This document shows positions 1 to 64,000 of a stretch of 64,000 nucleotides of DNA, piece by piece. The stretch lies in IMG/VR virus record IMGVR_UViG_3300045988_122188, one strand, 5' to 3'. Positions within the stretch are counted from its first letter, which is position 1, and the number at the start of each line of letters is the position of its first letter. Origin of the DNA: a virus. The translations under genes were made by a program, and so were the position numbers. The notes beneath the pieces are model-generated. The model worked only from the letters and a program-made list of their open reading frames with translations. It was not told the origin of the DNA and ran no database searches.

Positions 1-1226
1 CAGTCAGGATTCATACATTTCAGAACCTTACTGCCATTCTCGTTGATGATTTTTGCTTCGCCACCGCAGGTTGGACAAGTATCTGGAATCTTGAATGTAT
101 TGCTTCTTGTCAGATTATCGTGTACTTTTGGAATTACCATATTACTACGATAAACCTGAATCGTATCGCCTGCACCAAGCTCTAATCCTTCAATGTAACT
201 TACATTATGTAATGTAGCTCTTGTGGTTTCTGCACCATCAAGATCAATTGGATCGAATACTGCGACTGGATTAATCAACCCTGTACGAGATGTATTCCAT
301 TCAATATCTCTGATTGTTGTTTCGTAGAGGTCATCAGACCATTTCATCGCAAGCATATTTAAGGGGAATTTACTCGTTGCCCCAAGAGATTTCCCATACT
401 GATAGTCGTTATAAGTGAAAATCAGACCATCAACAGGATATTCATATGCCTCTGGATCAAATTTCTCAATATATTCTTCAACATTATCTCGATCAACAAT
501 CTGATGTTCTACAACGTCAAATCCCTGCTCTGCAAGATATTTAAAACTATCAGCAATACTTGGCATTTCTTCTTCAGATACGCCATCAATTTTGACTAAC
601 TCAAATGCTTTGTAAGCAAGTTTTCTTTCCTTTGCTACATTCGCATCTAACTGCCTGATTGTACCTGCTGCCAGATTTCTTGCGTTCTTGTATTTACCAT
701 GCAACGCTTCATTGATTTTCTGGAAGTTTTCATAACTAATAACTGATTCGCCACGTACCTCAATACTACGCTTATCAGGAATCTCAAGAGGTAAATTGAA
801 AATCATACGTGCTGTATGAGTCACATCTTCTCCAATTTCGCCATTTCCCCTTGTAATTGCTTGTTTTAAGCGTCCTTTTTCGTACCTTAGTACCACCGTC
901 AAACCATCTTCTTTCCACGATAAAACACCAATTTTATCCGCAAGAAATTTTTTGACCTCATTGACATCCTTCGTCTTCTGAGCTGATAACATTGGGCGTG
1001 TATGCTTTACTTTAGCCAAAGAATCAATTATAAATCCTTGAACGTGGTGGATGGGTGAATTATTCAAAACAACGCCAGAATCTCTCTCAAGTCGTTCTAA
1101 AGCAGCGCATAAATCGTCAAATTCTTTATCTGAAATGAGCGGATTATCCTCTGCGTAGTACGCATATGAAGCATCATTGATTCTGTCGATCAAGACATTC
1201 ATTTCTTTCACATATTCAGTTTTCAT
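1..1226 (-). CDS. ligA: NAD+-dependent DNA ligase LigA, 5' part only; the gene continues past the window start
   Basis: Minus-strand translation from the ATG at 1226 gives MKTEYVKEMNVLIDRINDASYAYYAEDNPLISDKEFDDL... It has the adenylation KxDG motif (SWKEDGLTV), the RGNGEIGEDVT motif and a C-terminal CPTCGG...C Zn finger. It was not in the ORF track because it is open at the window edge. Confidence 0.85.
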   Translation of the reverse strand, partial: MKTEYVKEMNVLIDRINDASYAYYAEDNPLISDKEFDDLCAALERLERDSGVVLNNSPIHHVQGFIIDSLAKVKHTRPMLSAQKTKDVNEVKKFLADKIGVLSWKEDGLTVVLRYEKGRLKQAITRGNGEIGEDVTHTARMIFNLPLEIPDKRSIEVRGESVISYENFQKINEALHGKYKNARNLAAGTIRQLDANVAKERKLAYKAFELVKIDGVSEEEMPSIADSFKYLAEQGFDVVEHQIVDRDNVEEYIEKFDPEAYEYPVDGLIFTYNDYQYGKSLGATSKFPLNMLAMKWSDDLYETTIRDIEWNTSRTGLINPVAVFDPIDLDGAETTRATLHNVSYIEGLELGAGDTIQVYRSNMVIPKVHDNLTRSNTFKIPDTCPTCGGEAKIINENGSKVLKCMNPD

Positions 1227-1310
1227 AATTTTTGGATTTTCCTTTTCTTGTTTATATTGTTTAGTTAATTATTTTAATTTGTGTTTTCTATGTCTTTCAG
1301 TAACTGCCAA

Positions 1311-1949
1311 TTACTTCACTACATATATTTTTCTGTGCTGTTGCACATTTATTGTTTCGGAATGTGTTGATTTGAACACGTCTACATGCATTCCTTTTAC
1401 TTTGCCTCCGCAATCTTCTGCCACAAAGATTGTGTCACCGTATCCCTCAATCTTAACTCTTGTTCCATAAGGGATAATGTTTTTATCAACCGCAATCGTA
1501 TGATATGGTCGAGCAAATTTATGCCCTGCATGATTCCAAGCAATCTTAGATCCATATCCTTCAGAACATTCATAACATGGACAATATGCCGTGATCAAAA
1601 ATGTTCCAAGTGAACTCTTTTCAAGTTCTCGCTTTCGCTTCAGCCGCTGTCGTTTAATTCGCAATCGTTTCTTTCGAAGTTTTTCTAATCGAATCTGTCT
1701 TGCTTGCTCTTCATCAGCTTTCTTACATTTCTGATAATGCTCATGAACATCTTTTAATGCAACGCTTTGGCTGATTGGATTGTCTGAAATCACATTGCCT
1801 TGCTTATTTTCTGCAACAGTTGTCTCTGTTGATAAGGTTGAAGCCTCTACCGAGGGTCGCTCCTCTGCTTTAACCGTGTGAGTCATAAAGCCCGAACACA
1901 TTGCTAAAAAACTAAACGAGACAACTTTCATTAAAAATCTTTTTCTCAT
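1311..1949 (-). CDS. Secreted 3D-domain protein (MltA/YocH-like cell-wall-binding or lytic module)
   Basis: Signal peptide MRKRFLMKVVSFSFLAMCSGF... A Lys/Arg-rich linker precedes a C-terminal 3D domain (GTFLITAYCPCYECS...VAEDCGG...VDVF). The start is placed at 1949 because it has an RBS (AAGGAAAGGAAA) and lies downstream of the predicted promoter. Confidence 0.6.
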   Translation of the reverse strand: MRKRFLMKVVSFSFLAMCSGFMTHTVKAEERPSVEASTLSTETTVAENKQGNVISDNPISQSVALKDVHEHYQKCKKADEEQARQIRLEKLRKKRLRIKRQRLKRKRELEKSSLGTFLITAYCPCYECSEGYGSKIAWNHAGHKFARPYHTIAVDKNIIPYGTRVKIEGYGDTIFVAEDCGGKVKGMHVDVFKSTHSETINVQQHRKIYVVK

Positions 1950-1979
1950 TTTCACATTTCCTTTCCTTAGCATATTGGT

Positions 1980-2017
1980 ATCTTATCATACTTCTTGCAC
2001 CCTGTCAATAGGTGCAA
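1980..2017 (-). promoter_or_regulatory. Sigma-A-type promoter with an operator (copy A): -35 TTGACA at 2003-2008, 17-nt spacer, -10 TAAGAT at 1980-1985; inverted repeat TTGCACC/GGTGCAA over the -35 box
   Basis: Read directly from the sequence. A near-identical module recurs at 43997..44034 and 29885..29913. Confidence 0.6.
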
Positions 2018-2026
2018 AGAATAAAG

Positions 2027-4300
2027 TTAATTTTTTAGGCTTAACCAAGTGCGCCTCTTATTATGATTTGTCATAATACATCTCTTAAACGCTTCTGGCT
2101 CTGCAAGGAGTGCAAATCTTTTCTTAGCTCGTGTCAACATTGTATATAACATACAGTTATCAAGCAATTTGTAATGTGTATTGTCAATAATACCGATCAC
2201 AGTTTGCGCAGCTGATCCTTGAAGTTTATGCGTGGTTAATGCATATGCTAATTGCAGTTGTCCTAACTGAGCGAAAGAATATTCAATCAGCTTTTCTTCA
2301 ATATTTGCATTCATAGACACCAAACATATTTCTTTTTCTTTGTCAATCTCTGTAATGTATCCAATATCACCATTGAATACATCTCGCTCGTAATCATTTG
2401 AAGTCTGTAATACCTTATCTCCTAAATAGTATTTACGATCTTTGAATTCAACAAATGGTTTGTTACTACTAGCAAATAATTCTTTCTGTACTGCTTTGTT
2501 CAATTCATCTGTGCTGTTCGTACAATTACTTCTTCGTGGAGAAATAATCACAACATTGTCAAGCCCTTCCTCTTTGACAGATTTGATATACTGCTTTACT
2601 GCCATATTGAACAATGATTCTCTATTCTTCCTGAACAAATAAAACATATCATTTAGTTCACCATGAACAATTTTTAATTGTGGGCTATCCAATGGATTAA
2701 TCCCTCTGCGAATCTTTCTTGCATCCGTTAAAATACCAGATTTTTCTGCTTGTCTCATCGGTTTGGTAAGCTGTACACTATTTAAACCTTTCTTTTTCAA
2801 CAGATCCGAGAAAATATTACCAAATCCAATCGGTGGCAACTGCATATAGTCACCACAAAAAATTAATCGTGTTCCTGGTCGAATTGCCAATAAAAAATTA
2901 TAGAAAAGGCTCGCATTTGTCATGCTACTTTCATCCATGATTACTACATCAGCAGGTAATGGGTTATCTTGGTTATAACAAAAACTATCAATACCTTCTG
3001 CTACAAGTAACCTATGAATAGTCCGTGAGTCTAAGCCTGTTGCTTCTTTAATTCTTTGGGCTGCTTTTGCAGATAAAGCACACGCAACAATGCTATTATT
3101 TCTTTTTTGGTAGCATTTAATAATTGGTTTCAGAATTGTTGTTTTACCAGTTCCAGCTTCTCCAGAAATAAACACAACTTGGCAATTTAATGCTTTGTTA
3201 ACTCCTGTAATTTGTTCTTCTGAAAACATAAACCCTTCTTCATCTTCAACTTCAGAAATCGTCTGACTAATCTCACTATCTGTTATTGGTTCGTAATCTG
3301 TTGTATTTCCAAATGAATATTTCTCCATATCTTTAATAAATTCGTAAATATCCATTTCAATTTTATAATACGATTTCAGACCAATTTTATCTCCAGATGT
3401 ATATAAATAATTTGGTAATTTTTTATCTGATTCTTCATCAAACCATTCGTCAAATATAGGTAAGCATTCAGACGCTGCATTACTAATATTGCTTCTTAAA
3501 TTTTTGATATACACATATGTATGTCCATCATTATCACCAACTTGATGCAAGTCGTAAGAAATAAATGCGTTTAACCGTTGATTTGAGCATCGCAATTCTG
3601 GTTTTAATTTGAGCGCAATATCATCAACTCGTTTAAAGCCCATGCCCTTTACCCTAGTTAGTATATATGGATTTTGTTCAATCTGTTTTTTTAAAACACT
3701 TGGATTAGGTTCGGATTTCAATAATCTTTCAATCGTTGGTAACGTAACCCCATATGGTTGCAACATTACAACAATATCAGAAATCACATAGTTTTTAATA
3801 ATTTTATCTCTAAGCTTCTTCCAAGTTTTATCTCCTAGTCCTTTGATTTCTGAATGGTCAATCATCTCTAACTGACCATTCATTACATCTTCAACAACAT
3901 TAGGATATTTCGCAATTAACTGATCTGCGATCACTGCGTTCGTCTGTGTTTTTAAAAATACCTTTTGTGCTTCAAAAGTTTTAGGAACTTCAGCAACTAT
4001 AGAAAGTGGTTTATATTGGTATTCATTGTATTTCTTAGAATATGTCATATTGGCTTTAACCTTATATTTCGTTCCTAAATACAACTCCTGCATATTACCA
4101 ACCAATTTGCCACATTTATTCATTTTTTTATCGGATAAGTCATCAAAATCATTATTATTATATGGTTTACATTCTGGTAAATCTTCTGCTGTACAGAATG
4201 TGTAAATCCCAAATAAAGATTCTTCATTATAATAAATCTGATATAATGGGACAATCTCAAACTCATATTCTTTTGTACTATCCACCACTTTAGGCGACAA
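2027..4300 (-). CDS. recD2: RecD-like (RecD2-type) SF1 DNA helicase
   Basis: Walker A VFISGEAGTGKTT, Walker B VVIMDESSM, and the C-terminal motif LAYALTTHKLQGSAAQ. N-terminal HhH-like region. Confidence 0.85.
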   Translation of the reverse strand: MSPKVVDSTKEYEFEIVPLYQIYYNEESLFGIYTFCTAEDLPECKPYNNNDFDDLSDKKMNKCGKLVGNMQELYLGTKYKVKANMTYSKKYNEYQYKPLSIVAEVPKTFEAQKVFLKTQTNAVIADQLIAKYPNVVEDVMNGQLEMIDHSEIKGLGDKTWKKLRDKIIKNYVISDIVVMLQPYGVTLPTIERLLKSEPNPSVLKKQIEQNPYILTRVKGMGFKRVDDIALKLKPELRCSNQRLNAFISYDLHQVGDNDGHTYVYIKNLRSNISNAASECLPIFDEWFDEESDKKLPNYLYTSGDKIGLKSYYKIEMDIYEFIKDMEKYSFGNTTDYEPITDSEISQTISEVEDEEGFMFSEEQITGVNKALNCQVVFISGEAGTGKTTILKPIIKCYQKRNNSIVACALSAKAAQRIKEATGLDSRTIHRLLVAEGIDSFCYNQDNPLPADVVIMDESSMTNASLFYNFLLAIRPGTRLIFCGDYMQLPPIGFGNIFSDLLKKKGLNSVQLTKPMRQAEKSGILTDARKIRRGINPLDSPQLKIVHGELNDMFYLFRKNRESLFNMAVKQYIKSVKEEGLDNVVIISPRRSNCTNSTDELNKAVQKELFASSNKPFVEFKDRKYYLGDKVLQTSNDYERDVFNGDIGYITEIDKEKEICLVSMNANIEEKLIEYSFAQLGQLQLAYALTTHKLQGSAAQTVIGIIDNTHYKLLDNCMLYTMLTRAKKRFALLAEPEAFKRCIMTNHNKRRTWLSLKN

Positions 4301-7300
4301 CCCCCTTCACTTTCTTAATATCTTCTAGCCATTGTTTATATGGTTTAATTTTCTTTGCGATAACCTTCTCTTCTGAATCTTTTCTGCATAACATCGCAAT
4401 CTGATTTCCTTTGGTAATCATATCTTCATATTCTTTTAATTGCGAATGCCAGACGATTGCCTCAGTCAATCCAAAACTAGAATATAAATTCACATACGCA
4501 AATGTCTTTTTATTTTTGTCTTTCTTTTTATCAACTTTAGCGATCACTGCAACCACAGTACAATCATCTCCATTTTCAACATCTTGAAATTGTTTTGACA
4601 TATACTTGTATGCCTGATCAAATGGGTTATCGTTGATAAAGATTTGCAATGCTTCAAATTCCCAAAAATCTTCATTCTCAAGATATTTTTGATTCTGTGC
4701 GATAAATTTCTGAAATCGTTCTTTTTCCTTATCTTTGTACAATTCATACTTTTTATCGTTATAAACTTTCAATATTGCATCTTTGTCGTAATCATATTTC
4801 TTCTCACCTATACGGTAATCTTCAGCGTCAATATCCCATTTAATAAGTAATTGTTTGTAACTCGGTGCTTTTGCAACTGGCTTGAATGTTGTTGGCTGAT
4901 ACATAGATTTCAAATACTGAATTAAAGTTTTACGCTTATTCTTTGTTGGAATTGCACCTGCTTTGATCAACTGAATAACCTGTGATTTACTTGGATTAAT
5001 ACGTTCGCAAAAGTTTTCAAATCCTATGAATTTACCATTTTTATCACGGTCTTCAAGAATTACCTTTGCAATTTTTTCTCCAATGCCACTGATAGCCGAT
5101 AATCCAAACAATATATACACATCGTCAATACTGAAATTCATCATTGATTTGTTTAAGTTTGGTGGTAACACTTGAATCTTAAACGCCTTAGCATCAAGAA
5201 TATATTTATTTACCATTCCTGCCTTATCTTTATTGCGATTCAATAATGCCTTAAAAAAACACAACGCATAATGTTTCTTTAAAAACGCTGTTTGTAAGCA
5301 TAATACAGCGTAGGAGTACGCATGACTTTTGTTGAATAAGTATCCCCCTTTTTGGGATAATGTCTCGCTAATCTGTTTTGCAATTTCTTCGGGGTATCCA
5401 TTCTCAATAATCTCGTAATAAAGCTTTTTAGATTCAGACTTTACAAGTTCAATATTCTTCTTACCAATCGCCTTACGGAATAAGTCAGCTCCTCCATAAC
5501 TTCGACCACCAAATTTACGAACAATATCAAGTAATTGCTCCTGATAAATCATACATCCATACGTTTCCTTTAAGATTGGCTCCATATCTGGATGGATATA
5601 TGCAATTTTCTCTGGATGATGTTTATACTCAATGAATTCTTCTAAAACATCCATTGCATCTGGTCTATACAGTGCTAATACAGCTGCCAACTCTTCCATG
5701 TTTGAGACTTGTAACCTAACCAGCAAATCCTTCATACCAGCACTTTCGACCTGGAAAACACCATTCGTCATTGCACTACGCAATAATTCATATGATCCTT
5801 TATCCATTTCAAACTTTGGATTGTTAATATTTACATCAAACTCAGTTAACCCTGCGTCAATTTCGGCTTCTTTTACAGTGTTCAATGTAGCAACACCCAA
5901 AATATCAAATTTAATAATCCCAATCTCTTCAACGATACGTTTATCTACTTGGATGACGTGTTCTCCATCAGTTCCAAGTTTCATTGCCATATAATCGCTA
6001 ATATCTGTATCTACAATTCCAACACCACCTGCATGAGAAGATACTGTTTTTACTCTACCTGCAAGATGAGATGCAACGTCAAAAAGCTCTTCATATCTTG
6101 GATTCTCTGCTAAATCTCTGTTATTCCATAAAGATTCTTCAATCGTGTCATATACAAATTTTTTACTTAGTTTGTCCATCTCGTGATAATTGAACCCTAA
6201 AACCTTGCCAACATCTTTGATTGCCACAATTGGAGTAATAAAACTGAAATTGATAATCTGGCATACTCTGTTTTCGCCATACTTATCGATCAAATATTGG
6301 ATAATCTCATCTCGTGTACCAACATCTGTATCTGTATCTGGCATTGAAATTCGTTCTGGATTTAAAAATCTTTCAAAAATCAGTCCATATTTGATAGGAT
6401 CTAAGTCTGTAATTGTAATCGTGTAACACACCAAACTACCTGCACAACTACCTCGACCAGCACCAATTGGAATACCATTTTCTCTTGCAAAATTGATAAA
6501 ATCCCAAACAATCAAGAAGTATCCATCGAATCCCATTGAATGAATAATATCTAACTCATAATCAATTCTTTCTTTTCTGAGTTTCTGCTCATCTTCTGGT
6601 AATTTATCGAATCCTCGTTTTACCCACCCTGTATCAATCAGATACTTTAAATAAGAATAATTATCTTCAAATCCTTCTGGTAATGGGAAAGATGGTAACT
6701 GAGGTGCCTGAAATGGCATGTGAATTTCATCAATTAAATCTGCAATCCTATCAGTTTCTTCAAGTCCTTTAGTTACTGCGTCTTCTCCAATTTGGTTATC
6801 CATAATTGCATGAATTTCATCGTCAGATTGTAAATAACATCCTTCATAAATTTCTGCTGCGGTTTCAGTATCGTGAGCAAGCTTTACATGCCAGTTCTGA
6901 TAATACAGATCTTCTTTTCTAGCAGCGTGACTATCAGTTGTGATAATGTATGGTGTATTAGTGTCTACTGAAAGCTGTAAGATTTTCTGATTATATACCA
7001 TTTGATCCTGATGTGAATGTGACTGCATTTCTAAATAAAAATGTGGAAAAATCTCTTTGTATTCACGAACATATTTAACACATTTCTGATAATCTGGCTC
7101 TCTGGCAAGTTTAGATGCTAAACAAGCACTACTCACAACCAGATCCTTAGCATATGGTTTCAACGCATTCAGATCAATTCGTGGCTTATAGTAAAATCCA
7201 TGAAAATTTGAATCAGTTACCAATTGATTAATTGCTTTTCTACCATTCTCATTCTTTGCTAATACAATTAAATGGAAATATTTGCTATCCTTATTCTGTT

Positions 7301-7523
7301 CTGTCATATCAAAGCATTCATAAAATTCAACTCCAAAAATCAATTTAACACTTGGATATTTCTCATGAAGCTTATCATAATAGCACCAACTATACTCATT
7401 GCCATGTTCTGTGATAGCCAGGGCTTTTAGTCCTATCTCTTCTGCTCTTTGTAAGTTTTCTTCAGGTAATGCATATCCATCTAACAATGAATAATGCGAA
7501 TGTGTATGTAATGAACTGCTCAC
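4290..7523 (-). CDS. dnaE: DNA polymerase III alpha subunit (DnaE-type) with an N-terminal PHP domain
   Basis: PHP motif SLHTHSHYSLLDGY and the polymerase core GRGSCAGSLVCY...ERFLNPERISMPDTDTD. 1077 aa. Confidence 0.9.
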   Translation of the reverse strand: MSSSLHTHSHYSLLDGYALPEENLQRAEEIGLKALAITEHGNEYSWCYYDKLHEKYPSVKLIFGVEFYECFDMTEQNKDSKYFHLIVLAKNENGRKAINQLVTDSNFHGFYYKPRIDLNALKPYAKDLVVSSACLASKLAREPDYQKCVKYVREYKEIFPHFYLEMQSHSHQDQMVYNQKILQLSVDTNTPYIITTDSHAARKEDLYYQNWHVKLAHDTETAAEIYEGCYLQSDDEIHAIMDNQIGEDAVTKGLEETDRIADLIDEIHMPFQAPQLPSFPLPEGFEDNYSYLKYLIDTGWVKRGFDKLPEDEQKLRKERIDYELDIIHSMGFDGYFLIVWDFINFARENGIPIGAGRGSCAGSLVCYTITITDLDPIKYGLIFERFLNPERISMPDTDTDVGTRDEIIQYLIDKYGENRVCQIINFSFITPIVAIKDVGKVLGFNYHEMDKLSKKFVYDTIEESLWNNRDLAENPRYEELFDVASHLAGRVKTVSSHAGGVGIVDTDISDYMAMKLGTDGEHVIQVDKRIVEEIGIIKFDILGVATLNTVKEAEIDAGLTEFDVNINNPKFEMDKGSYELLRSAMTNGVFQVESAGMKDLLVRLQVSNMEELAAVLALYRPDAMDVLEEFIEYKHHPEKIAYIHPDMEPILKETYGCMIYQEQLLDIVRKFGGRSYGGADLFRKAIGKKNIELVKSESKKLYYEIIENGYPEEIAKQISETLSQKGGYLFNKSHAYSYAVLCLQTAFLKKHYALCFFKALLNRNKDKAGMVNKYILDAKAFKIQVLPPNLNKSMMNFSIDDVYILFGLSAISGIGEKIAKVILEDRDKNGKFIGFENFCERINPSKSQVIQLIKAGAIPTKNKRKTLIQYLKSMYQPTTFKPVAKAPSYKQLLIKWDIDAEDYRIGEKKYDYDKDAILKVYNDKKYELYKDKEKERFQKFIAQNQKYLENEDFWEFEALQIFINDNPFDQAYKYMSKQFQDVENGDDCTVVAVIAKVDKKKDKNKKTFAYVNLYSSFGLTEAIVWHSQLKEYEDMITKGNQIAMLCRKDSEEKVIAKKIKPYKQWLEDIKKVKGVVA

Positions 7524-7534
7524 TAACTTTCACC

Positions 7535-9283
7535 TCAATCCCAAATATCTTCGTCTAATTCTTCATCTGTTGTGATGCTCAGAACATTAATATCATCAAC
7601 CGCAATTTGATATTGTCTAATTCCGTTAAAGATATTAGTCTGTGCAGTTCCTACTAATTCAAATGTAACTGTGCCTTCGTCAGAAAAATCATTCATAATC
7701 CAATCATAAATCTTATTTTTTTCATTACATCTAAACATCACGCATGGAATATCATTAATCTTGAATTGCATTGTATCCATTTTCTTACCAACAACATTAA
7801 TTTCTTCCTTATTTAATGTGATATTCTCGACAGCAATCATCGGATCATCAATGCCCTGCCCGCGAATATCATCCAATTTAGACATTTCCTGTAGTAGTTC
7901 AAAATCTAATCTACAAGCATCTACAATGAAATCAACTCTATAAGTTGAATCATATTTAATATCTTTCAGCTTGTCGTTTAATTCTGTGAGTGCTCCAGAG
8001 ATATTATCTGTCGAACATCCAAATGCATTGGCGTGACCTTTTGCCCATAAAAATGAATTTGTTTCGGATATCACATCTTTCAAACTATCAATCGGGCTAT
8101 GGTCTACATTTCTTGCACTACCACTCATTTCTACTAATCCTGTTTCTGGATTAATATGTTTTCGTAATAACAAACATGGTCTGTTCATATCTTCAGCAAT
8201 CTTAATAGCAACCAATCCTGTCAAACTGCTATCTAATGTTTCTGTAACATCAAGAATAGTAATCTTACTATCTTTATCTTTTTCTGCCTCTTTCATAATA
8301 ATCGGAACCATCTTTTTCTTTTGACGATCCTGTTTGCCTTTAGCATTTTTGCATAATCGAGCGGCACGATCGTAAATATTCTCTTTGATTACTTCCGCAG
8401 GGTTGTTTTTTGTTGCTCTTTTCTTATAGTCAAATACCTCATAGTCTTCAATAAATGCTCTAAAAACTAATTCTTTATCTTTCAAAGAACCAAATCGTAC
8501 CATACCATTGATAATTGGAACGATATACCACTGAACATTATGGATATTAACAATACTATGCATTGAATAATCTTGTGCCTGAATTAGTGCTTTAAAGCAT
8601 TTATTCTGAATATTCTGAAGCCCTTTATCCACTAATCGACGTGTCTCAAATGATCTCATATCCATGACATCACCGATATTCGCTAATGCACATAAATCTA
8701 AATAATCATCAGCATAATTGATCCATAATTCGTCATCCATTGCTTGCAAAAATCTATAAACAACGCCTGCCCCACATAAGTCTTTGTTCTTATAGCGTGG
8801 ACTGCACTGGTTATTTACAATTACAACTTCCTCTGGCATTTTAATTTCAGATTCTTCTTTTTCATGGTGATCAAGAATTACAATCTGTACGCCACGATTT
8901 ACAAGTTCTGTACATTGTGCTACATCATTGGTGCCTGCATCTGGAATTATTAGAAGTTTCACGTCTTCAGGTATAGTAATATCTTCACTTAATCCATGAG
9001 CTTTTGCTTTTTTATGTAATAAGTAACAAATGTTACTCTTACCATCATAAAGTTCATTATTAATGCGATTTAAGTACATATATGCCATCGAAGCCGAGCA
9101 AAATCCGTCTACGTCCTCGTCAATTAAAATACCGATTTTATGTCCATTTTCAAGTGCAAAAATCGTTGTATTTACTGCATTTTTGATACCCTCTAAATCA
9201 GCATAATCTTGAATTACGCTATCATCGAGGTTCAAATACGTTTCATAATCATCAATCCCTCTATTTCTTAAAATTTCTGGCAC
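7535..9283 (-). CDS. DHH-family phosphoesterase (RecJ-like ssDNA exonuclease candidate)
   Basis: DHH motifs ILIDEDVDG, IIPDAGTND and VILDHHE. Confidence 0.6.
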   Translation of the reverse strand: MPEILRNRGIDDYETYLNLDDSVIQDYADLEGIKNAVNTTIFALENGHKIGILIDEDVDGFCSASMAYMYLNRINNELYDGKSNICYLLHKKAKAHGLSEDITIPEDVKLLIIPDAGTNDVAQCTELVNRGVQIVILDHHEKEESEIKMPEEVVIVNNQCSPRYKNKDLCGAGVVYRFLQAMDDELWINYADDYLDLCALANIGDVMDMRSFETRRLVDKGLQNIQNKCFKALIQAQDYSMHSIVNIHNVQWYIVPIINGMVRFGSLKDKELVFRAFIEDYEVFDYKKRATKNNPAEVIKENIYDRAARLCKNAKGKQDRQKKKMVPIIMKEAEKDKDSKITILDVTETLDSSLTGLVAIKIAEDMNRPCLLLRKHINPETGLVEMSGSARNVDHSPIDSLKDVISETNSFLWAKGHANAFGCSTDNISGALTELNDKLKDIKYDSTYRVDFIVDACRLDFELLQEMSKLDDIRGQGIDDPMIAVENITLNKEEINVVGKKMDTMQFKINDIPCVMFRCNEKNKIYDWIMNDFSDEGTVTFELVGTAQTNIFNGIRQYQIAVDDINVLSITTDEELDEDIWD

Positions 9284-9350
9284 AACATTAGAGGTATCAT
9301 TTGTGCCACCTTCATATAATTTGTATTTTATATGTATAACCTGCCTGTTC

Positions 9351-10379
9351 TTATTTAAGTGTATACAAATAGTTATTTAACAATAGTTCCCATTTTTTAG
9401 GATCATCAGTAGGTGATTCTTTTTCATCAAGGATTCCTTCTTTTGAGTTATCCATGATGTATGAAATCGGAACTCCATCAATAAAACGATCGCCAAGCTT
9501 TTGAATCTCTTCTAACTCAACATCTTTGTCAAAAATAAATACTACTTCAACTCCGAGTCTTGTTAACATATCAATTTGCTGTCTTGAAACTTGCTTGCCG
9601 CCAGTTGCTACAACATTTTGATATCCATATGACCATAGCTGCATGACAGCTTTTTCTGCTTCTGCAACATATACTCTTCCAACCCTTTCTATATAAGGTA
9701 GAGTTTTATTCAATCCGTATAAGATTCTTTGTCTAGCGCATGGCTCAATATATAAATATTTCAAATCATGTTTATCTAACTCTTTCTTGAACAATCGTCC
9801 TTTAACACCTACCAAATCACCAATTTCAGAAAAAATAGGTATTGTAATTCTGTTTGTATCTTCGTCATAGCCAATATTAAATTCTTTCTGTGTTAAATAA
9901 GTAATATGATCTTCATAAAACAGATCATTAACATAGTCCTTATAATAAGAAAGAATTCGTTTTGAAATTGGTTTGACTGGTTTATCTTCTTCGGTTTCTA
10001 TATTTTCTTTCATATCATGAATCAATTGAGTGATCTGCAAACTTTCTGGCAGTTGCTCATTAAAATCATGATAATAATCTATGCCGATCAAATTGGCTAG
10101 ATATTTTAAACCGTCTGGGAAAGACAGACTTTTTGTAAAGCATACCAAGTCAATTAAATCTGTCTGTCTTTCTTTTGCTGTCATTTTTCTTGTATAATTT
10201 GTGCAATTTAGGTTTTCGTTGTTATATGTAATAACTGCGGATTCATTATCCCCATCTTTATTTGCACAGCTCCAATATCCAGACGAATGATATTTAATAT
10301 GATGACAGCCTATATCTTTCAGAATATTTTCTACATAATTATTGTCGTATATATATTCTTTTAGCTGTGCTACATCCAT
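9351..10379 (-). CDS. DNA primase (Toprim domain, DnaG-like)
   Basis: Toprim residues VYVAEAEKAV...VVFIFDKDVELEE. N-terminal Cys/His-rich putative zinc-binding region. Confidence 0.7.
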   Translation of the reverse strand: MDVAQLKEYIYDNNYVENILKDIGCHHIKYHSSGYWSCANKDGDNESAVITYNNENLNCTNYTRKMTAKERQTDLIDLVCFTKSLSFPDGLKYLANLIGIDYYHDFNEQLPESLQITQLIHDMKENIETEEDKPVKPISKRILSYYKDYVNDLFYEDHITYLTQKEFNIGYDEDTNRITIPIFSEIGDLVGVKGRLFKKELDKHDLKYLYIEPCARQRILYGLNKTLPYIERVGRVYVAEAEKAVMQLWSYGYQNVVATGGKQVSRQQIDMLTRLGVEVVFIFDKDVELEEIQKLGDRFIDGVPISYIMDNSKEGILDEKESPTDDPKKWELLLNNYLYTLK

Positions 10380-10382
10380 AAC

Positions 10383-11936
10383 CTACGCTCCGTTTTTCTC
10401 TCGTTTTATGACATATCCTATTTCGTCCCAAGTATTTAAATCCAAATTGATTTCAAAAATTGGAATAACATTTTTGTTACCGCCTCGGTTTTTATCAACC
10501 TTAATACAGAAATATGTCTTGTCCTTTTTTAGATCGTGCGCCTGTGGCTCTCCCCAATCACTAATTGATATATACTGATATTTGTAATATTCGTCAGGAT
10601 GTAATCTTTTACCAAGCATTAAGATATCAGCAACGTGCTTAATCTGTTTTGCATTGGCAATATTATTACTACTTAGTTGGAATATATCTGTATACACTGT
10701 GTCATCTGTTAACTGGAATACAGAAAAACAAAACATATGGATCTCTTTCATAAGCTCTTTAATTTTTGTGGCTGTCTGTTTCACCGTTTGCCAATCATCA
10801 ATACGATAACCTTTTAACGTGTCATAACCACAATATTTCACATCATATAACATACGATGTTTTCTAAATTCAAACTCTAATGCCGAATCTGAGTAATCAG
10901 AGCCAACATCTTTGAAATATAATTTTCCTTGACGTTTCTGATCTACCCATTTTGCAACTTGCATAACTTTTTGAAACTCATCTGACGTCGTAGCTACTCT
11001 ATGTCTGTACTCCTCTTCTGTTTCAATAAAGTCGCCATTTTCATTTGTTTTTCTTTCAATCACATTGCCATTGTTGTCTCTGTAAATACCAAGAACTATT
11101 TCTTCTTCTGGCTTTTCAATATCAACCCCATGAAGCTCTTTAAAACATTTGTTGTTGATCACTGTAACGACTAAGCAATTTCGCAAATCGTCTTCATCCA
11201 TTTCGTTACTGAGTAATAAAAATTTCTCATCCATTGCCAATACGATATATGCGATCAACAACATCATATTTCTTGATTTTCCTTCATTACTTAAGAATCC
11301 ATTAAAAATTACCTTTCCAAGTCGACACCCTCTGAACATCTTATTGAGAATCCCCCAAGGTAACGGAATCCCTAAATCTGGTTTTGATAAAAATGATTCA
11401 ACCTGTGATTCAACACCACTATTCAATAAGACAGAATCTTCGCCTGCGCTAATAACAGTATTAATTTTGTCTGCCTGAGATCGAATCACTCTATAAATAT
11501 CTTTTGCTTCCCATTTTTCAAATAACCTATGGTTTAAAATTCGTTGAACAGGATATCCATTTCTGTCATACTCTCTTACAAGAGAATATTTCTTAACGAG
11601 ATTATAATATTTTTTAAAATCATCACAATCTGCAACCTGCATCCATGATGAAATCGTCTTCCACCCTTTGTATCTTTTGTATGTCCTAAGTCTTTCATCT
11701 GATTGACTCATGAACATATTTACCTTATCCTCCTCAATCGTCTGAGTAAATGTTTTATACATAATCTCAAACATATCATAGAAGAATTTACATGCCTCAT
11801 CGCTGAAATCATACTGACTTCTCATATATCCACCATAAGAAACATATAAATCTGGCTGTTTATACAAAGCACCGATAAACATCATTTCACTCTGAATGTT
11901 AGTTACACTTTTACGTTCTACTGCTTCTTCTGTCAA
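10383..11936 (-). CDS. DnaB-like replicative helicase
   Basis: DnaB-N-like N-terminus. RecA-fold P-loop region GIPLPWGILNKMFRGCRLGKVIFNGFLSNEGKSR. The P-loop spacing is slightly non-canonical. Confidence 0.55.
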   Translation of the reverse strand: MTEEAVERKSVTNIQSEMMFIGALYKQPDLYVSYGGYMRSQYDFSDEACKFFYDMFEIMYKTFTQTIEEDKVNMFMSQSDERLRTYKRYKGWKTISSWMQVADCDDFKKYYNLVKKYSLVREYDRNGYPVQRILNHRLFEKWEAKDIYRVIRSQADKINTVISAGEDSVLLNSGVESQVESFLSKPDLGIPLPWGILNKMFRGCRLGKVIFNGFLSNEGKSRNMMLLIAYIVLAMDEKFLLLSNEMDEDDLRNCLVVTVINNKCFKELHGVDIEKPEEEIVLGIYRDNNGNVIERKTNENGDFIETEEEYRHRVATTSDEFQKVMQVAKWVDQKRQGKLYFKDVGSDYSDSALEFEFRKHRMLYDVKYCGYDTLKGYRIDDWQTVKQTATKIKELMKEIHMFCFSVFQLTDDTVYTDIFQLSSNNIANAKQIKHVADILMLGKRLHPDEYYKYQYISISDWGEPQAHDLKKDKTYFCIKVDKNRGGNKNVIPIFEINLDLNTWDEIGYVIKREKNGA

Positions 11937-12628
11937 TCAAGTCCCTCACCAAAAATATCACTTAAAATGTCGTCCATGTTATCGTCTTGTGTGGCTGTTA
12001 CTACAGTTTTCTGAGTTGTGATATTATTTGTTTCAACAAAAGATTTTGCAAATTTTTCATTATTCTTTTTGTCTACTTCATTTAATTTCTGTTTCTCTTT
12101 CCATCGTAAATAACTATCATACTTTCCTACTAAAACTGCCAAATCATAATTAACCTGGTGCGTTGGATTATCTTTATCCATCGTTCCTTTTTGTATCAAA
12201 AATGTTCGATTTTTCTTAAGATATTTCATTTGACGCTTCCACATATCTAAAAGATCACTTGGTGGAATTGGTTTCGCCAGACCACGATATGTACCTTTAT
12301 AAATACTTTTCAATTTTGTAAAAACATATGCTGGTACAGAACCAATGTAGTTATAATTATCAAGAATAAACCGATATACTTTGTCTTCTAACAATCTTGG
12401 TTCAAGTAACACTCGTGCTTTCTGATTATATTCATCAATCTTAGACAATGCAGATAACCATTTGTCATGTTTAGTATTTTTGGATAATAATTTTGCTTTA
12501 CACATTTTGCGGAAACATTCTTTGTGATAATAACTATTGTCATATTTAACAATCTCTTGCACTTTATCTAAATCAAGTTCAATTACTTCTTTACAATAAG
12601 CGCATTTTACTGTTAAAACATCTGCCAT
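11933..12628 (-). CDS. Hypothetical protein with an N-terminal CxxC...HxxC zinc ribbon (possible helicase loader or accessory)
   Basis: VKCAYCKEVIELD...YYHKECF. Start is coupled by overlap to the end of the helicase gene. Confidence 0.4.
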   Translation of the reverse strand: MADVLTVKCAYCKEVIELDLDKVQEIVKYDNSYYHKECFRKMCKAKLLSKNTKHDKWLSALSKIDEYNQKARVLLEPRLLEDKVYRFILDNYNYIGSVPAYVFTKLKSIYKGTYRGLAKPIPPSDLLDMWKRQMKYLKKNRTFLIQKGTMDKDNPTHQVNYDLAVLVGKYDSYLRWKEKQKLNEVDKKNNEKFAKSFVETNNITTQKTVVTATQDDNMDDILSDIFGEGLD

Positions 12629-12707
12629 GCTACAGTTACTCCTCGTCCAATATCAAAGGATTAGGTAGCCAAAATGGCTACCACATAAACCCTTTTGTAA
12701 TTTCACC

Positions 12708-13922
12708 TTATCCTTCCTGATCTTCTTTGATTTTTTTCACTAAGATTTCTTCAATCTTCTTTAGCTGATCAAGATCATTAAGACGACTAAAGGCGGTAGG
12801 TAATCCTTCTTTGGCGAGCTTATCTTTCATTTCCTGTCGTTTTGGAGGAGCTAATTTTTTGATTCTGTCAGAAATTCGTTTTTTTACATCCTGAACAGAA
12901 TCTTTTTTACTAGATGATTCACTGGATGACGCACCAGATTCTTCTTTTTCTGCTTCCTCTTCGGAAACTGGCTTACCTGCTTCTCCAAGAATTTCTCTCT
13001 TATAGATTTTCTGTTCAACATCTACTGCTTTTGTAAGAGCATTACCAAGTGTAAACTCTTTGTTTCCAACAGAATTATCAATAACTTTCTGCCAAGCTAA
13101 CATCTGTGGATCTTCTACAATCTCATTCTTTTTATATGTATGCGTTCTATCTTTTACAATCTGAGCACAAACCATGTCAGTTTCATTATCAACGAATGTA
13201 CGAATTACTGTTTTTGCGTTATAATCCATACCTTTAAATCCATCAATAATCTTACGACCTGTCGTAACAGTTTCTCTTTTACCGTCAATCATCTTAGATT
13301 CTGTTTCATCTTTTTCTCTTGCTGTTACAACACAATGTGCTCCAGAAGCTAATAAATCAAGGATTAAATCCTGACCTTTAAAGTTTACAGTCTGGTAATC
13401 TTTTAATTCCATACCTGCACCTTCAATCTTGACAAGTCTGGCTTCACCTGTCATATTTGCAGCATCCGCTTTTACACGATTTCTTTTCTTAGAGAACTCA
13501 ATCAATCCCTGTTTTGTAGTCAGATTTAAGATTGTTGATCCATCCACAACAATTGCGTCAGCTCTAAATGGAAGACCATCTGCGTCTAAAACTACATCAT
13601 CAGTTTCTTCTCCATCGTCATCAAGCTCGTAGAAGTCACCGTTTGTTTTAACTGTATCAATATAATGTCTTACTTCTCCTAAGCTCTGAGTGTAAACAAT
13701 GTAAATGTTTTCGAGATTTACACCATTTTCCTCTAATTCTGGTAAATAATCATCAATACTTCCTGATTCAGAGTCTAGGTATAAGACTCTGAAAGGCTTC
13801 CCATCTGGGCGTTTAAAATACGCTAACTGCATTGCCAGTGTACTTTTACCAGTAAAAGGTTCTCCATAAATAATAGTCATCAATTTACTCTGTGTTTTTG
13901 CTGCTTTTCTTGCTTTTGCCAA
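12708..13922 (-). CDS. Sak4-like RecA-family ATPase (AAA_24, phage recombination)
   Basis: Walker A IIYGEPFTGKSTLAMQLA. Acidic, Ser-rich C-terminus. Confidence 0.7.
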   Translation of the reverse strand: MAKARKAAKTQSKLMTIIYGEPFTGKSTLAMQLAYFKRPDGKPFRVLYLDSESGSIDDYLPELEENGVNLENIYIVYTQSLGEVRHYIDTVKTNGDFYELDDDGEETDDVVLDADGLPFRADAIVVDGSTILNLTTKQGLIEFSKKRNRVKADAANMTGEARLVKIEGAGMELKDYQTVNFKGQDLILDLLASGAHCVVTAREKDETESKMIDGKRETVTTGRKIIDGFKGMDYNAKTVIRTFVDNETDMVCAQIVKDRTHTYKKNEIVEDPQMLAWQKVIDNSVGNKEFTLGNALTKAVDVEQKIYKREILGEAGKPVSEEEAEKEESGASSSESSSKKDSVQDVKKRISDRIKKLAPPKRQEMKDKLAKEGLPTAFSRLNDLDQLKKIEEILVKKIKEDQEG

Positions 13923-13986
13923 ATGTAAAACTCCTTTATGTATATATTGTTTTGTTATTTATTTGTGAAATGATTTAGAATTGTTC

Positions 13987-15108
13987 TTACCAAACATCGC
14001 CTTCAGTATCATCTGAAGAATCATCAAAACCAGATCCCCATTCATCATCTGTAGAAGAGCTACTTGTCTGTTCGTCATCAGACTCACCGAAATCACTTCT
14101 TGCTGCTTCTGCCTTTTTAATAGCTTCAATCGCTGCATCAATTGCTTCTCTGGTGTATGTTTCTGAATCAATACTATCTTTGCTTGCGCCAGTGATAATA
14201 AGTTCTTTTCTTGCAGAATCTACGACTCTCTTTGTAGGATCTGCTTCTCCCCATCCATCATCTTCTACTTCAACTTCTTCTGTCTGAATTTCTGTCTTAA
14301 TATGTCCCCAAACTTCGATAGATGAATATGGCTTAACATTCTTCTTAAAAGTTTTTGCTAATTTCTTATTTGTCATATAGAATTCAGCATCATCAACAGA
14401 TGAATAACCAATAATCTTTCCATAAACGATAAAACGTCCTGTTGGCACATCATCTTCTTTTTCCTGTTCAATATTTGTAAAAACCATTGTCTGTTTAAAA
14501 TCAGATCTTACCTTATGCTCCTCATTATCAAGATCAATTTCTTTACTTGTTAAACTAATTTGTGTTGGAGACATTCTTGACCACTGGCGTTTAGTTCCGT
14601 TTTCCCCAGTAAAACTTCCATATTCAATATCTCCTTTAATGAATACACTCTGGTTATCTGCCATGTGTTCTGAAGCATATTTTGTTAAATCAAATGGATC
14701 TAATACCAGTTTTTTGTTAACGACCTGTCCTTTATCATTAGTCTCTTTCTCAAGACCAACCCTTGAACCAATCAATGACCAATCATCTCCAAGCCCAAGC
14801 TCCTTAACAGATTTAAAACGGTCAGCCCAAGGAATATCCTTAGTTTTGTATGTAGTTTTTTTACCGTTCTTTTCTCTTTTAAGGAAATAAACTTTTGGTT
14901 TTTCAAATGCCTGGATTTTACATCTAACTTTTACGTCAGGTTCTACTTTAACTCCGAAAGATAACGTTCGTTTACCTTTGCCTTTCTGCGTTTTACCTTC
15001 CTTATAAAAGTCGTCTTTTGCACAATCAGTGATTAATCCTTCTAACTGAAATGTACCTTTAGTTTCTGGTAAGTTGAAAAGTCTTTTAGATTTTGTGTTT
15101 TCTGCCAA
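13987..15108 (-). CDS. Putative ssDNA-binding protein with an acidic C-terminal tail
   Basis: Sits directly downstream of the Sak4-like gene. The C-terminus is DDEWGSGFDDSSDDTEGDVW, an acidic tail typical of SSB partners. The fold was not verified. Confidence 0.3.
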   Translation of the reverse strand: MAENTKSKRLFNLPETKGTFQLEGLITDCAKDDFYKEGKTQKGKGKRTLSFGVKVEPDVKVRCKIQAFEKPKVYFLKREKNGKKTTYKTKDIPWADRFKSVKELGLGDDWSLIGSRVGLEKETNDKGQVVNKKLVLDPFDLTKYASEHMADNQSVFIKGDIEYGSFTGENGTKRQWSRMSPTQISLTSKEIDLDNEEHKVRSDFKQTMVFTNIEQEKEDDVPTGRFIVYGKIIGYSSVDDAEFYMTNKKLAKTFKKNVKPYSSIEVWGHIKTEIQTEEVEVEDDGWGEADPTKRVVDSARKELIITGASKDSIDSETYTREAIDAAIEAIKKAEAARSDFGESDDEQTSSSSTDDEWGSGFDDSSDDTEGDVW

Positions 15109-15280
15109 ATAAATTTACCTCTTTCTGTTATTAAATTTGTTTAGTTAGTTTTTAGTTTGTAAATAAGTCATCAATTTATATCCACTGTCAACTCTGCCAA
15201 AGTCAACAGGAACAAAAAATAATTTTATCTGATCGGCTTATATTGTTATAATCGTTCTATTACGTTTATAACAAATGCGT

Positions 15281-15309
15281 CAAAAAAAATAATAAAAGCA
15301 AAAAGCTTT
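15281..15309 (-). terminator. Intrinsic terminator (AAAAGC/GCTTTT stem plus T-run) downstream of the sigma gene
   Basis: Palindrome at 15294-15309 with a T-run on the minus strand. It also works as the terminator of a tiny plus-strand unit. Confidence 0.5.
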
Positions 15310-15316
15310 TTTGAAA

Positions 15317-15856
15317 TTATAAGGATGGGATTAATTTATTTTTAATTTTTTTCAATTGATATTGAATTGCTTGATATGTAACACCAAGGGTATTTCCTAT
15401 TTCTTCGTTCGTATACCCTTTTGCCTTTAAATTAATAATTAACCTGTCCTTATTATTTAGTATTCGCATTTGCTCATCAAAACACAAAAAGAAAATTAAT
15501 TTTTTTTCATTATTTTTTTTATCAGCTAGCAAAAAAGAATATTCTTTTTCGTCTTCATCTAAATCATTCATTAACTGATTGTACGATAAGGTAAGTCGTT
15601 CATCTCTTTTATCTGCAAATCTCCATCGAGTATATGCTATAATTTCTTTTTGCATACATTTATATGCATATGTAGAGAATGATTTAGCTTTGGATTCATC
15701 ATAATCAATTGCTGCCTTACACAACCCAATAGCAGCGAATCCATAATAGTCATCAAAATCTTGTCTGCGGATACCGCATTTTGTCATAGCAGAGTAAATC
15801 AAATTATGATTTTGTTCTACCAATTTTCTCTGTTCGTCATTTAATTTCAACGACAT
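15317..15856 (-). CDS. Sigma-70-family sigma factor (regions 2 and 4)
   Basis: C-terminal HTH NLKAKGYTNEEIGNTLGVTYQAIQYQLKKI. N-terminus KLNDEQRKLVEQN is paralogous to 21899..22432. Confidence 0.7.
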   Translation of the reverse strand: MSLKLNDEQRKLVEQNHNLIYSAMTKCGIRRQDFDDYYGFAAIGLCKAAIDYDESKAKSFSTYAYKCMQKEIIAYTRWRFADKRDERLTLSYNQLMNDLDEDEKEYSFLLADKKNNEKKLIFFLCFDEQMRILNNKDRLIINLKAKGYTNEEIGNTLGVTYQAIQYQLKKIKNKLIPSL

Positions 15857-15885
15857 TTTCTCCTTTATTTACTTGTGTTTATGTG

Positions 15886-16161
15886 TTAATCATGAACAAA
15901 TGGTTCCCATTCTCTGGGTGGAGCATTTAGCTTCCAATATTTCGGTAATGAAACTCTTACCCTGCAACCTCTAACTACATTATAAAAATCACAATTTAAG
16001 CAATTCTCATAATCGACACTTCTACTTCCCATATCATGAACTCTGTTTGCCTTACAGATATTTTGAACTACGCTTAAAGCATCATATATCTCATCAGGTG
16101 TATACTCTTTATAATTTTTCTCGCTCACAATATCACCTCCTACTTCTTGAATGCTCGCCAT
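15886..16161 (-). CDS. Small Cys-rich protein, paralog 1
   Basis: TPDEIYDALSVVQNICKAN...CLNCDFY. Paralogous to the next gene. Confidence 0.5.
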   Translation of the reverse strand: MASIQEVGGDIVSEKNYKEYTPDEIYDALSVVQNICKANRVHDMGSRSVDYENCLNCDFYNVVRGCRVRVSLPKYWKLNAPPREWEPFVHD

Positions 16162-16373
16162 ATAGTATCTGGATCATCATCAATTTCCCAATTACAAGGG
16201 TCAAGGTCTCTAGGTGTACAAGTCGGGGCTTCGCCCATCATCGTGCATAAAGGACAGGCTTTACAATCTTCGTCTGCTCCATCAAGATGGTATTCGCACG
16301 TATCCTGAATCACATGCAGTGCATTTAAAATTTCTTTTGGCGTATGTAATTTACTTTTCTTTTCTTTCTCCAT
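16140..16373 (-). CDS. Small Cys-rich protein, paralog 2
   Basis: Start moved to MEKEKK at 16373, which has an AAGGAG RBS. TPKEILNALHVIQDTCEYH...CKACPLC. Confidence 0.5.
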   Translation of the reverse strand: MEKEKKSKLHTPKEILNALHVIQDTCEYHLDGADEDCKACPLCTMMGEAPTCTPRDLDPCNWEIDDDPDTIWRAFKK

Positions 16374-16860
16374 TATATTTCTCCTTAATTGTATCAATTG
16401 CAAACTGCAACGCCTCATCTTGAATTGTTGTATAATCATTTATGGAAATCATATCATTTAATACATGGATGTACTGTGCCGCATTGGTTTTAGTAGATAG
16501 TAGCTTTTCGGAATCTCGATTCTCTATATCATTCACAGTCAATGTATCGCACGCATTAAGACACGAATCCACCAATTCGTTCCATAACGACAAAACAAAA
16601 TATCTCGCTGCAATCGGATGACGTTTTAGTTCATCAACTAGCGGTTTCGTCAGTTGAAACGTATCAAGAAAACTACATATATTATAATATTTTCGAAGTA
16701 TATGATCTTGCTTATTTGATGATTCAACCTCGCCTATTGAAAGTGCTAAACTATTTCTTAATTCTTCTAACTGCCCGTATGTAAATACTTTATTATTTTC
16801 TTTTTTCACTCTGTCTTTCCCATTCCTTTCTCCAATAATCATCTTCTTTGATATTGCCAA
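16351..16860 (-). CDS. Hypothetical protein
   Basis: ORF of 169 aa in the minus-strand gene series. Confidence 0.45.
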   Translation of the reverse strand: MAISKKMIIGERNGKDRVKKENNKVFTYGQLEELRNSLALSIGEVESSNKQDHILRKYYNICSFLDTFQLTKPLVDELKRHPIAARYFVLSLWNELVDSCLNACDTLTVNDIENRDSEKLLSTKTNAAQYIHVLNDMISINDYTTIQDEALQFAIDTIKEKYNGERKEK

Positions 16861-17434
16861 GTTTCACATATTGATCTGGTTTAATTTCTCCTAAATCAAT
16901 CATATCAGAACCATAAACAGATAACATCTGCCACGCCAAATCTTCATCATTATAAATAATCAAATATACGTCTTCGTCATCATCAACCAATTGTACAACA
17001 TCATATTCGAATTCATTTTCTCTGCCAGTTGATTGACAAATGGTATCTTCTTTTACTTGACACCCATACATACCACTATGGTCTGCTGGTTCACATCTTG
17101 GGAATAATAACCATCCTTTACCGATGTATGTCCCAGTAATCCACTTATTAGTATCATAATTCTGTGCCTTGCAGTATATACCACAATTTTGATAGGTTTG
17201 ATTCATTGCTAAATTCCCCTTTCGCTCTTTTGTAATCCGATATACTCTGTCCATAGCTTCCATGTTATGATCATGTACCTCTGGAATAAAAATTTCCCTT
17301 CCACAAATCTTACAAATACCATATGTCTCTGCAAACGAAATTCTTTCACCTATCATTGGAACAATTGTAAACCTTGTTTCAAGTTCATAATCAACTAGCT
17401 TTCGACAATATGCGCACAAAAGTTTCTTCTCCAT
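16793..17434 (-). CDS. Hypothetical protein with an N-terminal zinc ribbon
   Basis: CAYCRKL...CKICGRE. Confidence 0.45.
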   Translation of the reverse strand: MEKKLLCAYCRKLVDYELETRFTIVPMIGERISFAETYGICKICGREIFIPEVHDHNMEAMDRVYRITKERKGNLAMNQTYQNCGIYCKAQNYDTNKWITGTYIGKGWLLFPRCEPADHSGMYGCQVKEDTICQSTGRENEFEYDVVQLVDDDEDVYLIIYNDEDLAWQMLSVYGSDMIDLGEIKPDQYVKLGNIKEDDYWRKEWERQSEKRK

Positions 17435-17439
17435 CTACA

Positions 17440-17835
17440 TTACTCTCCTAACTCAATCCCACAAATTTCTTTCGCCAGTTCTCTTACCGCAACACGTTCT
17501 TCACAAACACAATATCCATCATCTTCATCAATTGTAAGATCATTATTGTACATGAATTTTAGTAACTCTTCTAAGGTATGAATATCTTTTTTGACTTCAT
17601 TTACCTTGGCATAAAACTCTCGTTTTAGAACCGCTTTTATTTCTGATTCAGTGCGATATATCTCTTCTAAAAGAACCATATATAAACCATGCGTTATACT
17701 GTCTTGTATCATTACATATATTAGATCGCCAAGACATTTAATCTCCGTAATGATTCCAGACTTAACAGTATATGGTTCATCGTACCAAGCAAAATACACT
17801 TCGTTTCCAACTTTGAAATCGCCCATCTTTATCAC
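17440..17835 (-). CDS. Hypothetical protein
   Basis: ORF of 131 aa. Confidence 0.45.
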   Translation of the reverse strand: MIKMGDFKVGNEVYFAWYDEPYTVKSGIITEIKCLGDLIYVMIQDSITHGLYMVLLEEIYRTESEIKAVLKREFYAKVNEVKKDIHTLEELLKFMYNNDLTIDEDDGYCVCEERVAVRELAKEICGIELGE

Positions 17836-17841
17836 CTCTTT

Positions 17842-18045
17842 CTAACACCAAGCCCACAAAATTACTCCAATTAAGCATGATACATGGAACATAACCCATA
17901 AGAAAAATATCCTACATTCAGTTAAATCCCAATTATATGAATCATCACAACCAGTAATTATGAACCAAACCCAAGCAGCTACATACAACAATACGCACAC
18001 AGCAATTGAAAATATTCTGATTGTTAATTTAACATTATCTATCAT
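17842..18045 (-). CDS. Small membrane protein
   Basis: Two predicted TM helices (IAVCVLLYVAAWVWFII..., FFLWVMFHVSCLIGVILWAW). Confidence 0.4.
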   Translation of the reverse strand: MIDNVKLTIRIFSIAVCVLLYVAAWVWFIITGCDDSYNWDLTECRIFFLWVMFHVSCLIGVILWAWC

Positions 18046-18054
18046 TGCATCCTA

Positions 18055-18594
18055 CTATTCATTGACTTCAACTGGCTCTAATGTGTCTTTATTTTTAACA
18101 AAATCCAACATGACTTCTTCTTGTATATCTTCATATAATTTGTCATAGTATGTTTTCTTTAATTTAAAAAATGCTACTTTCAAATCTTCACAATAAAACC
18201 TACCTCTTTGCCCATTTTTAATTTGCCGATAAGGATTTTCAGGGTGCTCATACACAACAGAAATTGTTCCATCTCCATCATATGTAGTCTCCATCGAAAT
18301 ACTACCATTCTTAAGAGCATGATACATAACCTGATTATCTTCAATAAACCCATATGGATGCCACTCATAATCATCAGGAATAACAGTTGGTTCAATAACA
18401 TCAAAATATTTCTCTAATTCATCTCCAGACATCACACCAAGATGCACTCCATTCGCACCAAATCTAAAATTGATAACATTTTCATCTGTATCAATCTTAA
18501 CAATCTCGCATACCTCGCCAAGATTATCGAAGCATCCCATTGGTTTCTTTAATTTAATCTTATGGTCTGTTGTCAATTCATTAATATTAATCAT
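18055..18594 (-). CDS. Hypothetical protein
   Basis: ORF of 179 aa. Confidence 0.45.
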   Translation of the reverse strand: MININELTTDHKIKLKKPMGCFDNLGEVCEIVKIDTDENVINFRFGANGVHLGVMSGDELEKYFDVIEPTVIPDDYEWHPYGFIEDNQVMYHALKNGSISMETTYDGDGTISVVYEHPENPYRQIKNGQRGRFYCEDLKVAFFKLKKTYYDKLYEDIQEEVMLDFVKNKDTLEPVEVNE

Positions 18595-19622
18595 ACTGCC
18601 ACCTTACCTTTCTTGCTAAAATGTTCATTCCATGCATCGACCGCTTCTTGCTGATCAGCGGTTAGAGGATCATTGAATCTTTGCAGTGCTTGTACGATTC
18701 GTCCATTTTGTATTTCAATCGTCACTAACGATTTTTCTGGTTCTTTTACTCTTCTCAAGAACATAATATGGCATTCGCCATCAATGACTCGATCTATGTA
18801 ACTTGCCACACAATTATTCTGCTGTACCGCTTCGTCTTTAATGTCTTGAGTGGAGTCTGGATAAAAGAATCTCAGTCCTTTATATGTAAATTCGTATTCT
18901 TTATTAATACGGCTCTTAAAGACTTCTTCCGAAAATTCTTTTTGTAATCTTTTGTAATTTCTTGTGACAATATCCATTGTTGTTTTGAAATGTCTTGGAT
19001 ATCTATCAAATTTATGACTGATTGCGTCCATCATACGGGCATAATCACGCAATTCTCTGAGCAACCAATTTATAGCAACAATTGCTTCAAACGTCATTAT
19101 CTTATCCATATAAACAAATACATCTGCGAGATTATATCCATAATCCTTATTTAAAGACGTTAATATTTCCATATAATAATCTGTGCTACGATTAGCAAAA
19201 AAGAACATTAAGTCGGATTGAGTCACTGTCATATATTGTGTTTGAAGAATTGTTTGAACATAATCTGGATATTTTTTGTAAAAATCAACAAACTTGTTAT
19301 TTAATAAGCGGTTCATCTTCACACCAATACAATAATTTCTTAACCATTTTGGTACTTCATTAATTGAATATCTGAAATCTTCTGCAATTTGTTTGTGCGT
19401 AAACCCTATAGCGAAGAACTGCTCACATACTGAATATTGACTTGCATATTCAAACAAAGTTCCCAAATTATAATCAATGAAGCCACATGTAGTTCTTCCC
19501 ATTTCACAATTTCTTCGCCAATTTACATATTTTAGAAACTCTGCATAATGTGGATCGGACACAAACAATTTATCCAATTCATCAGCTGAATGTCCAGACA
19601 GAATATTATTTAAAGCTTTCAC
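18591..19622 (-). CDS. PcfJ-like protein
   Basis: C-terminal region ...QQNNCVASYIDRVIDGECHIMFLRRVKEPEKSLVTIEIQNGRIVQ resembles the PcfJ family signature, as recalled. Not verified. Confidence 0.35.
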   Translation of the reverse strand: MKALNNILSGHSADELDKLFVSDPHYAEFLKYVNWRRNCEMGRTTCGFIDYNLGTLFEYASQYSVCEQFFAIGFTHKQIAEDFRYSINEVPKWLRNYCIGVKMNRLLNNKFVDFYKKYPDYVQTILQTQYMTVTQSDLMFFFANRSTDYYMEILTSLNKDYGYNLADVFVYMDKIMTFEAIVAINWLLRELRDYARMMDAISHKFDRYPRHFKTTMDIVTRNYKRLQKEFSEEVFKSRINKEYEFTYKGLRFFYPDSTQDIKDEAVQQNNCVASYIDRVIDGECHIMFLRRVKEPEKSLVTIEIQNGRIVQALQRFNDPLTADQQEAVDAWNEHFSKKGKVAV

Positions 19623-19783
19623 TTTCTTACCACTTTTGCCATAACAATCACCATTTGATAAATCATATTTGCAAGTTTTACCATCATCCAGATGGAAAAT
19701 AATAAACTTGCCTTGTTTTTCTGCTGTGATAGTGCTTCAACTCCTTTCATTTTGCCTCAAATTCCTATTTTATATCATTGCAT

Positions 19784-20254
19784 TTACACCCATGCTCGAA
19801 TACTACAATGACCCATCTTAAGATAAAAATCATATATATATGTACATAATTTTTTCTCATCGTCAAATATCTTGTCAGACATTTGCACCCACCAAGCATG
19901 TAATCTTTTCTTTTCTGTATTCAAAACCAGTACAGGAATATGACGTTCATATGCAATTGCAATCTCCATAGATGTACCAATGCTTTTCGGATCATTCGCA
20001 TTTACTACAACAAGATCACTATTTCTAACAAAATTTGTATCAAATCTCATTACTTCTTTTTCTGTATCATGCAACTCTGTTTGAAAATTGTAATAATCAA
20101 CAGGGTTAATAATATTAACTTCTTTCATATTAACATTAAGAATCCTACGCATAGCAATAATTTGATTGCAAATTCTTTCTCTCCAAGCATTCTGCTCTTC
20201 AAACGATAAATCCTGCATACCGCCTGCTAAATAAATCTGAAATACATTACTCAC
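19784..20254 (-). CDS. Nucleoside 2-deoxyribosyltransferase-like protein
   Basis: N-terminal IYLAGGM and the motif SIGTSMEIAIAYERHIPVLVL match the Rcl/DRTase motif pattern DxGTxxExGxAxxxxxPV. Confidence 0.45.
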   Translation of the reverse strand: MSNVFQIYLAGGMQDLSFEEQNAWRERICNQIIAMRRILNVNMKEVNIINPVDYYNFQTELHDTEKEVMRFDTNFVRNSDLVVVNANDPKSIGTSMEIAIAYERHIPVLVLNTEKKRLHAWWVQMSDKIFDDEKKLCTYIYDFYLKMGHCSIRAWV

Positions 20255-20796
20255 TGTTTCATTTCTCCTTTCACAACATAGGACTCAATCAATCCTTTTC
20301 TTAGTCGATCATTCATATCCTGAATCGCTTCCTCAATTGTCTTAAATTTACATGAACAAATATGCTCTTTGGTCAAATTAACAAATGAATATGTGCCATC
20401 TGACTTGTTCCTAAAAATAACAACCACTGATTCTTCTCCATCTGGTTTCTTAACAATAAATCTGAGCGCACCTTTTTGTGTTTCCTTTTTATTTTCAAGT
20501 AAAATAGTATAATTGATTTTTAACCAGCTACCATATGCCCATACTTGTTTAATTTTTTCTTCAGCATTTTGAAGTACACAATGTCTATAATCAATACTCT
20601 CGATATTATAGACAAGTGATTCAATGGCTTCTTTATCATTTTTTATTGTAATTTGACCATGCGTTCCATTTCTTCCATCTGCAATCGCATCAATAAATTC
20701 TTCTACAGTATATTCTTTATCAAGCACAACATCATATTTAGTATATTTATCGTTATCAGAACGTGGGCGTTTTATTAATTTAAACATCCCTATCAC
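20251..20796 (-). CDS. Hypothetical protein
   Basis: ORF of 181 aa, downstream of the HigA-like gene. Confidence 0.4.
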   Translation of the reverse strand: MIGMFKLIKRPRSDNDKYTKYDVVLDKEYTVEEFIDAIADGRNGTHGQITIKNDKEAIESLVYNIESIDYRHCVLQNAEEKIKQVWAYGSWLKINYTILLENKKETQKGALRFIVKKPDGEESVVVIFRNKSDGTYSFVNLTKEHICSCKFKTIEEAIQDMNDRLRKGLIESYVVKGEMKQ

Positions 20797-21049
20797 CTAC
20801 TTTCTTATCAAATGTTTCTTGCAAATTTAACCAGAACTGCCCATCATCAGCAAACCCATAATGGTCTGCCATTGTTTTCGCAAATTCTTTTGTAACACTT
20901 TGTGATCCGTCAATCAACCCTTGAACATAATCAACATCCATGCCAATTTTACTCGCAAGCTGATAAGGAGTCATCCTGCAAGATTCAACAAATTCTTCTA
21001 AGCATTCGCCAGGATGAAAAGCAATTTCGTCTCCAATCTTTACATACAT
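20780..21049 (-). CDS. HigA-like XRE-family HTH protein
   Basis: HPGECLEEF...MTPYQLASKIG...FWLNLQ pattern, typical of HigA antitoxins. Confidence 0.6.
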   Translation of the reverse strand: MYVKIGDEIAFHPGECLEEFVESCRMTPYQLASKIGMDVDYVQGLIDGSQSVTKEFAKTMADHYGFADDGQFWLNLQETFDKKVGDRDV

Positions 21050-21051
21050 TT

Positions 21052-21885
21052 TTACACCATTCCTCTCACAATTCGTTCATTTGTTGTCATCAAGAAGTTA
21101 TTGATACGATCCCAGTCTGGTTCGTCTGGCAAATCAGTATTCATATAATCATAATCAAATTGATAAAGTAATCCTTCAATAAAAACATCGTATGACTGAT
21201 TTGGGAAATATTCTGTATGCTCATTGTGTTTGCTAAATCTATATGTTTTATGCGTACTATTATACCCTTCTTTGATCTTTACAAGATCTTTTCCTATGTC
21301 GTCCATAGACCCAAACATTGTTCCGTTATGTAATAATTCAATGCCCTGCAACAATAATCGAACTGCATGCATCATTGATTTATTAGCGTATCGTTCTGCC
21401 TTTTGCTTTTCTTTCTCTGAATCTTTATTTTTATAATACTTAAAACTCGTTCGAGTCAGACAATCGCATATATATCCTTTATATGCATGATAAACTCTCT
21501 TAGATAAGAACATGTCTCTATTTTTGATCAACTCCATACCAATATCGGATACATACAAATAGCGGTCTGGCGCAAAGTATAGCAACTCTAAAAATGTAGG
21601 ATTGCCCTTGGCAAGCATATTAATCATCTTAATATGCGAATGTAACACGGTATCAATGTCTTTATGATTATCGGTCTTCTCAAGATTGTTCTGGTTATTA
21701 TTCAACAAAATCTCTCTTTTATCACTAAGAAAAACACCACGTAAATCAATGTCAGAATCCTCTGTGTTTGTTCCGTAGGCATAACTTCCACCTAACGTGA
21801 GAAAAGCGATTTTGTGCGGATAATCTCGCAAAAAGTCATACTCTGTAGACGAGTTTATGTAATTCTTTACTTCTTCAATTGTCAT
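21052..21885 (-). CDS. Pol-beta-superfamily nucleotidyltransferase
   Basis: GS motif LGGSYAYGTNTEDSDIDLRGV. Start moved to MTIEEV, which has an RBS (AAGAGGTGAG). Confidence 0.6.
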   Translation of the reverse strand: MTIEEVKNYINSSTEYDFLRDYPHKIAFLTLGGSYAYGTNTEDSDIDLRGVFLSDKREILLNNNQNNLEKTDNHKDIDTVLHSHIKMINMLAKGNPTFLELLYFAPDRYLYVSDIGMELIKNRDMFLSKRVYHAYKGYICDCLTRTSFKYYKNKDSEKEKQKAERYANKSMMHAVRLLLQGIELLHNGTMFGSMDDIGKDLVKIKEGYNSTHKTYRFSKHNEHTEYFPNQSYDVFIEGLLYQFDYDYMNTDLPDEPDWDRINNFLMTTNERIVRGMV

Positions 21886-21898
21886 GGTCTCACCTCTT

Positions 21899-22432
21899 TT
21901 ATCCACATAATGCTTTCTTAAACTGTACAATATTTTGACTAACCCACTGATGAGTGATTCCAAGCTGACTTGCAATTTGTCTTTGTGTTAAACCTTTCTG
22001 CTTTAACGTGATAATCTTTTTATTTCTCGGTGCCAATTTATCAAACTCATTTTGAAAATGTACCTTTGTAAGCACCTCATCTTCTACGTTATCCCCACTC
22101 ATCAGTGTTGTTCCGATTGTAATATCATCTTCTGGTTCATATCCTGCCAATGGCGTATCTAACGATTCAGCATTCCTATTCATTTTTTCTGTTGGTCTGT
22201 GCCATTTTGTATAATATTGATTCACTTCTGAACGTAATACCCAGAAGAGATATGTACCAAAAGTTCCTTTAGACTCGTCCCATTTTAATGCTGCTTTACA
22301 AATTGCCATACGACCAAGATCCATATATGTATCAAAATCTGTAAACTTTGTAAAATATTTTTCATGTAAATGCCAAATTAAAGAATAATTATCTTCAATC
22401 AGCTTTCGCTGTTCATCATTTAATTTCTTCAC
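21899..22432 (-). CDS. Sigma-70-family sigma factor, second paralog
   Basis: N-terminus KLNDEQRKLIEDN is paralogous to 15317..15856. C-terminal HTH LKQKGLTQRQIASQLGITHQWVSQ. Confidence 0.7.
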   Translation of the reverse strand: MKKLNDEQRKLIEDNYSLIWHLHEKYFTKFTDFDTYMDLGRMAICKAALKWDESKGTFGTYLFWVLRSEVNQYYTKWHRPTEKMNRNAESLDTPLAGYEPEDDITIGTTLMSGDNVEDEVLTKVHFQNEFDKLAPRNKKIITLKQKGLTQRQIASQLGITHQWVSQNIVQFKKALCG

Positions 22433-23201
22433 ATTTTTTATCCTCCTGTTCTTTAATGAATTTTTGTACTTCCTCTACATAGCTTAATTCAAAATATCTT
22501 TCAATATACCCGCCCATTGGAACTCCAGTATATTTAAAATTAGGAATAGTTTCTTTTAGTTGACCACAAACCTCGGATCTAAATGTGTTTGTATATTTTT
22601 TCAAATCATTCATGGAATATGTTTGTTTAAAATATGGCATATCAAGAGTGTTAAATAGTCTCCATAAAAAACTACTATTTCTATACTTTGTTAACTTACT
22701 GTCACGCAATACATCCATAAAATCTCTCATAAATCGGATTATCTTATCAACATCTTTTGATGCTAATTCAAATACTAAATTTTTTGATTCATCATAATAT
22801 GTATAATCATCATATTTCGTATTTGAATAAATCTTGTATACCTCATTTTCGCCTGATAGATTTGCTGATATATTATTAACACTCAAAACTTTGCCATTTT
22901 TCATAACTATTTCATTGCTACACAATATCGCAGGAGATGTTATAGAGAATTTATCCAATAAAACATATTGTGGGTTATGATTGAAATAGGGATTATGATT
23001 GTCAAAATTACCAAACATATCTGACAGCTCAATCCAATCTTTATTTTTCAATGAATCAATTTCCGTCCATTCATCTCCAAGACAAATACCACGAACTGTT
23101 TTTAAAACTCTTTTACCATAAATTTCAACATCGGCTTCCCAATCTGGATCTCTGTGTTTACTAAAAGCAAGTTCAATTTCTCTTGTATTTTTCCTTGACA
23201 T
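22416..23201 (-). CDS. Hypothetical protein
   Basis: ORF of 261 aa. Confidence 0.45.
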   Translation of the reverse strand: MSRKNTREIELAFSKHRDPDWEADVEIYGKRVLKTVRGICLGDEWTEIDSLKNKDWIELSDMFGNFDNHNPYFNHNPQYVLLDKFSITSPAILCSNEIVMKNGKVLSVNNISANLSGENEVYKIYSNTKYDDYTYYDESKNLVFELASKDVDKIIRFMRDFMDVLRDSKLTKYRNSSFLWRLFNTLDMPYFKQTYSMNDLKKYTNTFRSEVCGQLKETIPNFKYTGVPMGGYIERYFELSYVEEVQKFIKEQEDKKCEEIK

Positions 23202-23204
23202 ACA

Positions 23205-24158
23205 TCACACTCCTAACACATATTTATCACTTCTGAACCCAGCTGCATTTGGATGACCGCCACCACCATATTTCACAGCAAGCTCATACACATTTACTTT
23301 ATCCTGTTCTGCGGATCGTAGCTGGTATTCCCACATACTTCCATTGAATGAAAAACCGATGAACATATCGTATTTAGAAGCGTCAATAGATTCGAAGAAA
23401 TCAGAATTGATTAATGCTCGATTGATTGCATAGACTTTATGCCCTTCAAATATGGTTTCAAAACCATATGCTCTAAGATATTGTTCTGCATTTGCTGCTA
23501 AATACTCAATAATTGATAAGCCATCTGCTATCATATCACCAATAATTTTTGCTGCTTCATAAATTCCTTGATCTTTATTTAACGTGTTTAGCAAAGGACT
23601 TAACGCATCAAAATCATACGATTCAAATGCATAGTGAAATGCTTTTACGAATTGTTTTGACGTTTCACCAAAATAAAATGTATCCCACATGGCTGTATAT
23701 TCTACCAGTTTTGGATAATCTGCTTTATATTTATATATATTGAGTAATCTTTTTACATTTTTCTCATCCGTCCTCTCAATTTGCTCCCAATTTTCATCAC
23801 ACATATATTTAAAATATAACCATGTCAAATTCGCTCCTGAAATACCCGCTCCAGTAATTCTGATTCCTTTTACATCACACTTGAAATCTTTATACGCTTC
23901 AATCGTAGACTGATGATGGTCGATCCAAAATACATTCTTTGTAATACTGAGCAACTGCCACATCTCTTCTGGCTCAATACTGTAGTCTACAATAAACACA
24001 AATTCATCCTGCTCAATGTCATGAAACGGGAATTTCATACCGTAATTAATTTTTCGAAAGTCCTCTGGTTCAAATGCCAAGCCTCGCTGTTCGCAAGCTT
24101 TTCTGACGTAGAATCCAGACACGATTCCGTCTTGATCCACATGATAAAAACATTTCAT
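23205..24158 (-). CDS. DHH/DHHA1 phosphoesterase (NrnA / pAp-phosphatase / c-di-AMP PDE-like)
   Basis: DHH motifs HVDQDG, FIVDYS and WIDHHQS, plus the DHHA1 GGGH motif YGGGGHPNAAGF. 317 aa. Confidence 0.8.
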   Translation of the reverse strand: MKCFYHVDQDGIVSGFYVRKACEQRGLAFEPEDFRKINYGMKFPFHDIEQDEFVFIVDYSIEPEEMWQLLSITKNVFWIDHHQSTIEAYKDFKCDVKGIRITGAGISGANLTWLYFKYMCDENWEQIERTDEKNVKRLLNIYKYKADYPKLVEYTAMWDTFYFGETSKQFVKAFHYAFESYDFDALSPLLNTLNKDQGIYEAAKIIGDMIADGLSIIEYLAANAEQYLRAYGFETIFEGHKVYAINRALINSDFFESIDASKYDMFIGFSFNGSMWEYQLRSAEQDKVNVYELAVKYGGGGHPNAAGFRSDKYVLGV

Positions 24159-24208
24159 TCTTTAGTCCTCCTTCTCATTTCTCTGTTTATATACAAACAT
24201 CTACTAAT

Positions 24209-24838
24209 CTATCTTTTTGAAAAGATATAATCCAATTGATTTTTAATATCATTCAAAGACAAAATTTCTTTCTTATATCGTTTAAATTGAATGTCATGCA
24301 GTATCTTTTCATATTCTCTCTCTTTCTTATAGTGATCCAAGATCAACTCTTTAAGACGAATAGAATATTTCATATGATATCTGTTTTGAAAAATCATTCC
24401 CCTCAAAATATTTAGATCAATATGTGGATTTTCTTCTAATACAATATCTAATGTATTGCTTTCCTTTGCCTTTATATAAAGCTCATCATACCATACGTTT
24501 CTTTTTATGTCGTACACTAAAGAATCTAAGTTGAAAAATACAGTAAAAGGTAAATTCTTTAGATAATCTTCTTCAGAACAGTTAATGATATTCTCTCTAT
24601 ATGCCCATGTTTGCTCTATTCTCCATACATCAACAACAATGTCATGGTAGGTAATTTTATATCCATCAAAAAAGTTCTTTCTGGCATGATATTTTTTACA
24701 AACTGCATCAAACTTATCTGTTTCTTTTGTATCAATCACAACGTCAATATCTTTTGCATCTTTAATGTTGCCTGTTTCTAAAAATTCTCTTGGGGCTCCG
24801 CCTATCAAGTAAAGATCCCCTGTATTATACAGTTCCAT
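24209..24838 (-). CDS. Minimal nucleotidyltransferase with a CCA-adding / poly(A)-polymerase head-domain motif
   Basis: YLIGGAPREFL...KDIDVVIDT matches the GGxVRD...DxD signature of tRNA-NT/PAP head domains. Only 209 aa, so it lacks the body and tail domains. Confidence 0.55.
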   Translation of the reverse strand: MELYNTGDLYLIGGAPREFLETGNIKDAKDIDVVIDTKETDKFDAVCKKYHARKNFFDGYKITYHDIVVDVWRIEQTWAYRENIINCSEEDYLKNLPFTVFFNLDSLVYDIKRNVWYDELYIKAKESNTLDIVLEENPHIDLNILRGMIFQNRYHMKYSIRLKELILDHYKKEREYEKILHDIQFKRYKKEILSLNDIKNQLDYIFSKR

Positions 24839-24912
24839 AAATAATTGTTGTGCTGATTTATAATGATTTAGACAGTTTTCAATACTGTTGTTTTCATAGC
24901 CCTTCTTAGTTT

Positions 24913-25224
24913 TTATTCTTTTTCCTCCTTTACAAGCTTAACTTTATAACCAAGTTCCTTTTCAATTTCTTCAATCGTCATTTCTTTTGGCGGAGAATAA
25001 CTCATATTCAAACTATCAATATCAGTTTCCATATTCCAAACACTTCTGTAAATCAATCTTCCTACCAAAATACAAATTGCTTTCTTAACTTCTTGTGCTG
25101 TCGGTGGATAATGATCTAATGATGCAATAATATGTTTGTAGTTTTCTTCATTCAATAAAACACGCTTAGAGTCAAGCGATGAATCCTCTTCTTCTCGTGA
25201 TTCAATATATAAAAAGTGGTTCAT
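24913..25224 (-). CDS. Hypothetical protein
   Basis: ORF of 103 aa. Confidence 0.4.
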   Translation of the reverse strand: MNHFLYIESREEEDSSLDSKRVLLNEENYKHIIASLDHYPPTAQEVKKAICILVGRLIYRSVWNMETDIDSLNMSYSPPKEMTIEEIEKELGYKVKLVKEEKE

Positions 25225-25598
25225 GTTATCTCTCCTTTCTCAATTTCTTCTTTAATAATTCTATATGCAAGAGCCTCATCAGACTCTTTGTCATTAATTC
25301 CATTTCTTTCTAATAGCCTGTCCAATTCGTCTGGGCTCAACTGATCAAAGAATCGTTTTATTTCTTGTTTACGTTCTTGTCTTGTTTTCATTTTTTTGTT
25401 TAAATTCCTTTAGTTCTGTTATTTTTTATAGTTGCCAAACCCCCAAATAACATAAATCCGACAAAATAACATAGATTTTAGTGAGTGCTATAACAAACCT
25501 CACTTTTGGCGTACTCAAAAACTATTTGAGCAGAATATTTTTATATTCCAAAAACACACCAAATATTTTAAAATTTTTATTTTGTTTCTTAGCCATAT

Positions 25599-25784
25599 CT
25601 ACTTCACTACCTTACCATCTGGCATTATAAATTCCCAATACCCATCACTATTTTCAACTTCTTTTGGCTCTTCTTTATCTATTTTCTCCATCAACTTCTG
25701 CGCTCGTTCAATATCTTCTTTTGTCCAATTTTCTACTTCGTCAATCAAACCTTGCAAAAACTTCAATGATTCTTGTTTACTCAT
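25599..25784 (-). CDS. Hypothetical small protein
   Basis: ORF of 61 aa with charged, protein-like composition. Confidence 0.35.
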   Translation of the reverse strand: MSKQESLKFLQGLIDEVENWTKEDIERAQKLMEKIDKEEPKEVENSDGYWEFIMPDGKVVK

Positions 25785-25789
25785 GAGTC

Positions 25790-26071
25790 TTATTCCTCAC
25801 ATTTTCTACCATATAGTAAGAATCCAAGATCTCGTATTCTACCTATCTTACGATCATCCTTGTTTTCAAAAAATTCTAAAGAGTAAATATCACGATTAGA
25901 GATGTTTACTGGTTTGTCAAATTTAACGGTCATATATCTATACCCATATCTACGACCAATCTCATCTGTTCCGATGCGAGTAATTGTACCTTTGTCGTTA
26001 TTTCTAACCAAACCTCCTTTAGCCGCTGGCTTCATTCTATAAATATAAACTCTATCTCCGACCTTTAGCAT
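25790..26071 (-). CDS. Hypothetical protein
   Basis: ORF of 93 aa. Confidence 0.4.
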   Translation of the reverse strand: MLKVGDRVYIYRMKPAAKGGLVRNNDKGTITRIGTDEIGRRYGYRYMTVKFDKPVNISNRDIYSLEFFENKDDRKIGRIRDLGFLLYGRKCEE

Positions 26072-26380
26072 TTACTTACCTTCCATTTCTTCATAAAGCT
26101 CTCTAAATTTTCTAAAATCATCCACACTACCACCATTGTCTGGATGACTTTTCTTCATTGCATACTTCACTGCATCCTTAACATCTGAACGAGTTTCTTC
26201 CTTATTATATGTACCATTTTCTTTGTCGTTCGCATCAGCCATGAATGACATTTTATCTAAGATCAGATTTACATTTGTCTGTCTCATCCGATCTAACTTT
26301 CTTTCATATCTTAGAAATACAATCACTCCAACGATACAAAACCCAATGGCAAACTCAATATTAGCTCCCATATTAATCAC
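26072..26380 (-). CDS. Membrane-anchored J-domain (DnaJ-like) protein
   Basis: N-terminal TM helix IEFAIGFCIVGVIVFL. C-terminal J-domain KYAMKKSHPDNGGSVDDFRKFRELYEEM carrying the HPD motif. Confidence 0.6.
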   Translation of the reverse strand: MINMGANIEFAIGFCIVGVIVFLRYERKLDRMRQTNVNLILDKMSFMADANDKENGTYNKEETRSDVKDAVKYAMKKSHPDNGGSVDDFRKFRELYEEMEGK

Positions 26381-26404
26381 CTCCCTTTACATAAAACTCA
26401 GATT

Positions 26405-26572
26405 TTACTCTATTACATATCTTTTCTCACAACCACATTTCTTGCAGCGATAAACTTTTTCACACTTATAAGGCTTAGTTGATTTATTGCTCCAATATAT
26501 ATCTGAATCAAATATCTGTTCCCACTCATGTTTGCAGAAACAAGATCTTATATACCAAATTAATTTTCTCAT
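26405..26572 (-). CDS. Small Cys-rich protein (55 aa). It is below the 60-aa cutoff, so it is absent from the ORF track
   Basis: MRKLIWYIRSCFCKHEWEQ...YKCEKVYRCKKCGCEKRYVIE. Its start overlaps the stop of the upstream gene (ATGA coupling). Confidence 0.4.
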   Translation of the reverse strand: MRKLIWYIRSCFCKHEWEQIFDSDIYWSNKSTKPYKCEKVYRCKKCGCEKRYVIE

Positions 26573-26751
26573 TCATTATCATCCTCTTCTGGTCTTAACA
26601 TAATACCAAGACCCGTACACATTCCAGTAAGTTTCTTGTCCATTGCCTTAATTCTTTTGTAATTGTAATAGGTCATATATGGTACTCCAACACCAATTGC
26701 TATGATCACCATAAACGCCAATATCCAAATTATGTAAAATAAAACGTCCAT
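26569..26751 (-). CDS. Small membrane protein
   Basis: TM helix IIWILAFMVIIAIGVGVPY. Confidence 0.4.
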   Translation of the reverse strand: MDVLFYIIWILAFMVIIAIGVGVPYMTYYNYKRIKAMDKKLTGMCTGLGIMLRPEEDDNE

Positions 26752-26752
26752 T

Positions 26753-27019
26753 TTATCTTTCTCCTTTTCTTCGATCTCTTTCTATTTTTCTGAGATACCT
26801 TCTTTGTTTTTCGACCACATTAAATGCAAAATCATCTATGTGTCCATACGATGCAAAGTTTCGTGCCATTGTCAAATCTCCATAAATCTTATGATATGTT
26901 TCGTTTTTGACCATTTCTTTTCTGCAATAATACAATGCGTTACATAATGTTGTTAGCTCTGTTGCATCCAATCTAATGATCGCCTCACTATCTTCTTTGG
27001 AAAGATTTAAAATCTGCAT
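26753..27019 (-). CDS. Hypothetical protein
   Basis: Start moved to MQILNL at 27019 (RBS AAAGGAG) to avoid overlap with the upstream gene. Confidence 0.4.
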   Translation of the reverse strand: MQILNLSKEDSEAIIRLDATELTTLCNALYYCRKEMVKNETYHKIYGDLTMARNFASYGHIDDFAFNVVEKQRRYLRKIERDRRKGER

Positions 27020-27044
27020 ATCAACAACTCCTTTCTGTCTACTA

Positions 27045-27518
27045 CTATCTCCTAAAATCAAACCACCATACTGTGTAAAAATTCTTCTGAAAATATGTAT
27101 CGTCTCCGTCATCAAGTTCTGTGAAATATTTTCTGCCTCGTTCCTTAACATCGTCTTCATTAAAATAACTATATGCCCATGCAGGAATTGTGTAAGATTC
27201 CTTATCTTCTAAGCAAAGATTCAACAAATCTTTGACCATCATCTGCAATTCTTCTTCATCATATCCCTGTGTCATTACGTCAAAATATGGGATATATGCC
27301 ATATATGGAACCGAGTCATTCTCATCTTTTAGAACTACGACAGGAAATGTTAGATTGTAATTCATATCAGCCTTGCTCCCTTGAATTGTAAATATTATTT
27401 TTTCTTCATCGGTTGTATCGTCAGTAAGTGCAAATAGCGAAACATCTCTAAGTGCGTATCTGTATCTAATATCGTTTACCCTCTTCCTTCTTATGTTTTT
27501 TCTTTTTGTATGGTACAC
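27045..27518 (-). CDS. Hypothetical protein
   Basis: ORF of 157 aa. Confidence 0.4.
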   Translation of the reverse strand: MYHTKRKNIRRKRVNDIRYRYALRDVSLFALTDDTTDEEKIIFTIQGSKADMNYNLTFPVVVLKDENDSVPYMAYIPYFDVMTQGYDEEELQMMVKDLLNLCLEDKESYTIPAWAYSYFNEDDVKERGRKYFTELDDGDDTYFQKNFYTVWWFDFRR

Positions 27519-27690
27519 AATAATCAGAAGATACCCATACCCAACTATTTTTTATATAGATTAAGAAATCTGCACCCTTTTCATAGTAATAACCTTGTGT
27601 GTATGGGCTAGGGCTTACTCCATACACTTTGTATGGCTTACCTTTATATAAAACTTTCATACTATTCATCCAACTCACAATCAACATCAA
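27466..27690 (-). CDS. Hypothetical small protein
   Basis: ORF of 74 aa. Confidence 0.3.
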   Translation of the reverse strand: MMLIVSWMNSMKVLYKGKPYKVYGVSPSPYTQGYYYEKGADFLIYIKNSWVWVSSDYCVPYKKKKHKKEEGKRY

Positions 27691-28195
27691 ATAGATATTT
27701 TATGATGCGTTTTGCTCCAACCTTGTTGGCGGCATCCTCAGCGATTTCTTTAGAAGAAAAATATACCTCATTTAGGCGTCTAAGTTGTACGGCAGGGATT
27801 TTTGCCAAATCATCCTCAGTCACATCATATCCAATATAATAATGAAAATTCGCTCCATCCCATTCTTCTTGATCAGGATCATTATGTTCATCAGCATATA
27901 TTTGCAATTCAACCCTAACCTTCTGCTTTTCAATAGCAAACTCTGTATCCTTTTCAGTCTTAAATACATTACCTAAAGCTAATCTTCTAAAATCTGATGC
28001 TCTACCTTGCCATTTTGCCATACAGATATGCCCATCATCAGTGATGAAATAATACGTATCCCCATTCTTTAAACCACATGAATTAGCTTTTTCTTCTTTT
28101 TCTGATCTTTCACAAAATTGCTCAAATAATGATTTGAATAAATTCTGTTGTGCTTCAGATAATTTTGAAATATCAATTGTCTTTTCTGTACCCAT
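27662..28195 (-). CDS. Hypothetical protein, tandem paralog A
   Basis: Shares TIDIS..LSEAQQ..LF..CER and LGNVFKT motifs with 28212..28724. Confidence 0.5.
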   Translation of the reverse strand: MGTEKTIDISKLSEAQQNLFKSLFEQFCERSEKEEKANSCGLKNGDTYYFITDDGHICMAKWQGRASDFRRLALGNVFKTEKDTEFAIEKQKVRVELQIYADEHNDPDQEEWDGANFHYYIGYDVTEDDLAKIPAVQLRRLNEVYFSSKEIAEDAANKVGAKRIIKYLFDVDCELDE

Positions 28196-28211
28196 TTTCT
28201 TTCACCTCACT

Positions 28212-28724
28212 TTATGCTCCAAAGATGTATTTAATGATTCTGTCTCTTCCGATTGCTTCAATTGCATCAACTAAAACATCTTTTGATGTAAACATAACTG
28301 TACCCTGTATTTTTGTTGTAGCCCATGTATCGCAAAGAAGTCTTTTTCCGTCTTCTTCACATCGAATACAATAACAACGATTGGCAAATTCTGTGCCATT
28401 GTGTTCCTTTGCATACCGCTCAAGTTCAACTTCTACTTTTCTTTTCTTTCTTGCAAATACTGCTTCTTCTTGTGTTTTAAATACGTTGCCTAATACCCAT
28501 CTACCGTTATCGACAATGCTATTAAACCATATTGCACTATAAATAGATCCGCTACCATCAATGTAATGATATCTTTCACCGTATTTTGGTTTCCAAACTT
28601 TAGACCCTGAATTAGTTTTTTCTTTTGGTTTCGCTCTTTCACAACATTTATCAAATAATGCTTTTATTAGATCCTGTTCTGCCTCTGGCAGCACTGAAAT
28701 ATCAATTGTTTTTGTTGTACTCAT
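28212..28724 (-). CDS. Hypothetical protein, tandem paralog B
   Basis: Paralogous to 27662..28195. Confidence 0.5.
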   Translation of the reverse strand: MSTTKTIDISVLPEAEQDLIKALFDKCCERAKPKEKTNSGSKVWKPKYGERYHYIDGSGSIYSAIWFNSIVDNGRWVLGNVFKTQEEAVFARKKRKVEVELERYAKEHNGTEFANRCYCIRCEEDGKRLLCDTWATTKIQGTVMFTSKDVLVDAIEAIGRDRIIKYIFGA

Positions 28725-29117
28725 TTATTTCCCCTCACTTTTAAACTCTTCAATCTCTCTCCACGCCAAAACACTTTCGTCGTTATAGTATAAAATGTTA
28801 CTGTTACGCCTTCTCCATCCATGAGAATCGTGCCATGACCTATGAGTGCATTCACCTTTTATAAAAACCCAAACGTACTTAATATCTTCTGGCAGATCAT
28901 CAGGATTCTTTCTTAAGTCATGCCATCTATACTTTTCTTTATATTCTTTTAACTCTTTCAATTCTCCCAGCCACTTCGCAAGTTGCTCATGATTTAAGGC
29001 ACAGTCAATCAATCCATCAAGTTCTTCATCGTCTGGATTCGCATGACACAACATGGCTTCTGTGTATTTCTTTGTTGCCATATCATTTGCGCATTTGATA
29101 GTTTCTTCTAAATTCAT
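28725..29117 (-). CDS. Hypothetical protein
   Basis: ORF of 130 aa. Confidence 0.45.
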   Translation of the reverse strand: MNLEETIKCANDMATKKYTEAMLCHANPDDEELDGLIDCALNHEQLAKWLGELKELKEYKEKYRWHDLRKNPDDLPEDIKYVWVFIKGECTHRSWHDSHGWRRRNSNILYYNDESVLAWREIEEFKSEGK

Positions 29118-29132
29118 TTGTTTCTCTCCTCT

Positions 29133-37302: not shown

Positions 37303-39372
37303 TTAAAATTTAATTTTAAGAACTCTTTCTGTTGCACCCTTGACTTTAACGATCACATCATCTCGTTTTGTAGAACTGAAGCCAATTCCTGATAACTGGT
37401 TTGGATCATCTGCGACATGCATTTTGCTTCCTAAAGCCTCAAATACTCTCTTGTGCTGTACTAATTCCTGCTTCAAAAACTCATTGAAGAATCCATTTGG
37501 AGTATCTTCATTTACACATCCGTTTAACATAAACAGATAATGTTTATGTCCAATACCTGTCTGCTCGTCCCAATAGTTAGGTGAATAACACATTACTGTT
37601 ACTGGCACAAACTGATTTGTATTGATTCCACAGATTTCTCTTGAAGATGTTGTTGATGGAAGTTTCTCTTTGATTGTGAATACTCCATCTTTTAATGTAA
37701 CTGTAGCCACTGGAACATCTTCGTTCTGACGTAAAGGCTTATCATATTCAAATTCATAAATCTGTCCATCAAATTCAATCTCTGCTGTAAATCCAGAAAC
37801 TCCATTTCTATGAGCAAAATTTCTTACGAAAAATTCATATTCTCCGTCAACCATTTTGGATTTATCTGCCCATGTAATATTTTCTACGGCAGGCTCTCCT
37901 CTATGTGGATGAGTTACATCAACATCAAGGCTTCCACCAGTTGCATAATCATGCATTGAAGCATAATAGATATGATGACGTGGAGTTCTGCAATGTGCAT
38001 CAAAATCATCCTGATTCCAATCTGTATTTGCATTCCACTGAATTGAGAATCTTAAAACTCCATCAACCGCACCGCCTGCGTTCTTAACTCTTTCTTTCAT
38101 TTCACTGTCTGTCATATTTCCTGAATATGCCCAGCTGAAAGGATTACTCCACTTCATCATGTTCTTGGCATCTTTGTTTACAGGTGCGATCAGTGAAACC
38201 ATGTTCTTCTTATGTCGATTTTCAAACAAGACTTCTAATTCTTTTGCGGTTGGAAGAACATCTGATACAAATTTCTCTGCACTGATCTCTTCTACTTTAG
38301 AGAATTTCTTAGGATTTACAGCGACTTCCTTACTCATCTCATCAAAAATATCTAAGCCGCCCTGGATACGTGGTGCTGCATCACGATTACAAAACAGAAT
38401 ATTGTTTACCGTAATATCGTCAAGTCTTGCAAATCTACGCTGCAATGAATCCATATATCCTAAATCGGTTACAGTTTTCTTTGCATCCTCAAGCATTTTC
38501 TTCGTAAAAATTGCCTTTGGTCGTTTGTAATTCGCAGGAGCTACAACATTTTCATAAGCTTTTACTGCATTATCTAAATCCATACCTTCGCTGATATTCA
38601 CAAGTAATGTACCGATACTATGGTTTCTAATACGACCAATTACATCTCCGATCGTCATGGCTTTTGTCCATGTGTATGTATCTTTTTCTTCATCTGACAA
38701 ACCGTTGTATTCTCGCTGATATTTTCTAAAATCTTTTAATACTCTTTCCCATTCCTGTCCTCTATAAAGAGTATTTGAAGCAATCAGTTCTAATACTGTA
38801 TCAACAGCTTCTTCTGTAATTTCATCAAGTGATCTTTTAAACACATTCTTTCGATCTCTCACTTTTGCTTTAATTGTAGGAATATCAGATTTCCTTTCCA
38901 ATAACCTCTCTGGAATCGGTGTATACATATGAGTCCATTTGATAATCTGCTTATCTTCTGTATACTCATTTGTGGTTTTTGTACCAACTGTATTTGTAAA
39001 ATGTCTCCAAATATCTTTGATCGGCTTTGATTCGACATATGTTCTTAAGGCATCAACTACTGGCTGAAATACTACATCATCTGTGTCGATCTCCCAGATT
39101 GTATGAATCTTGCCGTCAACAATTGCCACAGCTCCACCGATTGTTTTAATAAAGTTTCGGCAATGACCACAGTCATATTCTCGTCGTTTGCGATACATTT
39201 TGTTTGTTCCTTCAGGAAAACTACTCAGATATACTTCCCACAGCACATCTTTATCAATATCAGTTTCATACAATGTAGAATTGTTTTTCTCTACATAGTC
39301 GAGCATTTTATTTAAACGCTCTGACAATTTGTTTAAAAAATTGCTCCAGTTTTCATTCATTGGCGTACACAT
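37303..39372 (-). CDS. Large conserved hypothetical protein (689 aa)
   Basis: Long ORF with no motif I could assign. It lies immediately downstream of the NAD island. Confidence 0.5.
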   Translation of the reverse strand: MCTPMNENWSNFLNKLSERLNKMLDYVEKNNSTLYETDIDKDVLWEVYLSSFPEGTNKMYRKRREYDCGHCRNFIKTIGGAVAIVDGKIHTIWEIDTDDVVFQPVVDALRTYVESKPIKDIWRHFTNTVGTKTTNEYTEDKQIIKWTHMYTPIPERLLERKSDIPTIKAKVRDRKNVFKRSLDEITEEAVDTVLELIASNTLYRGQEWERVLKDFRKYQREYNGLSDEEKDTYTWTKAMTIGDVIGRIRNHSIGTLLVNISEGMDLDNAVKAYENVVAPANYKRPKAIFTKKMLEDAKKTVTDLGYMDSLQRRFARLDDITVNNILFCNRDAAPRIQGGLDIFDEMSKEVAVNPKKFSKVEEISAEKFVSDVLPTAKELEVLFENRHKKNMVSLIAPVNKDAKNMMKWSNPFSWAYSGNMTDSEMKERVKNAGGAVDGVLRFSIQWNANTDWNQDDFDAHCRTPRHHIYYASMHDYATGGSLDVDVTHPHRGEPAVENITWADKSKMVDGEYEFFVRNFAHRNGVSGFTAEIEFDGQIYEFEYDKPLRQNEDVPVATVTLKDGVFTIKEKLPSTTSSREICGINTNQFVPVTVMCYSPNYWDEQTGIGHKHYLFMLNGCVNEDTPNGFFNEFLKQELVQHKRVFEALGSKMHVADDPNQLSGIGFSSTKRDDVIVKVKGATERVLKIKF

Positions 39373-39393
39373 AATTTATCTCCTTTTCATGTA

Positions 39394-40707
39394 TTATTTA
39401 ATTGCTACGAAGATTTCATAACTCTTATTGTCATTGATATAAATTTCTTTGCCCTTGAGTTCTGGGAAATACTTCTTAGCAAGTTTCTTAAATTCCTTAA
39501 TCTTTTGACCATTCTCGTCCTCATATGATTCTTTAAGTGGATCAAACATTAATTCTTCTTTCTTTACGACAAAGAATTTTGCATGAGGCAAACCTTTTCT
39601 TTCTTCTTCTCTCTGCTTGTCATTCTCAAGAATTTTTTCTAATTTGCATAAATTTTCTGTTACTTCAATACAGCTGCTTGGATATTTCACATATTTGTTT
39701 GTCCAGAAGTCAACTGCATCATGAGCACCTGCGTTGCCGCAAAGGTATTTTAATACACAGGTTTTGAAGCCATTTTCTCTGTCATACACATCATTTCCTT
39801 CTACATACGCAACAGTTTCCGATCCAGAAGTCCATAAGATTTTAACCATTCCATGATAATGTTTTACTTTAAACACTGGTTCGCCATCTTTTTCAATCTG
39901 TTTACCGTTATTGTCTAACATTGGTTCTTTTACTGTAATTTCTTTATCAACATAAATCGGTTTCTTAATCATTTCTTTTAAATTCTTCGTATACATTTCT
40001 TTCTCCTCTTCGTTTTCTGTAAGTTCACTCATGATTTCATCCAATTTTTCTGACGAAAACGTTAAAGTCGCACTCGTTTCACCATTCCAATCATCAAGTG
40101 TTGGTGCGTCTGCTCGTAATCCACGTTCAGTTTCGGATCCTCCATAACATTCTTTCCACCAATTCTTTTCTGCTTCTGACGTTGCAGTAATTGGTTTTTG
40201 CTGATAGTGTGGCAGAGCAGACACTCTTCTTTCTGAAAGTGGTGGTGGGGCTAATGTTCCAATTTTTATTTCGTCAGCTAAAATCGTACCTGTATGAATC
40301 TCAAGATCCTCGTTCATTGTTTCTTGTCTTGTGATTCTAATAGCAGCTTCTGTCGAATTTATACTTTGTAATCTATATCGCAGTTTTTCGTGCCAATATG
40401 GCACAATAATATTTACTACATCATTTTTATAAACATCCATTACAATTGACTCCGCATCATCAAACACCTTATATTGATAAGGATGTAATGTTTTAGTAAT
40501 TATACCTTGAGGTTTTATCGTGTAGGTAGCTATTATCGCTGAACCAAACTTTAATTCAACTGTCTCAATTTTAAACTTTACATACACATCATCGTTATCT
40601 ACTTCGACAATCTCTCCTACATTAAATGATGAAATCTGATTATGATTATATTTAACTTCTTTACCATTCATACAGCGTATCCAAACGCCCGTTTTATTTT
40701 CTTCCAT
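39394..40707 (-). CDS. Hypothetical protein (437 aa)
   Basis: Long ORF. Confidence 0.5.
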   Translation of the reverse strand: MEENKTGVWIRCMNGKEVKYNHNQISSFNVGEIVEVDNDDVYVKFKIETVELKFGSAIIATYTIKPQGIITKTLHPYQYKVFDDAESIVMDVYKNDVVNIIVPYWHEKLRYRLQSINSTEAAIRITRQETMNEDLEIHTGTILADEIKIGTLAPPPLSERRVSALPHYQQKPITATSEAEKNWWKECYGGSETERGLRADAPTLDDWNGETSATLTFSSEKLDEIMSELTENEEEKEMYTKNLKEMIKKPIYVDKEITVKEPMLDNNGKQIEKDGEPVFKVKHYHGMVKILWTSGSETVAYVEGNDVYDRENGFKTCVLKYLCGNAGAHDAVDFWTNKYVKYPSSCIEVTENLCKLEKILENDKQREEERKGLPHAKFFVVKKEELMFDPLKESYEDENGQKIKEFKKLAKKYFPELKGKEIYINDNKSYEIFVAIK

Positions 40708-40721
40708 ACGATTCTCCTTTT

Positions 40722-41177
40722 TTAATTTCTTAATTCACAAGGTACTTTTACATTAAATGTATCTTCACGCTTGTATTTTCCTATCAAAATGGTAATAATG
40801 ACATCTGAATCTAACGTATCGACAAACGAATATATTCCATTTCGTTTTCTTTCAATACCAAACGAATCATATATACGCAATATCCACCTTTCTTTATCAA
40901 GCAAAGCTGAAACACTAAACATATAAATATTATCCAAATGTTTTTCATCGCAGATTGTATAATGAACTCTTGGCATTAACTCTCTTGTGTGTAATCGTAG
41001 ATCACCTACATCTTCATTAATCACTACATATGTTTTTTCTTTTCCATTTTGCTTATTTAATACTTTAATGCAGTCTCCTGAGTGTGGACTATATTCTATT
41101 TCATCTGGTTTAAAATATCTTTGTCCTAATTCCCCAAACTTTTGTATGTAAATACCCATATTTCTCCTTTCTAACAT
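40722..41177 (-). CDS. Hypothetical protein
   Basis: ORF of 151 aa. Confidence 0.45.
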   Translation of the reverse strand: MLERRNMGIYIQKFGELGQRYFKPDEIEYSPHSGDCIKVLNKQNGKEKTYVVINEDVGDLRLHTRELMPRVHYTICDEKHLDNIYMFSVSALLDKERWILRIYDSFGIERKRNGIYSFVDTLDSDVIITILIGKYKREDTFNVKVPCELRN

Positions 41178-41242
41178 AATATTTACATTTTAATTTTGCA
41201 CAAATGCCTGTGCGAGTCATCATATATAATAAGGAAGAAACT

Positions 41243-41893
41243 CTACCCAATTATATTCTGGATCAGCTCATAATACTTTGTCCTGCCGACATACGACTTA
41301 TGTTCTGCATCTTTTAATTCTTTCTTCAAAGTACATATATCTTTCTGATTATCCATACAATTCTGCATCACTTCTATGTATCGAATACAATTCTTGATTT
41401 TTCTGTGTAATTCTTGTAAGGTTTTAAGATACCCAACAATCACTGCACGTTTCGCAGCATCAATCTTTTTAAACTCAATCGCATGAAGAATATCACTTCT
41501 GGCAGAATCGGCATATGATAATGCCTGCTCTAATTCAAACTTCTTTTCTCCTAATTGATCTGAGTCATATGCTAGAAGTCCTACTATAGCTCTTTCCTCA
41601 GTCTCTATATTGTCGATCAATGTATTATCACATTCCCAATCCATAAAGCAATTTCCATTACCCTTACGCATTATTTCACTAGATTCCATAGGTTTTCCAA
41701 CTTTACCTAGCTCAATTTCTCTGGCATGAAATCCGTCTTTCATCCACGTATATTTATGCTTCAAACCTAAAATGTGCTTTGCTTGTTTGGAGGTAAATTG
41801 AGTAGCTTCAGACTTACGGTTATCACGAACGTATCTATTTCTTGCATGATCTCTTTTCACATAGAACTCTTCATTCGTAATTATGTATTTCAT
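41243..41893 (-). CDS. Hypothetical protein
   Basis: ORF of 216 aa. Confidence 0.45.
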   Translation of the reverse strand: MKYIITNEEFYVKRDHARNRYVRDNRKSEATQFTSKQAKHILGLKHKYTWMKDGFHAREIELGKVGKPMESSEIMRKGNGNCFMDWECDNTLIDNIETEERAIVGLLAYDSDQLGEKKFELEQALSYADSARSDILHAIEFKKIDAAKRAVIVGYLKTLQELHRKIKNCIRYIEVMQNCMDNQKDICTLKKELKDAEHKSYVGRTKYYELIQNIIG

Positions 41894-41939
41894 ACATCAC
41901 TCCTGTATTTAATTGTAGTTTTTTGGAAAAATTTTCATG

Positions 41940-41968
41940 TTGACGAACATGTTTAGAATTGTTATAAT
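41940..41968 (+). promoter_or_regulatory. Near-consensus sigma-A promoter on the plus strand: TTGACG, 17 nt, extended -10 TGtTATAAT
   Basis: -35 at 41940-41945, TG at 41960-41961, -10 at 41963-41968. There is no plus-strand protein gene downstream. Confidence 0.65.
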
Positions 41969-41974
41969 GATTTT

Positions 41975-42070
41975 AAGGATATTATTATCCTTTCAGATTA
42001 AACAATTCTAAATATCAAATTCGATTTTCTATCGTGCTGCCAACACGGTAGATTCAAAAAATCTTTTTTT
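41975..42070 (+). ncRNA. Candidate ~95-nt small RNA
   Basis: Bounded by the promoter above and an intrinsic terminator (AGATT/AATCT stem plus TTTTTTT at 42050-42070). Two internal hairpins: AGGATA-TTAT-TATCCT and CTATCGTG-CTGCCAA-CACGGTAG. Confidence 0.45.
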
Positions 42071-42086
42071 GTTATCTATGATTTGT

Positions 42087-42452
42087 TTAGTTGAAATTTT
42101 TAGTTTGTGTGAAAGTAGAAGTTTTACCAAAGACTTCTGCTTTCTTTTTTATTGTCTGTATTTTTATTCCAACATTGTATCTCTCTTTGTATGTAAATTG
42201 CAGGCATTTGATTATGTCAAATATGTCGTCCTGCCTAATATGAGAGAACAAATTCTCATCTTGAATAAATTCGATCCAATGATATGAAAGATCTTTATCT
42301 TTGCCATAGATCTTCATCTTTCTATCATCTGCTCGAATCTTATATTCACTCAGAAACCACGATGACATTTCTGATGAGTGTAAATCAAGTACATCAATAT
42401 GCATTTGATTTGATTGATTCGCTGCTAACATTTCTAATATTTGATTGTCCAT
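42087..42452 (-). CDS. Hypothetical protein
   Basis: ORF of 121 aa. Confidence 0.45.
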   Translation of the reverse strand: MDNQILEMLAANQSNQMHIDVLDLHSSEMSSWFLSEYKIRADDRKMKIYGKDKDLSYHWIEFIQDENLFSHIRQDDIFDIIKCLQFTYKERYNVGIKIQTIKKKAEVFGKTSTFTQTKNFN

Positions 42453-42466
42453 ACATATACCTTCCT

Positions 42467-43495
42467 TTATTCTGCCATGATTTGATGTACACGATAATTC
42501 TTATAGTCCTCATCTTTATATAGGTAACCAATACTTTTACCGATTACCGTTTGACGATCACTAAATTGTTTCTTCTTTATTCTATATGATATATAATAAT
42601 TATAATAAAAATCAATTGCAATATCACTAAATTGACGTGCGATTACAGATCGTGCAATTCCTTCTTTTGATTTAATATAATATAAATCTGCAATTGCCTT
42701 GATATCCATTTTAGATTTTAAATATTGTATAAAACCAGAATTAATAACATCAATGGTTGTCAATTTTTCATAAGATAAAGTATTGCCTGTTAATTCTAAT
42801 TGAGACTGCACATTATTATATATCCTCTTTTGCTCTGCTTTATATTCTTCTATATTATTACATTTTTTTCGTGGTATTAATACAAAATCATCATATATAT
42901 TCGTATCTCCCATTTTCAATTTATATTCATTCAATGTCTCGATAAAATCTTTGGAGACTGGTTTCCCAAAAATTGTTAAATCATTTTGATTAATATCCGA
43001 GAATTTTAGATTTCTTAACTCCTTTCCATTTATCCCATTATATAAACTCACAATGTGAAATCTAGTATTCAATTTGGTATCGGCTGATGCATTGCACGAC
43101 ATCAGATTCGAAATAAACGCATTTATTTTATCTGGCGTAACATAATTAACATTAACTCTATTTGAAAAATATATATCAACTGCTAATTGCAAGTTTATAA
43201 ATTTATCATTAACAAATGGATTATATTTAATGTAATTTTGTTCATATGCATAAGTATACAATTTCACAAGCTGGTCATATCTTTTTTTAATAGAATTCAT
43301 ACTTTTGGTTTTTTTACCTCTAGTATCTGATAATATAGCCTTTTGGATTGTGCCTGGTGCATACGTTAACCCAGATTCATTGTCGTCCGCAATATCAGAA
43401 TCTAATAACCAATTCCATGTTGGGCGACGTGATTCTGATACGTGAGAATCTATATAATTTTGTATCAATTCTTTATTATTCATAACATTCTCCAT
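42467..43495 (-). CDS. Tyrosine-recombinase-like protein; canonical catalytic motifs are not evident
   Basis: N-terminal SAM-like region and a box-I-like segment ELRNLKFSDIN. No clear HxxR or terminal Tyr motif. Immediately downstream of the MazF-like gene. Confidence 0.3.
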   Translation of the reverse strand: MENVMNNKELIQNYIDSHVSESRRPTWNWLLDSDIADDNESGLTYAPGTIQKAILSDTRGKKTKSMNSIKKRYDQLVKLYTYAYEQNYIKYNPFVNDKFINLQLAVDIYFSNRVNVNYVTPDKINAFISNLMSCNASADTKLNTRFHIVSLYNGINGKELRNLKFSDINQNDLTIFGKPVSKDFIETLNEYKLKMGDTNIYDDFVLIPRKKCNNIEEYKAEQKRIYNNVQSQLELTGNTLSYEKLTTIDVINSGFIQYLKSKMDIKAIADLYYIKSKEGIARSVIARQFSDIAIDFYYNYYISYRIKKKQFSDRQTVIGKSIGYLYKDEDYKNYRVHQIMAE

Positions 43496-43497
43496 TT

Positions 43498-43947
43498 CTA
43501 GGATGCCATTGCATTCATGTACGATAACATGCCGTTTTGTATTAAAATGCCATGCCCTATTTTTAACATTAAAGATAGATCAGATATTCTTCCCCAATAC
43601 TCTAAAAGATTATTCTTTGGAATTGTTCTTCCTTGCTCTAAATACACCTGTGATACCATTTTTAATCCATTACTGGTATTTGGATAAATGGTCACATGTG
43701 TCGGTATCCAGTTCCTTAATTTTTTTGTAATTGGATACACGTTAATCTCAGTGCTTGTATTATTACAAATATTATTAGAATATACGATGACTGGTCTTTT
43801 CCCATGCAAGATGTGACTACCTTCAATTTTCGGCAAATCTGCAAAATATATTCCCCAAACTTGAGGATTTTGATATTTGCCATATACATATTCTTTTCTT
43901 TTTCTGTTATCGTTTCCTTTTCTTTCTTTGTTAGTATATCCGTTCAT
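43498..43947 (-). CDS. MazF/PemK/EndoA-family endoribonuclease toxin homolog with a basic N-terminal extension
   Basis: GIYFADL...GKRPVIVYSNNICN...IPTHVTIY...SQVYLEQGRTIPKNNL matches B. subtilis EndoA as recalled (VYFADL, RPVLVIQND, LPTHVEI, ILLEQIRTIDKQRL). Start set at MNGY, which has a GAGGG RBS; the longest ORF begins at 43977. Confidence 0.8.
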   Translation of the reverse strand: MNGYTNKERKGNDNRKRKEYVYGKYQNPQVWGIYFADLPKIEGSHILHGKRPVIVYSNNICNNTSTEINVYPITKKLRNWIPTHVTIYPNTSNGLKMVSQVYLEQGRTIPKNNLLEYWGRISDLSLMLKIGHGILIQNGMLSYMNAMAS

Positions 43948-43996
43948 TTTACGTCCCTCAACTTTCCCCAGTTGCATTTTTTATTTTCATGAATTA

Positions 43997-44034
43997 AATA
44001 TACCATACTTTTTGCACCCTGTCAATAGGTGCAA
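43997..44034 (-). promoter_or_regulatory. Promoter with operator (copy B): -35 TTGACA at 44020-44025, 17-nt spacer, -10 TATATT at 43997-44002; inverted repeat TTGCACC/GGTGCAA
   Basis: Read directly. Near-identical to copy A at 1980..2017. Confidence 0.6.
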
Positions 44035-44106
44035 GAAAGAAAGTTAATTTTTATTGTGAACAAAGAATCTCTACATTTCTTATTATAATGCTACCATAGA
44101 ACAAAA

Positions 44107-44427
44107 TCAAGATATTTTTCGAACAGATGTTCTCTTTTTGTTCGAACACTTTACTTTGTGCTTACTTGGAAGGGGGAAATACTGTCTAACTTTATGAGGC
44201 TTATCCAGTTTCCATTTCTTTTCTTCAAAATCATAGTCACAAAAATCAAGCACTTCGTCCACACATCCATCATTATATTTGTAATCCACAATAACGGGAT
44301 ATGTTTTATATCTCATATAACGTGATGCATTATCTGGTTTTAGTGGCGGAATCTCGGCTGAAATCCACATAAGATTCTGGTTTGCTTTCTTTTCTTCCTT
44401 ATTTTGTCTAATCGTATTTATCTTCAT
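44107..44427 (-). CDS. Hypothetical protein
   Basis: ORF of 106 aa. Confidence 0.4.
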   Translation of the reverse strand: MKINTIRQNKEEKKANQNLMWISAEIPPLKPDNASRYMRYKTYPVIVDYKYNDGCVDEVLDFCDYDFEEKKWKLDKPHKVRQYFPLPSKHKVKCSNKKRTSVRKIS

Positions 44428-44438
44428 ACAAAATTCTC

Positions 44439-45185
44439 CTATAAAATCCTAATAATTTGTTCGTAAATTGCAATCGCATTATCTCCTGGAAAGTTCTGGT
44501 TCACATGCATATGCCCAAAGAACCATTTTTGATAAATCACTTTGTCTTTTATTTGCTGTAAATAATCCGTTAACTTGTCAGATTTGTACACTCCTGATCC
44601 TTGATCCATTTGTCTTAAAACAGATGTGTATGGACTATGTGTAATAACGTAATCTACTTGGAAGTCATTTTTCTCTAAATTCATCACACCTTCTGCCATC
44701 TCTTTATCAGATGGCAATTCTTCTTTCCACCAGCTCACATGATTAATCCTAAACATTTTGTCATAATCTCTGTACCATTCATTAATTCTTGGATCGTCTG
44801 GCTCTAAAATTCCATCTTGCACATCATGGGAACTGGCACCGCCAAATGTAAAGAATTTCTTTCCTTGAATTTCAAACACCTGTCCACGCATAAGATGAAA
44901 TACAGAGTCTTTGATCTTGTGAATCTTTCCGCCACACCATTTCTCTACAGGATATTGATATAAGCGGTCGTAATTTTCATGATTCCCACATACAAACAAT
45001 GTAGTAAATGGCTTGTTATCTAACCATTCCAGATTATATCGTTCTTCTTTTGTGTCATGCCACAGTCCAAAATCTCCGCAGATAATCACATAATCATCTT
45101 TGGTTAACTCAACTCCCTCTGGGAAAGAACGACTGTTTAATCGAGTCATCCAATCCCCATGTGTATCTCCTGTTACAAATATCAT
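44439..45185 (-). CDS. Calcineurin-like metallophosphoesterase
   Basis: MIFVTGDTHGD, IICGDFG and GNHENYD motifs. Confidence 0.8.
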   Translation of the reverse strand: MIFVTGDTHGDWMTRLNSRSFPEGVELTKDDYVIICGDFGLWHDTKEERYNLEWLDNKPFTTLFVCGNHENYDRLYQYPVEKWCGGKIHKIKDSVFHLMRGQVFEIQGKKFFTFGGASSHDVQDGILEPDDPRINEWYRDYDKMFRINHVSWWKEELPSDKEMAEGVMNLEKNDFQVDYVITHSPYTSVLRQMDQGSGVYKSDKLTDYLQQIKDKVIYQKWFFGHMHVNQNFPGDNAIAIYEQIIRIL

Positions 45186-46132
45186 ACAATTACTCCTTCC
45201 AATAACTCTTCTAATGCCTGCATATTATCTTCATGTACTCTATCATCTTGATCTGCATCATCTTTGCCAGTCTTATAAGCAAACTTGATAATCTCCATAA
45301 CTCTATCATAACTCACATTAACAACATTTTCCTTCAATCCGTTAAAAGCCCCACTGATAATTTCCTTGTATGTCTGCGCAATATCATCAAACAATACATG
45401 AGTTTCTTCCTCTGTGATTGTTGCATACAGAAATGTCATTGCAGGGCTACTATGATTCAATAATCTCATAAGTGTATACAATACGTTCTGATCATCTTTA
45501 TGATCGACAAGTGTCCAATACACAAAGTTCTTTCGTAATGTATGCGTACCAATATTGTCCTCAATTCCAACTGCTTTAGCACCTTTTTTAACAAAATCCA
45601 AAGCATTTGCTTCAGTCATGTGTCCTGATCCAGACTTACATGTTCCAAAAACATAATCATCCATTGGCACTTCGCCATCAATCTTGACATCATATTTAGT
45701 TCCTGCAACAGCTTCAAAGAAAATATCCACTGCTTCAGTTACCAAATCGTTAAAGTATACAGTTCTGAATTTCTTTGTTTTCTTTTCCTGCTTACGAGTC
45801 TTATCGTTTAATAAATCGCCCCATTTGAGTCTGACGATATCAGAGATACGATATGCTGTATTGTTTCCAACTGCAACCAAAAGATTGTTTCTGGCAGCTA
45901 CATATCGTTTGTACTCTGTGTACGATTTATCAATCTGGTCTCTAAAATATGCATTAAAGGCTGCAAATTTTTCTTTGTTCTTAATTGGATACACTAAAGA
46001 TGATACGCCTTTTTGTTTATTAGATCGAGTCCATTTAGGATTTCCGTCCTTACGTCTTTTGATCTTTGCTTCAGGTTCTTCTGCGTTATTATTGTTTGCT
46101 GTTTTAATAACTTCAAACTGTGTTGCTGCCAT
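45182..46132 (-). CDS. int: Tyrosine-type site-specific recombinase / integrase
   Basis: Box I AYRISDIVRLKWGDL, box II GTHTLRKNF, and LLNHSSPAMTFLY carrying the catalytic His and Tyr. Confidence 0.75.
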   Translation of the reverse strand: MAATQFEVIKTANNNNAEEPEAKIKRRKDGNPKWTRSNKQKGVSSLVYPIKNKEKFAAFNAYFRDQIDKSYTEYKRYVAARNNLLVAVGNNTAYRISDIVRLKWGDLLNDKTRKQEKKTKKFRTVYFNDLVTEAVDIFFEAVAGTKYDVKIDGEVPMDDYVFGTCKSGSGHMTEANALDFVKKGAKAVGIEDNIGTHTLRKNFVYWTLVDHKDDQNVLYTLMRLLNHSSPAMTFLYATITEEETHVLFDDIAQTYKEIISGAFNGLKENVVNVSYDRVMEIIKFAYKTGKDDADQDDRVHEDNMQALEELLEGVIV

Positions 46133-46158
46133 GATAATCTCTCCTCTCTTAATTATTC

Positions 46159-46491
46159 TTACACTCTCTTAATTACTTTTTCTATTTCCTGTGCCAACAG
46201 AAAATCATTTATTGCATTTTCATCGTCAGTAATCAATGTATATTTCCATACTGGGGAACCATGATATGATATATCTTCAACCTTAAATAATGCTCTTTTA
46301 CCAGTGTTATTTTCTCTATGATCTGACTCCAATAACTCTGTATGAATTCCCCAACTATCATATAGATGTCCATCGTATAGTATTTGAGCCGCAGCTATTA
46401 ATATATTATATTTACTCACATCAACCTCTGTATTCACTGTTCCGTATAATTTCATTGTTCCAATCTCCTCTCTAATTATTGCACTGTTCAC
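46159..46491 (-). CDS. Hypothetical protein
   Basis: ORF of 110 aa. Confidence 0.4.
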   Translation of the reverse strand: MNSAIIREEIGTMKLYGTVNTEVDVSKYNILIAAAQILYDGHLYDSWGIHTELLESDHRENNTGKRALFKVEDISYHGSPVWKYTLITDDENAINDFLLAQEIEKVIKRV

Positions 46492-46555
46492 GTACTTCTG
46501 GTCTAATTTCTACTTCGATTAATTCCATAATTCTTACTCCTATTCTCTAAATTTA

Positions 46556-46584
46556 GGCAAAATAAAAAGAAGCCATAAGCTTCT
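46556..46584 (-). terminator. Intrinsic terminator (AGAAGC/GCTTCT stem plus T-run on the minus strand)
   Basis: Stem at 46568-46573 and 46579-46584. The plus-strand A-run at 46558-46567 gives a U-tract on the minus transcript. Lies downstream of gene 46609..47073. Confidence 0.5.
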
Positions 46585-46608
46585 CAATCTCATTCTGTTA
46601 TTCAATTT

Positions 46609-47073
46609 CTACAATGGTCTAATAATATCAGGATTCATGATCAGAATACTATCACAATCCCAACCGTAAAGCTCATAATATAACTCATAATCACCTTTGG
46701 ATAAATTAAGCTTAATTGCATCAACTCCATCTTCGACCATCTTCTCAAAATCTGGCACAACGCCCATTGTATCAAATAAATATTCTGGGAGATATCCCGA
46801 TAGATCTTGCGTTGGAACCTGCTTTAAATCGGCTTTCGCTGTCCATTCAACAATATTTGCCGAATCATCCAATGTAAATTTAAAGTTTTTGTCTAGTTTA
46901 TCAATTCTAAAATCATTATCAATACACCATTTCTCCCACGGCTGATCCGCCTTTATATCCGATGCCCATAAACCTCCAAATGGTTTGTTAATCATGTTTC
47001 TGTTCACAATTGACATAAACAACTCTTTCTCAAACTTATCACTTCCGTAGTGAATATAAATATTTTCTGACAT
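46609..47073 (-). CDS. Hypothetical protein
   Basis: ORF of 154 aa. Confidence 0.45.
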   Translation of the reverse strand: MSENIYIHYGSDKFEKELFMSIVNRNMINKPFGGLWASDIKADQPWEKWCIDNDFRIDKLDKNFKFTLDDSANIVEWTAKADLKQVPTQDLSGYLPEYLFDTMGVVPDFEKMVEDGVDAIKLNLSKGDYELYYELYGWDCDSILIMNPDIIRPL

Positions 47074-47094
47074 TTTTCCATCCTTTCGTCAAAC

Positions 47095-47814
47095 TTATCC
47101 TGTCATCTGCTTCTCAAACAACTGTCTTTCCAACGCACCAAAATCATAATCACGATCACATTCCAAGTGTGCAAGGTTCGTTACCTTTGGCTTTTGTTTA
47201 GCGTTCTTCTTAGCCTGATTTCGTTCCCAGTTTCGTACTGCTGCCTTCCAGTCTTGCATCTTGCTATTGCCCATCATCCAATCTTTGGCTGTGTAATAAT
47301 CCACAAACTCTTCTGGATCAATCCCATTGTTTCTTTGTTGACAATATCTGGAGACTTGCTCGCAATCAGGCGGTGTGAATCGCTTTATATTATTATTATA
47401 TTTATTATTATTCTTTACTTTCTTTTTATGTGTCGCTTCTGCGTCGTTTTGGTGTCGTTTCTGTGTAGCTTGTTCGTCTACAAAACCTTGATAAACACTG
47501 TAATTTACTATGGTTATGACCGTCTTTTTAGTGTCGCTTTTTACATGTATGATACTGTCGTTTTCCAGTGTCTTTAAAAATTTGATAACCTTTGAATTAC
47601 TCCACCCCCATCGATCACACAATCTTCTGATCGAAGTAACCATCGATCCTCGCTCGACTGTTTCTAAGTTTCCATCAACATACTTAGGTTGATTATTATA
47701 ACCTGCGAGAATAAGTAAGTCAATCATTGCTTGTCCTCTGGCAAATGGTTTGTCTTCCCATAGCCAATGATCTGTAATTTTCCGATGGAGTTTGATCCAT
47801 CCTGTGTTACTCAT
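47095..47814 (-). CDS. Phage replisome-organizer / DnaD-like replication initiation protein (N-terminal wHTH)
   Basis: GWIKLHRKITDHWLWEDKPFARGQAMIDLLILA...WGWSNSKVIKFLKTL, a pattern typical of Gram-positive phage replication organizer N-domains. Assigned from memory. Confidence 0.45.
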   Translation of the reverse strand: MSNTGWIKLHRKITDHWLWEDKPFARGQAMIDLLILAGYNNQPKYVDGNLETVERGSMVTSIRRLCDRWGWSNSKVIKFLKTLENDSIIHVKSDTKKTVITIVNYSVYQGFVDEQATQKRHQNDAEATHKKKVKNNNKYNNNIKRFTPPDCEQVSRYCQQRNNGIDPEEFVDYYTAKDWMMGNSKMQDWKAAVRNWERNQAKKNAKQKPKVTNLAHLECDRDYDFGALERQLFEKQMTG

Positions 47815-47854
47815 GGCATCGCTCCCCTCTATATGTGGAGATAAAATTCTCCTT

Positions 47855-48100
47855 TCACTGTTTTAAATGCTTACCTGTTAATTCATCAATTGCATAATGT
47901 GTCATAAATTCATCATAACTCATTATACGTTTACCACAGTCACAGCATGTCATACATTTATTATATGTACAGCATTCAATAATTTCTTCATCTTGAAAAT
48001 GTCCATCAAAACTATATATATCGGTTCCAGTAGCTTTAAACCTAACAGCCATTCCACGATCACTTCCGCAGTGCGGACATTTTGTTATTAGAGTCTTCAT
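47855..48100 (-). CDS. Cys-rich zinc-ribbon protein
   Basis: CPHCGSD...CCTYNKCMTCCDCGKR. Confidence 0.4.
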   Translation of the reverse strand: MKTLITKCPHCGSDRGMAVRFKATGTDIYSFDGHFQDEEIIECCTYNKCMTCCDCGKRIMSYDEFMTHYAIDELTGKHLKQ

Positions 48101-48285
48101 TTTGCACCTCTTTCAATTTCATTCTGTTTTATCCAACGATCAGAAATTTCAGATAGTAATGTAACATACATTCTTTGTTCGTGTACAGTTAATTTACCAT
48201 TTTTCATTTTATTTTCAAATTGTTTGTATTCCACAATCAAGTCACTATCTGCCCTTCTTTTATAAATACTTTCCATTCTTATCAT
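48097..48285 (-). CDS. Hypothetical small protein
   Basis: ORF of 62 aa. Confidence 0.3.
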   Translation of the reverse strand: MIRMESIYKRRADSDLIVEYKQFENKMKNGKLTVHEQRMYVTLLSEISDRWIKQNEIERGAK

Positions 48286-48438
48286 CTCCTATAATATACA
48301 TTATTTTTCAGACATAGATTCTACCCAGCGATTAGAAATTTCCACTAGCAACCTAGTCAAATGTGCAGGGAACGCTCTTTTATACATTTATGTTGATCCC
48401 AATCCACCATTCGTACCACCACCTATCAAATTTTCGTT

Positions 48439-49167
48439 TTATTCTTCATTAATCTCCATATGATTTACATCAACAGGGTTCTCTAATTTGAGAATATCTT
48501 CTTTCTGTTCTACTAAAGCCTGTTGAGCAATCGCATTAATTTTATTCTGTGCAAAAGCTTCTATTTCGCCTTTAGCTTCTGTAATTGTTTTATCCATTTG
48601 TTCTTGAAACTGATCGAAAATAAATTTTGATTCAGATTCCATTGATTTAGTGATCCTTCCTAATTTTTTAAGAATCATTTCTTTGTCACCCTTACTAATA
48701 GATTTCTTTGTGCTAAAAAGCTCCTTTACTTCATCATAAAATTCCTGTGCGTCGTTCATATGATCATTCATAGAATCTTTAAATTCATTAGTAATCTGCT
48801 GTCTTTTATTAATAAAATCCGCTTCATCAATGTGTCCTTTGCCTTGTATATATTTAATAGTACAAGGTACACCAGCATCTACATTCATTGAGGTAATAAC
48901 TTCTGCAAATTGAGACTGAGACATTGCAACTTCAATAATTTCATGTCCACCAACATACCAGTCTTCATTTAATCCTCTAGTAACTTTTCCTTCTCTTAAT
49001 ACCATGTGGATGGTATCATTATGTTGAATACTACTACCAAACAAATTACTATGCCCACCATGAGTACGCCTAAATGACAACATGCCAAATGATGGGTGTT
49101 TATATGATGTTCCAAGTGCATTTTCTGAGATTTCATAATCTCCTTCTTTTTTGATATTTTCTTCCAT
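48439..49167 (-). CDS. Hypothetical protein
   Basis: ORF of 242 aa. Confidence 0.45.
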   Translation of the reverse strand: MEENIKKEGDYEISENALGTSYKHPSFGMLSFRRTHGGHSNLFGSSIQHNDTIHMVLREGKVTRGLNEDWYVGGHEIIEVAMSQSQFAEVITSMNVDAGVPCTIKYIQGKGHIDEADFINKRQQITNEFKDSMNDHMNDAQEFYDEVKELFSTKKSISKGDKEMILKKLGRITKSMESESKFIFDQFQEQMDKTITEAKGEIEAFAQNKINAIAQQALVEQKEDILKLENPVDVNHMEINEE

Positions 49168-49258
49168 TTATTTCCGTTTCCTTCCTATATTTTTATTTGT
49201 ATTTTTAAAGCATACCAAAAATGATATGCTTTAATCTGTTCTATTTTATTAAGTTACT

Positions 49259-50044
49259 CTAAAATTCATCCCATTCTTCATCAATTACTAACCCAAATGC
49301 AGGATGATATTTTGCTTCGCAAACTACATGATTCTTATACATTCTATATCCTTTTTCGAGAACATATTTTACAGGAAATGGACATTCAAACATATCCAAA
49401 TCTCCATCTTTAATTGCTTCGTCTAACTTACATTCTGGAATTGCAAGAATAGAATGTCCACAATCCGCAAAGTAATAATTGAACTCTTTTAATTCCTCTG
49501 GAAGCCCTTCGTAATTATCTTTCTTTACTCCATGAAGATCTGCTACACTTCTACGAATTGTATTTGTTTCTACTTCTTCCTCTGCTGTCTGATCATCTTT
49601 GTCATCAAAAACCGACCATGCTAAGGTTCTGCAAAAATCTCCTGACCAGTTTGAAATTATGGTACAAAATGGCGTTGGAATATCCACAATAAATGGCAAT
49701 TCAGGATGATATTCACCCAAGGATTTTCCAAACAAATCTTTGTAAGCGCACTCTATTGATTTCATTGCAAGGGATAATCCGCTTCTATCTTTGCATCCTA
49801 CTGTTGTCAGCAATACAATATTTTCGCCTTCAGCCTCTAATATAACTTCCGCACAATAGAAAGCTCCATCCGCAGTAATATGCAATTTAGTTCCATCCAT
49901 AAACGGTACTGTGTAATTAGATGATACATTCCTATCAAATTCAATAAGCTCTCTCATTCTAGTTCTTATTTCACTACTGATTTCCTCTGAATAAGATTTT
50001 CTCATATGCCCTGTCAACAGAGTATAATGATTAATATATTCCAT
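49259..50044 (-). CDS. Hypothetical protein
   Basis: ORF of 261 aa. Confidence 0.45.
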   Translation of the reverse strand: MEYINHYTLLTGHMRKSYSEEISSEIRTRMRELIEFDRNVSSNYTVPFMDGTKLHITADGAFYCAEVILEAEGENIVLLTTVGCKDRSGLSLAMKSIECAYKDLFGKSLGEYHPELPFIVDIPTPFCTIISNWSGDFCRTLAWSVFDDKDDQTAEEEVETNTIRRSVADLHGVKKDNYEGLPEELKEFNYYFADCGHSILAIPECKLDEAIKDGDLDMFECPFPVKYVLEKGYRMYKNHVVCEAKYHPAFGLVIDEEWDEF

Positions 50045-51033
50045 TACTTGTCCACCTTAACCCTTCTCATTTCTCTGACTTCTTTTTTATACTGTGCGAT
50101 AGCATCAAGTGCATTTTCAGTATAACAAAAATCATACTTTTTCGCAAAGTTATTTACAGACCTGTAATTGGCTATAGGTACTTCCACGCACCCTTTATCC
50201 CGACTATACCGATTATTCATAATTTTCCTTGCAGCATTGTAAATTTCATTACTCCTTGCGCTCCAACGCAACGTTAGAACTTTATCTTCTGAATCGTAAT
50301 TAATCCAACGAGTGTTTTCTTTTTTATAGTTTCCACTGATTGCCATTTCTGTAATTTCGCTATCGTGAATACAAATTGCAAATCCATTCTGTAATAAGCC
50401 ATGCCCAATTTCTGCTACTCTATCAGCATAATTTCCGCTTTTCTCGGTCAAACAACGACACCAACAACAATCATCTTCATTCCATCTATAATCTTTTGAT
50501 TTAACCAAATTGATGAAGTCATGATCTTTCGGGTAAAACAGGCATATTTTATCAAGTTTTTTTACAATTTCCACAACACCTTCATGTTCTAATCTTTCTG
50601 GTGCCACAGCATCAATACTAATGATTCTTTCTCGACGTTCTTTCTCCCTCTTAGTTCGTTTATATTTTCGCAGAAAATCTTGTTTACTAATAAATCGGTC
50701 TAAGTCTAACCAAAAAGAAGCTGTCGTTTCATTCTCAATAATAGATTGTGCCGTTCTGTCGTTTTCAAACTCATTGTAAAAACCCAATCGAATGGTATTA
50801 CCCCATGCTACTTGTTTTTCCGTTCCTGTTAGGTTTGGAAATCCGTATTCTTCTGATAGTTCTTTAGACTTTTTGTTTTCTTCTGCAATTTTTCTTTCTT
50901 TTTCTTCTTTTGCACATTTCGGACATAAATGAGAAAAAGCATAGTCAGCTTTTCTCTGTCTTTCACTCATTTTTCCGATCACATTTACTACGCCATCATG
51001 CCCACAAGCGTAAGTACCTTCATATTTAGCCAT
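50044..51033 (-). CDS. Hypothetical protein with an N-terminal Cys cluster
   Basis: ACGHDG...CPKCAKE. 329 aa. Confidence 0.45.
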   Translation of the reverse strand: MAKYEGTYACGHDGVVNVIGKMSERQRKADYAFSHLCPKCAKEEKERKIAEENKKSKELSEEYGFPNLTGTEKQVAWGNTIRLGFYNEFENDRTAQSIIENETTASFWLDLDRFISKQDFLRKYKRTKREKERRERIISIDAVAPERLEHEGVVEIVKKLDKICLFYPKDHDFINLVKSKDYRWNEDDCCWCRCLTEKSGNYADRVAEIGHGLLQNGFAICIHDSEITEMAISGNYKKENTRWINYDSEDKVLTLRWSARSNEIYNAARKIMNNRYSRDKGCVEVPIANYRSVNNFAKKYDFCYTENALDAIAQYKKEVREMRRVKVDK

Positions 51034-51062
51034 ACTTACCCCCTTTCCTTTCTATCAAAGTT

Positions 51063-51566
51063 TCATTTTATCTTATGATCGTCACATTCCCATACCGCTT
51101 CATAGCAGACATCTAACACATCTCTTACGATTTGTTTCCTTTGACTTAACTTTGCTTCTGTTTTTTCAATATCCTCTTTATCACGCAATAAATACATATA
51201 TTTTTGATACGGCATATTTGTATCTGCTAGTTTTTCTTCTATGGCGATCCTTTCATCAATTACTTTTCTTAGTTTATTACCTAATTCCTTATTCTTATCT
51301 TTAAGCGCTTTGATAATTGCATATCCATACATTCTTTGATATTTAGACTCAAATTTTCCATCTTTGAATTCATAACGATCCTCAACCTTGCAGGCATCTA
51401 AAATCTTATCTCCGTTTTCTCTGCACTCATTTAACAATTCTAATAAACTCTGTTCGTTATCAAATGAAGCATAACAAATTTCACCTTCCTTTGTTTCATA
51501 TATGCAGATATAAGGTTCTGCTGGTTCATAAGCACATGATGCACCATCTCTTCTTGTCATCCCCAT
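51063..51566 (-). CDS. Hypothetical protein
   Basis: ORF of 167 aa. Confidence 0.45.
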   Translation of the reverse strand: MGMTRRDGASCAYEPAEPYICIYETKEGEICYASFDNEQSLLELLNECRENGDKILDACKVEDRYEFKDGKFESKYQRMYGYAIIKALKDKNKELGNKLRKVIDERIAIEEKLADTNMPYQKYMYLLRDKEDIEKTEAKLSQRKQIVRDVLDVCYEAVWECDDHKIK

Positions 51567-51591
51567 TTTATACCATTCCTTTCTAACATAA

Positions 51592-51972
51592 TTATTCTTT
51601 ACAAGCTACAATGCAAGTTGGATAATTGTAATTATACATTTTTTTAAACAAAGATTCCAGCCTTCTGTACACTCCATCTTTTATCATATCTTTTTCCGTT
51701 TCTACATTAGAATAAATAACAATATAATCAATGAGTTCATATTTAAGCTGCTTCATTTTCTGAATATATTGTGTAATGTCCTTTTCCATCAGATCGAAAC
51801 TGTCTACTTCTGTAAAAAAATAATTTTCTGGAATCCAGTTCATATTCGCAAAAAGATCTTTTTCTTTATATAATACAATCAAACAATTTTCTGGTGGGCA
51901 TTGCTTTAATAATCGTGTTAACAATTTGGACTTTCCAATACCCTTTAATGTTAATATTTCCATTTCTATCAT
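51592..51972 (-). CDS. Hypothetical protein
   Basis: ORF of 126 aa. Confidence 0.4.
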   Translation of the reverse strand: MIEMEILTLKGIGKSKLLTRLLKQCPPENCLIVLYKEKDLFANMNWIPENYFFTEVDSFDLMEKDITQYIQKMKQLKYELIDYIVIYSNVETEKDMIKDGVYRRLESLFKKMYNYNYPTCIVACKE

Positions 51973-52004
51973 TCCTTCTTATCAAATATTTGTTTCATTA
52001 CTAT

Positions 52005-52217
52005 TTACTGACATGTGTTTATTAATGCCGTTACTGTGGATTGACACAGATTTTTAAAGCATTTTGAACACAAAAAGACTGGATACGTCTCTACATAGTT
52101 TCCATCTTTATATTGAAACACAATCTTTTTCATATTCTTATCTTTATCCGAAAATTTTCTACACTCAATACAAGCTCCAAATTCATCTGGCAAATCTGCC
52201 ACATTATATATTTTCAT
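52005..52217 (-). CDS. Small Cys-rich protein
   Basis: CIECRKF...CSKCFKNLC. Confidence 0.4.
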   Translation of the reverse strand: MKIYNVADLPDEFGACIECRKFSDKDKNMKKIVFQYKDGNYVETYPVFLCSKCFKNLCQSTVTALINTCQ

Positions 52218-52234
52218 AATTATATCACACCTTC

Positions 52235-53329
52235 CTACTCTTCTGAAATAATTTCCACCGCTGCTTCGTAAAATCTGTTGTACAAAGTTGTATTTGTTTT
52301 AATAAGCTGAGATTTAGACAATCCATGAGCATATTCATCCCAGTTGACACCATTCTCTGTCATCTTAGTGTAGATTTTCCGATACACAGACGTTCCACCT
52401 TTAGACCTATTTCCAATATGATTAGCATAATTGGTAATCTTGATCTTCATTTCTTCCCAATCAGGCTGTGCATTTTCTTTGCGGAACTGTCGCAGAAGTT
52501 TTTCCAATGAATTGACTAACAGATCAGGATACTTGTCATAGCAAAGATCAATCGTTGGTACATTGCCTCTTTCGCTAATATTATACTTCTCTTTGTATTC
52601 TTTCCGATCCTGTTCCCACACAATTCCATATGTGTTAGTGAGATACCTGTATACTTCTTTAAGAATATCTCTCGTAGTAGTTCCTAATTCATCAGATTCT
52701 TTTAGAATATCATTAATGATAGAATATACGTTGGATTTCCATTCGTTAAGTTTGTATTCTGCAATAACACTTTCAGTATCTACTACTGGAATATCTTTCG
52801 TAGGTTTACCGATCTGCTTATATAGTTCTTTTCGTTCGGTTTTCATCTCTTTTACAATGTCCGCCAACTGATTAAAACCTTTGATAGTAACATTGTATAG
52901 GCGTTCATTGTTTCTTTCCATCTGCCTCATAAGTTCTGTCTGTTCTGTAAGAAATTGCTCCACTGTTGTTACGGGAGTTCCTGTTCTTAAATTTCCATGA
53001 CGATAAGCTCCAATCACATCCCATACCCAATCCATAAAGGCATCAGCCTTGGGTTGTCTACGTCTTCTACAAATTTCATAAATGCCACGTTCATTATAGA
53101 TATAACTAGAATAAGATTTTCCATCAGTTGTTTCCAATTTGGTAACAACTGAATCTCTATCTAGTCTTTCTTTATTAGCATCGTGAATTTTTGCAATGGC
53201 GACTCTAGGATCTTTATATTCTAATGCAAACCCAATCTGTTGTCTGCTCATCCACAACTGATCCTCAGCACTATAAAAATCACACGCTATATCGTTAAAA
53301 TTTTCCGTTTTTACTAACTGTAGGTTCAT
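52235..53329 (-). CDS. Bro-N / antirepressor-like protein
   Basis: N-terminal ENFNDIACDFYSAEDQLWMSRQQIGFALEY and an ERGIYEICRRRRQPKADAFMDWV (KilAC/Ant-like) segment. Confidence 0.45.
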   Translation of the reverse strand: MNLQLVKTENFNDIACDFYSAEDQLWMSRQQIGFALEYKDPRVAIAKIHDANKERLDRDSVVTKLETTDGKSYSSYIYNERGIYEICRRRRQPKADAFMDWVWDVIGAYRHGNLRTGTPVTTVEQFLTEQTELMRQMERNNERLYNVTIKGFNQLADIVKEMKTERKELYKQIGKPTKDIPVVDTESVIAEYKLNEWKSNVYSIINDILKESDELGTTTRDILKEVYRYLTNTYGIVWEQDRKEYKEKYNISERGNVPTIDLCYDKYPDLLVNSLEKLLRQFRKENAQPDWEEMKIKITNYANHIGNRSKGGTSVYRKIYTKMTENGVNWDEYAHGLSKSQLIKTNTTLYNRFYEAAVEIISEE

Positions 53330-53401
53330 TCTTCATCTTCCTTTCTAAACTGTCTTATTTTTCTCTACACTCATTATTTTTGTATAACTGTATTCCGTAA
53401 A

Positions 53402-53479
53402 CTAATAGAAATAAAATCAACATTTAATTCCAACTATTAGTGTGCCAATCCTAATAGAAACCTATTCTATTCCTATTAG
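53402..53479. repeat. Operator or iteron-like array: CTAATAG(AAA) half-sites in both orientations at 53402, 53434, 53451 and 53473
   Basis: Read directly. Two inverted pairs with spacings of about 25 and 15 nt, upstream of the Bro-N-like gene. Confidence 0.5.
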
Positions 53480-53547
53480 TTCTCTATATAATCAACACCT
53501 TACCTATTAACAATTCTATGCTTAGTTAATCATTAATTTGTGTATAA

Positions 53548-53631
53548 TAAATTTGACAAAGAACCGACCTGCCAAATCGGTTCCTGCCAAATATTTCCGT
53601 AAAATAAAAAGAACCTTCCGTTCGGTTCTTT
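53548..53631 (-). terminator. Tandem intrinsic terminators downstream of 53652..53888
   Basis: AAAGAACC/GGTTCTTT at 53608-53631 followed by a minus-strand U-tract. GAACCGA/TCGGTTC at 53561-53583 followed by a T-rich tract. Confidence 0.55.
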
Positions 53632-53651
53632 GCCAAAATTATTATATGGAA

Positions 53652-53888
53652 TTATTTAATAAATGCCGTTCCTATTTTTATAATAAACCAAGTCCATAAA
53701 ATAATAGTAGTTGGTTTATCAATAACTCCTATTGTATCATCTAGTAAGTCAGTATATTTCTTTAAGTTTGTATTGTAATATTCATCAATTAATTTCAGAG
53801 CTGCATTAACAATAAAAACAATAGTCTCTAATGTAATCATTACTCCTACAAATACATCTGAATACCGAATAATCTGTTCTAATTCCAT
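53652..53888 (-). CDS. Small membrane protein
   Basis: Two TM helices (VFVGVMITLETIVFIV, IILWTWFIIKIGTAFI). Confidence 0.4.
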   Translation of the reverse strand: MELEQIIRYSDVFVGVMITLETIVFIVNAALKLIDEYYNTNLKKYTDLLDDTIGVIDKPTTIILWTWFIIKIGTAFIK

Positions 53889-55231
53889 ACTTCATCATCC
53901 TCATCTTCATTATCATATAAATTTTCCACAGGTGCCGTCTGTTGGAACATATCTGTTGGAGATAGGTTTCTAGCCTCGCACATTGCACAAAAGACTTTCA
54001 ATACCTTATCCCATTCATGTTCTTGAATCCACTGAAGAAATGGTTTCTTTCCACGTTTCTTAACATCAATCTGATATTTATACTGTAAGTTCTTATAAAG
54101 CTCATTCCACATAACAGAGAATTGCGTTCCTGTTACCGCAGCCAACTTCCTAATCCCAGCGTTCATCTTATTGCGATCATCCCATGTTAAAATTTCCGCT
54201 GCTAATAACTTGTTATCATTCTGCAACTTCTGATTCTCTTCTTTAAGTTCTTTATTTTGTGTTCGCAGATCGGTTACCATAGCAAGCTTGACATCCTCAG
54301 AAAATGACGGGAAGTAGTGTTCAATGAACTGTGACTCTTTCCCAAAGTCAACTGCACCGCCTGTCTTACGGATGTTTTTAAGATATTCTTTAATCTGTTT
54401 CTTCATCTGCTTTGCAATCGGCTTACGTGATTGCATACACACTTCATAGAGTCCATCTTCTGTGAGAAACCAAAATGGAACTTTAGTTTTTCCATCAGTG
54501 TCTAATTGACCTAAATTCTGAGTGCCAAGATTGTTGGCAGTCAAAATTTTAGTCTTAAATTTTTCATCTGAATCAACAGATTGTAACATCATGTCTGTCT
54601 TATATTTTCCATTATCTCTCTTACTGTAATCAATCCATTCTGCAACATCTCTCGCAAGGAATAACGGATCTTCAATACTTCTATACAGATCAATTCGTCT
54701 GCCTAAAATTTCCGTTGTGTCAACAAGCTGCACACCTGCCTCTACCTGTTCTTGTTCTCTCTGTTCTTCTATCGTGATATAATCGTTGATAAAAACATAA
54801 TATCTTACGCTCTCAGCAAGGTTTGAAGTTTCCATCAGTAAAGATAATCTGATTAAGCATTTAAGAGTGAACACCTTAGCACCCTTATAACCGAATGAGA
54901 TATTTAATCCGTTCGGATACGTTACCATGATTCTTCCCTTCTGTTTTTCCGTTGTTGCATCCTGACCATCAATAATCTCCTGCACTGTCTTAACTTCCAT
55001 CCCATCTTCCAAAAATTCTTTACGATACTTCGTACACAATCGTTTGACTTCCTCAACATCTCCATCAAAAAATCGTGCTACCTGTTCCGTAGTGATATAA
55101 TCTCGTCCAGGGAGCCACGGAATCGGCTTGATCGTAACTTGTTTTAAAAGTTCTGTGTTCTGCACCAGTTCATCTCTCTTTGCCTTATCCAAAATTGGAT
55201 CGCAAGGGATTTCCATTTCGTTTAGATTCAT
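53879..55231 (-). CDS. Antirepressor-like protein (Bro-N-like plus KilAC-like segments)
   Basis: PLFLARDVAEWIDYS and FWFLTEDGLYEVCMQSRKPIAKQM motifs. Start moved to MNLNEM, which has a GGTGG RBS. Confidence 0.45.
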   Translation of the reverse strand: MNLNEMEIPCDPILDKAKRDELVQNTELLKQVTIKPIPWLPGRDYITTEQVARFFDGDVEEVKRLCTKYRKEFLEDGMEVKTVQEIIDGQDATTEKQKGRIMVTYPNGLNISFGYKGAKVFTLKCLIRLSLLMETSNLAESVRYYVFINDYITIEEQREQEQVEAGVQLVDTTEILGRRIDLYRSIEDPLFLARDVAEWIDYSKRDNGKYKTDMMLQSVDSDEKFKTKILTANNLGTQNLGQLDTDGKTKVPFWFLTEDGLYEVCMQSRKPIAKQMKKQIKEYLKNIRKTGGAVDFGKESQFIEHYFPSFSEDVKLAMVTDLRTQNKELKEENQKLQNDNKLLAAEILTWDDRNKMNAGIRKLAAVTGTQFSVMWNELYKNLQYKYQIDVKKRGKKPFLQWIQEHEWDKVLKVFCAMCEARNLSPTDMFQQTAPVENLYDNEDEDDEVWN

Positions 55232-55327
55232 AATTAATTCCACCTTTCTTATGTAAAAATTTGTATAAAAAAAGACACTCTGGAATTTTCCATAAGTATC
55301 CTAGTTACCTATATTAATTTGTATTCA

Positions 55328-55849
55328 CTATAATTCTAGTTCATCAATTTCTGGCGTATCGGAATGATCCATTTCCCTTAGTTCTTCAATGCTAGTTCCT
55401 AATGACATAATAGCCAATTTGAATTGTTCGGGATCAACATATCCCGCAGGTCTATGCCAAAAATTTTTAGCGAAGTCTGGATTATCTTCTTTTTCCCATT
55501 CATAAGCTCTGTGAAATGCTTCATCATATAGTAGTCTAGCTCGTGTTGGCAGCTTCATCGGATCATATCCTCTACTTTGCTGTCTATAATCTTCTATTAT
55601 GTTATCCCAGCTAAGATCATCAGGAATCTTTTCTATTATGTATACTTCTTGTAAAGCTTCTTCAGGTACATCAGGATAATAAACTAAAGCATATCTTTCG
55701 TTTCCATCCTTAATGTATTTGTATACTTCATGTTCTAGGTCTGGAAGTGCCGTATATTCTAATCCGCTTTCTTTTAGTTCCTTTACCCAATTTCTTATAG
55801 AAGATGCTTGTCTCCACACATCTTTTCCATAATGCTTGAATTTATTCAT
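55328..55849 (-). CDS. Hypothetical protein
   Basis: ORF of about 173 aa. Start chosen at an ATG with proper spacing from the GGAAGGAG RBS. Confidence 0.4.
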   Translation of the reverse strand: MNKFKHYGKDVWRQASSIRNWVKELKESGLEYTALPDLEHEVYKYIKDGNERYALVYYPDVPEEALQEVYIIEKIPDDLSWDNIIEDYRQQSRGYDPMKLPTRARLLYDEAFHRAYEWEKEDNPDFAKNFWHRPAGYVDPEQFKLAIMSLGTSIEELREMDHSDTPEIDELEL

Positions 55850-55907
55850 ATTCATAACTCCTTCCATATATAATCTGCTTTATCAAATAATATTTTCCAT
55901 TCTATCT

Positions 55908-56072
55908 TCCGTTCCAAAGATCGGAAAAAAACTTATAAATCCCATACAGAATAGCAACAAATGCTATAACCATTAAAATTCCATAGCCACCACCTAAGAT
56001 AGCTCCTAACATATATTCCAAACTATCCTCTGGAACGATAAATATAATTATTAATAATAAAACCAACGGCAT
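55908..56072 (-). CDS. Small hydrophobic membrane protein (54 aa; absent from the ORF track)
   Basis: MPLVLLLIIIFIVPEDSLEYMLGAILGGGYGILMVIAFVAILYGIYKFF. Strong AAGGAG RBS. Confidence 0.4.
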
Positions 56073-56180
56073 AATTTATTCTCCTTTGCTTTGTTCTTGA
56101 AGTTTCTCTGATCATCTGGTATCTCAACCAATATGTATATATTATCATTTTCTTCAACCATCGTAAACAGTCCGTAGAAA

Positions 56181-56375
56181 TTACACTTCACTTTCCTCTA
56201 CCTCACTTGCGAATAACTTGTACTCATAGTCGTAACCACCGCCATCACAAGGTATATCAATATCTCCTGTATTAATCTTTTCCGCTACAATATTTCTTGC
56301 TTCGTCCTCTGTTTCTGCTTTGATTTCAACTGATCTCTTATATGTTTCTACAACATCTATTATATATTTTTTCAT
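56181..56375 (-). CDS. Hypothetical small protein
   Basis: Start reassigned to MKKYIID, downstream of the AGGAAGGATGGAAAT RBS. Confidence 0.35.
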   Translation of the reverse strand: MKKYIIDVVETYKRSVEIKAETEDEARNIVAEKINTGDIDIPCDGGGYDYEYKLFASEVEESEV

Positions 56376-56392
56376 GTAAATTTCCATCCTTC

Positions 56393-56734
56393 CTATTGTT
56401 TTTCTAGTGCTTCAATAAAAGTCTTATACATAAGAATATCTTGCTTAAGACAGTTCTCAAAGACCACTTTGCCTTTTTGATTAAGAAATAAATCAGAAGA
56501 AAGATTTTGTAATCGTATTTCATAATTTTTCTTTCGTCTATTTAATTTTTCCAACAATTCTTCTCGTGTTCCACATTGTCGGATGTCGGGACCTAAGCTA
56601 CTATTTAATTCCATATCATTTCCATACCAATAGAAATTTCTTTTTGAGTCTGGGCTGCATACCAATTTACATACTACACCAAGACCATCTGGTTTGGTCG
56701 TTGTTCCATAATTTGATTCTACTAAAACTCTCAT
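56393..56734 (-). CDS. Hypothetical protein
   Basis: Start reassigned to MRVLVES after the RBS. Confidence 0.4.
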   Translation of the reverse strand: MRVLVESNYGTTTKPDGLGVVCKLVCSPDSKRNFYWYGNDMELNSSLGPDIRQCGTREELLEKLNRRKKNYEIRLQNLSSDLFLNQKGKVVFENCLKQDILMYKTFIEALEKQ

Positions 56735-56769
56735 GATTATTTCCATCCTTCCTACGATAAAATTGACAT

Positions 56770-57051
56770 TTAATTTTCATCATCTATAACTTCCATACAA
56801 ACTTCTCGTGCTTTATCCCAAACATTGAGCATAATAGTTGCATCATGTACTGCTGTTGTTAATTCTTTTACCTCTTCTTTCAGTCTTTTATACTGTTTGA
56901 GTGAGATTTCTTGCGTATAGCTTTCTGCCTGAACCAACTTCATATGAACAATTGCTAATGTTTTCGTCAGGCTAGATAAAGTTTGAGAAGCATCTTCATA
57001 CTCTTGACATATTGCCACCATCATTTCTGTATCATATTTTTTATCATTCAT
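56770..57051 (-). CDS. Hypothetical protein
   Basis: Start reassigned to MNDKKYD. Confidence 0.4.
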   Translation of the reverse strand: MNDKKYDTEMMVAICQEYEDASQTLSSLTKTLAIVHMKLVQAESYTQEISLKQYKRLKEEVKELTTAVHDATIMLNVWDKAREVCMEVIDDEN

Positions 57052-57063
57052 AATTTCCATCTC

Positions 57064-57297
57064 CTATCTGCAAATAGATCCATCTGCATTGACAAGCTTA
57101 TTTTCCATTTCTGCGTTGTTGTCTGCAATATTGTGTAACACATAATACAGCAGATCATCTTTTTTAGACAATTTTCCAACGCTTTCGGTTAACATTTCCA
57201 TATCTTCTTTATAATCATCTACAAACGTGTCATAGTCCATTCCTAAAGACATATTAAATAAGATGTTTGCGATTCTTTTTGCTTCTTTGTTTTCCAT
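57064..57297 (-). CDS. Hypothetical small protein
   Basis: GGAGAG RBS 8 nt upstream. Confidence 0.4.
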   Translation of the reverse strand: MENKEAKRIANILFNMSLGMDYDTFVDDYKEDMEMLTESVGKLSKKDDLLYYVLHNIADNNAEMENKLVNADGSICR

Positions 57298-57311
57298 AAC
57301 TAATCACTCTC

Positions 57312-57956
57312 CTATTCTTTAATCTCGTTTGCAATGTCGTTTCTTGTTCCTCTGATAGAGCATCCTTCTGTATCATGTCGCATCAGGATCTCGTAAATCT
57401 GTTCCTCCTCTTCCTCTGTTAGAGAAAATCCTCCCCAATATCCATAATCATTCTCTCCGTGACACATAACGATTCCGATAATTTCCTGTTTTGTTTCTGC
57501 ATTCATAATTCTTCCATCCTGTTCTTCTACGTCAATCCATTCTGGTTCTCCATCAATGTAACATCCGCAATCTTCTGCCCCAAACTCTAATTCAGTAGGG
57601 TTAAAAGTGATATTATCCATCATGTATGTTTTAATTTCATTTTTTGTAAGATCTACATTGTATTTTTCTGCAACCGCTGTGTAAAAATCATCAAGTATAT
57701 ACGCATCAGGGTTTTCCATGATACCGCTAATACTAAATTCTTCTGCATAATATTTTCCGTTGATTTCTACGATGTCACGCCATGTGAATTTGTGTTCCTT
57801 AAATTCATTAATAATGTCACTTGCAATCATTCCAATAATCGGCTGTTTTCCGCATTGCTGTCGTTCTAGCTCGCAGTTAACTAATTCCAATACATCAATA
57901 TCCAGTCCGTTCTCTGTTTTTACGATTGCACTATAATAATCTCTATATTTGTTCAT
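57312..57956 (-). CDS. Hypothetical protein, paralog of 58371..58814
   Basis: Shared YRDYY..ITKTxHGLDIDV...FKxHxFTWxDIV.NGK.YxEEF.ISG.M and DCGCYIDGxPEW motifs. Confidence 0.5.
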   Translation of the reverse strand: MNKYRDYYSAIVKTENGLDIDVLELVNCELERQQCGKQPIIGMIASDIINEFKEHKFTWRDIVEINGKYYAEEFSISGIMENPDAYILDDFYTAVAEKYNVDLTKNEIKTYMMDNITFNPTELEFGAEDCGCYIDGEPEWIDVEEQDGRIMNAETKQEIIGIVMCHGENDYGYWGGFSLTEEEEEQIYEILMRHDTEGCSIRGTRNDIANEIKE

Positions 57957-57995
57957 AATTTCCACCTCATATCTTTCTTCCAAATCTGCATTTTA

Positions 57996-58283
57996 TTATC
58001 CGACTAATTCTAAGTATCCAGCCTTCACAAGATCCTCTTTTTGTGATAATGGCTGCGGTACATACTGCATACCCTTTTCTCGATCGTAGTCGTAATACCA
58101 TACACTGTATTCTTCAATCGGTTCCAATATATGGATCGCAAGACTAACTTCCATTACGTTTACCGCCTGAACGCAAGCGTTCTTCATATCTTCTAAACTA
58201 CATAATGTGCTGTATTGTGGTTTTAATTTTTCCACAAAATCTTCAAAGTCTAATCTTTCATACTCTTCTCTGCTAACTTTCAT
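57996..58283 (-). CDS. Hypothetical protein
   Basis: ORF of 95 aa with a GAGGTAAG RBS. Confidence 0.4.
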   Translation of the reverse strand: MKVSREEYERLDFEDFVEKLKPQYSTLCSLEDMKNACVQAVNVMEVSLAIHILEPIEEYSVWYYDYDREKGMQYVPQPLSQKEDLVKAGYLELVG

Positions 58284-58370
58284 TCGTTCTTACCTCGTTT
58301 CTTTCCATTAAAAAAAGGAAGATACATTTCTGCATCTTCCTAGATTACTTTGTTCTTATTTAATTTTCCG

Positions 58371-58814
58371 CTAGTCTATACACCATTCAGGCGTTCCGTC
58401 AATATAGCAACCACAATCTCCGGCAAGAATAATTTCCGTTGGATTTAATGGTATATTATCCATTGTATATGTCTTAATATCCTTCGGACTAACATCATAC
58501 TTCTTTGCTACAGCTTCTAAAAAATCATCAATCTGATATGTATTTTTATCATCCATCAAACCACTAATCATGAACTCTTCTTCATATAATTTTCCATTGA
58601 CTTGTACGATATCTTTCCATGTAAAATGATGTTTCTTGAATTCATTTAAAGTGTCTTTGGCAAACGATTTTCCAAAGCATCCATCTTTGCAATCGCAACT
58701 ACTACAATCTATATAAGAATGATGATTGCAAGTATTATTACATTTGTTTACGTCAATATCTAATCCGTGATCTGTTTTTGTAATTGCATGGTAATAATCT
58801 TTATATCTAAGCAT
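58371..58814 (-). CDS. Hypothetical protein, paralog of 57312..57956, with an extra Cys cluster
   Basis: See the paralog. CNNTCNHHSYIDCSSCDCKDGC insertion. Confidence 0.5.
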   Translation of the reverse strand: MLRYKDYYHAITKTDHGLDIDVNKCNNTCNHHSYIDCSSCDCKDGCFGKSFAKDTLNEFKKHHFTWKDIVQVNGKLYEEEFMISGLMDDKNTYQIDDFLEAVAKKYDVSPKDIKTYTMDNIPLNPTEIILAGDCGCYIDGTPEWCID

Positions 58815-58828
58815 ATTTTCCACCATCC

Positions 58829-59167
58829 TTATTCACATTCTTTCTTTCCGATAAGCTGAATAATGCAACCAAAATCTCCAGCACGATATACTCTAATTTT
58901 GTCTGCCTTATAATCTGCCATCAATCCTACATCGTCATAGATTTTGAGCCATGCCCTGAATCCTGATGATGTTTCAAATTCCATCTCTAAGGTATAGTGA
59001 TCTCCGATCTTTGCGTTCTCATCCACAATATAAGCATTATATCTTCCATCACAACCAAAATTTAAGATATTCGCCTTCAATCCGTCTTTTGTTGTGCCTA
59101 CAAAAATTAAAGCCGCAATATCACTATCCCCAATAAATTCTCTATCGTATTCTTTATATGATTTCAT
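58829..59167 (-). CDS. Hypothetical protein
   Basis: Start reassigned to MKSYKEY after the AGGAAGGTGGAAATT RBS. Confidence 0.4.
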   Translation of the reverse strand: MKSYKEYDREFIGDSDIAALIFVGTTKDGLKANILNFGCDGRYNAYIVDENAKIGDHYTLEMEFETSSGFRAWLKIYDDVGLMADYKADKIRVYRAGDFGCIIQLIGKKECE

Positions 59168-59180
59168 AATTTCCACCTTC

Positions 59181-59660
59181 CTATTCTTCATAATTTTCTA
59201 AATCCCAATGTTCTTTTAAAAGCTGGATCACAAACTCAGGATATCCCATAAAGTAATACCATTCATAAGATTCTTCTATCTGATCTAGTTCTTCTCTAGT
59301 AAGATCTTCACAATATTCTTCATTATATCCGTTTTCGTCTGCCCACGTTTCAAAATCCATTGCCGTTTTCTGAAAATCTTTAACCTTATCACTAATCCGT
59401 TGCAAGTCGTTCTCTTCAATCGTGATTAAAGGTTTTCCATAATCATCGTAAAGATCTTCCCACAAATCATTATTCCATTGGATCTTTGGTTCGTGCTGGA
59501 TATAAATGTTTGTTAATCCGTTTACATTCAATCCCGTTGTAGCTACTAATTTTCCAGTTTCTTTTTCTACGCCATAAAACATTCCCGGTTTTACACAAAA
59601 TCCACCGTAAGAGGCGTGTCTAAAATGTTCAGGCAAGATCAGTTCTTTGAACTCGTACAT
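59181..59660 (-). CDS. Hypothetical protein
   Basis: Start reassigned to MYEFKEL (RBS AGAAGGAAATT). The longest ORF would overlap the tRNA-like fragment. Confidence 0.4.
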   Translation of the reverse strand: MYEFKELILPEHFRHASYGGFCVKPGMFYGVEKETGKLVATTGLNVNGLTNIYIQHEPKIQWNNDLWEDLYDDYGKPLITIEENDLQRISDKVKDFQKTAMDFETWADENGYNEEYCEDLTREELDQIEESYEWYYFMGYPEFVIQLLKEHWDLENYEE

Positions 59661-59739
59661 AATTTCCTTCTTTCTGCCTATCAGGACTTTAAATATTAAT
59701 AGTTTTCCTTTATTATACACGATAATTTCCATCGTGAAA

Positions 59740-59824
59740 AGTGACGGGATAGGAATCGAACCCACCGATAAAAGCACTCTTTTATCTACCATACGCCACC
59801 GTTTTTCCGTTCCAATACGTCACT
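59740..59824 (-). other. tRNA-like fragment: canonical T-loop GGTTCGATTCC flanked by a 7-nt inverted repeat AGTGACG/CGTCACT. It does not fold into a full cloverleaf
   Basis: Read directly. The D and anticodon arms could not be reconstructed. It may be a tRNA remnant or an att-like core. Confidence 0.3.
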
Positions 59825-59935
59825 ACCATCAACCAGTAGTACAGTCTTTCCGTTCATATAAAGTAACTATTAGCTTCAATAGTCGAGTCTTTCCGTTATG
59901 GTGTATACTCATATCATCATGAGTAGTAAAAGCCT

Positions 59936-60184
59936 TTAATTGGCTATGTAACTAAATAATTCTGACGGATCTTCTTTTAAAATTTCCGTCATGCCGTTAA
60001 TTGCTTCTTCTTGCGTTCTGTATTTCCGAAAAATTCCGAACGTGTTCTTGAATAATAAGAAGTATTTGTAACCATGTAAGCTATCATCAATTCCAGCGTT
60101 CGGAGGATTTTCCGTAAAGTATAACGTGTGATACTTGCGTTCTACGTGACACGCTAATGATTCCATAGTTGTTCTGCGACTCAT
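59936..60184 (-). CDS. Hypothetical protein
   Basis: Start reassigned to MSRRTT after the AGGTGGAAAGA RBS. Confidence 0.35.
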   Translation of the reverse strand: MSRRTTMESLACHVERKYHTLYFTENPPNAGIDDSLHGYKYFLLFKNTFGIFRKYRTQEEAINGMTEILKEDPSELFSYIAN

Positions 60185-60200
60185 TCTTTCCACCTACTTT

Positions 60201-60389
60201 CTAATCTTCTTTATATTTAAAATAAACGTCTACATTGTTCTTATCATCGTGGCTCCAACTAGATCCAACGTATTTTCCACTCATACCACAATCTTCTAAA
60301 TCGTACTCACAACATAAGTCATTGTATTCATCGGGCGTATTACAAAAAATTTCTGTTCTACCATCTGTATAAGTGTTTCTTACGATCAT
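60201..60389 (-). CDS. Hypothetical small protein
   Basis: Start reassigned to MIVRNTY. Confidence 0.35.
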   Translation of the reverse strand: MIVRNTYTDGRTEIFCNTPDEYNDLCCEYDLEDCGMSGKYVGSSWSHDDKNNVDVYFKYKED

Positions 60390-60398
60390 AATTTCCAC

Positions 60399-60857
60399 CT
60401 ACTTTCTTGTATTTAACATTTTCTTTCTAAAATCTTTTATTTGTTCCATCGTTAACCATTTAGGTTTTTGTTCGTCTGTAAATGAATTCCATATTTTTTC
60501 CATCTCATCGCAATGTTTTTCAATGCTTTCTTTATATAAGTATTTCTTACAACCGTTTCCATTTCTTAAGAAGTATTCGCAATCTGCTTTTAATCTACTT
60601 AGAAACTGATAATCACGTTCTCTAAGATTCCTTGAAAATGGTTTATCGCATTTGATTTCTTGCATTACTGACTGATTTGGTTCACCACAAATATCTCCAA
60701 GTTCATCCATGTAAGCACCAGTGTATAAGTCAAGTCCATTTTTCCCATCGTTTATGTCAAAATATAGCTTTTCGTTTTCATCTTTATAGCATGGATATTC
60801 CATAAATCCACCACCAAAACCGACGAATTTTACTGTTAATGTATTTGTATTTTCCAT
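60399..60857 (-). CDS. Hypothetical protein
   Basis: ORF of 152 aa with a GGCGGTGGAAAC RBS. Confidence 0.45.
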   Translation of the reverse strand: MENTNTLTVKFVGFGGGFMEYPCYKDENEKLYFDINDGKNGLDLYTGAYMDELGDICGEPNQSVMQEIKCDKPFSRNLRERDYQFLSRLKADCEYFLRNGNGCKKYLYKESIEKHCDEMEKIWNSFTDEQKPKWLTMEQIKDFRKKMLNTRK

Positions 60858-60872
60858 GTTTCCACCGCCCTT

Positions 60873-61145
60873 CTATAATCTTTCCATCAGTTCTACGGCT
60901 AAGATATACGCTACATACTTCCATACGTTCACATATCCGTTTAGATCTTCCAGCTTGCATTGTAATACCGTATGGATCATTCCATCGCAGAAGCCCTTGC
61001 TTTTAAGTTCTGCGATAAGATCTTTCTTTGCGATCGGTGGCAAGGCTGCGACTCTGATTTTTCCAATGTCAAAAGTGTTACGTTCTTCCTTTTCCACTGT
61101 CTGAATCACTACCATGTTTGTTCTTGTCATCTTTAAAATTTCCAT
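60873..61145 (-). CDS. Hypothetical protein
   Basis: Start reassigned to MEILKM. Confidence 0.4.
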   Translation of the reverse strand: MEILKMTRTNMVVIQTVEKEERNTFDIGKIRVAALPPIAKKDLIAELKSKGFCDGMIHTVLQCKLEDLNGYVNVWKYVAYILAVELMERL

Positions 61146-61155
61146 AATTATTCTC

Positions 61156-61392
61156 CTATTCTTCCTCATCTTCTATACATTCGCCACAATCTATTGCTTC
61201 ATCTTTACAAGCATACAATATACCGCCAAATCCACAGTTACACTCCCAATCCTCAAACAATTCCTGGATAGAATCTCCATCGTTCATAAAATATCTGTCC
61301 ATAGATTCCATTAAATCTTTTAATGAAAAACCGTGATCAATCATCCATTGTAACTGATACTGTTCATAAGTTTGTTTCTTTGAAATTTCCAT
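61156..61392 (-). CDS. Small Cys-rich acidic protein
   Basis: CNCGFGGILYACKDEAIDCGECIEDEEE. Confidence 0.4.
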   Translation of the reverse strand: MEISKKQTYEQYQLQWMIDHGFSLKDLMESMDRYFMNDGDSIQELFEDWECNCGFGGILYACKDEAIDCGECIEDEEE

Positions 61393-61409
61393 TTTGTGTA
61401 CCTTCCTTT

Positions 61410-61715
61410 TTATAAATCATTTCTTAATGTTGTTAAATTCCATTCAATAAATGACGAATCATCGTTTACTTGTTCAATACGTGCAAAACTTCCATCATCG
61501 GATATATCGACAAATAATCCATAATCACTATAATCCTTTTCAGAAACACTCATATCAATTTCCAATTCTCTACATTCTATGTTCAATTCATCCTGATATT
61601 GTTTTCTAATAAATGCAACCGCTTCTTCTTCTGTACTAAAAACATAAAGCGGTGAATCACAATCAAAACTGTAATAAACAGATACAAAGTATAAATCTTT
61701 TAAGTTCTTTTCCAT
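61410..61715 (-). CDS. Hypothetical protein
   Basis: Start reassigned to MEKNLKD (RBS AGGAGG). Confidence 0.4.
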   Translation of the reverse strand: MEKNLKDLYFVSVYYSFDCDSPLYVFSTEEEAVAFIRKQYQDELNIECRELEIDMSVSEKDYSDYGLFVDISDDGSFARIEQVNDDSSFIEWNLTTLRNDL

Positions 61716-61732
61716 TCTATCGTTCCTCCTGG

Positions 61733-61948
61733 TTATTTCCACCAATTTTTATATACTTCTATAATGTCATCAGAATTATTTTCAAAATCTTTTCCATGCT
61801 TATAGATTGATATATCAGTTGCTTTAATCTCATCACTATGTAACCACTTCATAGTTTCTCTAAGTTGTTCATACCCGTAAACTTCATAGCTATCCCTATA
61901 CCCATTCTTATCTTCATAATAGATAAGATACGTTGCACGATGATTCAT
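61733..61948 (-). CDS. Hypothetical small protein
   Basis: AGGAGGATGGAAGA RBS. Confidence 0.4.
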   Translation of the reverse strand: MNHRATYLIYYEDKNGYRDSYEVYGYEQLRETMKWLHSDEIKATDISIYKHGKDFENNSDDIIEVYKNWWK

Positions 61949-61962
61949 AATCTTCCATCCTC

Positions 61963-62196
61963 CTATGCCGTAATCAGTTCATAATCTTCCAGTAGCTCCA
62001 TCAGGTTTGCTTTTTTCCATCTATGCAACACTCGATCACCCGTTTCATTTCTAATCGGTTTGGCAAGCTGATTCCCATTGTGATCTTTCTTCCATTGCAT
62101 AAATTGTTTAACTGAATTGTGATAATGTCCATCGTTGTGGACTTCTATGTATTTGTTCTCATTCCTTTTGTTTCTGTATATAGTAATCGTTGTCAT
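61963..62196 (-). CDS. Hypothetical small protein
   Basis: AAGGAAGGAG RBS. Confidence 0.4.
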   Translation of the reverse strand: MTTITIYRNKRNENKYIEVHNDGHYHNSVKQFMQWKKDHNGNQLAKPIRNETGDRVLHRWKKANLMELLEDYELITA

Positions 62197-62200
62197 AGTT

Positions 62201-62485
62201 TTACACTCCTTCCTTAACTTCCATTGCCATCCAATCAGCTTTCTTGATCTTTTCCATACCGTGGAACACTAAGAAGCCGTTTACATGGTTCATAGTTGTT
62301 GGGCTGTAATCGTTCCACAATCGGATAAGTTTTCCGTTGACTAACTTACAGACAATAGTTTCATATGATTTAAGCTCGTAACCATTGTCGATAACTCTTT
62401 CTTTTGCTTTACCGTAAAAACTCTTTCTTCCAGTAAGACAAGGAATATCATAAAATCCAGTGTACATTGTATTTTCTTTTCTCAT
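62201..62485 (-). CDS. Hypothetical protein
   Basis: Start reassigned to MRKENTMY (RBS GAAAGAAGG). Confidence 0.35.
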   Translation of the reverse strand: MRKENTMYTGFYDIPCLTGRKSFYGKAKERVIDNGYELKSYETIVCKLVNGKLIRLWNDYSPTTMNHVNGFLVFHGMEKIKKADWMAMEVKEGV

Positions 62486-62501
62486 AGTTCTAACCTTCTT
62501 T

Positions 62502-63110
62502 CTATCTGATTTTTCCATTATCTGCGATCGCTTCTACGTCATCACAGTAACTATTACAAGGATTCCATACACAATAGCTTGTTACGTGCTTTCCTTTTCT
62601 TACACGTTTGTTATACGCAAGGTAGTAACCTTTTCCATACGTTCCATGTTTACCTCCGGCAGAAACACTTTTAATAATTTCCACATAAATCGTATGCTTT
62701 ACAGCACGTTCACGAATCATTTTATCGGTTAATTTTCCAGTGCTGATATACTTTACTCTATAGGCTTTTAAGTCGTACTCGTGGCGTATATAATCGTTTA
62801 CAAGCTGGATGTTTTTATTCTTTGCATTGATCTTTACAATAGAATCATCGAGCTTGTTTTTTGTTCTATGAGTGTTAAATTTTACAATGACAACGGTAGT
62901 CCCTGGATAGGCATATGATTCCTTGCGAACTTTCCAGCAATAACCATCTGCCGTATCAATTGTACCGTCACTGTTATAAATGCCGTTTATCGTTCTGTAC
63001 GTGCTTCTTTTTGTCTTTGCGTGTACAGTATTTCCAAAGATTAAAAAAGCCGTAAACATGAGTGCTACAGCTAATAGGATCTTGATTGTTTTGTTCTGTT
63101 TTGTTCTCAT
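62502..63110 (-). CDS. Secreted or membrane-anchored protein
   Basis: Signal peptide or TM segment MRTKQNKTIKILLAVALMFTAFLIFGNTVHA. Start reassigned after a GAAAGAAGG RBS. Confidence 0.45.
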   Translation of the reverse strand: MRTKQNKTIKILLAVALMFTAFLIFGNTVHAKTKRSTYRTINGIYNSDGTIDTADGYCWKVRKESYAYPGTTVVIVKFNTHRTKNKLDDSIVKINAKNKNIQLVNDYIRHEYDLKAYRVKYISTGKLTDKMIRERAVKHTIYVEIIKSVSAGGKHGTYGKGYYLAYNKRVRKGKHVTSYCVWNPCNSYCDDVEAIADNGKIR

Positions 63111-63129
63111 TGTGTGTTTACCTTCTTTC

Positions 63130-63525
63130 TTAATATTCAAAATTCGGAAATAGTTCGTATAAATCTTCTTCATCTATGTATTTTCCATTAATTGTGATAC
63201 TAACGGCATAGGATACAAAATATTTTCCATTATCATCTTCTAAACCATCATCATCTTCTTGTTTCCAAAAAGAAAAGCAACTACCACAAATACAAATATC
63301 TTTTGCTTCTAAATTGTTAATAAAATGCTGATTGATTTCATTAAGAACGAATTGTTCAAAATTGAAATTTTCCGCTTTTGCTAATGTGGATTTTCCCGTT
63401 AACCAGTCTGCATCTTTTCCACGTAAAGGATCAATAAGTTCTCCATGTTCATTCTCTTGAAATATGTCGGCAGAAATCCCATGCAATTTAATTGTGTCAA
63501 GTTCTCTATATTTTTCAAAATTCAT
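63130..63525 (-). CDS. Hypothetical protein
   Basis: Start reassigned to MNFEKY. Confidence 0.4.
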   Translation of the reverse strand: MNFEKYRELDTIKLHGISADIFQENEHGELIDPLRGKDADWLTGKSTLAKAENFNFEQFVLNEINQHFINNLEAKDICICGSCFSFWKQEDDDGLEDDNGKYFVSYAVSITINGKYIDEEDLYELFPNFEY

Positions 63526-63543
63526 AATCATTTACCTTCTTTC

Positions 63544-63735
63544 TTATTCTGTATCTGTATCATCATCAAAAAATCCAACGCAAGCAAGCATATAGACAGC
63601 GGTAATCATTACCAACAACGCTTCTAATATAAAGGCTTGCGGGATCTTTATAAACGCAATAATAGCCATTGCAATTCCTACAATCGCAACGGCTATATCT
63701 ATCGGTTGTGGTTTATGTAATTGTATTTTTTCCAT
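63544..63735 (-). CDS. Small membrane protein
   Basis: TM helices IAVAIVGIAMAIIAFI and LLVMITAVYMLACVGFF. AGGAGGAGG RBS. Confidence 0.45.
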   Translation of the reverse strand: MEKIQLHKPQPIDIAVAIVGIAMAIIAFIKIPQAFILEALLVMITAVYMLACVGFFDDDTDTE

Positions 63736-63750
63736 TGTTCTTTCCTCCTC

Positions 63751-64000
63751 CTACTCGTCAACTCTTTCTATCATAAAATTACCACCGTGATATAAGTTCA
63801 GTCCGTGATTTCCACCAGTGATATACATATCATCAGTGATCCCATCACGTTCTATATCTTCATCTGAAACAAATACGCCCATATTTCCATTAGATTCTAG
63901 TTGATCGATCGCAAGATCTAAGATTGCACCATAATTCGTTGTAGGTTCGTCAACTGTTACAAGTTCGCTGAAATAACCAAAAATCACTTTATATTTTGTC
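63751..64000 (-). CDS. Hypothetical protein; probably extends beyond the window end
   Basis: The frame stays open upstream of the listed ATG as far as the window edge, and the ATG has no RBS. Confidence 0.3.
   Translation of the reverse strand, partial: TKYKVIFGYFSELVTVDEPTTNYGAILDLAIDQLESNGNMGVFVSDEDIERDGITDDMYITGGNHGLNLYHGGNFMIERVDE

Follow-up and report, generated by a model that had tools for sequence, protein, structure and literature searches.

An orphan CloB-family nucleotidyltransferase of a gut Firmicutes phage may silence the Clover defence and is separate from the neighbouring DHH phosphoesterase

The Clover defence was first described in 2025 (Yamaguchi et al. 2025 preprint, PMC12265719). 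The product of its nucleotidyltransferase CloB is p3diT (pppdTpdT), which binds CloA and holds its dGTPase off; CloA is toxic without active CloB, and the higher the level of p3diT, the higher the level of dTTP that is required to trigger the system. Our analysis shows that CloB is structurally a head-and-neck derivative of the class II CCA/poly(A) enzymes, a family that the preprint does not mention. No phage countermeasure to Clover is known so far. Here we describe a phage locus that carries a CloB-family gene alone.

The DNA that we analysed, referred to below as the window, is a 64-kb stretch of an SPbeta-like gut Firmicutes phage genome of about 155 kb; its genes discussed here all lie on the minus strand. 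A first-pass annotation had pointed to three neighbouring ORFs, whose positions we confirm: a 209-aa nucleotidyltransferase (NTase; 24209..24838), a 317-aa DHH/DHHA1 phosphoesterase (23205..24158) and a 261-aa protein (22416..23201). It had proposed that the first two form a module for RNA 3'-end repair or oligonucleotide processing. The three ORFs are real and not chance ones, since each has numerous homologues (only 15 in the case of the 261-aa protein). A megablast of the region against phage GenBank gave no match. Upstream of the NTase are a 5' remnant of its ancestral gene (24839..24897) and a conserved 103-aa gene without a Pfam match or an assigned function (24913..25224; cluster c0, found in 49 of 52 sister loci). 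The latter is the upstream border of a variable, accessory slot, which lies between it and a conserved block in the order DHH phosphoesterase, variable ORF, sigma factor, RlaP, HTH protein. The sigma-70-family factor (177 aa, 21899..22432; Sigma70_r2/r4, phrog_351 at 6e-27) overlaps the preceding 261-aa gene by 17 bp, and it stands 3' of the DHH gene even where the phage DHH is only 46% identical. The RlaP-family Pol-beta nucleotidyltransferase occupies 21052..21975 (PF10127, 88.1 bits against a cut-off of 23) and the HTH (HigA/antitoxin-like) protein 20780..21049 (HTH_31 and phrog_1381; kept in sister contigs). The 261-aa protein is still a protein of no assigned function, as annotated, and matches nothing in Pfam, PHROG or NCBIfam; a PADLOC hit to GajB (21 bits) was judged spurious. 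It varies among sister contigs and sits in a second variable slot, which in other phages holds variants 35-49% identical to it or is empty. NAD+-reconstitution genes are also present in the window, and a search of 10 further window ORFs for dTTP-raising phage enzymes found none.

On the evidence of its sequence, the 209-aa protein is a member of the CloB family, a small Pol-beta NTase with the head-and-neck fold of class II CCA/PAP enzymes. The annotation had rightly seen a GGxxRE...DxD head-domain signature in it, which reads LIGGAPRE...DIDVV. Across homologues, G13/G14, R17, D30, D32 and D70, the third carboxylate, show little or no variation, and the Pol-beta active site ([DE]h[DE]...h[DE]h) is present as D30-I-D32 and V-D70-V, both invariant in our alignments A1 and A2. 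D30 and D32 are the counterparts of D71 and D73, which were mutated in CloB (PMC12265719). Besides motif A of the head domain, the fold of head and neck is there, with 172-175 residues of the NTase aligned to the N-terminal portion of enzymes some 340-520 residues long. Nothing follows the neck: the protein has neither body nor tail (tRNA-binding) domains, and it lacks motif B (RRD), motif D (the EDxxR nucleotide template), a PF01743 match and indeed any Pfam match at E <= 0.1. In a profile alignment to the T. maritima CCA enzyme, RRDFTINAM falls opposite NLPxTVF.NxD and DDPtR opposite EENPxx; a true phage CCA enzyme (locus L183) has both RRD and EDxxR. When the PDB was searched with the NTase alone or with the narrow profile A1, no meaningful relative was returned, and CCA enzymes were reached only by the broad profile A2. 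A tblastn of the NTase against phage GenBank gave no match.

Several comparisons place the NTase in the CloB family. The family numbers 1,553 representatives at E <= 0.001, and in a neighbour-joining tree the window NTase is nested in its Clostridia clade. BLASTP aligns it with a CloA-linked Lachnospiraceae NTase (L027) at 43% identity (E 9e-63), and hhalign compares its family with proteobacterial CloB orthologues (A7) at 99.65% and E 5e-25; the A7 members adjoin CloA orthologues that match the CloA structure 9P8T at 7e-149. Bacterial CloB-family genes lie immediately downstream of the dGTPase CloA: a dGTPase homologue or remnant is found directly upstream on the same strand at 38 of 44 non-redundant loci, and at all 33 loci from bacterial genomes. 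This partner matches the PADLOC dGTPase (1e-71 to 1e-74) and TIGR01353, and among solved structures Salmonella CloA (9P8S-9P8V) is closest to it, at 7e-149 for the gammaproteobacterial partner (9P8T) and 6.5e-75 for the Lachnospiraceae one, the next matches being at 1e-49 to 1e-52. CloA-CloB pairs are present in Lachnospiraceae genomes. By hand mapping on one pairwise alignment, Lachnospiraceae CloA keeps 5 of 10 p3diT-contacting residues (R29, D37, R38, N181, R314), and of its three residues that read the bases, two differ by the same mapping. In the likely host CloA the ligand pocket is therefore conserved only in part, and the signal may differ from p3diT.

No such partner accompanies the phage gene. 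CloA is absent from the 64-kb window by tblastn with five CloA homologues (best E 0.47), and the gene upstream of the NTase is the 103-aa ORF; no CloA lies upstream at L013-L017, L001, L113 and L114 either. All six orphan NTase loci are on viral or mobile-element-like contigs, and they represent three or more separate lineages. Few viral contigs have a CloB-type gene: IMG/VR has 12 loci, and rescanning the viral contigs with a profile of Firmicutes CloB added none. Full-length copies of the NTase occur in the same slot of diverged phages, while in sister phages this place is taken by two Tad2-like anti-defence genes (PF11195, 46 and 34 bits) or an NDT-like gene, or is left empty. The NAD+-reconstitution genes of the window add to this anti-defence context.

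The window allele itself is damaged at its N-terminus. A frameshift has removed the first 22 or so codons, and the 209-aa ORF is a 5'-truncated one; full-length relatives have 228-235 aa. The ancestral start ATG 24897 now opens a 9-codon ORF (MKTTVLKTV-stop, TAA 24870-24868), whereas the ancestral N-terminal residues (..CLNHYKSAQQLF) are still encoded in frame with the NTase but lack a start codon, and the internal ATG 24838 has no obvious Shine-Dalgarno sequence. The frameshift is present, with identical sequence, in all four near-identical viral contigs (L013-L016). In a second orphan lineage (L001) the same N-terminal region was lost independently by a nonsense mutation. Programmed -1 frameshifting at TTG-AAA-ACT, which would restore the N-terminus, was ruled out because there is no slippery heptamer at this site.

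The 317-aa neighbour was correctly annotated as a DHH/DHHA1 protein. It has a two-domain fold with the superfamily's DxD, D, DHH, D and GGGH motifs, namely H6-x-D8-x-D10, D58, D80-H81-H82, D159 and GGGGH302, all invariant or nearly so in 18 homologues. An NrnA assignment does not follow from the searches (NCBIfam NF053633, 15.9 bits against a cut-off of 350): the protein is below the Pfam and NCBIfam cut-offs, and in a PDB profile search its similarity to NrnA-type proteins lies mainly in the GGGH segment. By fold it is closest to archaeal RecJ-like proteins and to PAP phosphatase. It belongs to a phage-specific clade (phrog_4771), and tblastn against phage GenBank finds only 26-28% matches, some of them annotated as ssDNA exonuclease; a PADLOC hit to SngA (12 bits) was judged spurious. 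The DHH gene is a core gene of this phage group, and the NTase lies directly upstream of it in only 4 of 52 sister contigs. We therefore do not regard the two as a module, contrary to the first-pass annotation. NTase relatives at 67-68% identity adjoin other, unrelated genes. A 317-aa gene that follows the NTase in L001-L004, at first taken as DHH, is not DHH by tblastn and has no Pfam match. The idea that DHH is an alternative Clover-type effector under the control of the NTase was rejected because the DHH gene is a core one, whereas 4 of 52 contigs have the NTase.

The recurrent companions of DHH are different. RlaP (PF10127), a family of RNA 3'-end-extending repair enzymes according to biochemical work (PMC12776372), is kept with DHH in all sister contigs and is also found near DHH in distant phages. 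In other large phages, RlaP, a genuine CCA-adding enzyme and DHH follow one another as triplets (L174, L179, L183, L185, L195-L199); DHH directly follows a bona fide CCA-adding enzyme and RlaP at 10 of 80 loci, and at L184 it is near RtcB. The CCA enzymes of the triplets are full-length (413-455 aa), with RRDFTINAM, EDALR and an HD domain. Hence the idea of RNA-end repair retains some merit for DHH alone, given RlaP here and the triplets elsewhere, while CCA rebuilding by the NTase finds no support. Most likely, DHH is a 3'-end or short-oligonucleotide phosphoesterase that works alongside RlaP to heal RNA ends or to recycle nucleotides. The triplets are a candidate tRNA 3'-end repair module and deserve a separate study.

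In our opinion, the best explanation of the locus, to which we give an even chance of being right, is that a captured orphan CloB keeps host CloA switched off and that DHH is a separate gene and not its partner; a link to anti-phage defence, already suspected in the annotation, is plausible. It may be objected that the gene is a relic. A temperate phage would once have carried CloA-CloB as defence cargo, and after loss of the toxic CloA the harmless CloB would be decaying without a function. Complete CloA-CloB pairs do exist on some viral contigs (L018, L021, L022, L024), bacterial genomes contain degraded CloA remnants beside intact CloB (L025, L026, L036, L046), and the two independent N-terminal disruptions, the internal ATG without a clear ribosome-binding site and the loss of the catalytic aspartates in the orphan L023 (N-x-N in place of D-x-D) agree with such decay. 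However, dN/dS across orphan NTase copies 66-79% identical to each other is 0.10-0.18 at dS of 0.65 to about 2, as low as in the core DHH gene (0.08-0.13); judged by its substitution pattern, the phage NTase is under purifying selection. Moreover, the 630-nt ORF is still open in a genome of 32% G+C, orphan copies have been kept in two or more genomic contexts and also in phages that have diverged, some of these copies having an intact N-terminus, and a single frameshifted allele is shared by four mosaic phage backgrounds. We consider decay without function unlikely, though it deserves to be kept in mind.

Two further explanations involve DHH. DHH/DHHA1 enzymes hydrolyse c-di-AMP, pApA, pGpG, cA4 and pAp, and the gene, with its catalytic motifs intact, adjoins an anti-defence slot; it could thus, as a counter-defence of its own, degrade the messengers of CBASS, type III CRISPR or other cyclic or linear oligonucleotide signalling, as was predicted for jumbo-phage DHH enzymes by comparative genomics (PMC7824862), or turn over the dinucleotide of the NTase in a synthesis and degradation pair. 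Degradation of p3diT, however, would activate CloA and harm the phage, DHH is core whereas the NTase is rare, DHH is conserved together with a sigma factor, RlaP and CCA-adding enzymes and not with signalling genes, and a generic role as nanoRNase or in nucleotide recycling fits the ubiquity of DHH equally well. We regard this role as improbable. Still less probable, and in our view close to being dismissed, is a tRNA 3'-end repair pair in which DHH would trim or heal the damaged ends and leave the rebuilding of CCA to the mini NTase. The class II CCA/PAP head-and-neck fold, the RlaP gene within the same gene block, the triplets and the RtcB neighbour elsewhere, and the archaeal RecJ-like and PAP phosphatase folds all speak for such a pair. 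But the NTase has no RRD, EDxxR, body and tail domains or PF01743 match, it is phylogenetically CloB, it rarely stands beside DHH, its 67-68% identical relatives have unrelated neighbours, and the CCA enzymes of true triplets are full-length with an HD domain.

Under the captured-CloB explanation, the phage would have taken CloB from its Clostridia hosts and would fill the cell with an inhibitory 5'-triphosphorylated dinucleotide of the same kind, so that host CloA would be locked off during phage replication. The counter-defence would consist in producing the host's own 'off' signal, a logic which follows directly from the published mechanism (PMC12265719): because what restrains the toxic dGTPase is a dinucleotide made by an enzyme, Clover predicts that the side with more inhibitor wins, and a phage CloB without CloA is the gene to be expected for a strategy of inhibitor supply. 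That gut-Clostridia phages indeed beat Clover in this manner, making a p3diT-like 5'-triphosphorylated dinucleotide via a partner-less CloB, is a proposal we make tentatively and with somewhat more doubt than belief. In the literature that we searched, no paper mentions a phage CloB homologue or ties one to counter-defence, and no case of a phage supplying the inhibitor of Clover is described. If true, this would be the first anti-Clover mechanism and, as far as the searched literature goes, the first case of a virus suppressing immunity through synthesis of an immune nucleotide signal, not through its destruction or sequestration.

It remains to compare the locus with known systems. The NTase shares with CloB the protein family, the Pol-beta catalytic triad, the motif LDIVLEENP and, where the N-terminus is intact, the size class; it differs in having no CloA dGTPase partner, in being phage-encoded in an accessory slot and in its N-terminally truncated allele. 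Motif A (GGxxR[ED]...DxD) and the third carboxylate are common to class II CCA-adding, A-adding and CC-adding enzymes and bacterial poly(A) polymerase. The CloB family, however, has LDIVLEENP at the templating position of EDxxR and no RRD; weak PF01743 matches are found in 20 of 49 of its members and not in the window protein, and its characterised member makes a free dinucleotide, whereas CCA-adding enzymes extend tRNA. DHH has all the DHH and DHHA1 motifs of NrnA/NrnB nanoRNases, pAp phosphatases, archaeal RecJ2/RecJ-Cdc45 and archaeal PAP phosphatase, but compared with NrnA-type enzymes it is below cut-off and of a phage-specific clade. The triplets of other phages resemble the locus in the same DHH family (40-45% identity), in RlaP and in a class II-fold NTase immediately upstream of DHH; here, however, this NTase is a small one of CloB type and is missing from most sister phages.

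A further parallel is T4 Dmd, which acts against RnlA/LsoA and is a phage counter-defence that supplies the missing inhibitor of a toxic effector. The mechanism that we propose shares its logic with counter-defences of the Dmd type and with Hailong and Panoptes, the inverse-signalling defences cited in the Clover preprint (PMC12265719): a labile or limiting inhibitor holds the defence off, and an inhibitor supplied by the phage disarms it. The inhibitor that we propose differs from the Dmd-type cases in that it would be an enzymatically made nucleotide signal and not a protein or RNA antitoxin.

The three ORFs described in the first-pass annotation are indeed where it placed them. The nucleotidyltransferase (NTase; 209 aa, 24838-24209, minus strand) carries the head-domain signature GGxxRE...DxD plus a third carboxylate, and D30, D32 and D70 are invariant among its homologues. 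In the DHH/DHHA1 phosphoesterase (DHH; 317 aa, 24158-23205, minus strand), H-x-D-x-D, D58, DHH 80-82, D159 and GGGGH are likewise invariant or nearly so. AlphaFold models of both proteins are confident (pLDDT 91 and 86).

We disagree, however, with the idea that the NTase is a CCA-adding enzyme. A broad family profile allows the T. maritima CCA enzyme to be aligned with it, and in this alignment the motif B RRD and the motif D EDxxR template are missing: the NTase family has NLPxTVF.NxD and LDIVLEENP, respectively, instead. The protein also stops after the neck, hence the body and tail that bind tRNA are missing. By contrast, a genuine phage CCA enzyme (447 aa, locus L183) has RRDFTINAM, EDALR and PolyA_pol_RNAbd, tRNA_NucTran2_2 and HD domains. 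The NTase has no match in Pfam, PHROG, NCBIfam or PADLOC; weak PF01743 matches occur in 20 of 49 sampled family members.

An exhaustive profile search returned 1,553 cluster representatives of the family, and nearly all of those among the 150 listed stand alone, with lengths of roughly 190-290 aa. We sampled the neighbourhoods of 44 non-redundant loci, drawn from metagenomes, IMG/VR and GTDB genomes; those in genomes belong to Lachnospiraceae, Oscillospiraceae, Bacillales, Bacteroidota and Proteobacteria. In 38 of the 44, among them every one of the 33 loci in bacterial genomes, the gene directly upstream on the same strand encodes a 455-540-aa protein of a single family or is a remnant of such a gene, mostly with a gap of less than 60 bp or an overlap. 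This partner is a dGTP triphosphohydrolase (PADLOC dGTPase, 1e-71 to 1e-74; TIGR01353). Its closest solved structure, by a wide margin, is an octameric Salmonella "dNTP triphosphohydrolase" (9P8S-9P8V; E = 7e-149 for a gammaproteobacterial and 6.5e-75 for a Lachnospiraceae partner, versus 1e-49 to 1e-52 for ordinary dGTPases), which is CloA of the anti-phage system Clover (PMC12265719). CloB, the NTase downstream of CloA, synthesises p3diT, a dinucleotide that binds CloA and prevents its activation by dTTP; the operon is toxic when the CloB active site is mutated (PMC12265719). The window NTase is 43% identical to a CloA-linked Lachnospiraceae NTase (E = 9e-63), its clade matches proteobacterial CloB orthologues with 99.65% probability (E = 5e-25), and in a neighbour-joining tree this clade is nested within the Clostridia CloA-linked one. 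Because of the CloA-type partner of its relatives, the homology to CloB and the position in the tree, assignment of the NTase to the CloB family on sequence grounds is well supported. Membership of a Clover system is not, since CloA is absent from the 64-kb window and does not adjoin any member of the window clade.

The proposed pairing with the DHH enzyme does not hold either. Among 55 IMG/VR contigs with a DHH of the window type, 52 are at least 79% identical in this protein, and all 52 retain the DHH, the variable ORF, the sigma factor and the PF10127 NTase RlaP (window 21975-21052, minus strand), with the HTH gene in all but a few. The NTase is found in only 4 of these 52; full-length versions occupy the same place in two further metagenomic contigs. 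Relatives 67-68% identical to it adjoin, instead of a DHH, a 317-321-aa protein without a Pfam match. A variable slot (window 24159-24912; for example, L058:4397-5000 in a sister phage) separates the DHH from a conserved 103-aa gene (24913-25224). It may hold two Tad2-like genes, an NDT-like gene, both, a CloB-like NTase or nothing. The adjacent Tad2-like pair (PF11195, above threshold) is present in 28/52, the NDT-like gene (PF15891, below the Pfam cut-off) in 28/52, and the slot is empty in 6/52. Therefore the NTase is an accessory gene of an anti-defence-type hot spot, which adjoins a core gene by chance, and not a partner of the DHH.

Among the sampled loci, CloB-type genes without CloA amount to six non-redundant ones (L013, of the window type, L017, L001, L005, L019 and L023). 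All six are on viral or mobile-element-like contigs, and the tree splits them into at least three lineages; no genome locus (0/33) lacks CloA entirely. Purifying selection acts on the orphan copies (dN/dS 0.10-0.18 at dS 0.65-2, the range of the core DHH gene). Certain observations count against function. The window ORF is truncated at its 5' end: the ancestral ATG at 24897 now yields MKTTVLKTV-stop, and the ancestral N-terminus (..CLNHYKSAQQLF) is still encoded in frame with the NTase but has no start codon. This frameshift recurs in four viral contigs with differences elsewhere, so it is genuine rather than an artefact of sequencing. Full-length relatives have 228-235 aa, and the internal ATG has no obvious Shine-Dalgarno sequence. 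Independently, a nonsense mutation (..LKHRLIAD*LFMKLY..; L001:9930-10000, also L002-L004) has removed the same N-terminal segment of about 22 residues from the NTase of another orphan lineage (P0012, present on 53 contigs). On a 139-kb viral contig (L023:5911-6510) the orphan protein has N-I-N at the site of the catalytic D-x-D, which probably leaves it without activity; D-I-D is retained in its relative in L019. Near the CloB-like gene both L019 and L023 have an NAD-dependent DNA ligase and a metallophosphoesterase.

The DHH belongs to phrog_4771, falls below Pfam and NCBIfam cut-offs, and its family is frequent in viral contigs (>500 matches). Its recurrent neighbours are RlaP, which extends damaged RNA 3' ends by one or two nucleotides (PMC12776372), and a sigma factor that persists even at 46% DHH identity. 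In several diverged phages we find a tight triplet of RlaP, a full-length class II CCA-adding enzyme with an HD domain, and DHH (L174:4510-7888, L179:4612-7885, L183:4649-7888, L185:3457-7722; further L195-L199, L211, L217 and L273), present in 10 of the 80 loci of a second DHH sample. Its genes abut or overlap in L183, and its CCA enzymes are ~50-62% identical among diverged phages. We regard the triplet as a candidate module for tRNA 3'-end repair. The family has one more link to RNA repair: in another phage the gene for the RNA ligase RtcB lies two genes upstream of the DHH homologue (L184:5412-6644). Given the RlaP, CCA-enzyme and RtcB associations, a role of the DHH in RNA-end healing or trimming is a reasonable hypothesis. 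The enzyme may also be a generic nanoRNase or serve nucleotide recycling, or it may hydrolyse signalling nucleotides, as has been predicted for phage DHH enzymes (PMC7824862).

The window is from an SPbeta-like temperate phage of gut Clostridia. Its G+C content is uniform (29-37%), and the minus strand carries all sizeable ORFs except two that are nested within larger minus-strand ones. The window encodes a PolIII-alpha-type polymerase, a DnaB-like helicase, primase, exonuclease V, a RecJ-like exonuclease (7535-9283, a second DHH-superfamily protein), PcfJ, two paralogous sigma factors (15317-15856 and 21899-22432), a metallophosphoesterase (44439-45185), and integrase-like and anti-repressor genes; YorF is found in its relatives. 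The same sequence is found in viral contigs of IMG/VR (about 153-157 kb), GenBank has no cultured phage similar to the region, and Anaerostipes is the sole named source of a relative of a neighbouring gene. Consecutive minus-strand genes for NAD synthetase, nicotinamide phosphoribosyltransferase (NAMPT) and ribose-phosphate pyrophosphokinase (PRPP synthetase; 33117-36207) are the set known from phage NAD+-reconstitution counter-defence pathways. Two adjacent minus-strand ORFs without Pfam matches (177 aa, 27662-28195; 170 aa, 28212-28724) are by eye apparent paralogues, with similar N-termini (..TKTIDIS.L.EA.Q.L.K.LF..) and a common LGNVFKT motif. In a minus-strand tRNA-like element (30239-30376; Rfam tRNA, 46.4 bits; not called by ARAGORN) the acceptor, D and T arms have a normal appearance, CCA is not encoded, and downstream there is a terminator-like hairpin. 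The anticodon loop is replaced by a ~66-69-nt AT-rich insertion with the closing stem GGCAAT/ATTGCC, a length insufficient for a group I intron.

A phage-expressed CloB would raise the inhibitor level in the infected cell, and the infection's dTTP surge would then fail to activate the host dGTPase. This proposal builds on what we observe of the gene (family, fold and catalytic residues, absence of CloA, accessory slot, purifying selection); for what CloB synthesises and how this acts on CloA it draws on the literature on the characterised Clover system, for which a preprint reports that overcoming 20 uM p3diT takes >200 uM dTTP (PMC12265719). We mapped the p3diT pocket by hand, in one pairwise alignment, from Salmonella CloA (9P8T) onto a Lachnospiraceae CloA (L027:3433-4899). 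By this mapping five of ten contacts are retained (R29, D37, R38, N181, R314) and T25, R34, F41, N75 and Q311 are changed. Since two of the three base-reading residues are among the latter (N75 to A, Q311 to R), the inhibitory dinucleotide of Clostridia may differ from p3diT in base composition. In the literature searched, CloB and p3diT in this sense come up only in the Clover preprint and one 2026 review, and neither source refers to phage-encoded CloB homologues or to an anti-Clover factor. The family is a known one, its partner-less viral setting is new, and counter-defence is a specific and testable reading of it.

Follow-up and report, generated by a model that had tools for sequence, protein, structure and literature searches.

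Convergent antisense RNAs that overlap the 3' end of their target are typical of the type I systems of Firmicutes, and the antitoxin RNAs of SR4/bsrG (SPbeta prophage), RatA/txpA and par RNA II/fst are arranged in this way. Countertranscripts are known from plasmids, among them CopA of R1, RNAI of ColE1 and RNAIII of pIP501. In phage lambda, OOP RNA pairs with the cII mRNA, leading to RNase III-dependent decay (PMC12197685). The sar RNA of P22 and the c4 RNA of P1/P7 are small antisense RNAs within phage operons that are polycistronic and lead to antirepressor genes (PMC12197685). Very little is known of regulatory RNAs in uncultured gut phages.

The locus described here, site 1, is located in a 64-kb stretch of DNA, the whole of which was analysed (the window), from an uncultured phage of ~160 kb from the human gut. 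The GenBank phages in INPHARED contained no match to the DNA (megablast) or to its 216-aa protein (tblastn), indicating a phage group without a cultured relative in that collection. A low-G+C Firmicute or a member of the Clostridia is the probable host. For a case known from sequence alone, site 1 is unusually complete, with a consensus promoter, a structure that covaries, a strand that can be assigned and a terminator inside the opposing gene, and it very probably represents a real gene for a structured plus-strand RNA. An entry as a new RNA family would be possible for the element. Our favored explanation, held with moderate confidence, is a conserved, structured antisense RNA gene that regulates a toxin-like operon in cis; for antisense action in cis taken by itself, the chances appear about even. 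The best reading by analogy is a cis-antisense small RNA (sRNA) that would work as lambda OOP or P22 sar does.

Site 1 occupies a 193-nt gap between the minus-strand open reading frames (ORFs) 42087-42452 and 41243-41893. The near-consensus plus-strand promoter proposed in the initial annotation (41940..41968) was present and invariant in every relative found. Its -35 hexamer, TTGACG (41940..41945), and its extended -10, TGtTATAAT (41960..41968), are separated by 17 nt and score 12/13 when the two hexamers and the TG are counted; promoter activity is predicted. The TTGAC of the -35 hexamer was invariant in all relatives, and the extended -10 was invariant in all 68 element-carrying loci. Among 34 population variants, none of the 15 promoter core positions varied (0/6 in the -35 and 0/9 in the extended -10), compared with a background of 18% in the gap. 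Three sites in the window, all intergenic and site 1 among them, scored at least 12/13, while first-order Markov simulations gave an expectation of 0.45±0.69 and a maximum of 2 in 60. The A/T-tract block TTTTTTGGAAAAATTTT (41919..41935, plus strand) directly 5' of the -35 was conserved in all lineages, and 27 to 31 of the 33 positions at 41907-41939 were identical even in the relatives that diverge most. The position and composition of this block suggest that it is UP-element-like. The pattern TTGAC-N-GAATTGTTATAAT was also found 5' of ribosomal-protein-like genes (rpsU-like, rpsF-like) in gut Clostridia MAGs, and TTGAATTGTTATAAT-type sequences appear to be ordinary strong promoters in gut Clostridia. 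These look-alikes and the use of Shine-Dalgarno sequences point to a sigma-A-type promoter. A scan of a bacterial genome collection with the promoter pattern detected no prophage copy, only unrelated strong promoters in Clostridia MAGs. The element is present once per genome.

Transcription from this host sigma-A-type promoter, with its A/T-rich upstream block, would start at about 41975, which is the first purine 7 nt past the -10. In all lineages, the 5' hairpin starts at a constant distance of 6 nt from the -10. The predicted sRNA (41975..42151, plus strand, about 177 nt) had a minimum free energy (MFE) of -49.7 kcal/mol and a fold z of -7.1 against 200 dinucleotide shuffles. Two strong hairpins had been noticed from the sequence, and both are present, with AAGGATA/TATCCTT at 41975-41992 and the second at 42029-42051. 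The first, H1 (AAGGAUA-UUAU-UAUCCUU, 41975..41992), is 5' terminal; in the alignment guided by a CM, it showed compensatory changes in 3 of 7 pairs and G·U pairs on the plus strand only. In L068 and L069, a longer 12-bp hairpin takes the place of H1. The 5' strand of a long bulged stem follows (41993..42027) and includes the near-invariant ACAAUUCUAAAUA (42002-42014); segment 42001-42015 kept 12 to 15 of 15 identities in all lineages. At the tip is H2 (42028..42052), a 9-bp apical hairpin with the arms CTATCGTG and CACGGTAG at 42029-42051. Seven of its nine pairs changed on both sides, with 99.5 to 99.7% of the cells paired, and other lineages have U-A or G-C in place of its U·G pair at 42032/42048. 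The 7-nt loop of H2, CUGCCAA (42037-42043), was invariant while the stem covaried. The variable 3' strand of the long stem and the linker (42053..42110) retained 20 to 49 of 59 identities, with indels, among them an in-frame loss of 9 nt in L058 and L059. This segment holds the stop codon of the 121-aa ORF (42087-42089) and an A6TCT7 stretch, and it remained complementary to 41993-42027 in the lineages. The long stem flanking H2, in which the 5' strand pairs with the segment 3' of H2, was part of the MFE fold of every lineage, and its duplex was better than shuffles in 10 of 11 lineages (z of -2 to -4).

The covariation check in relatives that had been proposed for this site gave a clear signal. 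The RNAalifold consensus of 33 distinct sequences contained three helices with 28 pairs, and 99.5% of the cells in these pairs were paired. Compensatory (double) changes were detected in 12 of the 28 pairs, compared with 3.0±1.4 in shuffles, none of 500 of which reached 12; slid controls gave 0 to 3 pairs with double changes. In the CM-guided alignment, 10 of the 16 pairs of H1 and H2 were compensatory. The relatives are mostly close and real divergence comes from about five lineages (L060/61, L062, L063, L064 and L068-70), so that the compensatory changes represent few independent events. A metagenome scan with the 121-aa family profile gave 34 further loci, but since nearly all were close relatives, little new covariation was gained. 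Read as plus-strand RNA, the alignment had 96 G·U cells at 11 pairs versus 4 A·C cells, indicating that the plus strand is the functional RNA; the paired cells amount to 99.5% for a plus-strand RNA and 89.5% for a minus-strand RNA. Conservation was patchy, in that the promoter, the loop, the ACAAUUCUAAAUA segment and the terminator were kept, the stems covaried and the linkers drifted, a pattern that would be expected of an RNA gene.

The top match of the terminator scan was an intrinsic plus-strand terminator (42111..42150) with a 15-bp stem (42111-42125/42130-42144), an ACCA loop and a U6 tract (42145-42150). In RNAalifold, 13 of the 15 pairs were kept and 99.8% paired. Its variation consisted of G·U↔A-U/G-C changes only, which are permitted on the plus strand only. 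Read as minus strand, the terminator has two A·C mismatches and no U-tract. The hairpins were also considered as minus-strand terminators of the 121-aa gene and were ruled out on these two grounds. The terminator is positioned within the 3' end of the convergent 121-aa ORF, where it encodes the C-terminal tail, the least conserved part of the protein. It was kept even though the encoded tail diverges (about 3/20 residues identical in L062) or is truncated (P0025), suggesting that it is preserved for its own sake and not for the protein tail. Transcription would end at this plus-strand-only terminator, with the 3' end of the sRNA within or just past the U-tract. The plus-strand terminator at 42111-42150 therefore implies an RNA of about 177 nt that ends at 42150 inside the convergent gene, and not the ~95-nt RNA ending at 42070 that the initial annotation had described. 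The terminator earlier placed at 42050..42070 is an A/U-only stem (CAAAAAA-TCT-TTTTTTG) that was not called by the terminator scan and was not conserved in the divergent relatives L060-L062.

The absence of a plus-strand protein gene at site 1 was borne out, as there was no conserved plus-strand ORF and no ORF with a Shine-Dalgarno sequence under the element. The sole plus-strand ATG (42078) is missing from divergent lineages, and the frame it opens continues through the terminator without an earlier stop codon. A small plus-strand ORF was ruled out. Rfam 15, which includes the phage c4 antisense RNA and known Firmicute sRNAs, gave no match at gathering thresholds; at lenient thresholds, the best scores were 11 to 18 bits (E>0.6).

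Site 1 also contains an inverted repeat, whose left arm, TTTAGAATTGTT (41952..41963), covers part of the promoter spacer and the extended -10 and was conserved in all lineages, and whose right arm, AACAATTCTAAA (42001..42012), is inside the sRNA. Because the left arm is outside the predicted RNA, the antisense model does not explain the repeat. Repeats of the TTTAGAATTGT type may instead bind a phage repressor or integrase at the DNA level, the promoter-like sequence being secondary. Consistent with such a site, the inverted pair is accompanied by a degenerate direct copy (41906-41917), the right arm is duplicated in tandem in L068-L070, giving an extra copy of the motif, and in L062 an A→T change in one arm is matched by T→A in the other. 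The integrase-like 342-aa protein is encoded about 400 nt away. However, a DNA-level site would leave the covarying H1 and H2 and the plus-strand terminator unexplained, and the spacing of the arms shifts by 31 nt in L068 and L069. The control region of the Cro/C1 gene has no motif in common with the repeat, and TAGAATTGT was weakly over-represented in the window (6 copies versus 1.6 expected), two of the six copies being the repeat itself. We regard this explanation as highly improbable; such a site could also coexist with the sRNA and control its promoter.

The convergent 121-aa gene (42087..42452, minus strand) overlaps the 3' end of the sRNA by 65 nt, comprising its last 62 coding nt and the stop codon. 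In all 45 searched loci holding the region, the element was antisense to and just downstream of this gene. The 121-aa protein family is conserved down to 41% identity with many invariant residues, and the AlphaFold2 model of the protein had a pLDDT of 50. Every gene neighboring the element is on the minus strand. The first gene of the operon encodes a PemK/MazF-like growth inhibitor (E 2e-15 in Pfam and 3e-15 in PHROG). In a search of Pfam, PHROGs, NCBIfam and PADLOC, the match of the 342-aa protein was weak and integrase-N/SAM-like. Nothing informative was obtained from the same four collections for the 121-aa and 216-aa proteins; for the latter, there was a weak match to a PHROG family of unknown function and a sub-threshold NCBIfam match. 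PDB sequence searches with the neighboring proteins gave no significant match.

Two promoters of the minus strand precede the PemK/MazF-like gene. The nearer one, TTGACA-17-TGgTATATT (43997..44025), whose -35 and -10 were conserved across lineages, is the likely source of the transcript opposed by the sRNA; the second, TTGATT-17-TATAAT, is upstream of it (44082..44110) and was conserved in all lineages. A polycistronic transcript starting from both (44110-43997) would span the PemK/MazF-like, 342-aa and 121-aa genes and probably continue into the 216-aa gene. The terminator scan predicted no minus-strand terminator between 42087 and 41894, and this absence together with the conserved upstream promoters suggests sense read-through across the gap. 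Since all neighbors are on the minus strand and no minus-strand terminator intervenes, the RNA would be fully complementary to an internal part of this transcript.

The convergent geometry, the consensus promoter, the shortness of the unit and the gap free of a minus-strand terminator would also suit a transcriptional insulator, in which the promoter and terminator only block or collide with polymerases leaving the PemK-like operon and the RNA itself is irrelevant. In relatives, the genes downstream of the element include homologues of Bro-N/ANT and P22_AR_N (P22-type) antirepressors, whose leaky expression would plausibly be harmful. Promoter interference, however, needs no 12 compensatory pairs, no invariant loop and no plus-strand-specific G·U pairs, and we consider insulation as the sole function improbable. 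It is compatible with an antisense mechanism and may act beside it rather than replace it.

According to the cis-antisense explanation, the RNA would form a 5'-terminal hairpin and then a long bulged stem-loop with a 9-bp tip displaying CUGCCAA. This loop would contact the complementary UUGGCAG loop of the mRNA and seed a long duplex for cleavage by a double-strand RNase. In addition, the strong promoter may interfere with incoming polymerases through convergent transcription. As the outcome, the expression of the toxin-like operon would be lowered, or the downstream genes would be uncoupled from the operon. There is no ribosome-binding site under the RNA, and the Shine-Dalgarno sequence of the 216-aa gene is 72 nt past the RNA 5' end, which excludes a simple translation block. 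The element is located at the exit of a host-polymerase-driven module opened by a MazF/PemK-like growth inhibitor and, in relatives, just upstream of antirepressor-type genes. This position makes a role in timing or insulation possible: the element may control the duration of expression of the toxin-like early/lysogenic module or insulate this module from developmental genes.

Like lambda OOP, the site 1 RNA is short, has its own (predicted) sigma-70-type promoter directed against a long operon, carries an intrinsic terminator and is complementary to the 3' end of the upstream gene and the adjacent intergenic region. The two differ in size (77 nt for OOP and a predicted 177 nt or so for site 1), they are dissimilar in sequence and structure, and Rfam gave no match. 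The gene under OOP is cII, whereas the gene under the site 1 RNA is the 121-aa gene of the PemK-like operon, and the host type also differs, being probably Firmicutes for site 1. The likeness to P22 sar and P1/P7 c4 is found in the antirepressor homologues downstream of the element in relatives. In the window itself, antirepressor domains were absent from the genes immediately downstream. Moreover, sar covers the ribosome-binding site of ant, whereas the site 1 RNA covers none, and c4 is processed from the sense transcript, whereas the site 1 RNA has its own predicted promoter. With the plasmid countertranscripts, the site 1 RNA appears to share a small 5' stem-loop and a long bulged stem-loop with a recognition loop of 6 to 7 nt. 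Its loop would meet a perfect complement in a mirror hairpin of the sense RNA, and countertranscript-like initiation by kissing loops is possible. The replication gene and origin context of the plasmid systems and homology to them are absent at site 1, and attenuation or translation control of a downstream rep gene is not applicable.

The resemblance to the Firmicute type I antitoxin RNAs would extend to convergence with the target, a 3' overlap of tens of nucleotides, strong structure, an own terminator and a place in an accessory module of a large Firmicute-type phage. Since the opposed operon opens with a PemK/MazF-like growth inhibitor, the RNA might itself be an antitoxin, of type I or type III, that neutralizes this toxin or a small hidden toxin peptide. 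This was judged the least probable of the explanations. No small (<60 aa) hydrophobic ORF of the kind found in Firmicute type I systems was found under the RNA, where the only minus-strand mini-ORF encodes 33 charged residues and has no Shine-Dalgarno sequence. The operon differs from type I systems in its products, a PemK/MazF-fold protein that is type II-like and two larger ones. The gene overlapped by the RNA comes third in the operon, at a distance of about 1.4 kb from that of the toxin. The RNA is downstream and in antisense orientation, while ToxI-like repeats are upstream of and co-oriented with the toxin gene. PADLOC defence models gave no match. A type III antitoxin was ruled out, as the tandem repeats that characterize these antitoxins were absent from 41500-44400.

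The invariant loop on a covarying stem would also be expected if the RNA acted in trans, with CUGCCAA and/or ACAAUUCUAAAUA as a seed for UUGGCAG-containing leaders of other phage mRNAs or for host mRNAs and the overlap with the 121-aa gene being incidental. CTGCCAA was found 10 times on the plus strand, corresponding to UUGGCAG in minus-strand mRNAs, and twice on the minus strand, a total of 12 compared with 5.3±2.3 expected; several copies were intergenic. One copy is in the loop of an invariant hairpin (53560-53582) 5' of a Bro-N gene, a region scored by model R1 at 21.9 bits (E about 0.045), and another forms the TTG start codon region of an SSB-like gene (15102-15108). The enrichment was noticed post hoc, however, and TTGGCA is a 5/6 match to the -35 consensus, so that the intergenic copies may be plain sense promoters. 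In addition, the second copy in the 53-kb gap was polymorphic, the ACAAUUC segment takes part in pairing within the predicted long stem, and a crude, uninformative RNAduplex scan of all translation-initiation regions produced nothing but long, AU-rich pseudo-duplexes. Action in trans is considered unlikely.

Three wider readings, even taken jointly, are rather unlikely and speculative. In the first, the CUGCCAA loop could dock on UUGGCAG loops or leaders elsewhere in the phage, for example at the 53560-53582 hairpin and the start region of the SSB-like gene (15108), and one early RNA made by the host polymerase would coordinate several operons. In the second, an RNA "antitoxin" of a MazF-family toxin operon could be a hybrid of type I and type II logic. 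In the third, binding of the antisense RNA could switch the leader of the sense mRNA between two folds by means of the inverted repeat.

The initial annotation had paired site 1 with a sister unit at 15242-15311, both being regarded as sRNA, antisense or insulator units. Conservation, covariation and strand-specific G·U pairs strongly support this for site 1, and the same signs of selection were not found at site 2. The 11-mer on which the pairing was based, ATTGTTATAAT, does have exactly two copies in the window, at 15242 and 41958, but the alignment of the two sites was limited to it. Given one copy, about 0.33 further exact copies are expected per window, and TGnTATAAT occurred at chance frequency (8 observed versus 7.8 expected). 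Within one phage population, 4 of 9 positions of the extended -10 were polymorphic at site 2, compared with 0 of 9 at site 1. The -35 of site 2 is TTTATC, a 3/6 match, and the promoter scan made no call there. Its 60-nt "RNA" folded no better than shuffles (z -0.28), and model R1 scored the site at 14 bits (E 2.5). The hairpin at 15294..15311 has only two G-C pairs and varies in step with the sigma-gene allele; it is the terminator of the sigma-gene cassette, as had been noted in part. The site 2 match appears to be due to chance, with the shared 11-mer marking no family. A common extended -10 11-mer in AT-rich phage DNA is, as a caution, no evidence of a family.

The other genuine plus-strand unit in the window is the gene for a Cro/C1-type HTH protein (29995-30198), which had been missed earlier.

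The plus-strand promoter of site 1 proved exactly as given in the initial annotation, with TTGACG at 41940-41945, a 17-nt spacer, and TGtTATAAT at 41960-41968. It scores 12/13 (both hexamers plus the TG). This score was reached by three sites in the window, all intergenic, versus 0.45 ± 0.69 in Markov simulations. A TTGAC-N-GAATTGTTATAAT pattern also precedes apparent rpsU-like and rpsF-like genes and one secreted-protein gene in gut Clostridia MAG contigs (L172-L174), so the phage promoter mimics the strong promoters that such hosts use for housekeeping genes. The two hairpins proposed downstream are likewise real. The terminator proposed at 42050-42070 did not hold up: the segment reads A6-TC-T7 without a G+C stem, was not called by the scan, and is lost in divergent relatives. 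The top terminator-like site of a 15-kb scan is a plus-strand intrinsic terminator 40 bases farther on, with a 15-bp stem (42111-42144) followed by TTTTTT, within the final 22 codons of the convergent 121-aa ORF (42087-42452, minus strand). Read on the minus strand, the stem contains two A·C mismatches and the U-tract is absent. The terminator is kept where the encoded protein tail diverges; about 3 of 20 tail residues in relative L062 are as in the window, and the 121-aa homologue P0025 terminates within the hairpin with the terminator still maintained. The predicted sRNA is thus about 177 nt long (41975-42151), and the fold of 41975-42152 has an energy of -49.7 kcal/mol (z, -7.1).

The window has a G+C content of 33%, and nearly all of its ORFs are on the minus strand. 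Proteins encoded in the window include a DnaE-type polymerase, a RecD2-like helicase, RecJ, NAMPT, flotillin, a sigma factor, and a tyrosine integrase. It matched about 50 IMG/VR contigs (80 to 170 kb) and many human-gut metagenome contigs at 90 to 100% identity, and no match was found in the GenBank phage collection. A Firmicute/Clostridia-type host is likely, because the genes use Shine-Dalgarno sequences (e.g., AGGAG 6 nt 5' of the ATG at 41893). Relatives were found through the flanking 216-aa and 121-aa proteins (51 IMG/VR, 19 Logan/ENA, and 34 metagenome loci). Their gene order is constant: PemK-like, 338 to 345 aa, 116 to 128 aa, a gap of about 180 to 270 nt, and a gene of about 211 to 226 aa, which is split into two ORFs in L062. 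The majority of the loci are near-identical; informative divergence was supplied by L060/61, L063, L064, L062, and L068-70, whose 121-aa proteins share 41 to 75% identity with that of the window.

Across relatives, the upstream A/T block, the -35, and the extended -10 of site 1 are essentially invariant, and the 5' hairpin always begins at a distance of 6 nt from the -10. Also retained are the segment ACAATTCTAAATA, the CTGCCAA loop, and the terminator; the hairpin stems vary by compensatory changes, and the linkers and the surroundings of the 121-aa ORF stop codon show drift and indels. Among 34 distinct sequences from one population, none of the 15 core promoter positions varied, versus 18% of the gap positions. 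In an alignment of 34 sequences from the relatives, RNAalifold predicted three helices, with 99.5% of 924 cells paired (33 distinct rows). Covariation among the relatives supported the structure: both sides had changed in 12 of 28 pairs, versus 3.0 ± 1.4 in column shuffles (0 of 500 as high) and 0 to 3 in a slid-partner control. In a structure-guided alignment, 10 of the 16 pairs of the 5' hairpin (41975-41992) and the apical hairpin (42028-42052) were compensatory, and 7 of 9 in the apical hairpin covaried around its invariant loop. Since the segments flanking the apical hairpin pair with each other in the minimum free energy fold of every lineage (better than shuffles in 10 of 11), the RNA is best drawn as a hairpin at the 5' end, then a single long, bulged stem-loop, and last the terminator. 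With a covariance model built on the 5' 92 nt, the element was detected at each of the 45 loci holding the region, in every case antisense to the 121-aa gene.

G·U pairs are tolerated on the folding strand only. The plus-strand reading of the three helices contains 96 G·U cells at 11 different pairs versus only 4 A·C cells, 3 of which are alignment slips. Together with a U-tract on the plus strand alone, this identifies the plus-strand RNA as the functional one.

A second unit carrying the same 11-mer had been proposed at 15242-15311, but this resemblance is treated here as a coincidence. The two sites have the 11-mer alone in common; 0.33 second exact copies are expected per window, and TGnTATAAT occurs at chance frequency (8 versus 7.8 expected). 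The -35 is poor (TTTATC) and the site was absent from the promoter scan. Four of nine extended -10 positions vary (TGc, TAt, TATGAT, TATATT) among 32 distinct population sequences, in a gap where 15% of positions vary overall. The fold of the putative RNA is at chance level (z, -0.28), and a 26- to 28-nt similarity between the gaps (15135-15160 and 42081-42108) was not significant (E, 0.17). The stem of the 3' hairpin is weak and A/T-rich, and on the minus strand a U-run comes after it. This hairpin belongs to the sigma gene, because a different one replaces it when the sigma allele changes.

Opposite site 1, two conserved tandem sigma-A-type promoters (44110-44082 and 44025-43997, minus strand) lie 5' of the PemK/MazF-like gene and head the genes for the PemK/MazF-like, 342-aa integrase-N-like, and 121-aa proteins. 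A covarying hairpin (TTGCACC...GGTGCAA) surrounds the -35 of the second promoter. Because the scan found no minus-strand terminator after these genes, the transcript should run across the sRNA gene into the 216-aa gene; the genes that follow in relatives encode Bro-N/ANT and P22-type antirepressor homologues. The sRNA would therefore be the complement of 177 nt in the interior of a polycistronic mRNA. We favor cis-antisense action, in which loop-loop contact would be the first step and convergent transcription would add to the effect. Direct occlusion of translation is excluded, since the sRNA covers no ribosome-binding site. The genes affected could be either the upstream toxin-like operon or the downstream 216-aa gene and beyond.

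Firmicute type I antitoxin RNAs with a 3' overlap share a similar geometry with the site-1 sRNA. A type I antitoxin was ruled out because no hydrophobic mini-ORF lies under the RNA, and a type III antitoxin because repeats are absent. No Rfam family matched the RNA. Its geometry is also like that of lambda OOP, which opposes the 3' end of cII and works through RNase III, and of P22 sar, located inside the arc-ant operon (PMC12197685). The RNA appears to add a new and well-supported case to the phage cis-antisense sRNAs already known. It is confined as far as sampled to one human-gut phage group, where each genome has a single copy.

A 12-bp inverted repeat, conserved in all relatives, has its left arm (TTTAGAATTGTT, 41952-41963) in the promoter spacer and extended -10 and its right arm (AACAATTCTAAA) at 42001-42012. 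In L062 the two arms carry matched changes; L068-70 have a second copy of the right arm, and the distance between the arms differs by 31 nt among lineages. Because the left arm is upstream of the predicted sRNA start, the repeat could fold only in the minus-strand mRNA or DNA, or its two arms could be sites where a protein binds to control the sRNA promoter. Next to the Shine-Dalgarno sequence of the 216-aa gene is a degenerate direct copy (TATTTAATTGTA, 41906-41917).

The loop motif CTGCCAA occurs 12 times in the window (10 plus-strand, 2 minus-strand), versus 5.3 ± 2.3 expected, for example at 1304, 15102, 15194, 42037, 53569, and 53584; several copies are intergenic. In the gap 53330-53651, an invariant block with polymorphic flanks (TGTATAATAAATTTGACAAAGAACCGACCTGCCAAATCGGTTC, 53541-53586) contains a 7-bp hairpin with CTGCCAA in its loop, as in the sRNA apical loop; the sRNA covariance model scored this region at 21.9 bits (E, ~0.045). 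The copy at 15102-15108 coincides with a TTG start codon (TTGGCAG), and that at 1304-1310, directly after a stop codon, may be another such case. On the minus strand, TTGGCA matches the -35 consensus at 5 of 6 positions, which may explain part of the excess.

The sigma gene (15317-15856, minus strand) and the 216-aa gene (41243-41893, minus strand; a mosaic cassette) have alleles of 100, 63, and 52% and of 100 and ~60% amino acid identity, respectively, in genomes otherwise ~98% identical, indicating cassette-like replacement with breakpoints at gene borders. One population variant (L007, IMGVR_UViG_3300045988_110202) carries an ORF-less insertion of ~455 nt (2547-3000 in L007; window ~41894-41897) that precisely separates the Shine-Dalgarno sequence of the 216-aa gene from its ATG. 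It holds a RAGATH-18 RNA (RF03064; 73.6 bits, threshold 44.9). Since RAGATH-18-derived RNAs guide IS607-type TnpB nucleases (PMC11061315), the insertion resembles a reduced form of such an element that lacks the protein.

The window also contains a plus-strand protein gene, encoding a 67-aa Cro/C1-type HTH protein (29995-30198; Pfam HTH_26, E 1.4e-14). The gene is preceded by a promoter of its own (TTTACA-17-TGtTACAAT, 29945-29973) and a GGAGG Shine-Dalgarno sequence, and a hairpin with a T-run comes after its stop codon (whole feature, 29945-30238). It is divergent from a 12/13 minus-strand promoter (29913-29885), a switch-like arrangement. At 30239-30376 (minus strand), Rfam called a tRNA spanning 138 nt (46.4 bits) where ARAGORN found none; its normal-looking halves are split by ~70 nt inserted at the anticodon-loop region, and the tRNA may be disrupted or may carry an intron-like insertion. 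Some metagenome contigs with the phage (at L238, L240, L241, L257, L259, and L264) are 198 to 218 kb, exceeding the ~160-kb IMG/VR genomes, and might include host flanks of an integrated prophage or be concatemers.

Follow-up and report, generated by a model that had tools for sequence, protein, structure and literature searches.

The antitoxins known for MazF toxins are small and comprise RHH, AbrB, and a few other types. The MazF/EndoA-MazE, MoxT (PemK)-MoxX, and S. aureus MazEF systems share their toxin family and fold, the catalytic Arg and Thr positions, and 33 to 34% identity with the phage-encoded protein analyzed here, and they are likewise organized as a two-gene operon with a palindromic operator over the promoter; however, the gene order in the phage is the opposite, with the toxin first, and the partner is a basic, 338-aa protein with a recombinase fold, whereas the antitoxin of MazEF-type systems is an RHH or AbrB protein of ~90 aa. 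Compared with these systems, the phage module also adds an N-terminal tail on the toxin, a second promoter with a LexA-type box, and a distant duplicate of the operator.

MrpR (YopR) of SPbeta and SroF of phi3T are also phage encoded, have the same CB and CAT recombinase fold, and have lost the catalytic arginines and histidine. In the phages that encode them, the MazF pathway and SOS are linked in the same regulatory region (PMC10769878; bioRxiv 10.1101/2025.11.27.690993); there, MazF is a host protein, whereas here it is encoded by the phage. MrpR and SroF act as monomers on 24- to 26-bp asymmetric sites (SPBRE) at many loci; in contrast, the site described here is dyad symmetric and is found at two or three promoters, and the window (the whole 64-kb stretch of DNA that was analyzed, part of a genome of ~160 kb) holds two dyad-symmetric sites only, rather than an SPBRE-like set of many. 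When the dead-recombinase family profile was compared by hhalign with SPbeta YopR and YopP, the probabilities were 0.3% and 0.9%, respectively, and neither aimR-aimP nor yopMNOPQ synteny was seen in the immediate neighborhood of the module.

Phage-borne MazF homologues that are 31 to 42% identical are found in the phrog_1936 genes of Firmicute phages (Lactobacillus phage ATCC 8014-B2, NatCom gut phages, and Enterocloster phage PMBT24). These genes also lack a recognizable MazE neighbor, but they have neither the N-terminal extension nor the dead-recombinase partner, and their neighbors are unrelated; a literature search found no functional study of them. Phd-Doc of the plasmid-prophage P1 is likewise a phage-carried toxin module with a site-specific tyrosine recombinase gene nearby, although its toxin and antitoxin belong to families different from those of the MazF module. 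Addiction of the Phd-Doc kind would explain maintenance if the phage were a plasmid-prophage. When ten neighboring proteins were searched with Pfam for functions in partition or lysogeny, Bro-N was the sole match, and PHROG searches of ten further proteins, nine of them from the replication/NAD region at 9 to 36 kb, found none. A canonical integrase gene lies 1.7 kb upstream of the module.

The features of the module, in the order of transcription of the operon and followed by the convergent unit and the distant second site, are as follows.

44120..44133, minus strand: LexA (Cheo)-type box AGAACATCTGTTCG, a putative LexA-binding site 9 nt upstream of the P1 -35 hexamer
44082..44110, minus strand: promoter P1, TTGATT-17-TATAAT, matching 10 of 12 consensus positions
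44012..44034, minus strand: dyad operator TTGCACC-N9-GGTGCAA ("copy B"), centered on the P2 -35 hexamer
43997..44025, minus strand: promoter P2, TTGACA-17-TATATT with an extended TG, matching 11 of 12 consensus positions
43948..43990, minus strand: leader GCAACTGGGGAAAGTTGAGGGACGTAAA, including the Shine-Dalgarno sequence, nearly invariant between clades
43498..43947, minus strand: MazF/PemK-family putative endoribonuclease, 149 aa, with a basic N-terminal tail predicted to be disordered (residues 1 to 28)
42467..43483, minus strand: catalytically dead tyrosine-recombinase-fold protein, 338 aa, the proposed operator-binding regulator and atypical antitoxin
42087..42452, minus strand: third operon gene, 121 aa, present in all clades and outside the swapped allele block
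41940..42075, plus strand: convergent small-RNA-like unit with an invariant promoter, a 5' hairpin, and a second hairpin with the loop CUGCCAA followed by a U-run
1984..2035, minus strand: promoter-operator "copy A," a repeat of 52 nt sharing 90% identity with copy B
1311..1973, minus strand: secreted M15-like peptidase gene behind copy A, ~42 kb from copy B

The assignment of the toxin to the MazF family is secure. All four motifs named in an earlier note on this DNA (IYFADL, RPVIVYSNN, IPTHVTIY, and VYLEQGRTI) are present in the open reading frame at 43498..43977 on the minus strand, which matched Pfam PemK_toxin (PF02452) with 57.4 bits (cutoff, 23.1; E = 2e-15) and phrog_1936, "MazF-like growth inhibitor" (E = 3e-15). 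The start given in that note, the ATG at 43947, has the Shine-Dalgarno sequence GAGGGA at a 6-nt spacing and yields the 149-aa protein; the alternative ATG at 43977 has no Shine-Dalgarno sequence and is missing from three other clades. Among proteins of solved structure, the best matches were Bacillus MoxT/EndoA and S. aureus MazF (E = 3e-10 to 2e-8). Foldseek placed the AF2 model on 4mdx, 1ne8, 4hke, and 4mzm with target-normalized TM scores of 0.77 to 0.83, and the model has the SH3-like barrel and C-terminal helix of the family, with a mean pLDDT of ~70 to 88 in the core blocks. Had the conserved Arg and Thr been lost, the protein would have been regarded as catalytically dead; the alignment shows that both are kept, with GKRPV aligned to GVRPV and PITKK to AITAQ. 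Arg51 is invariant within the clade set, and Thr74 is at least 90% conserved, being Ser in one clade; the corresponding catalytic residues of B. subtilis MazF are R25 and T48. The gene is under purifying selection (dN/dS, ~0.09 to 0.14), and the reading frame is intact in 50 of 51 IMG/VR loci. L048 is a natural allele with a truncated MazF and an intact dead recombinase. The phage MazF is apparently a working RNA-cutting toxin with an intact active site and presumed RNase activity.

No canonical antitoxin gene accompanies the toxin. The 159-nt gap between the upstream gene (44107..44427) and MazF contains two strong sigma-70-type promoters and no small open reading frame, as the earlier note had maintained in finding no MazE/RHH-like gene upstream, and the locus does not have the arrangement of a canonical mazEF/pemIK operon, in which a small antitoxin gene lies directly upstream of the toxin. 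The upstream gene itself encodes a 106-aa protein that had no family match in profile searches, and it is missing from L052 and L053. Among the 47 small coding-strand open reading frames of the window there were no MazE, AbrB, RHH, or Phd family matches, and the search for a more distant mazE-like gene found none within the 64 kb. MazF is nevertheless not "solo," as had been claimed: it is indeed the first gene of its operon, but the second gene, which encodes the catalytically dead recombinase-like protein, is an obligate partner that has diverged jointly with it. PADLOC and NCBIfam gave no matches for either protein.

The downstream protein had been described as integrase-like and lacking catalytic residues, and both points hold, with a revised start: the likely start is 43483 (338 aa, with a GGAG Shine-Dalgarno sequence), 14 nt downstream of MazF, and the ATG at 43495 has no Shine-Dalgarno sequence. 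The protein has the core-binding and catalytic-domain fold of the tyrosine recombinases. Two independent profile alignments place Arg I at I151/N152, His II at I244 (I, N, or T across the family), and Arg II at I247 (I or L across the family); in this comparison, which covers Arg I, His II, and Arg II, with the Tyr region not alignable, the protein does not carry the recombinase catalytic set (Arg I, Lys, His II, Arg II, His/Trp III, and Tyr). It was not matched by the PF00589 profile. Its structural matches include SroF-DNA and MrpR, and its similarity to SroF does not exceed that to ordinary integrases; the AF2 model is poor at residues 233 to 338. In every clade examined, the gene lies directly downstream of the PemK gene, with a gap of ~7 to 20 nt or a 23-nt overlap, L059 and L205 being the clades in which the genes overlap, and both reading frames are intact in nearly all of the 51 loci. 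Most comparisons gave dN/dS values of 0.09 to 0.27 for both genes, with values of up to 0.51 for the dead recombinase in L059. Judged from the gene spacing, the pairing in all clades, and their divergence as a unit, the toxin and its partner are co-transcribed, tightly linked, and co-inherited, as in a type II module.

The promoter-operator sequence to which the earlier note had referred as copy B is real: the window contains exactly two occurrences of TGCACCTATTGACAGGGTGCA (44013-44033 and 1996-2016), compared with 0.00 expected by chance. Every clade has its own inverted repeat at the P2 -35 position (per-clade shuffle P values of 0.026, 0.14, 0.014, 0.10, and 0.0005), and the L205 operator has perfect 13-bp arms. 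The arms are constant between genomes and the spacer drifts. Each 150- to 170-kb genome has two exact copies, rarely three, and every copy precedes an accessory gene. The type of the repeat arms agrees with the allele of the MazF cassette at both sites in all 42 of the 42 genomes (37 of one type and 5 of the other); this covariation test rests on two allele types only, since exact searches of IMG/VR with the L202-type and L052-type operators returned no contigs. The five genomes that carry the second type of operator may all stem from one lineage, in which case the 42 matches would represent one evolutionary event plus gene conversion. From the fold and the covariation we infer that the dead recombinase binds this DNA; a dimeric HTH protein from another part of the roughly 160-kb genome could, however, be the real operator binder.

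Upstream of the operator, the LexA-type box is the sole match to CGAAC-N4-GTTCG (with at most one mismatch) in the 64-kb window, although 0.51 matches are expected and this is not significant alone. GAAC-N4-GTTC is found at an equal distance from P1 in the window, L044, L048, L052/53/55, L059, and L202, and with one mismatch in L056/57. The box is non-coding in L052, since the upstream gene is absent there. Its conservation at P1 in six clades, in one of them as non-coding DNA, points to putative LexA control. The P1 hexamers are invariant in all clades aligned, and P2 is kept in all clades. The leader is nearly invariant although it is non-coding in L052, L056, and L059; the folding energy of its small hairpin was not significant (z = -1.2).

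Between genomes that are otherwise 89 to 100% identical, strong divergence is confined to one segment, which consists of P2, MazF, and the dead recombinase. Synonymous sites are saturated within it (pS, 0.71 to 0.77), compared with a dS of 0.13 to 0.5 in the flanks, and its dN/dS is ~0.15; a third allele occupies the same slot. By these sequence comparisons, the segment is one anciently diverged allele block, and the pattern of divergence is that of an exchangeable specificity cassette. The allele-specific operator-regulator pairs constitute natural controls for specificity swaps.

Our preferred reading, to which we assign a probability of roughly 0.42, is that this is an autoregulated, SOS-responsive MazF module in which the dead recombinase serves as the cognate regulator by binding the operator and probably doubles as an atypical antitoxin, presumably through physical neutralization. 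Rather than an orphan toxin, it appears to be a toxin module of a new, self-regulated kind. The two promoters would feed a single operon running from MazF through the dead recombinase to the 121-aa protein, and DNA damage would raise transcription through the LexA-type box at P1. Despite the loss of its catalytic arginines and histidine, the dead recombinase keeps the DNA-clamping architecture, and two copies would bind the inverted-repeat arms, in an arrangement resembling a pseudo core site, and repress both P2 and the matching promoter cassette before the secreted peptidase gene. It would keep MazF harmless by direct binding, as a large atypical antitoxin encoded after its toxin and perhaps through an interface such as the invariant C-terminal YLYKDEDY motif, or at minimum would hold MazF synthesis low. 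Cleavage of LexA, or titration or degradation of the regulator, would then allow MazF to cut RNA, and its release might shut off the host, maintain a prophage or plasmid by addiction, or tip the lysis-lysogeny decision. That the downstream protein acts as a non-canonical antitoxin or regulator had been one of the earlier hypotheses; we favor it because the partner is obligate and codiverging and because the operator arms at two promoters far apart are of the type that goes with its allele. A recombinase-fold partner encoded after the toxin would add a new class of antitoxin or regulator. If the regulator role is true, this would be the second independent phage tyrosine recombinase turned transcription factor, after MrpR/SroF.

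The alternative that survives best, which we nevertheless consider somewhat unlikely, is that the dead recombinase is a regulator only: it would repress P2 and the peptidase promoter, and MazF, never neutralized posttranslationally, would stay off until SOS or infection and then act as an offensive or shut-off RNase. The covariation of the operator and the DNA-binding fold suit a pure repressor, the LexA-type box is a plausible trigger, and other phage MazF-like genes are likewise found without a recognizable antitoxin neighbor. As a whole, the partner is also basic, whereas antitoxins of the MazE type have acidic tails that mimic RNA, and the retention of the partner beside the truncated MazF of L048 implies a role beyond neutralizing MazF. 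However, P2 is near consensus and the repressor follows the toxin on one transcript, so each derepression would expose the cell to free MazF, and the joint divergence of the two proteins would not be required if they did not interact. Nor does motif avoidance favor the offensive host shut-off proposed earlier, taken together with self-protection of the phage: the phage transcripts are not depleted of UACAU, which is the canonical site of Firmicute MazF (z = +1.9 on the coding strand), although this is a weak test in that the cleavage motif of the phage enzyme may be different.

A variant in which the dead recombinase is both repressor and MazF antitoxin within an SOS-triggered, allele-specific decision or immunity switch, which the phage would have assembled from two borrowed components, the RNase and the recombinase, appears quite unlikely. 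If it is true, the phage has internalized the MazF arm that SPbeta-type phages borrow from the host.

It is less probable still that the real antitoxin is the product of the third gene or the convergent structured small RNA. Both adjoin the pair in every clade: the 121-aa gene starts 14 nt after the dead-recombinase stop, its protein is mildly acidic (pI 6.4), and the small RNA has a promoter (11 of 12 consensus positions) and loop that are invariant across clades and stems that covary, with G.U pairs valid on the plus strand only. A small RNA acting as a MazF decoy has also been suggested for SPbeta-like phages (PMC10769878). However, both elements lie outside the swapped block and are 88 to 93% identical between clades, compared with 70% for MazF (the 121-aa protein of L044 is 93% identical), and so have not codiverged with the toxin. 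The RNA duplex search of translation-start regions found no special complementarity of the small RNA to those of MazF or the partner, and its sequence contains no UACAU. Neither element has a family match, whether for the protein in Pfam, PHROG, PADLOC, and NCBIfam or for the RNA in an Rfam scan of 41800-46500.

Very doubtful, too, is an SPbeta-like lysogeny switch in which the dead recombinase is a master repressor like MrpR/SroF and the phage MazF replaces the lysogeny-promoting host MazF of phi3T. The phi3T sro operon encodes SroF together with phi3T_93, which frees host MazF from MazE (PMC10769878), and this background, the structural matches to SroF-DNA and MrpR, the heteroimmunity-like divergence of repressor and operator, the putative SOS input, and the canonical integrase 1.7 kb upstream all fit such a switch. 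Against it, there is no sequence relationship to YopR/MrpR or YopP, ordinary integrases are structurally at least as similar as SroF, and the dyad-symmetric operator lies at two, rarely three, accessory promoters, whereas SroF and MrpR bind many long asymmetric sites at lytic promoters. Moreover, a search of 185,579 reference genomes for the MazF and dead-recombinase genes found no copy and thus no integrated copy.

We consider it highly improbable that MazF is a true orphan toxin neutralized by a host MazE, or a nontoxic, domesticated enzyme that processes phage RNA. Its ~33 to 34% identity to Firmicute chromosomal MazFs and the lack of a MazE-like gene in the window are compatible with either role; however, the window covers 64 of ~160 kb, and the obligate, codiverging partner would be left unexplained. 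Almost no credence can be given to the earlier proposal that the N-terminal extension is an intramolecular inhibitor (cis-antitoxin), since this real, ~30-aa extension (previously put at ~35 aa) is specific to the clade and has conserved end motifs (MNGYT and Y-x-YG-K/R-Y/F-x-x-P-x-VW) but is predicted to be disordered (AF2 pLDDT of <50 at residues 1 to 28), is strongly basic (pI 9.9) and so would repel rather than mimic RNA in the basic groove, and varies in length in its middle, with an 8-aa deletion in L039/L040 and insertions elsewhere.

The preferred reading, that of a self-regulated module with its own cognate partner, may explain what purpose is served in Firmicute phages by the many "MazF-like growth inhibitor" genes that come without an antitoxin, and the module would offer a phage-encoded way into the connection between MazF and lysis-lysogeny that recent work on arbitrium phages has uncovered. 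A Megablast search of 50,697 phage records with the locus gave no match, and tblastn of the dead recombinase against phages gave one match only (E = 0.7). The dead-recombinase family is tiny: a set of 1.84 billion proteins contains 8 representatives, and one of 5.8 billion contains 8 clusters. The carriers of the module are a group of large uncultured phages with genomes of 150 to 170 kb.

The MazF-type ORF claimed in the earlier note exists at the flagged position, and its product is an ordinary MazF-family protein. The genes considered here are as follows.

44107..44427: upstream gene, 106 aa
43498..43947, minus strand: MazF
42467..43483, minus strand: dead recombinase (the partner of MazF), 338 aa, starting 14 nt past the MazF stop codon after GGAG
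42087..42452, minus strand: third gene, 121 aa

MazF likely starts at the ATG at 43947, which has a Shine-Dalgarno sequence (GAGGGA) 6 nt 5' of it; an ATG at 43977 was rejected as the start, being absent from three related clades. The 149-aa product matches Pfam PemK_toxin (57.4 bits; cut-off, 23.1) and PHROG phrog_1936 ("MazF-like growth inhibitor"), and the solved structures closest to it are those of B. anthracis MoxT, B. cereus and B. subtilis MazF/EndoA, and S. aureus MazF (E = 3e-10 to 2e-8). In alignments to these proteins the catalytic arginine (GVRPV versus GKRPV) and threonine (AITAQ versus PITKK) are retained; within the phage clade, Arg51 never varies and Thr74 almost never. The AF2 model (pLDDT 68.6), which is confident in the MazF core, superposes on Firmicute MazFs with a target-normalised TM of 0.77-0.83.

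The suspicion that a dead recombinase lies downstream was well founded: in two independent alignments the catalytic residues Arg I, His II and Arg II are replaced by I151/N152, I244 and I247, respectively, and the partner family has no conserved basic residue in these columns, so the protein is, as judged from sequence, not a functional tyrosine recombinase. The partner is basic (pI 9.0), and sequence searches with it yielded nothing beyond PHROG phrog_1 ("integrase") and an integrase SAM-like match below threshold; profile-profile alignment to a true integrase gave 96% probability. The family is tiny: it has eight clusters among 5.8 billion, and a search of 1.84 billion representatives gave eight matches at E <= 1e-3, of which the weakest three are ordinary integrases.

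The same earlier note had called this MazF "solo," a description that must be given up, since the dead recombinase lies directly 3' of the PemK gene in every clade for which context was retrieved (the window, L044, L202, L052/53, L056/57 and L059/L205 types of related IMG/VR loci). The two genes overlap in L059 and L205, a dead recombinase comes after each close MazF relative that has the N-terminal tail, where the contig is long enough, and the next gene is in every case homologous to the 121-aa third gene. Both ORFs are intact in the 51 IMG/VR loci, save for contig-end cuts and one allele, L048 (6001-6357), in which a premature stop leaves a 118-aa MazF from the MNGYT start, without the C-terminal helix, beside an intact dead recombinase.

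The window and L044 share 89-100% identity in the flanking DNA but only 44-79% in the stretch from ~44093 to ~42470, which is exactly the second MazF promoter (P2), MazF and the dead recombinase. Amino acid identity is 70% for MazF and 56% for the dead recombinase, compared with 92-99% for neighbouring genes. Synonymous sites in this block are saturated (pS, 0.71-0.77) with a dN/dS of ~0.15, whereas dS in the flanking genes is 0.13-0.5; the block is therefore an old allele swapped by recombination, with purifying selection on both genes. A third allele, in L202, occupies the same slot (MazF, 71%; partner, 65%).

The -35 hexamer of P2 (TTGACA-17-TATATT, extended TG) is centred in an inverted repeat whose sequence differs in each clade.

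Inverted repeat at the P2 -35 hexamer, by clade
Window type: TTGCACC-N9-GGTGCAA
L044 type: about 11-bp arms around ATGCT/AGCAT
L202 type: TTGACACT-N7-AGTGGCAA
L052 type: AACTAAAC-N17-GTTTAGTT
L205 type: perfect 13-bp arms, ATTACCAATCCAA-N11-TTGGATTGGTAAT

Clade-by-clade shuffle tests gave p values between 0.0005 and 0.14, for which Fisher's method yields a combined value of ~2e-5. Arms of 7-13 bp with 7-17-bp spacers may resemble recombinase core sites. About 50 nt of this promoter-operator is repeated, 42 kb off in the window, before a secreted M15-type peptidase gene. The arm type is the same at both sites in all 42 genomes from which both loci were recovered (37 window type and 5 L044 type, the latter perhaps one lineage and so maybe a single event), and the spacer at each site varies independently of the other. 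The distant operator has thus changed together with the cassette allele, as expected if its specific binder is encoded in the cassette, where the dead recombinase is the only protein with a DNA-binding fold. The peptidase (1311-1973, minus strand; 220 aa), with its lipoprotein-like signal sequence (…FLAMCSG…) and L-Ala-D-Glu/M15 peptidase domain, might serve in lysogenic conversion or superinfection exclusion and be coregulated with MazF. A few genomes (L147, 7050-7072, minus strand; L138; L180) carry a third window-type copy before an extra gene of 117-130 aa; the promoter-operator thus behaves as a cassette that can be carried to accessory genes. In L048 and L043, one arm of the operator on the MazF side has a T-to-C change.

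Upstream of P2, P1 (TTGATT-17-TATAAT) is invariant across clades. At a fixed distance 5' of it in six clades, in one of which the position is non-coding, stands GAAC-N4-GTTC, the Firmicute LexA (Cheo) box. The number of boxes in the window has no significance by itself; the argument for putative LexA control of P1 is carried by conservation and position, from which we infer LexA binding. Just 3' of the P1 -10, at the expected transcription start (~44058-44080, minus strand), all clades have a short inverted repeat, AAGAA-N7-TTCTT, with TTGTT after it (perfect AAGAAT/ATTCTT in L056), which could be a second operator or attenuator.

The module shows tight linkage, codivergence and, at its own promoter, a palindromic operator, as would an autoregulated type II toxin-antitoxin-like module; unusual here are the toxin-first order, the large dead recombinase as partner, and the second, SOS-type promoter with a small regulon. 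The dead recombinase is probably a regulator; that it is the direct antitoxin is a more tentative proposal. The best combined explanation, which we hold at a probability of about 0.42, is an autoregulated SOS-responsive MazF module with the dead recombinase as regulator and perhaps also atypical antitoxin. The main rival shares the operator evidence, making the dead recombinase a pure repressor and MazF an un-neutralised, timed RNase; we consider it less likely.

The real antitoxin might instead be the 121-aa protein, constant in its place after the pair and encoded outside the diverged block, or a small RNA convergent to the MazF operon. A conserved small-RNA-like unit (41940-42075, plus strand), with no Rfam match, has an invariant promoter (TTGACG-17-TATAAT), a 5' hairpin with covarying stems, a second hairpin with an invariant CUGCCAA loop, covarying stems and G.U pairs valid on the plus strand only, and, between the hairpins, a conserved unpaired stretch (AUUAAACAAUUCUAAA); the second hairpin is followed by a U-run whose end is 12 nt away from the 121-aa gene's stop codon.

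Another rival is an SPbeta-like lysogeny switch. In SPbeta/phi3T, the repressor is a dead recombinase and lysogeny is promoted by host MazF (PMC10516654; PMC10769878; bioRxiv 10.1101/2025.11.27.690993). The parallel is striking, but by analogy, not homology: no sequence relationship of the partner to YopR/MrpR or YopP, and no homology to MrpR/SroF, was detectable. No account of a MazF toxin with a recombinase-fold partner was found in literature searches.

Neutralisation by a host antitoxin would suit the lack of a canonical one, which the earlier note had reported correctly for the upstream side; the dead recombinase is nevertheless a constant neighbour. The 159 nt between the 106-aa gene and MazF contain a pair of strong sigma-70-type promoters but no ORF; the 106-aa gene matches no family and is missing from clade L052/L053. 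A distant mazE-like gene was likewise not found within the 64-kb window, where none of 47 small coding-strand ORFs matched the MazE/AbrB, RHH, PemI or Phd families. The module is not placed in mazEF/pemIK because their defining small upstream antitoxin was sought and not found. Other phage MazF-like genes (NatCom_42228, PMBT24) have no recognisable antitoxin among their neighbours. The sole DNA-binding match among the 47 ORFs, distant from MazF, is an 89-aa HigA-like XRE-type HTH protein (20780-21049, minus strand; FHPGE...WLNLQ; HTH_31 match below the Pfam threshold), directly downstream of a 307-aa RlaP/Pol-beta-type nucleotidyltransferase (21052-21975, minus strand); the two might make up an unrelated pair of toxin-antitoxin-like or regulator type. 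The related phage L052 carries a canonical Phd/YefM-YoeB pair (1-491) ~4.5 kb upstream of its MazF module. The weakest rival, the N-terminal tail as a cis-inhibitor of MazF, would suit a clade-restricted tail with conserved ends (MNGYT and Y-x-YG-K/R-Y), set against its basic character (pI 9.9), predicted disorder of residues 1-28 and a middle whose varying length gives proteins of 141 to 173 aa.

The phage family is uncultured and known from IMG/VR contigs of 150-170 kb; MazF is 99-100% identical in most of the 51 loci. Cultured phages are all distant: megablast of the locus against 50,697 phage records gave no match, a scan of 185,579 reference bacterial genomes gave no copy, and the window DNA polymerase is ~32% identical to its best matches. 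Every window gene is on the minus strand, and GC is ~0.33, falling to 0.29 at 42-44 kb. The window encodes a replication module (polymerase, DnaB-like helicase, primase, and RecJ-like and exonuclease V-like proteins), many small genes without an assigned role, and NAD-salvage genes, among them an overlapping pair for nicotinamide phosphoribosyltransferase and ribose-phosphate pyrophosphokinase (33905-35374 and 35371-36207, minus strand). A canonical tyrosine integrase (44439-45185, minus strand; PF00589, with box I Arg and HxxR present) overlaps by 4 nt a calcineurin-like metallophosphoesterase gene (45182-46132, minus strand) that is absent or replaced in the L044/L048 type and L052.
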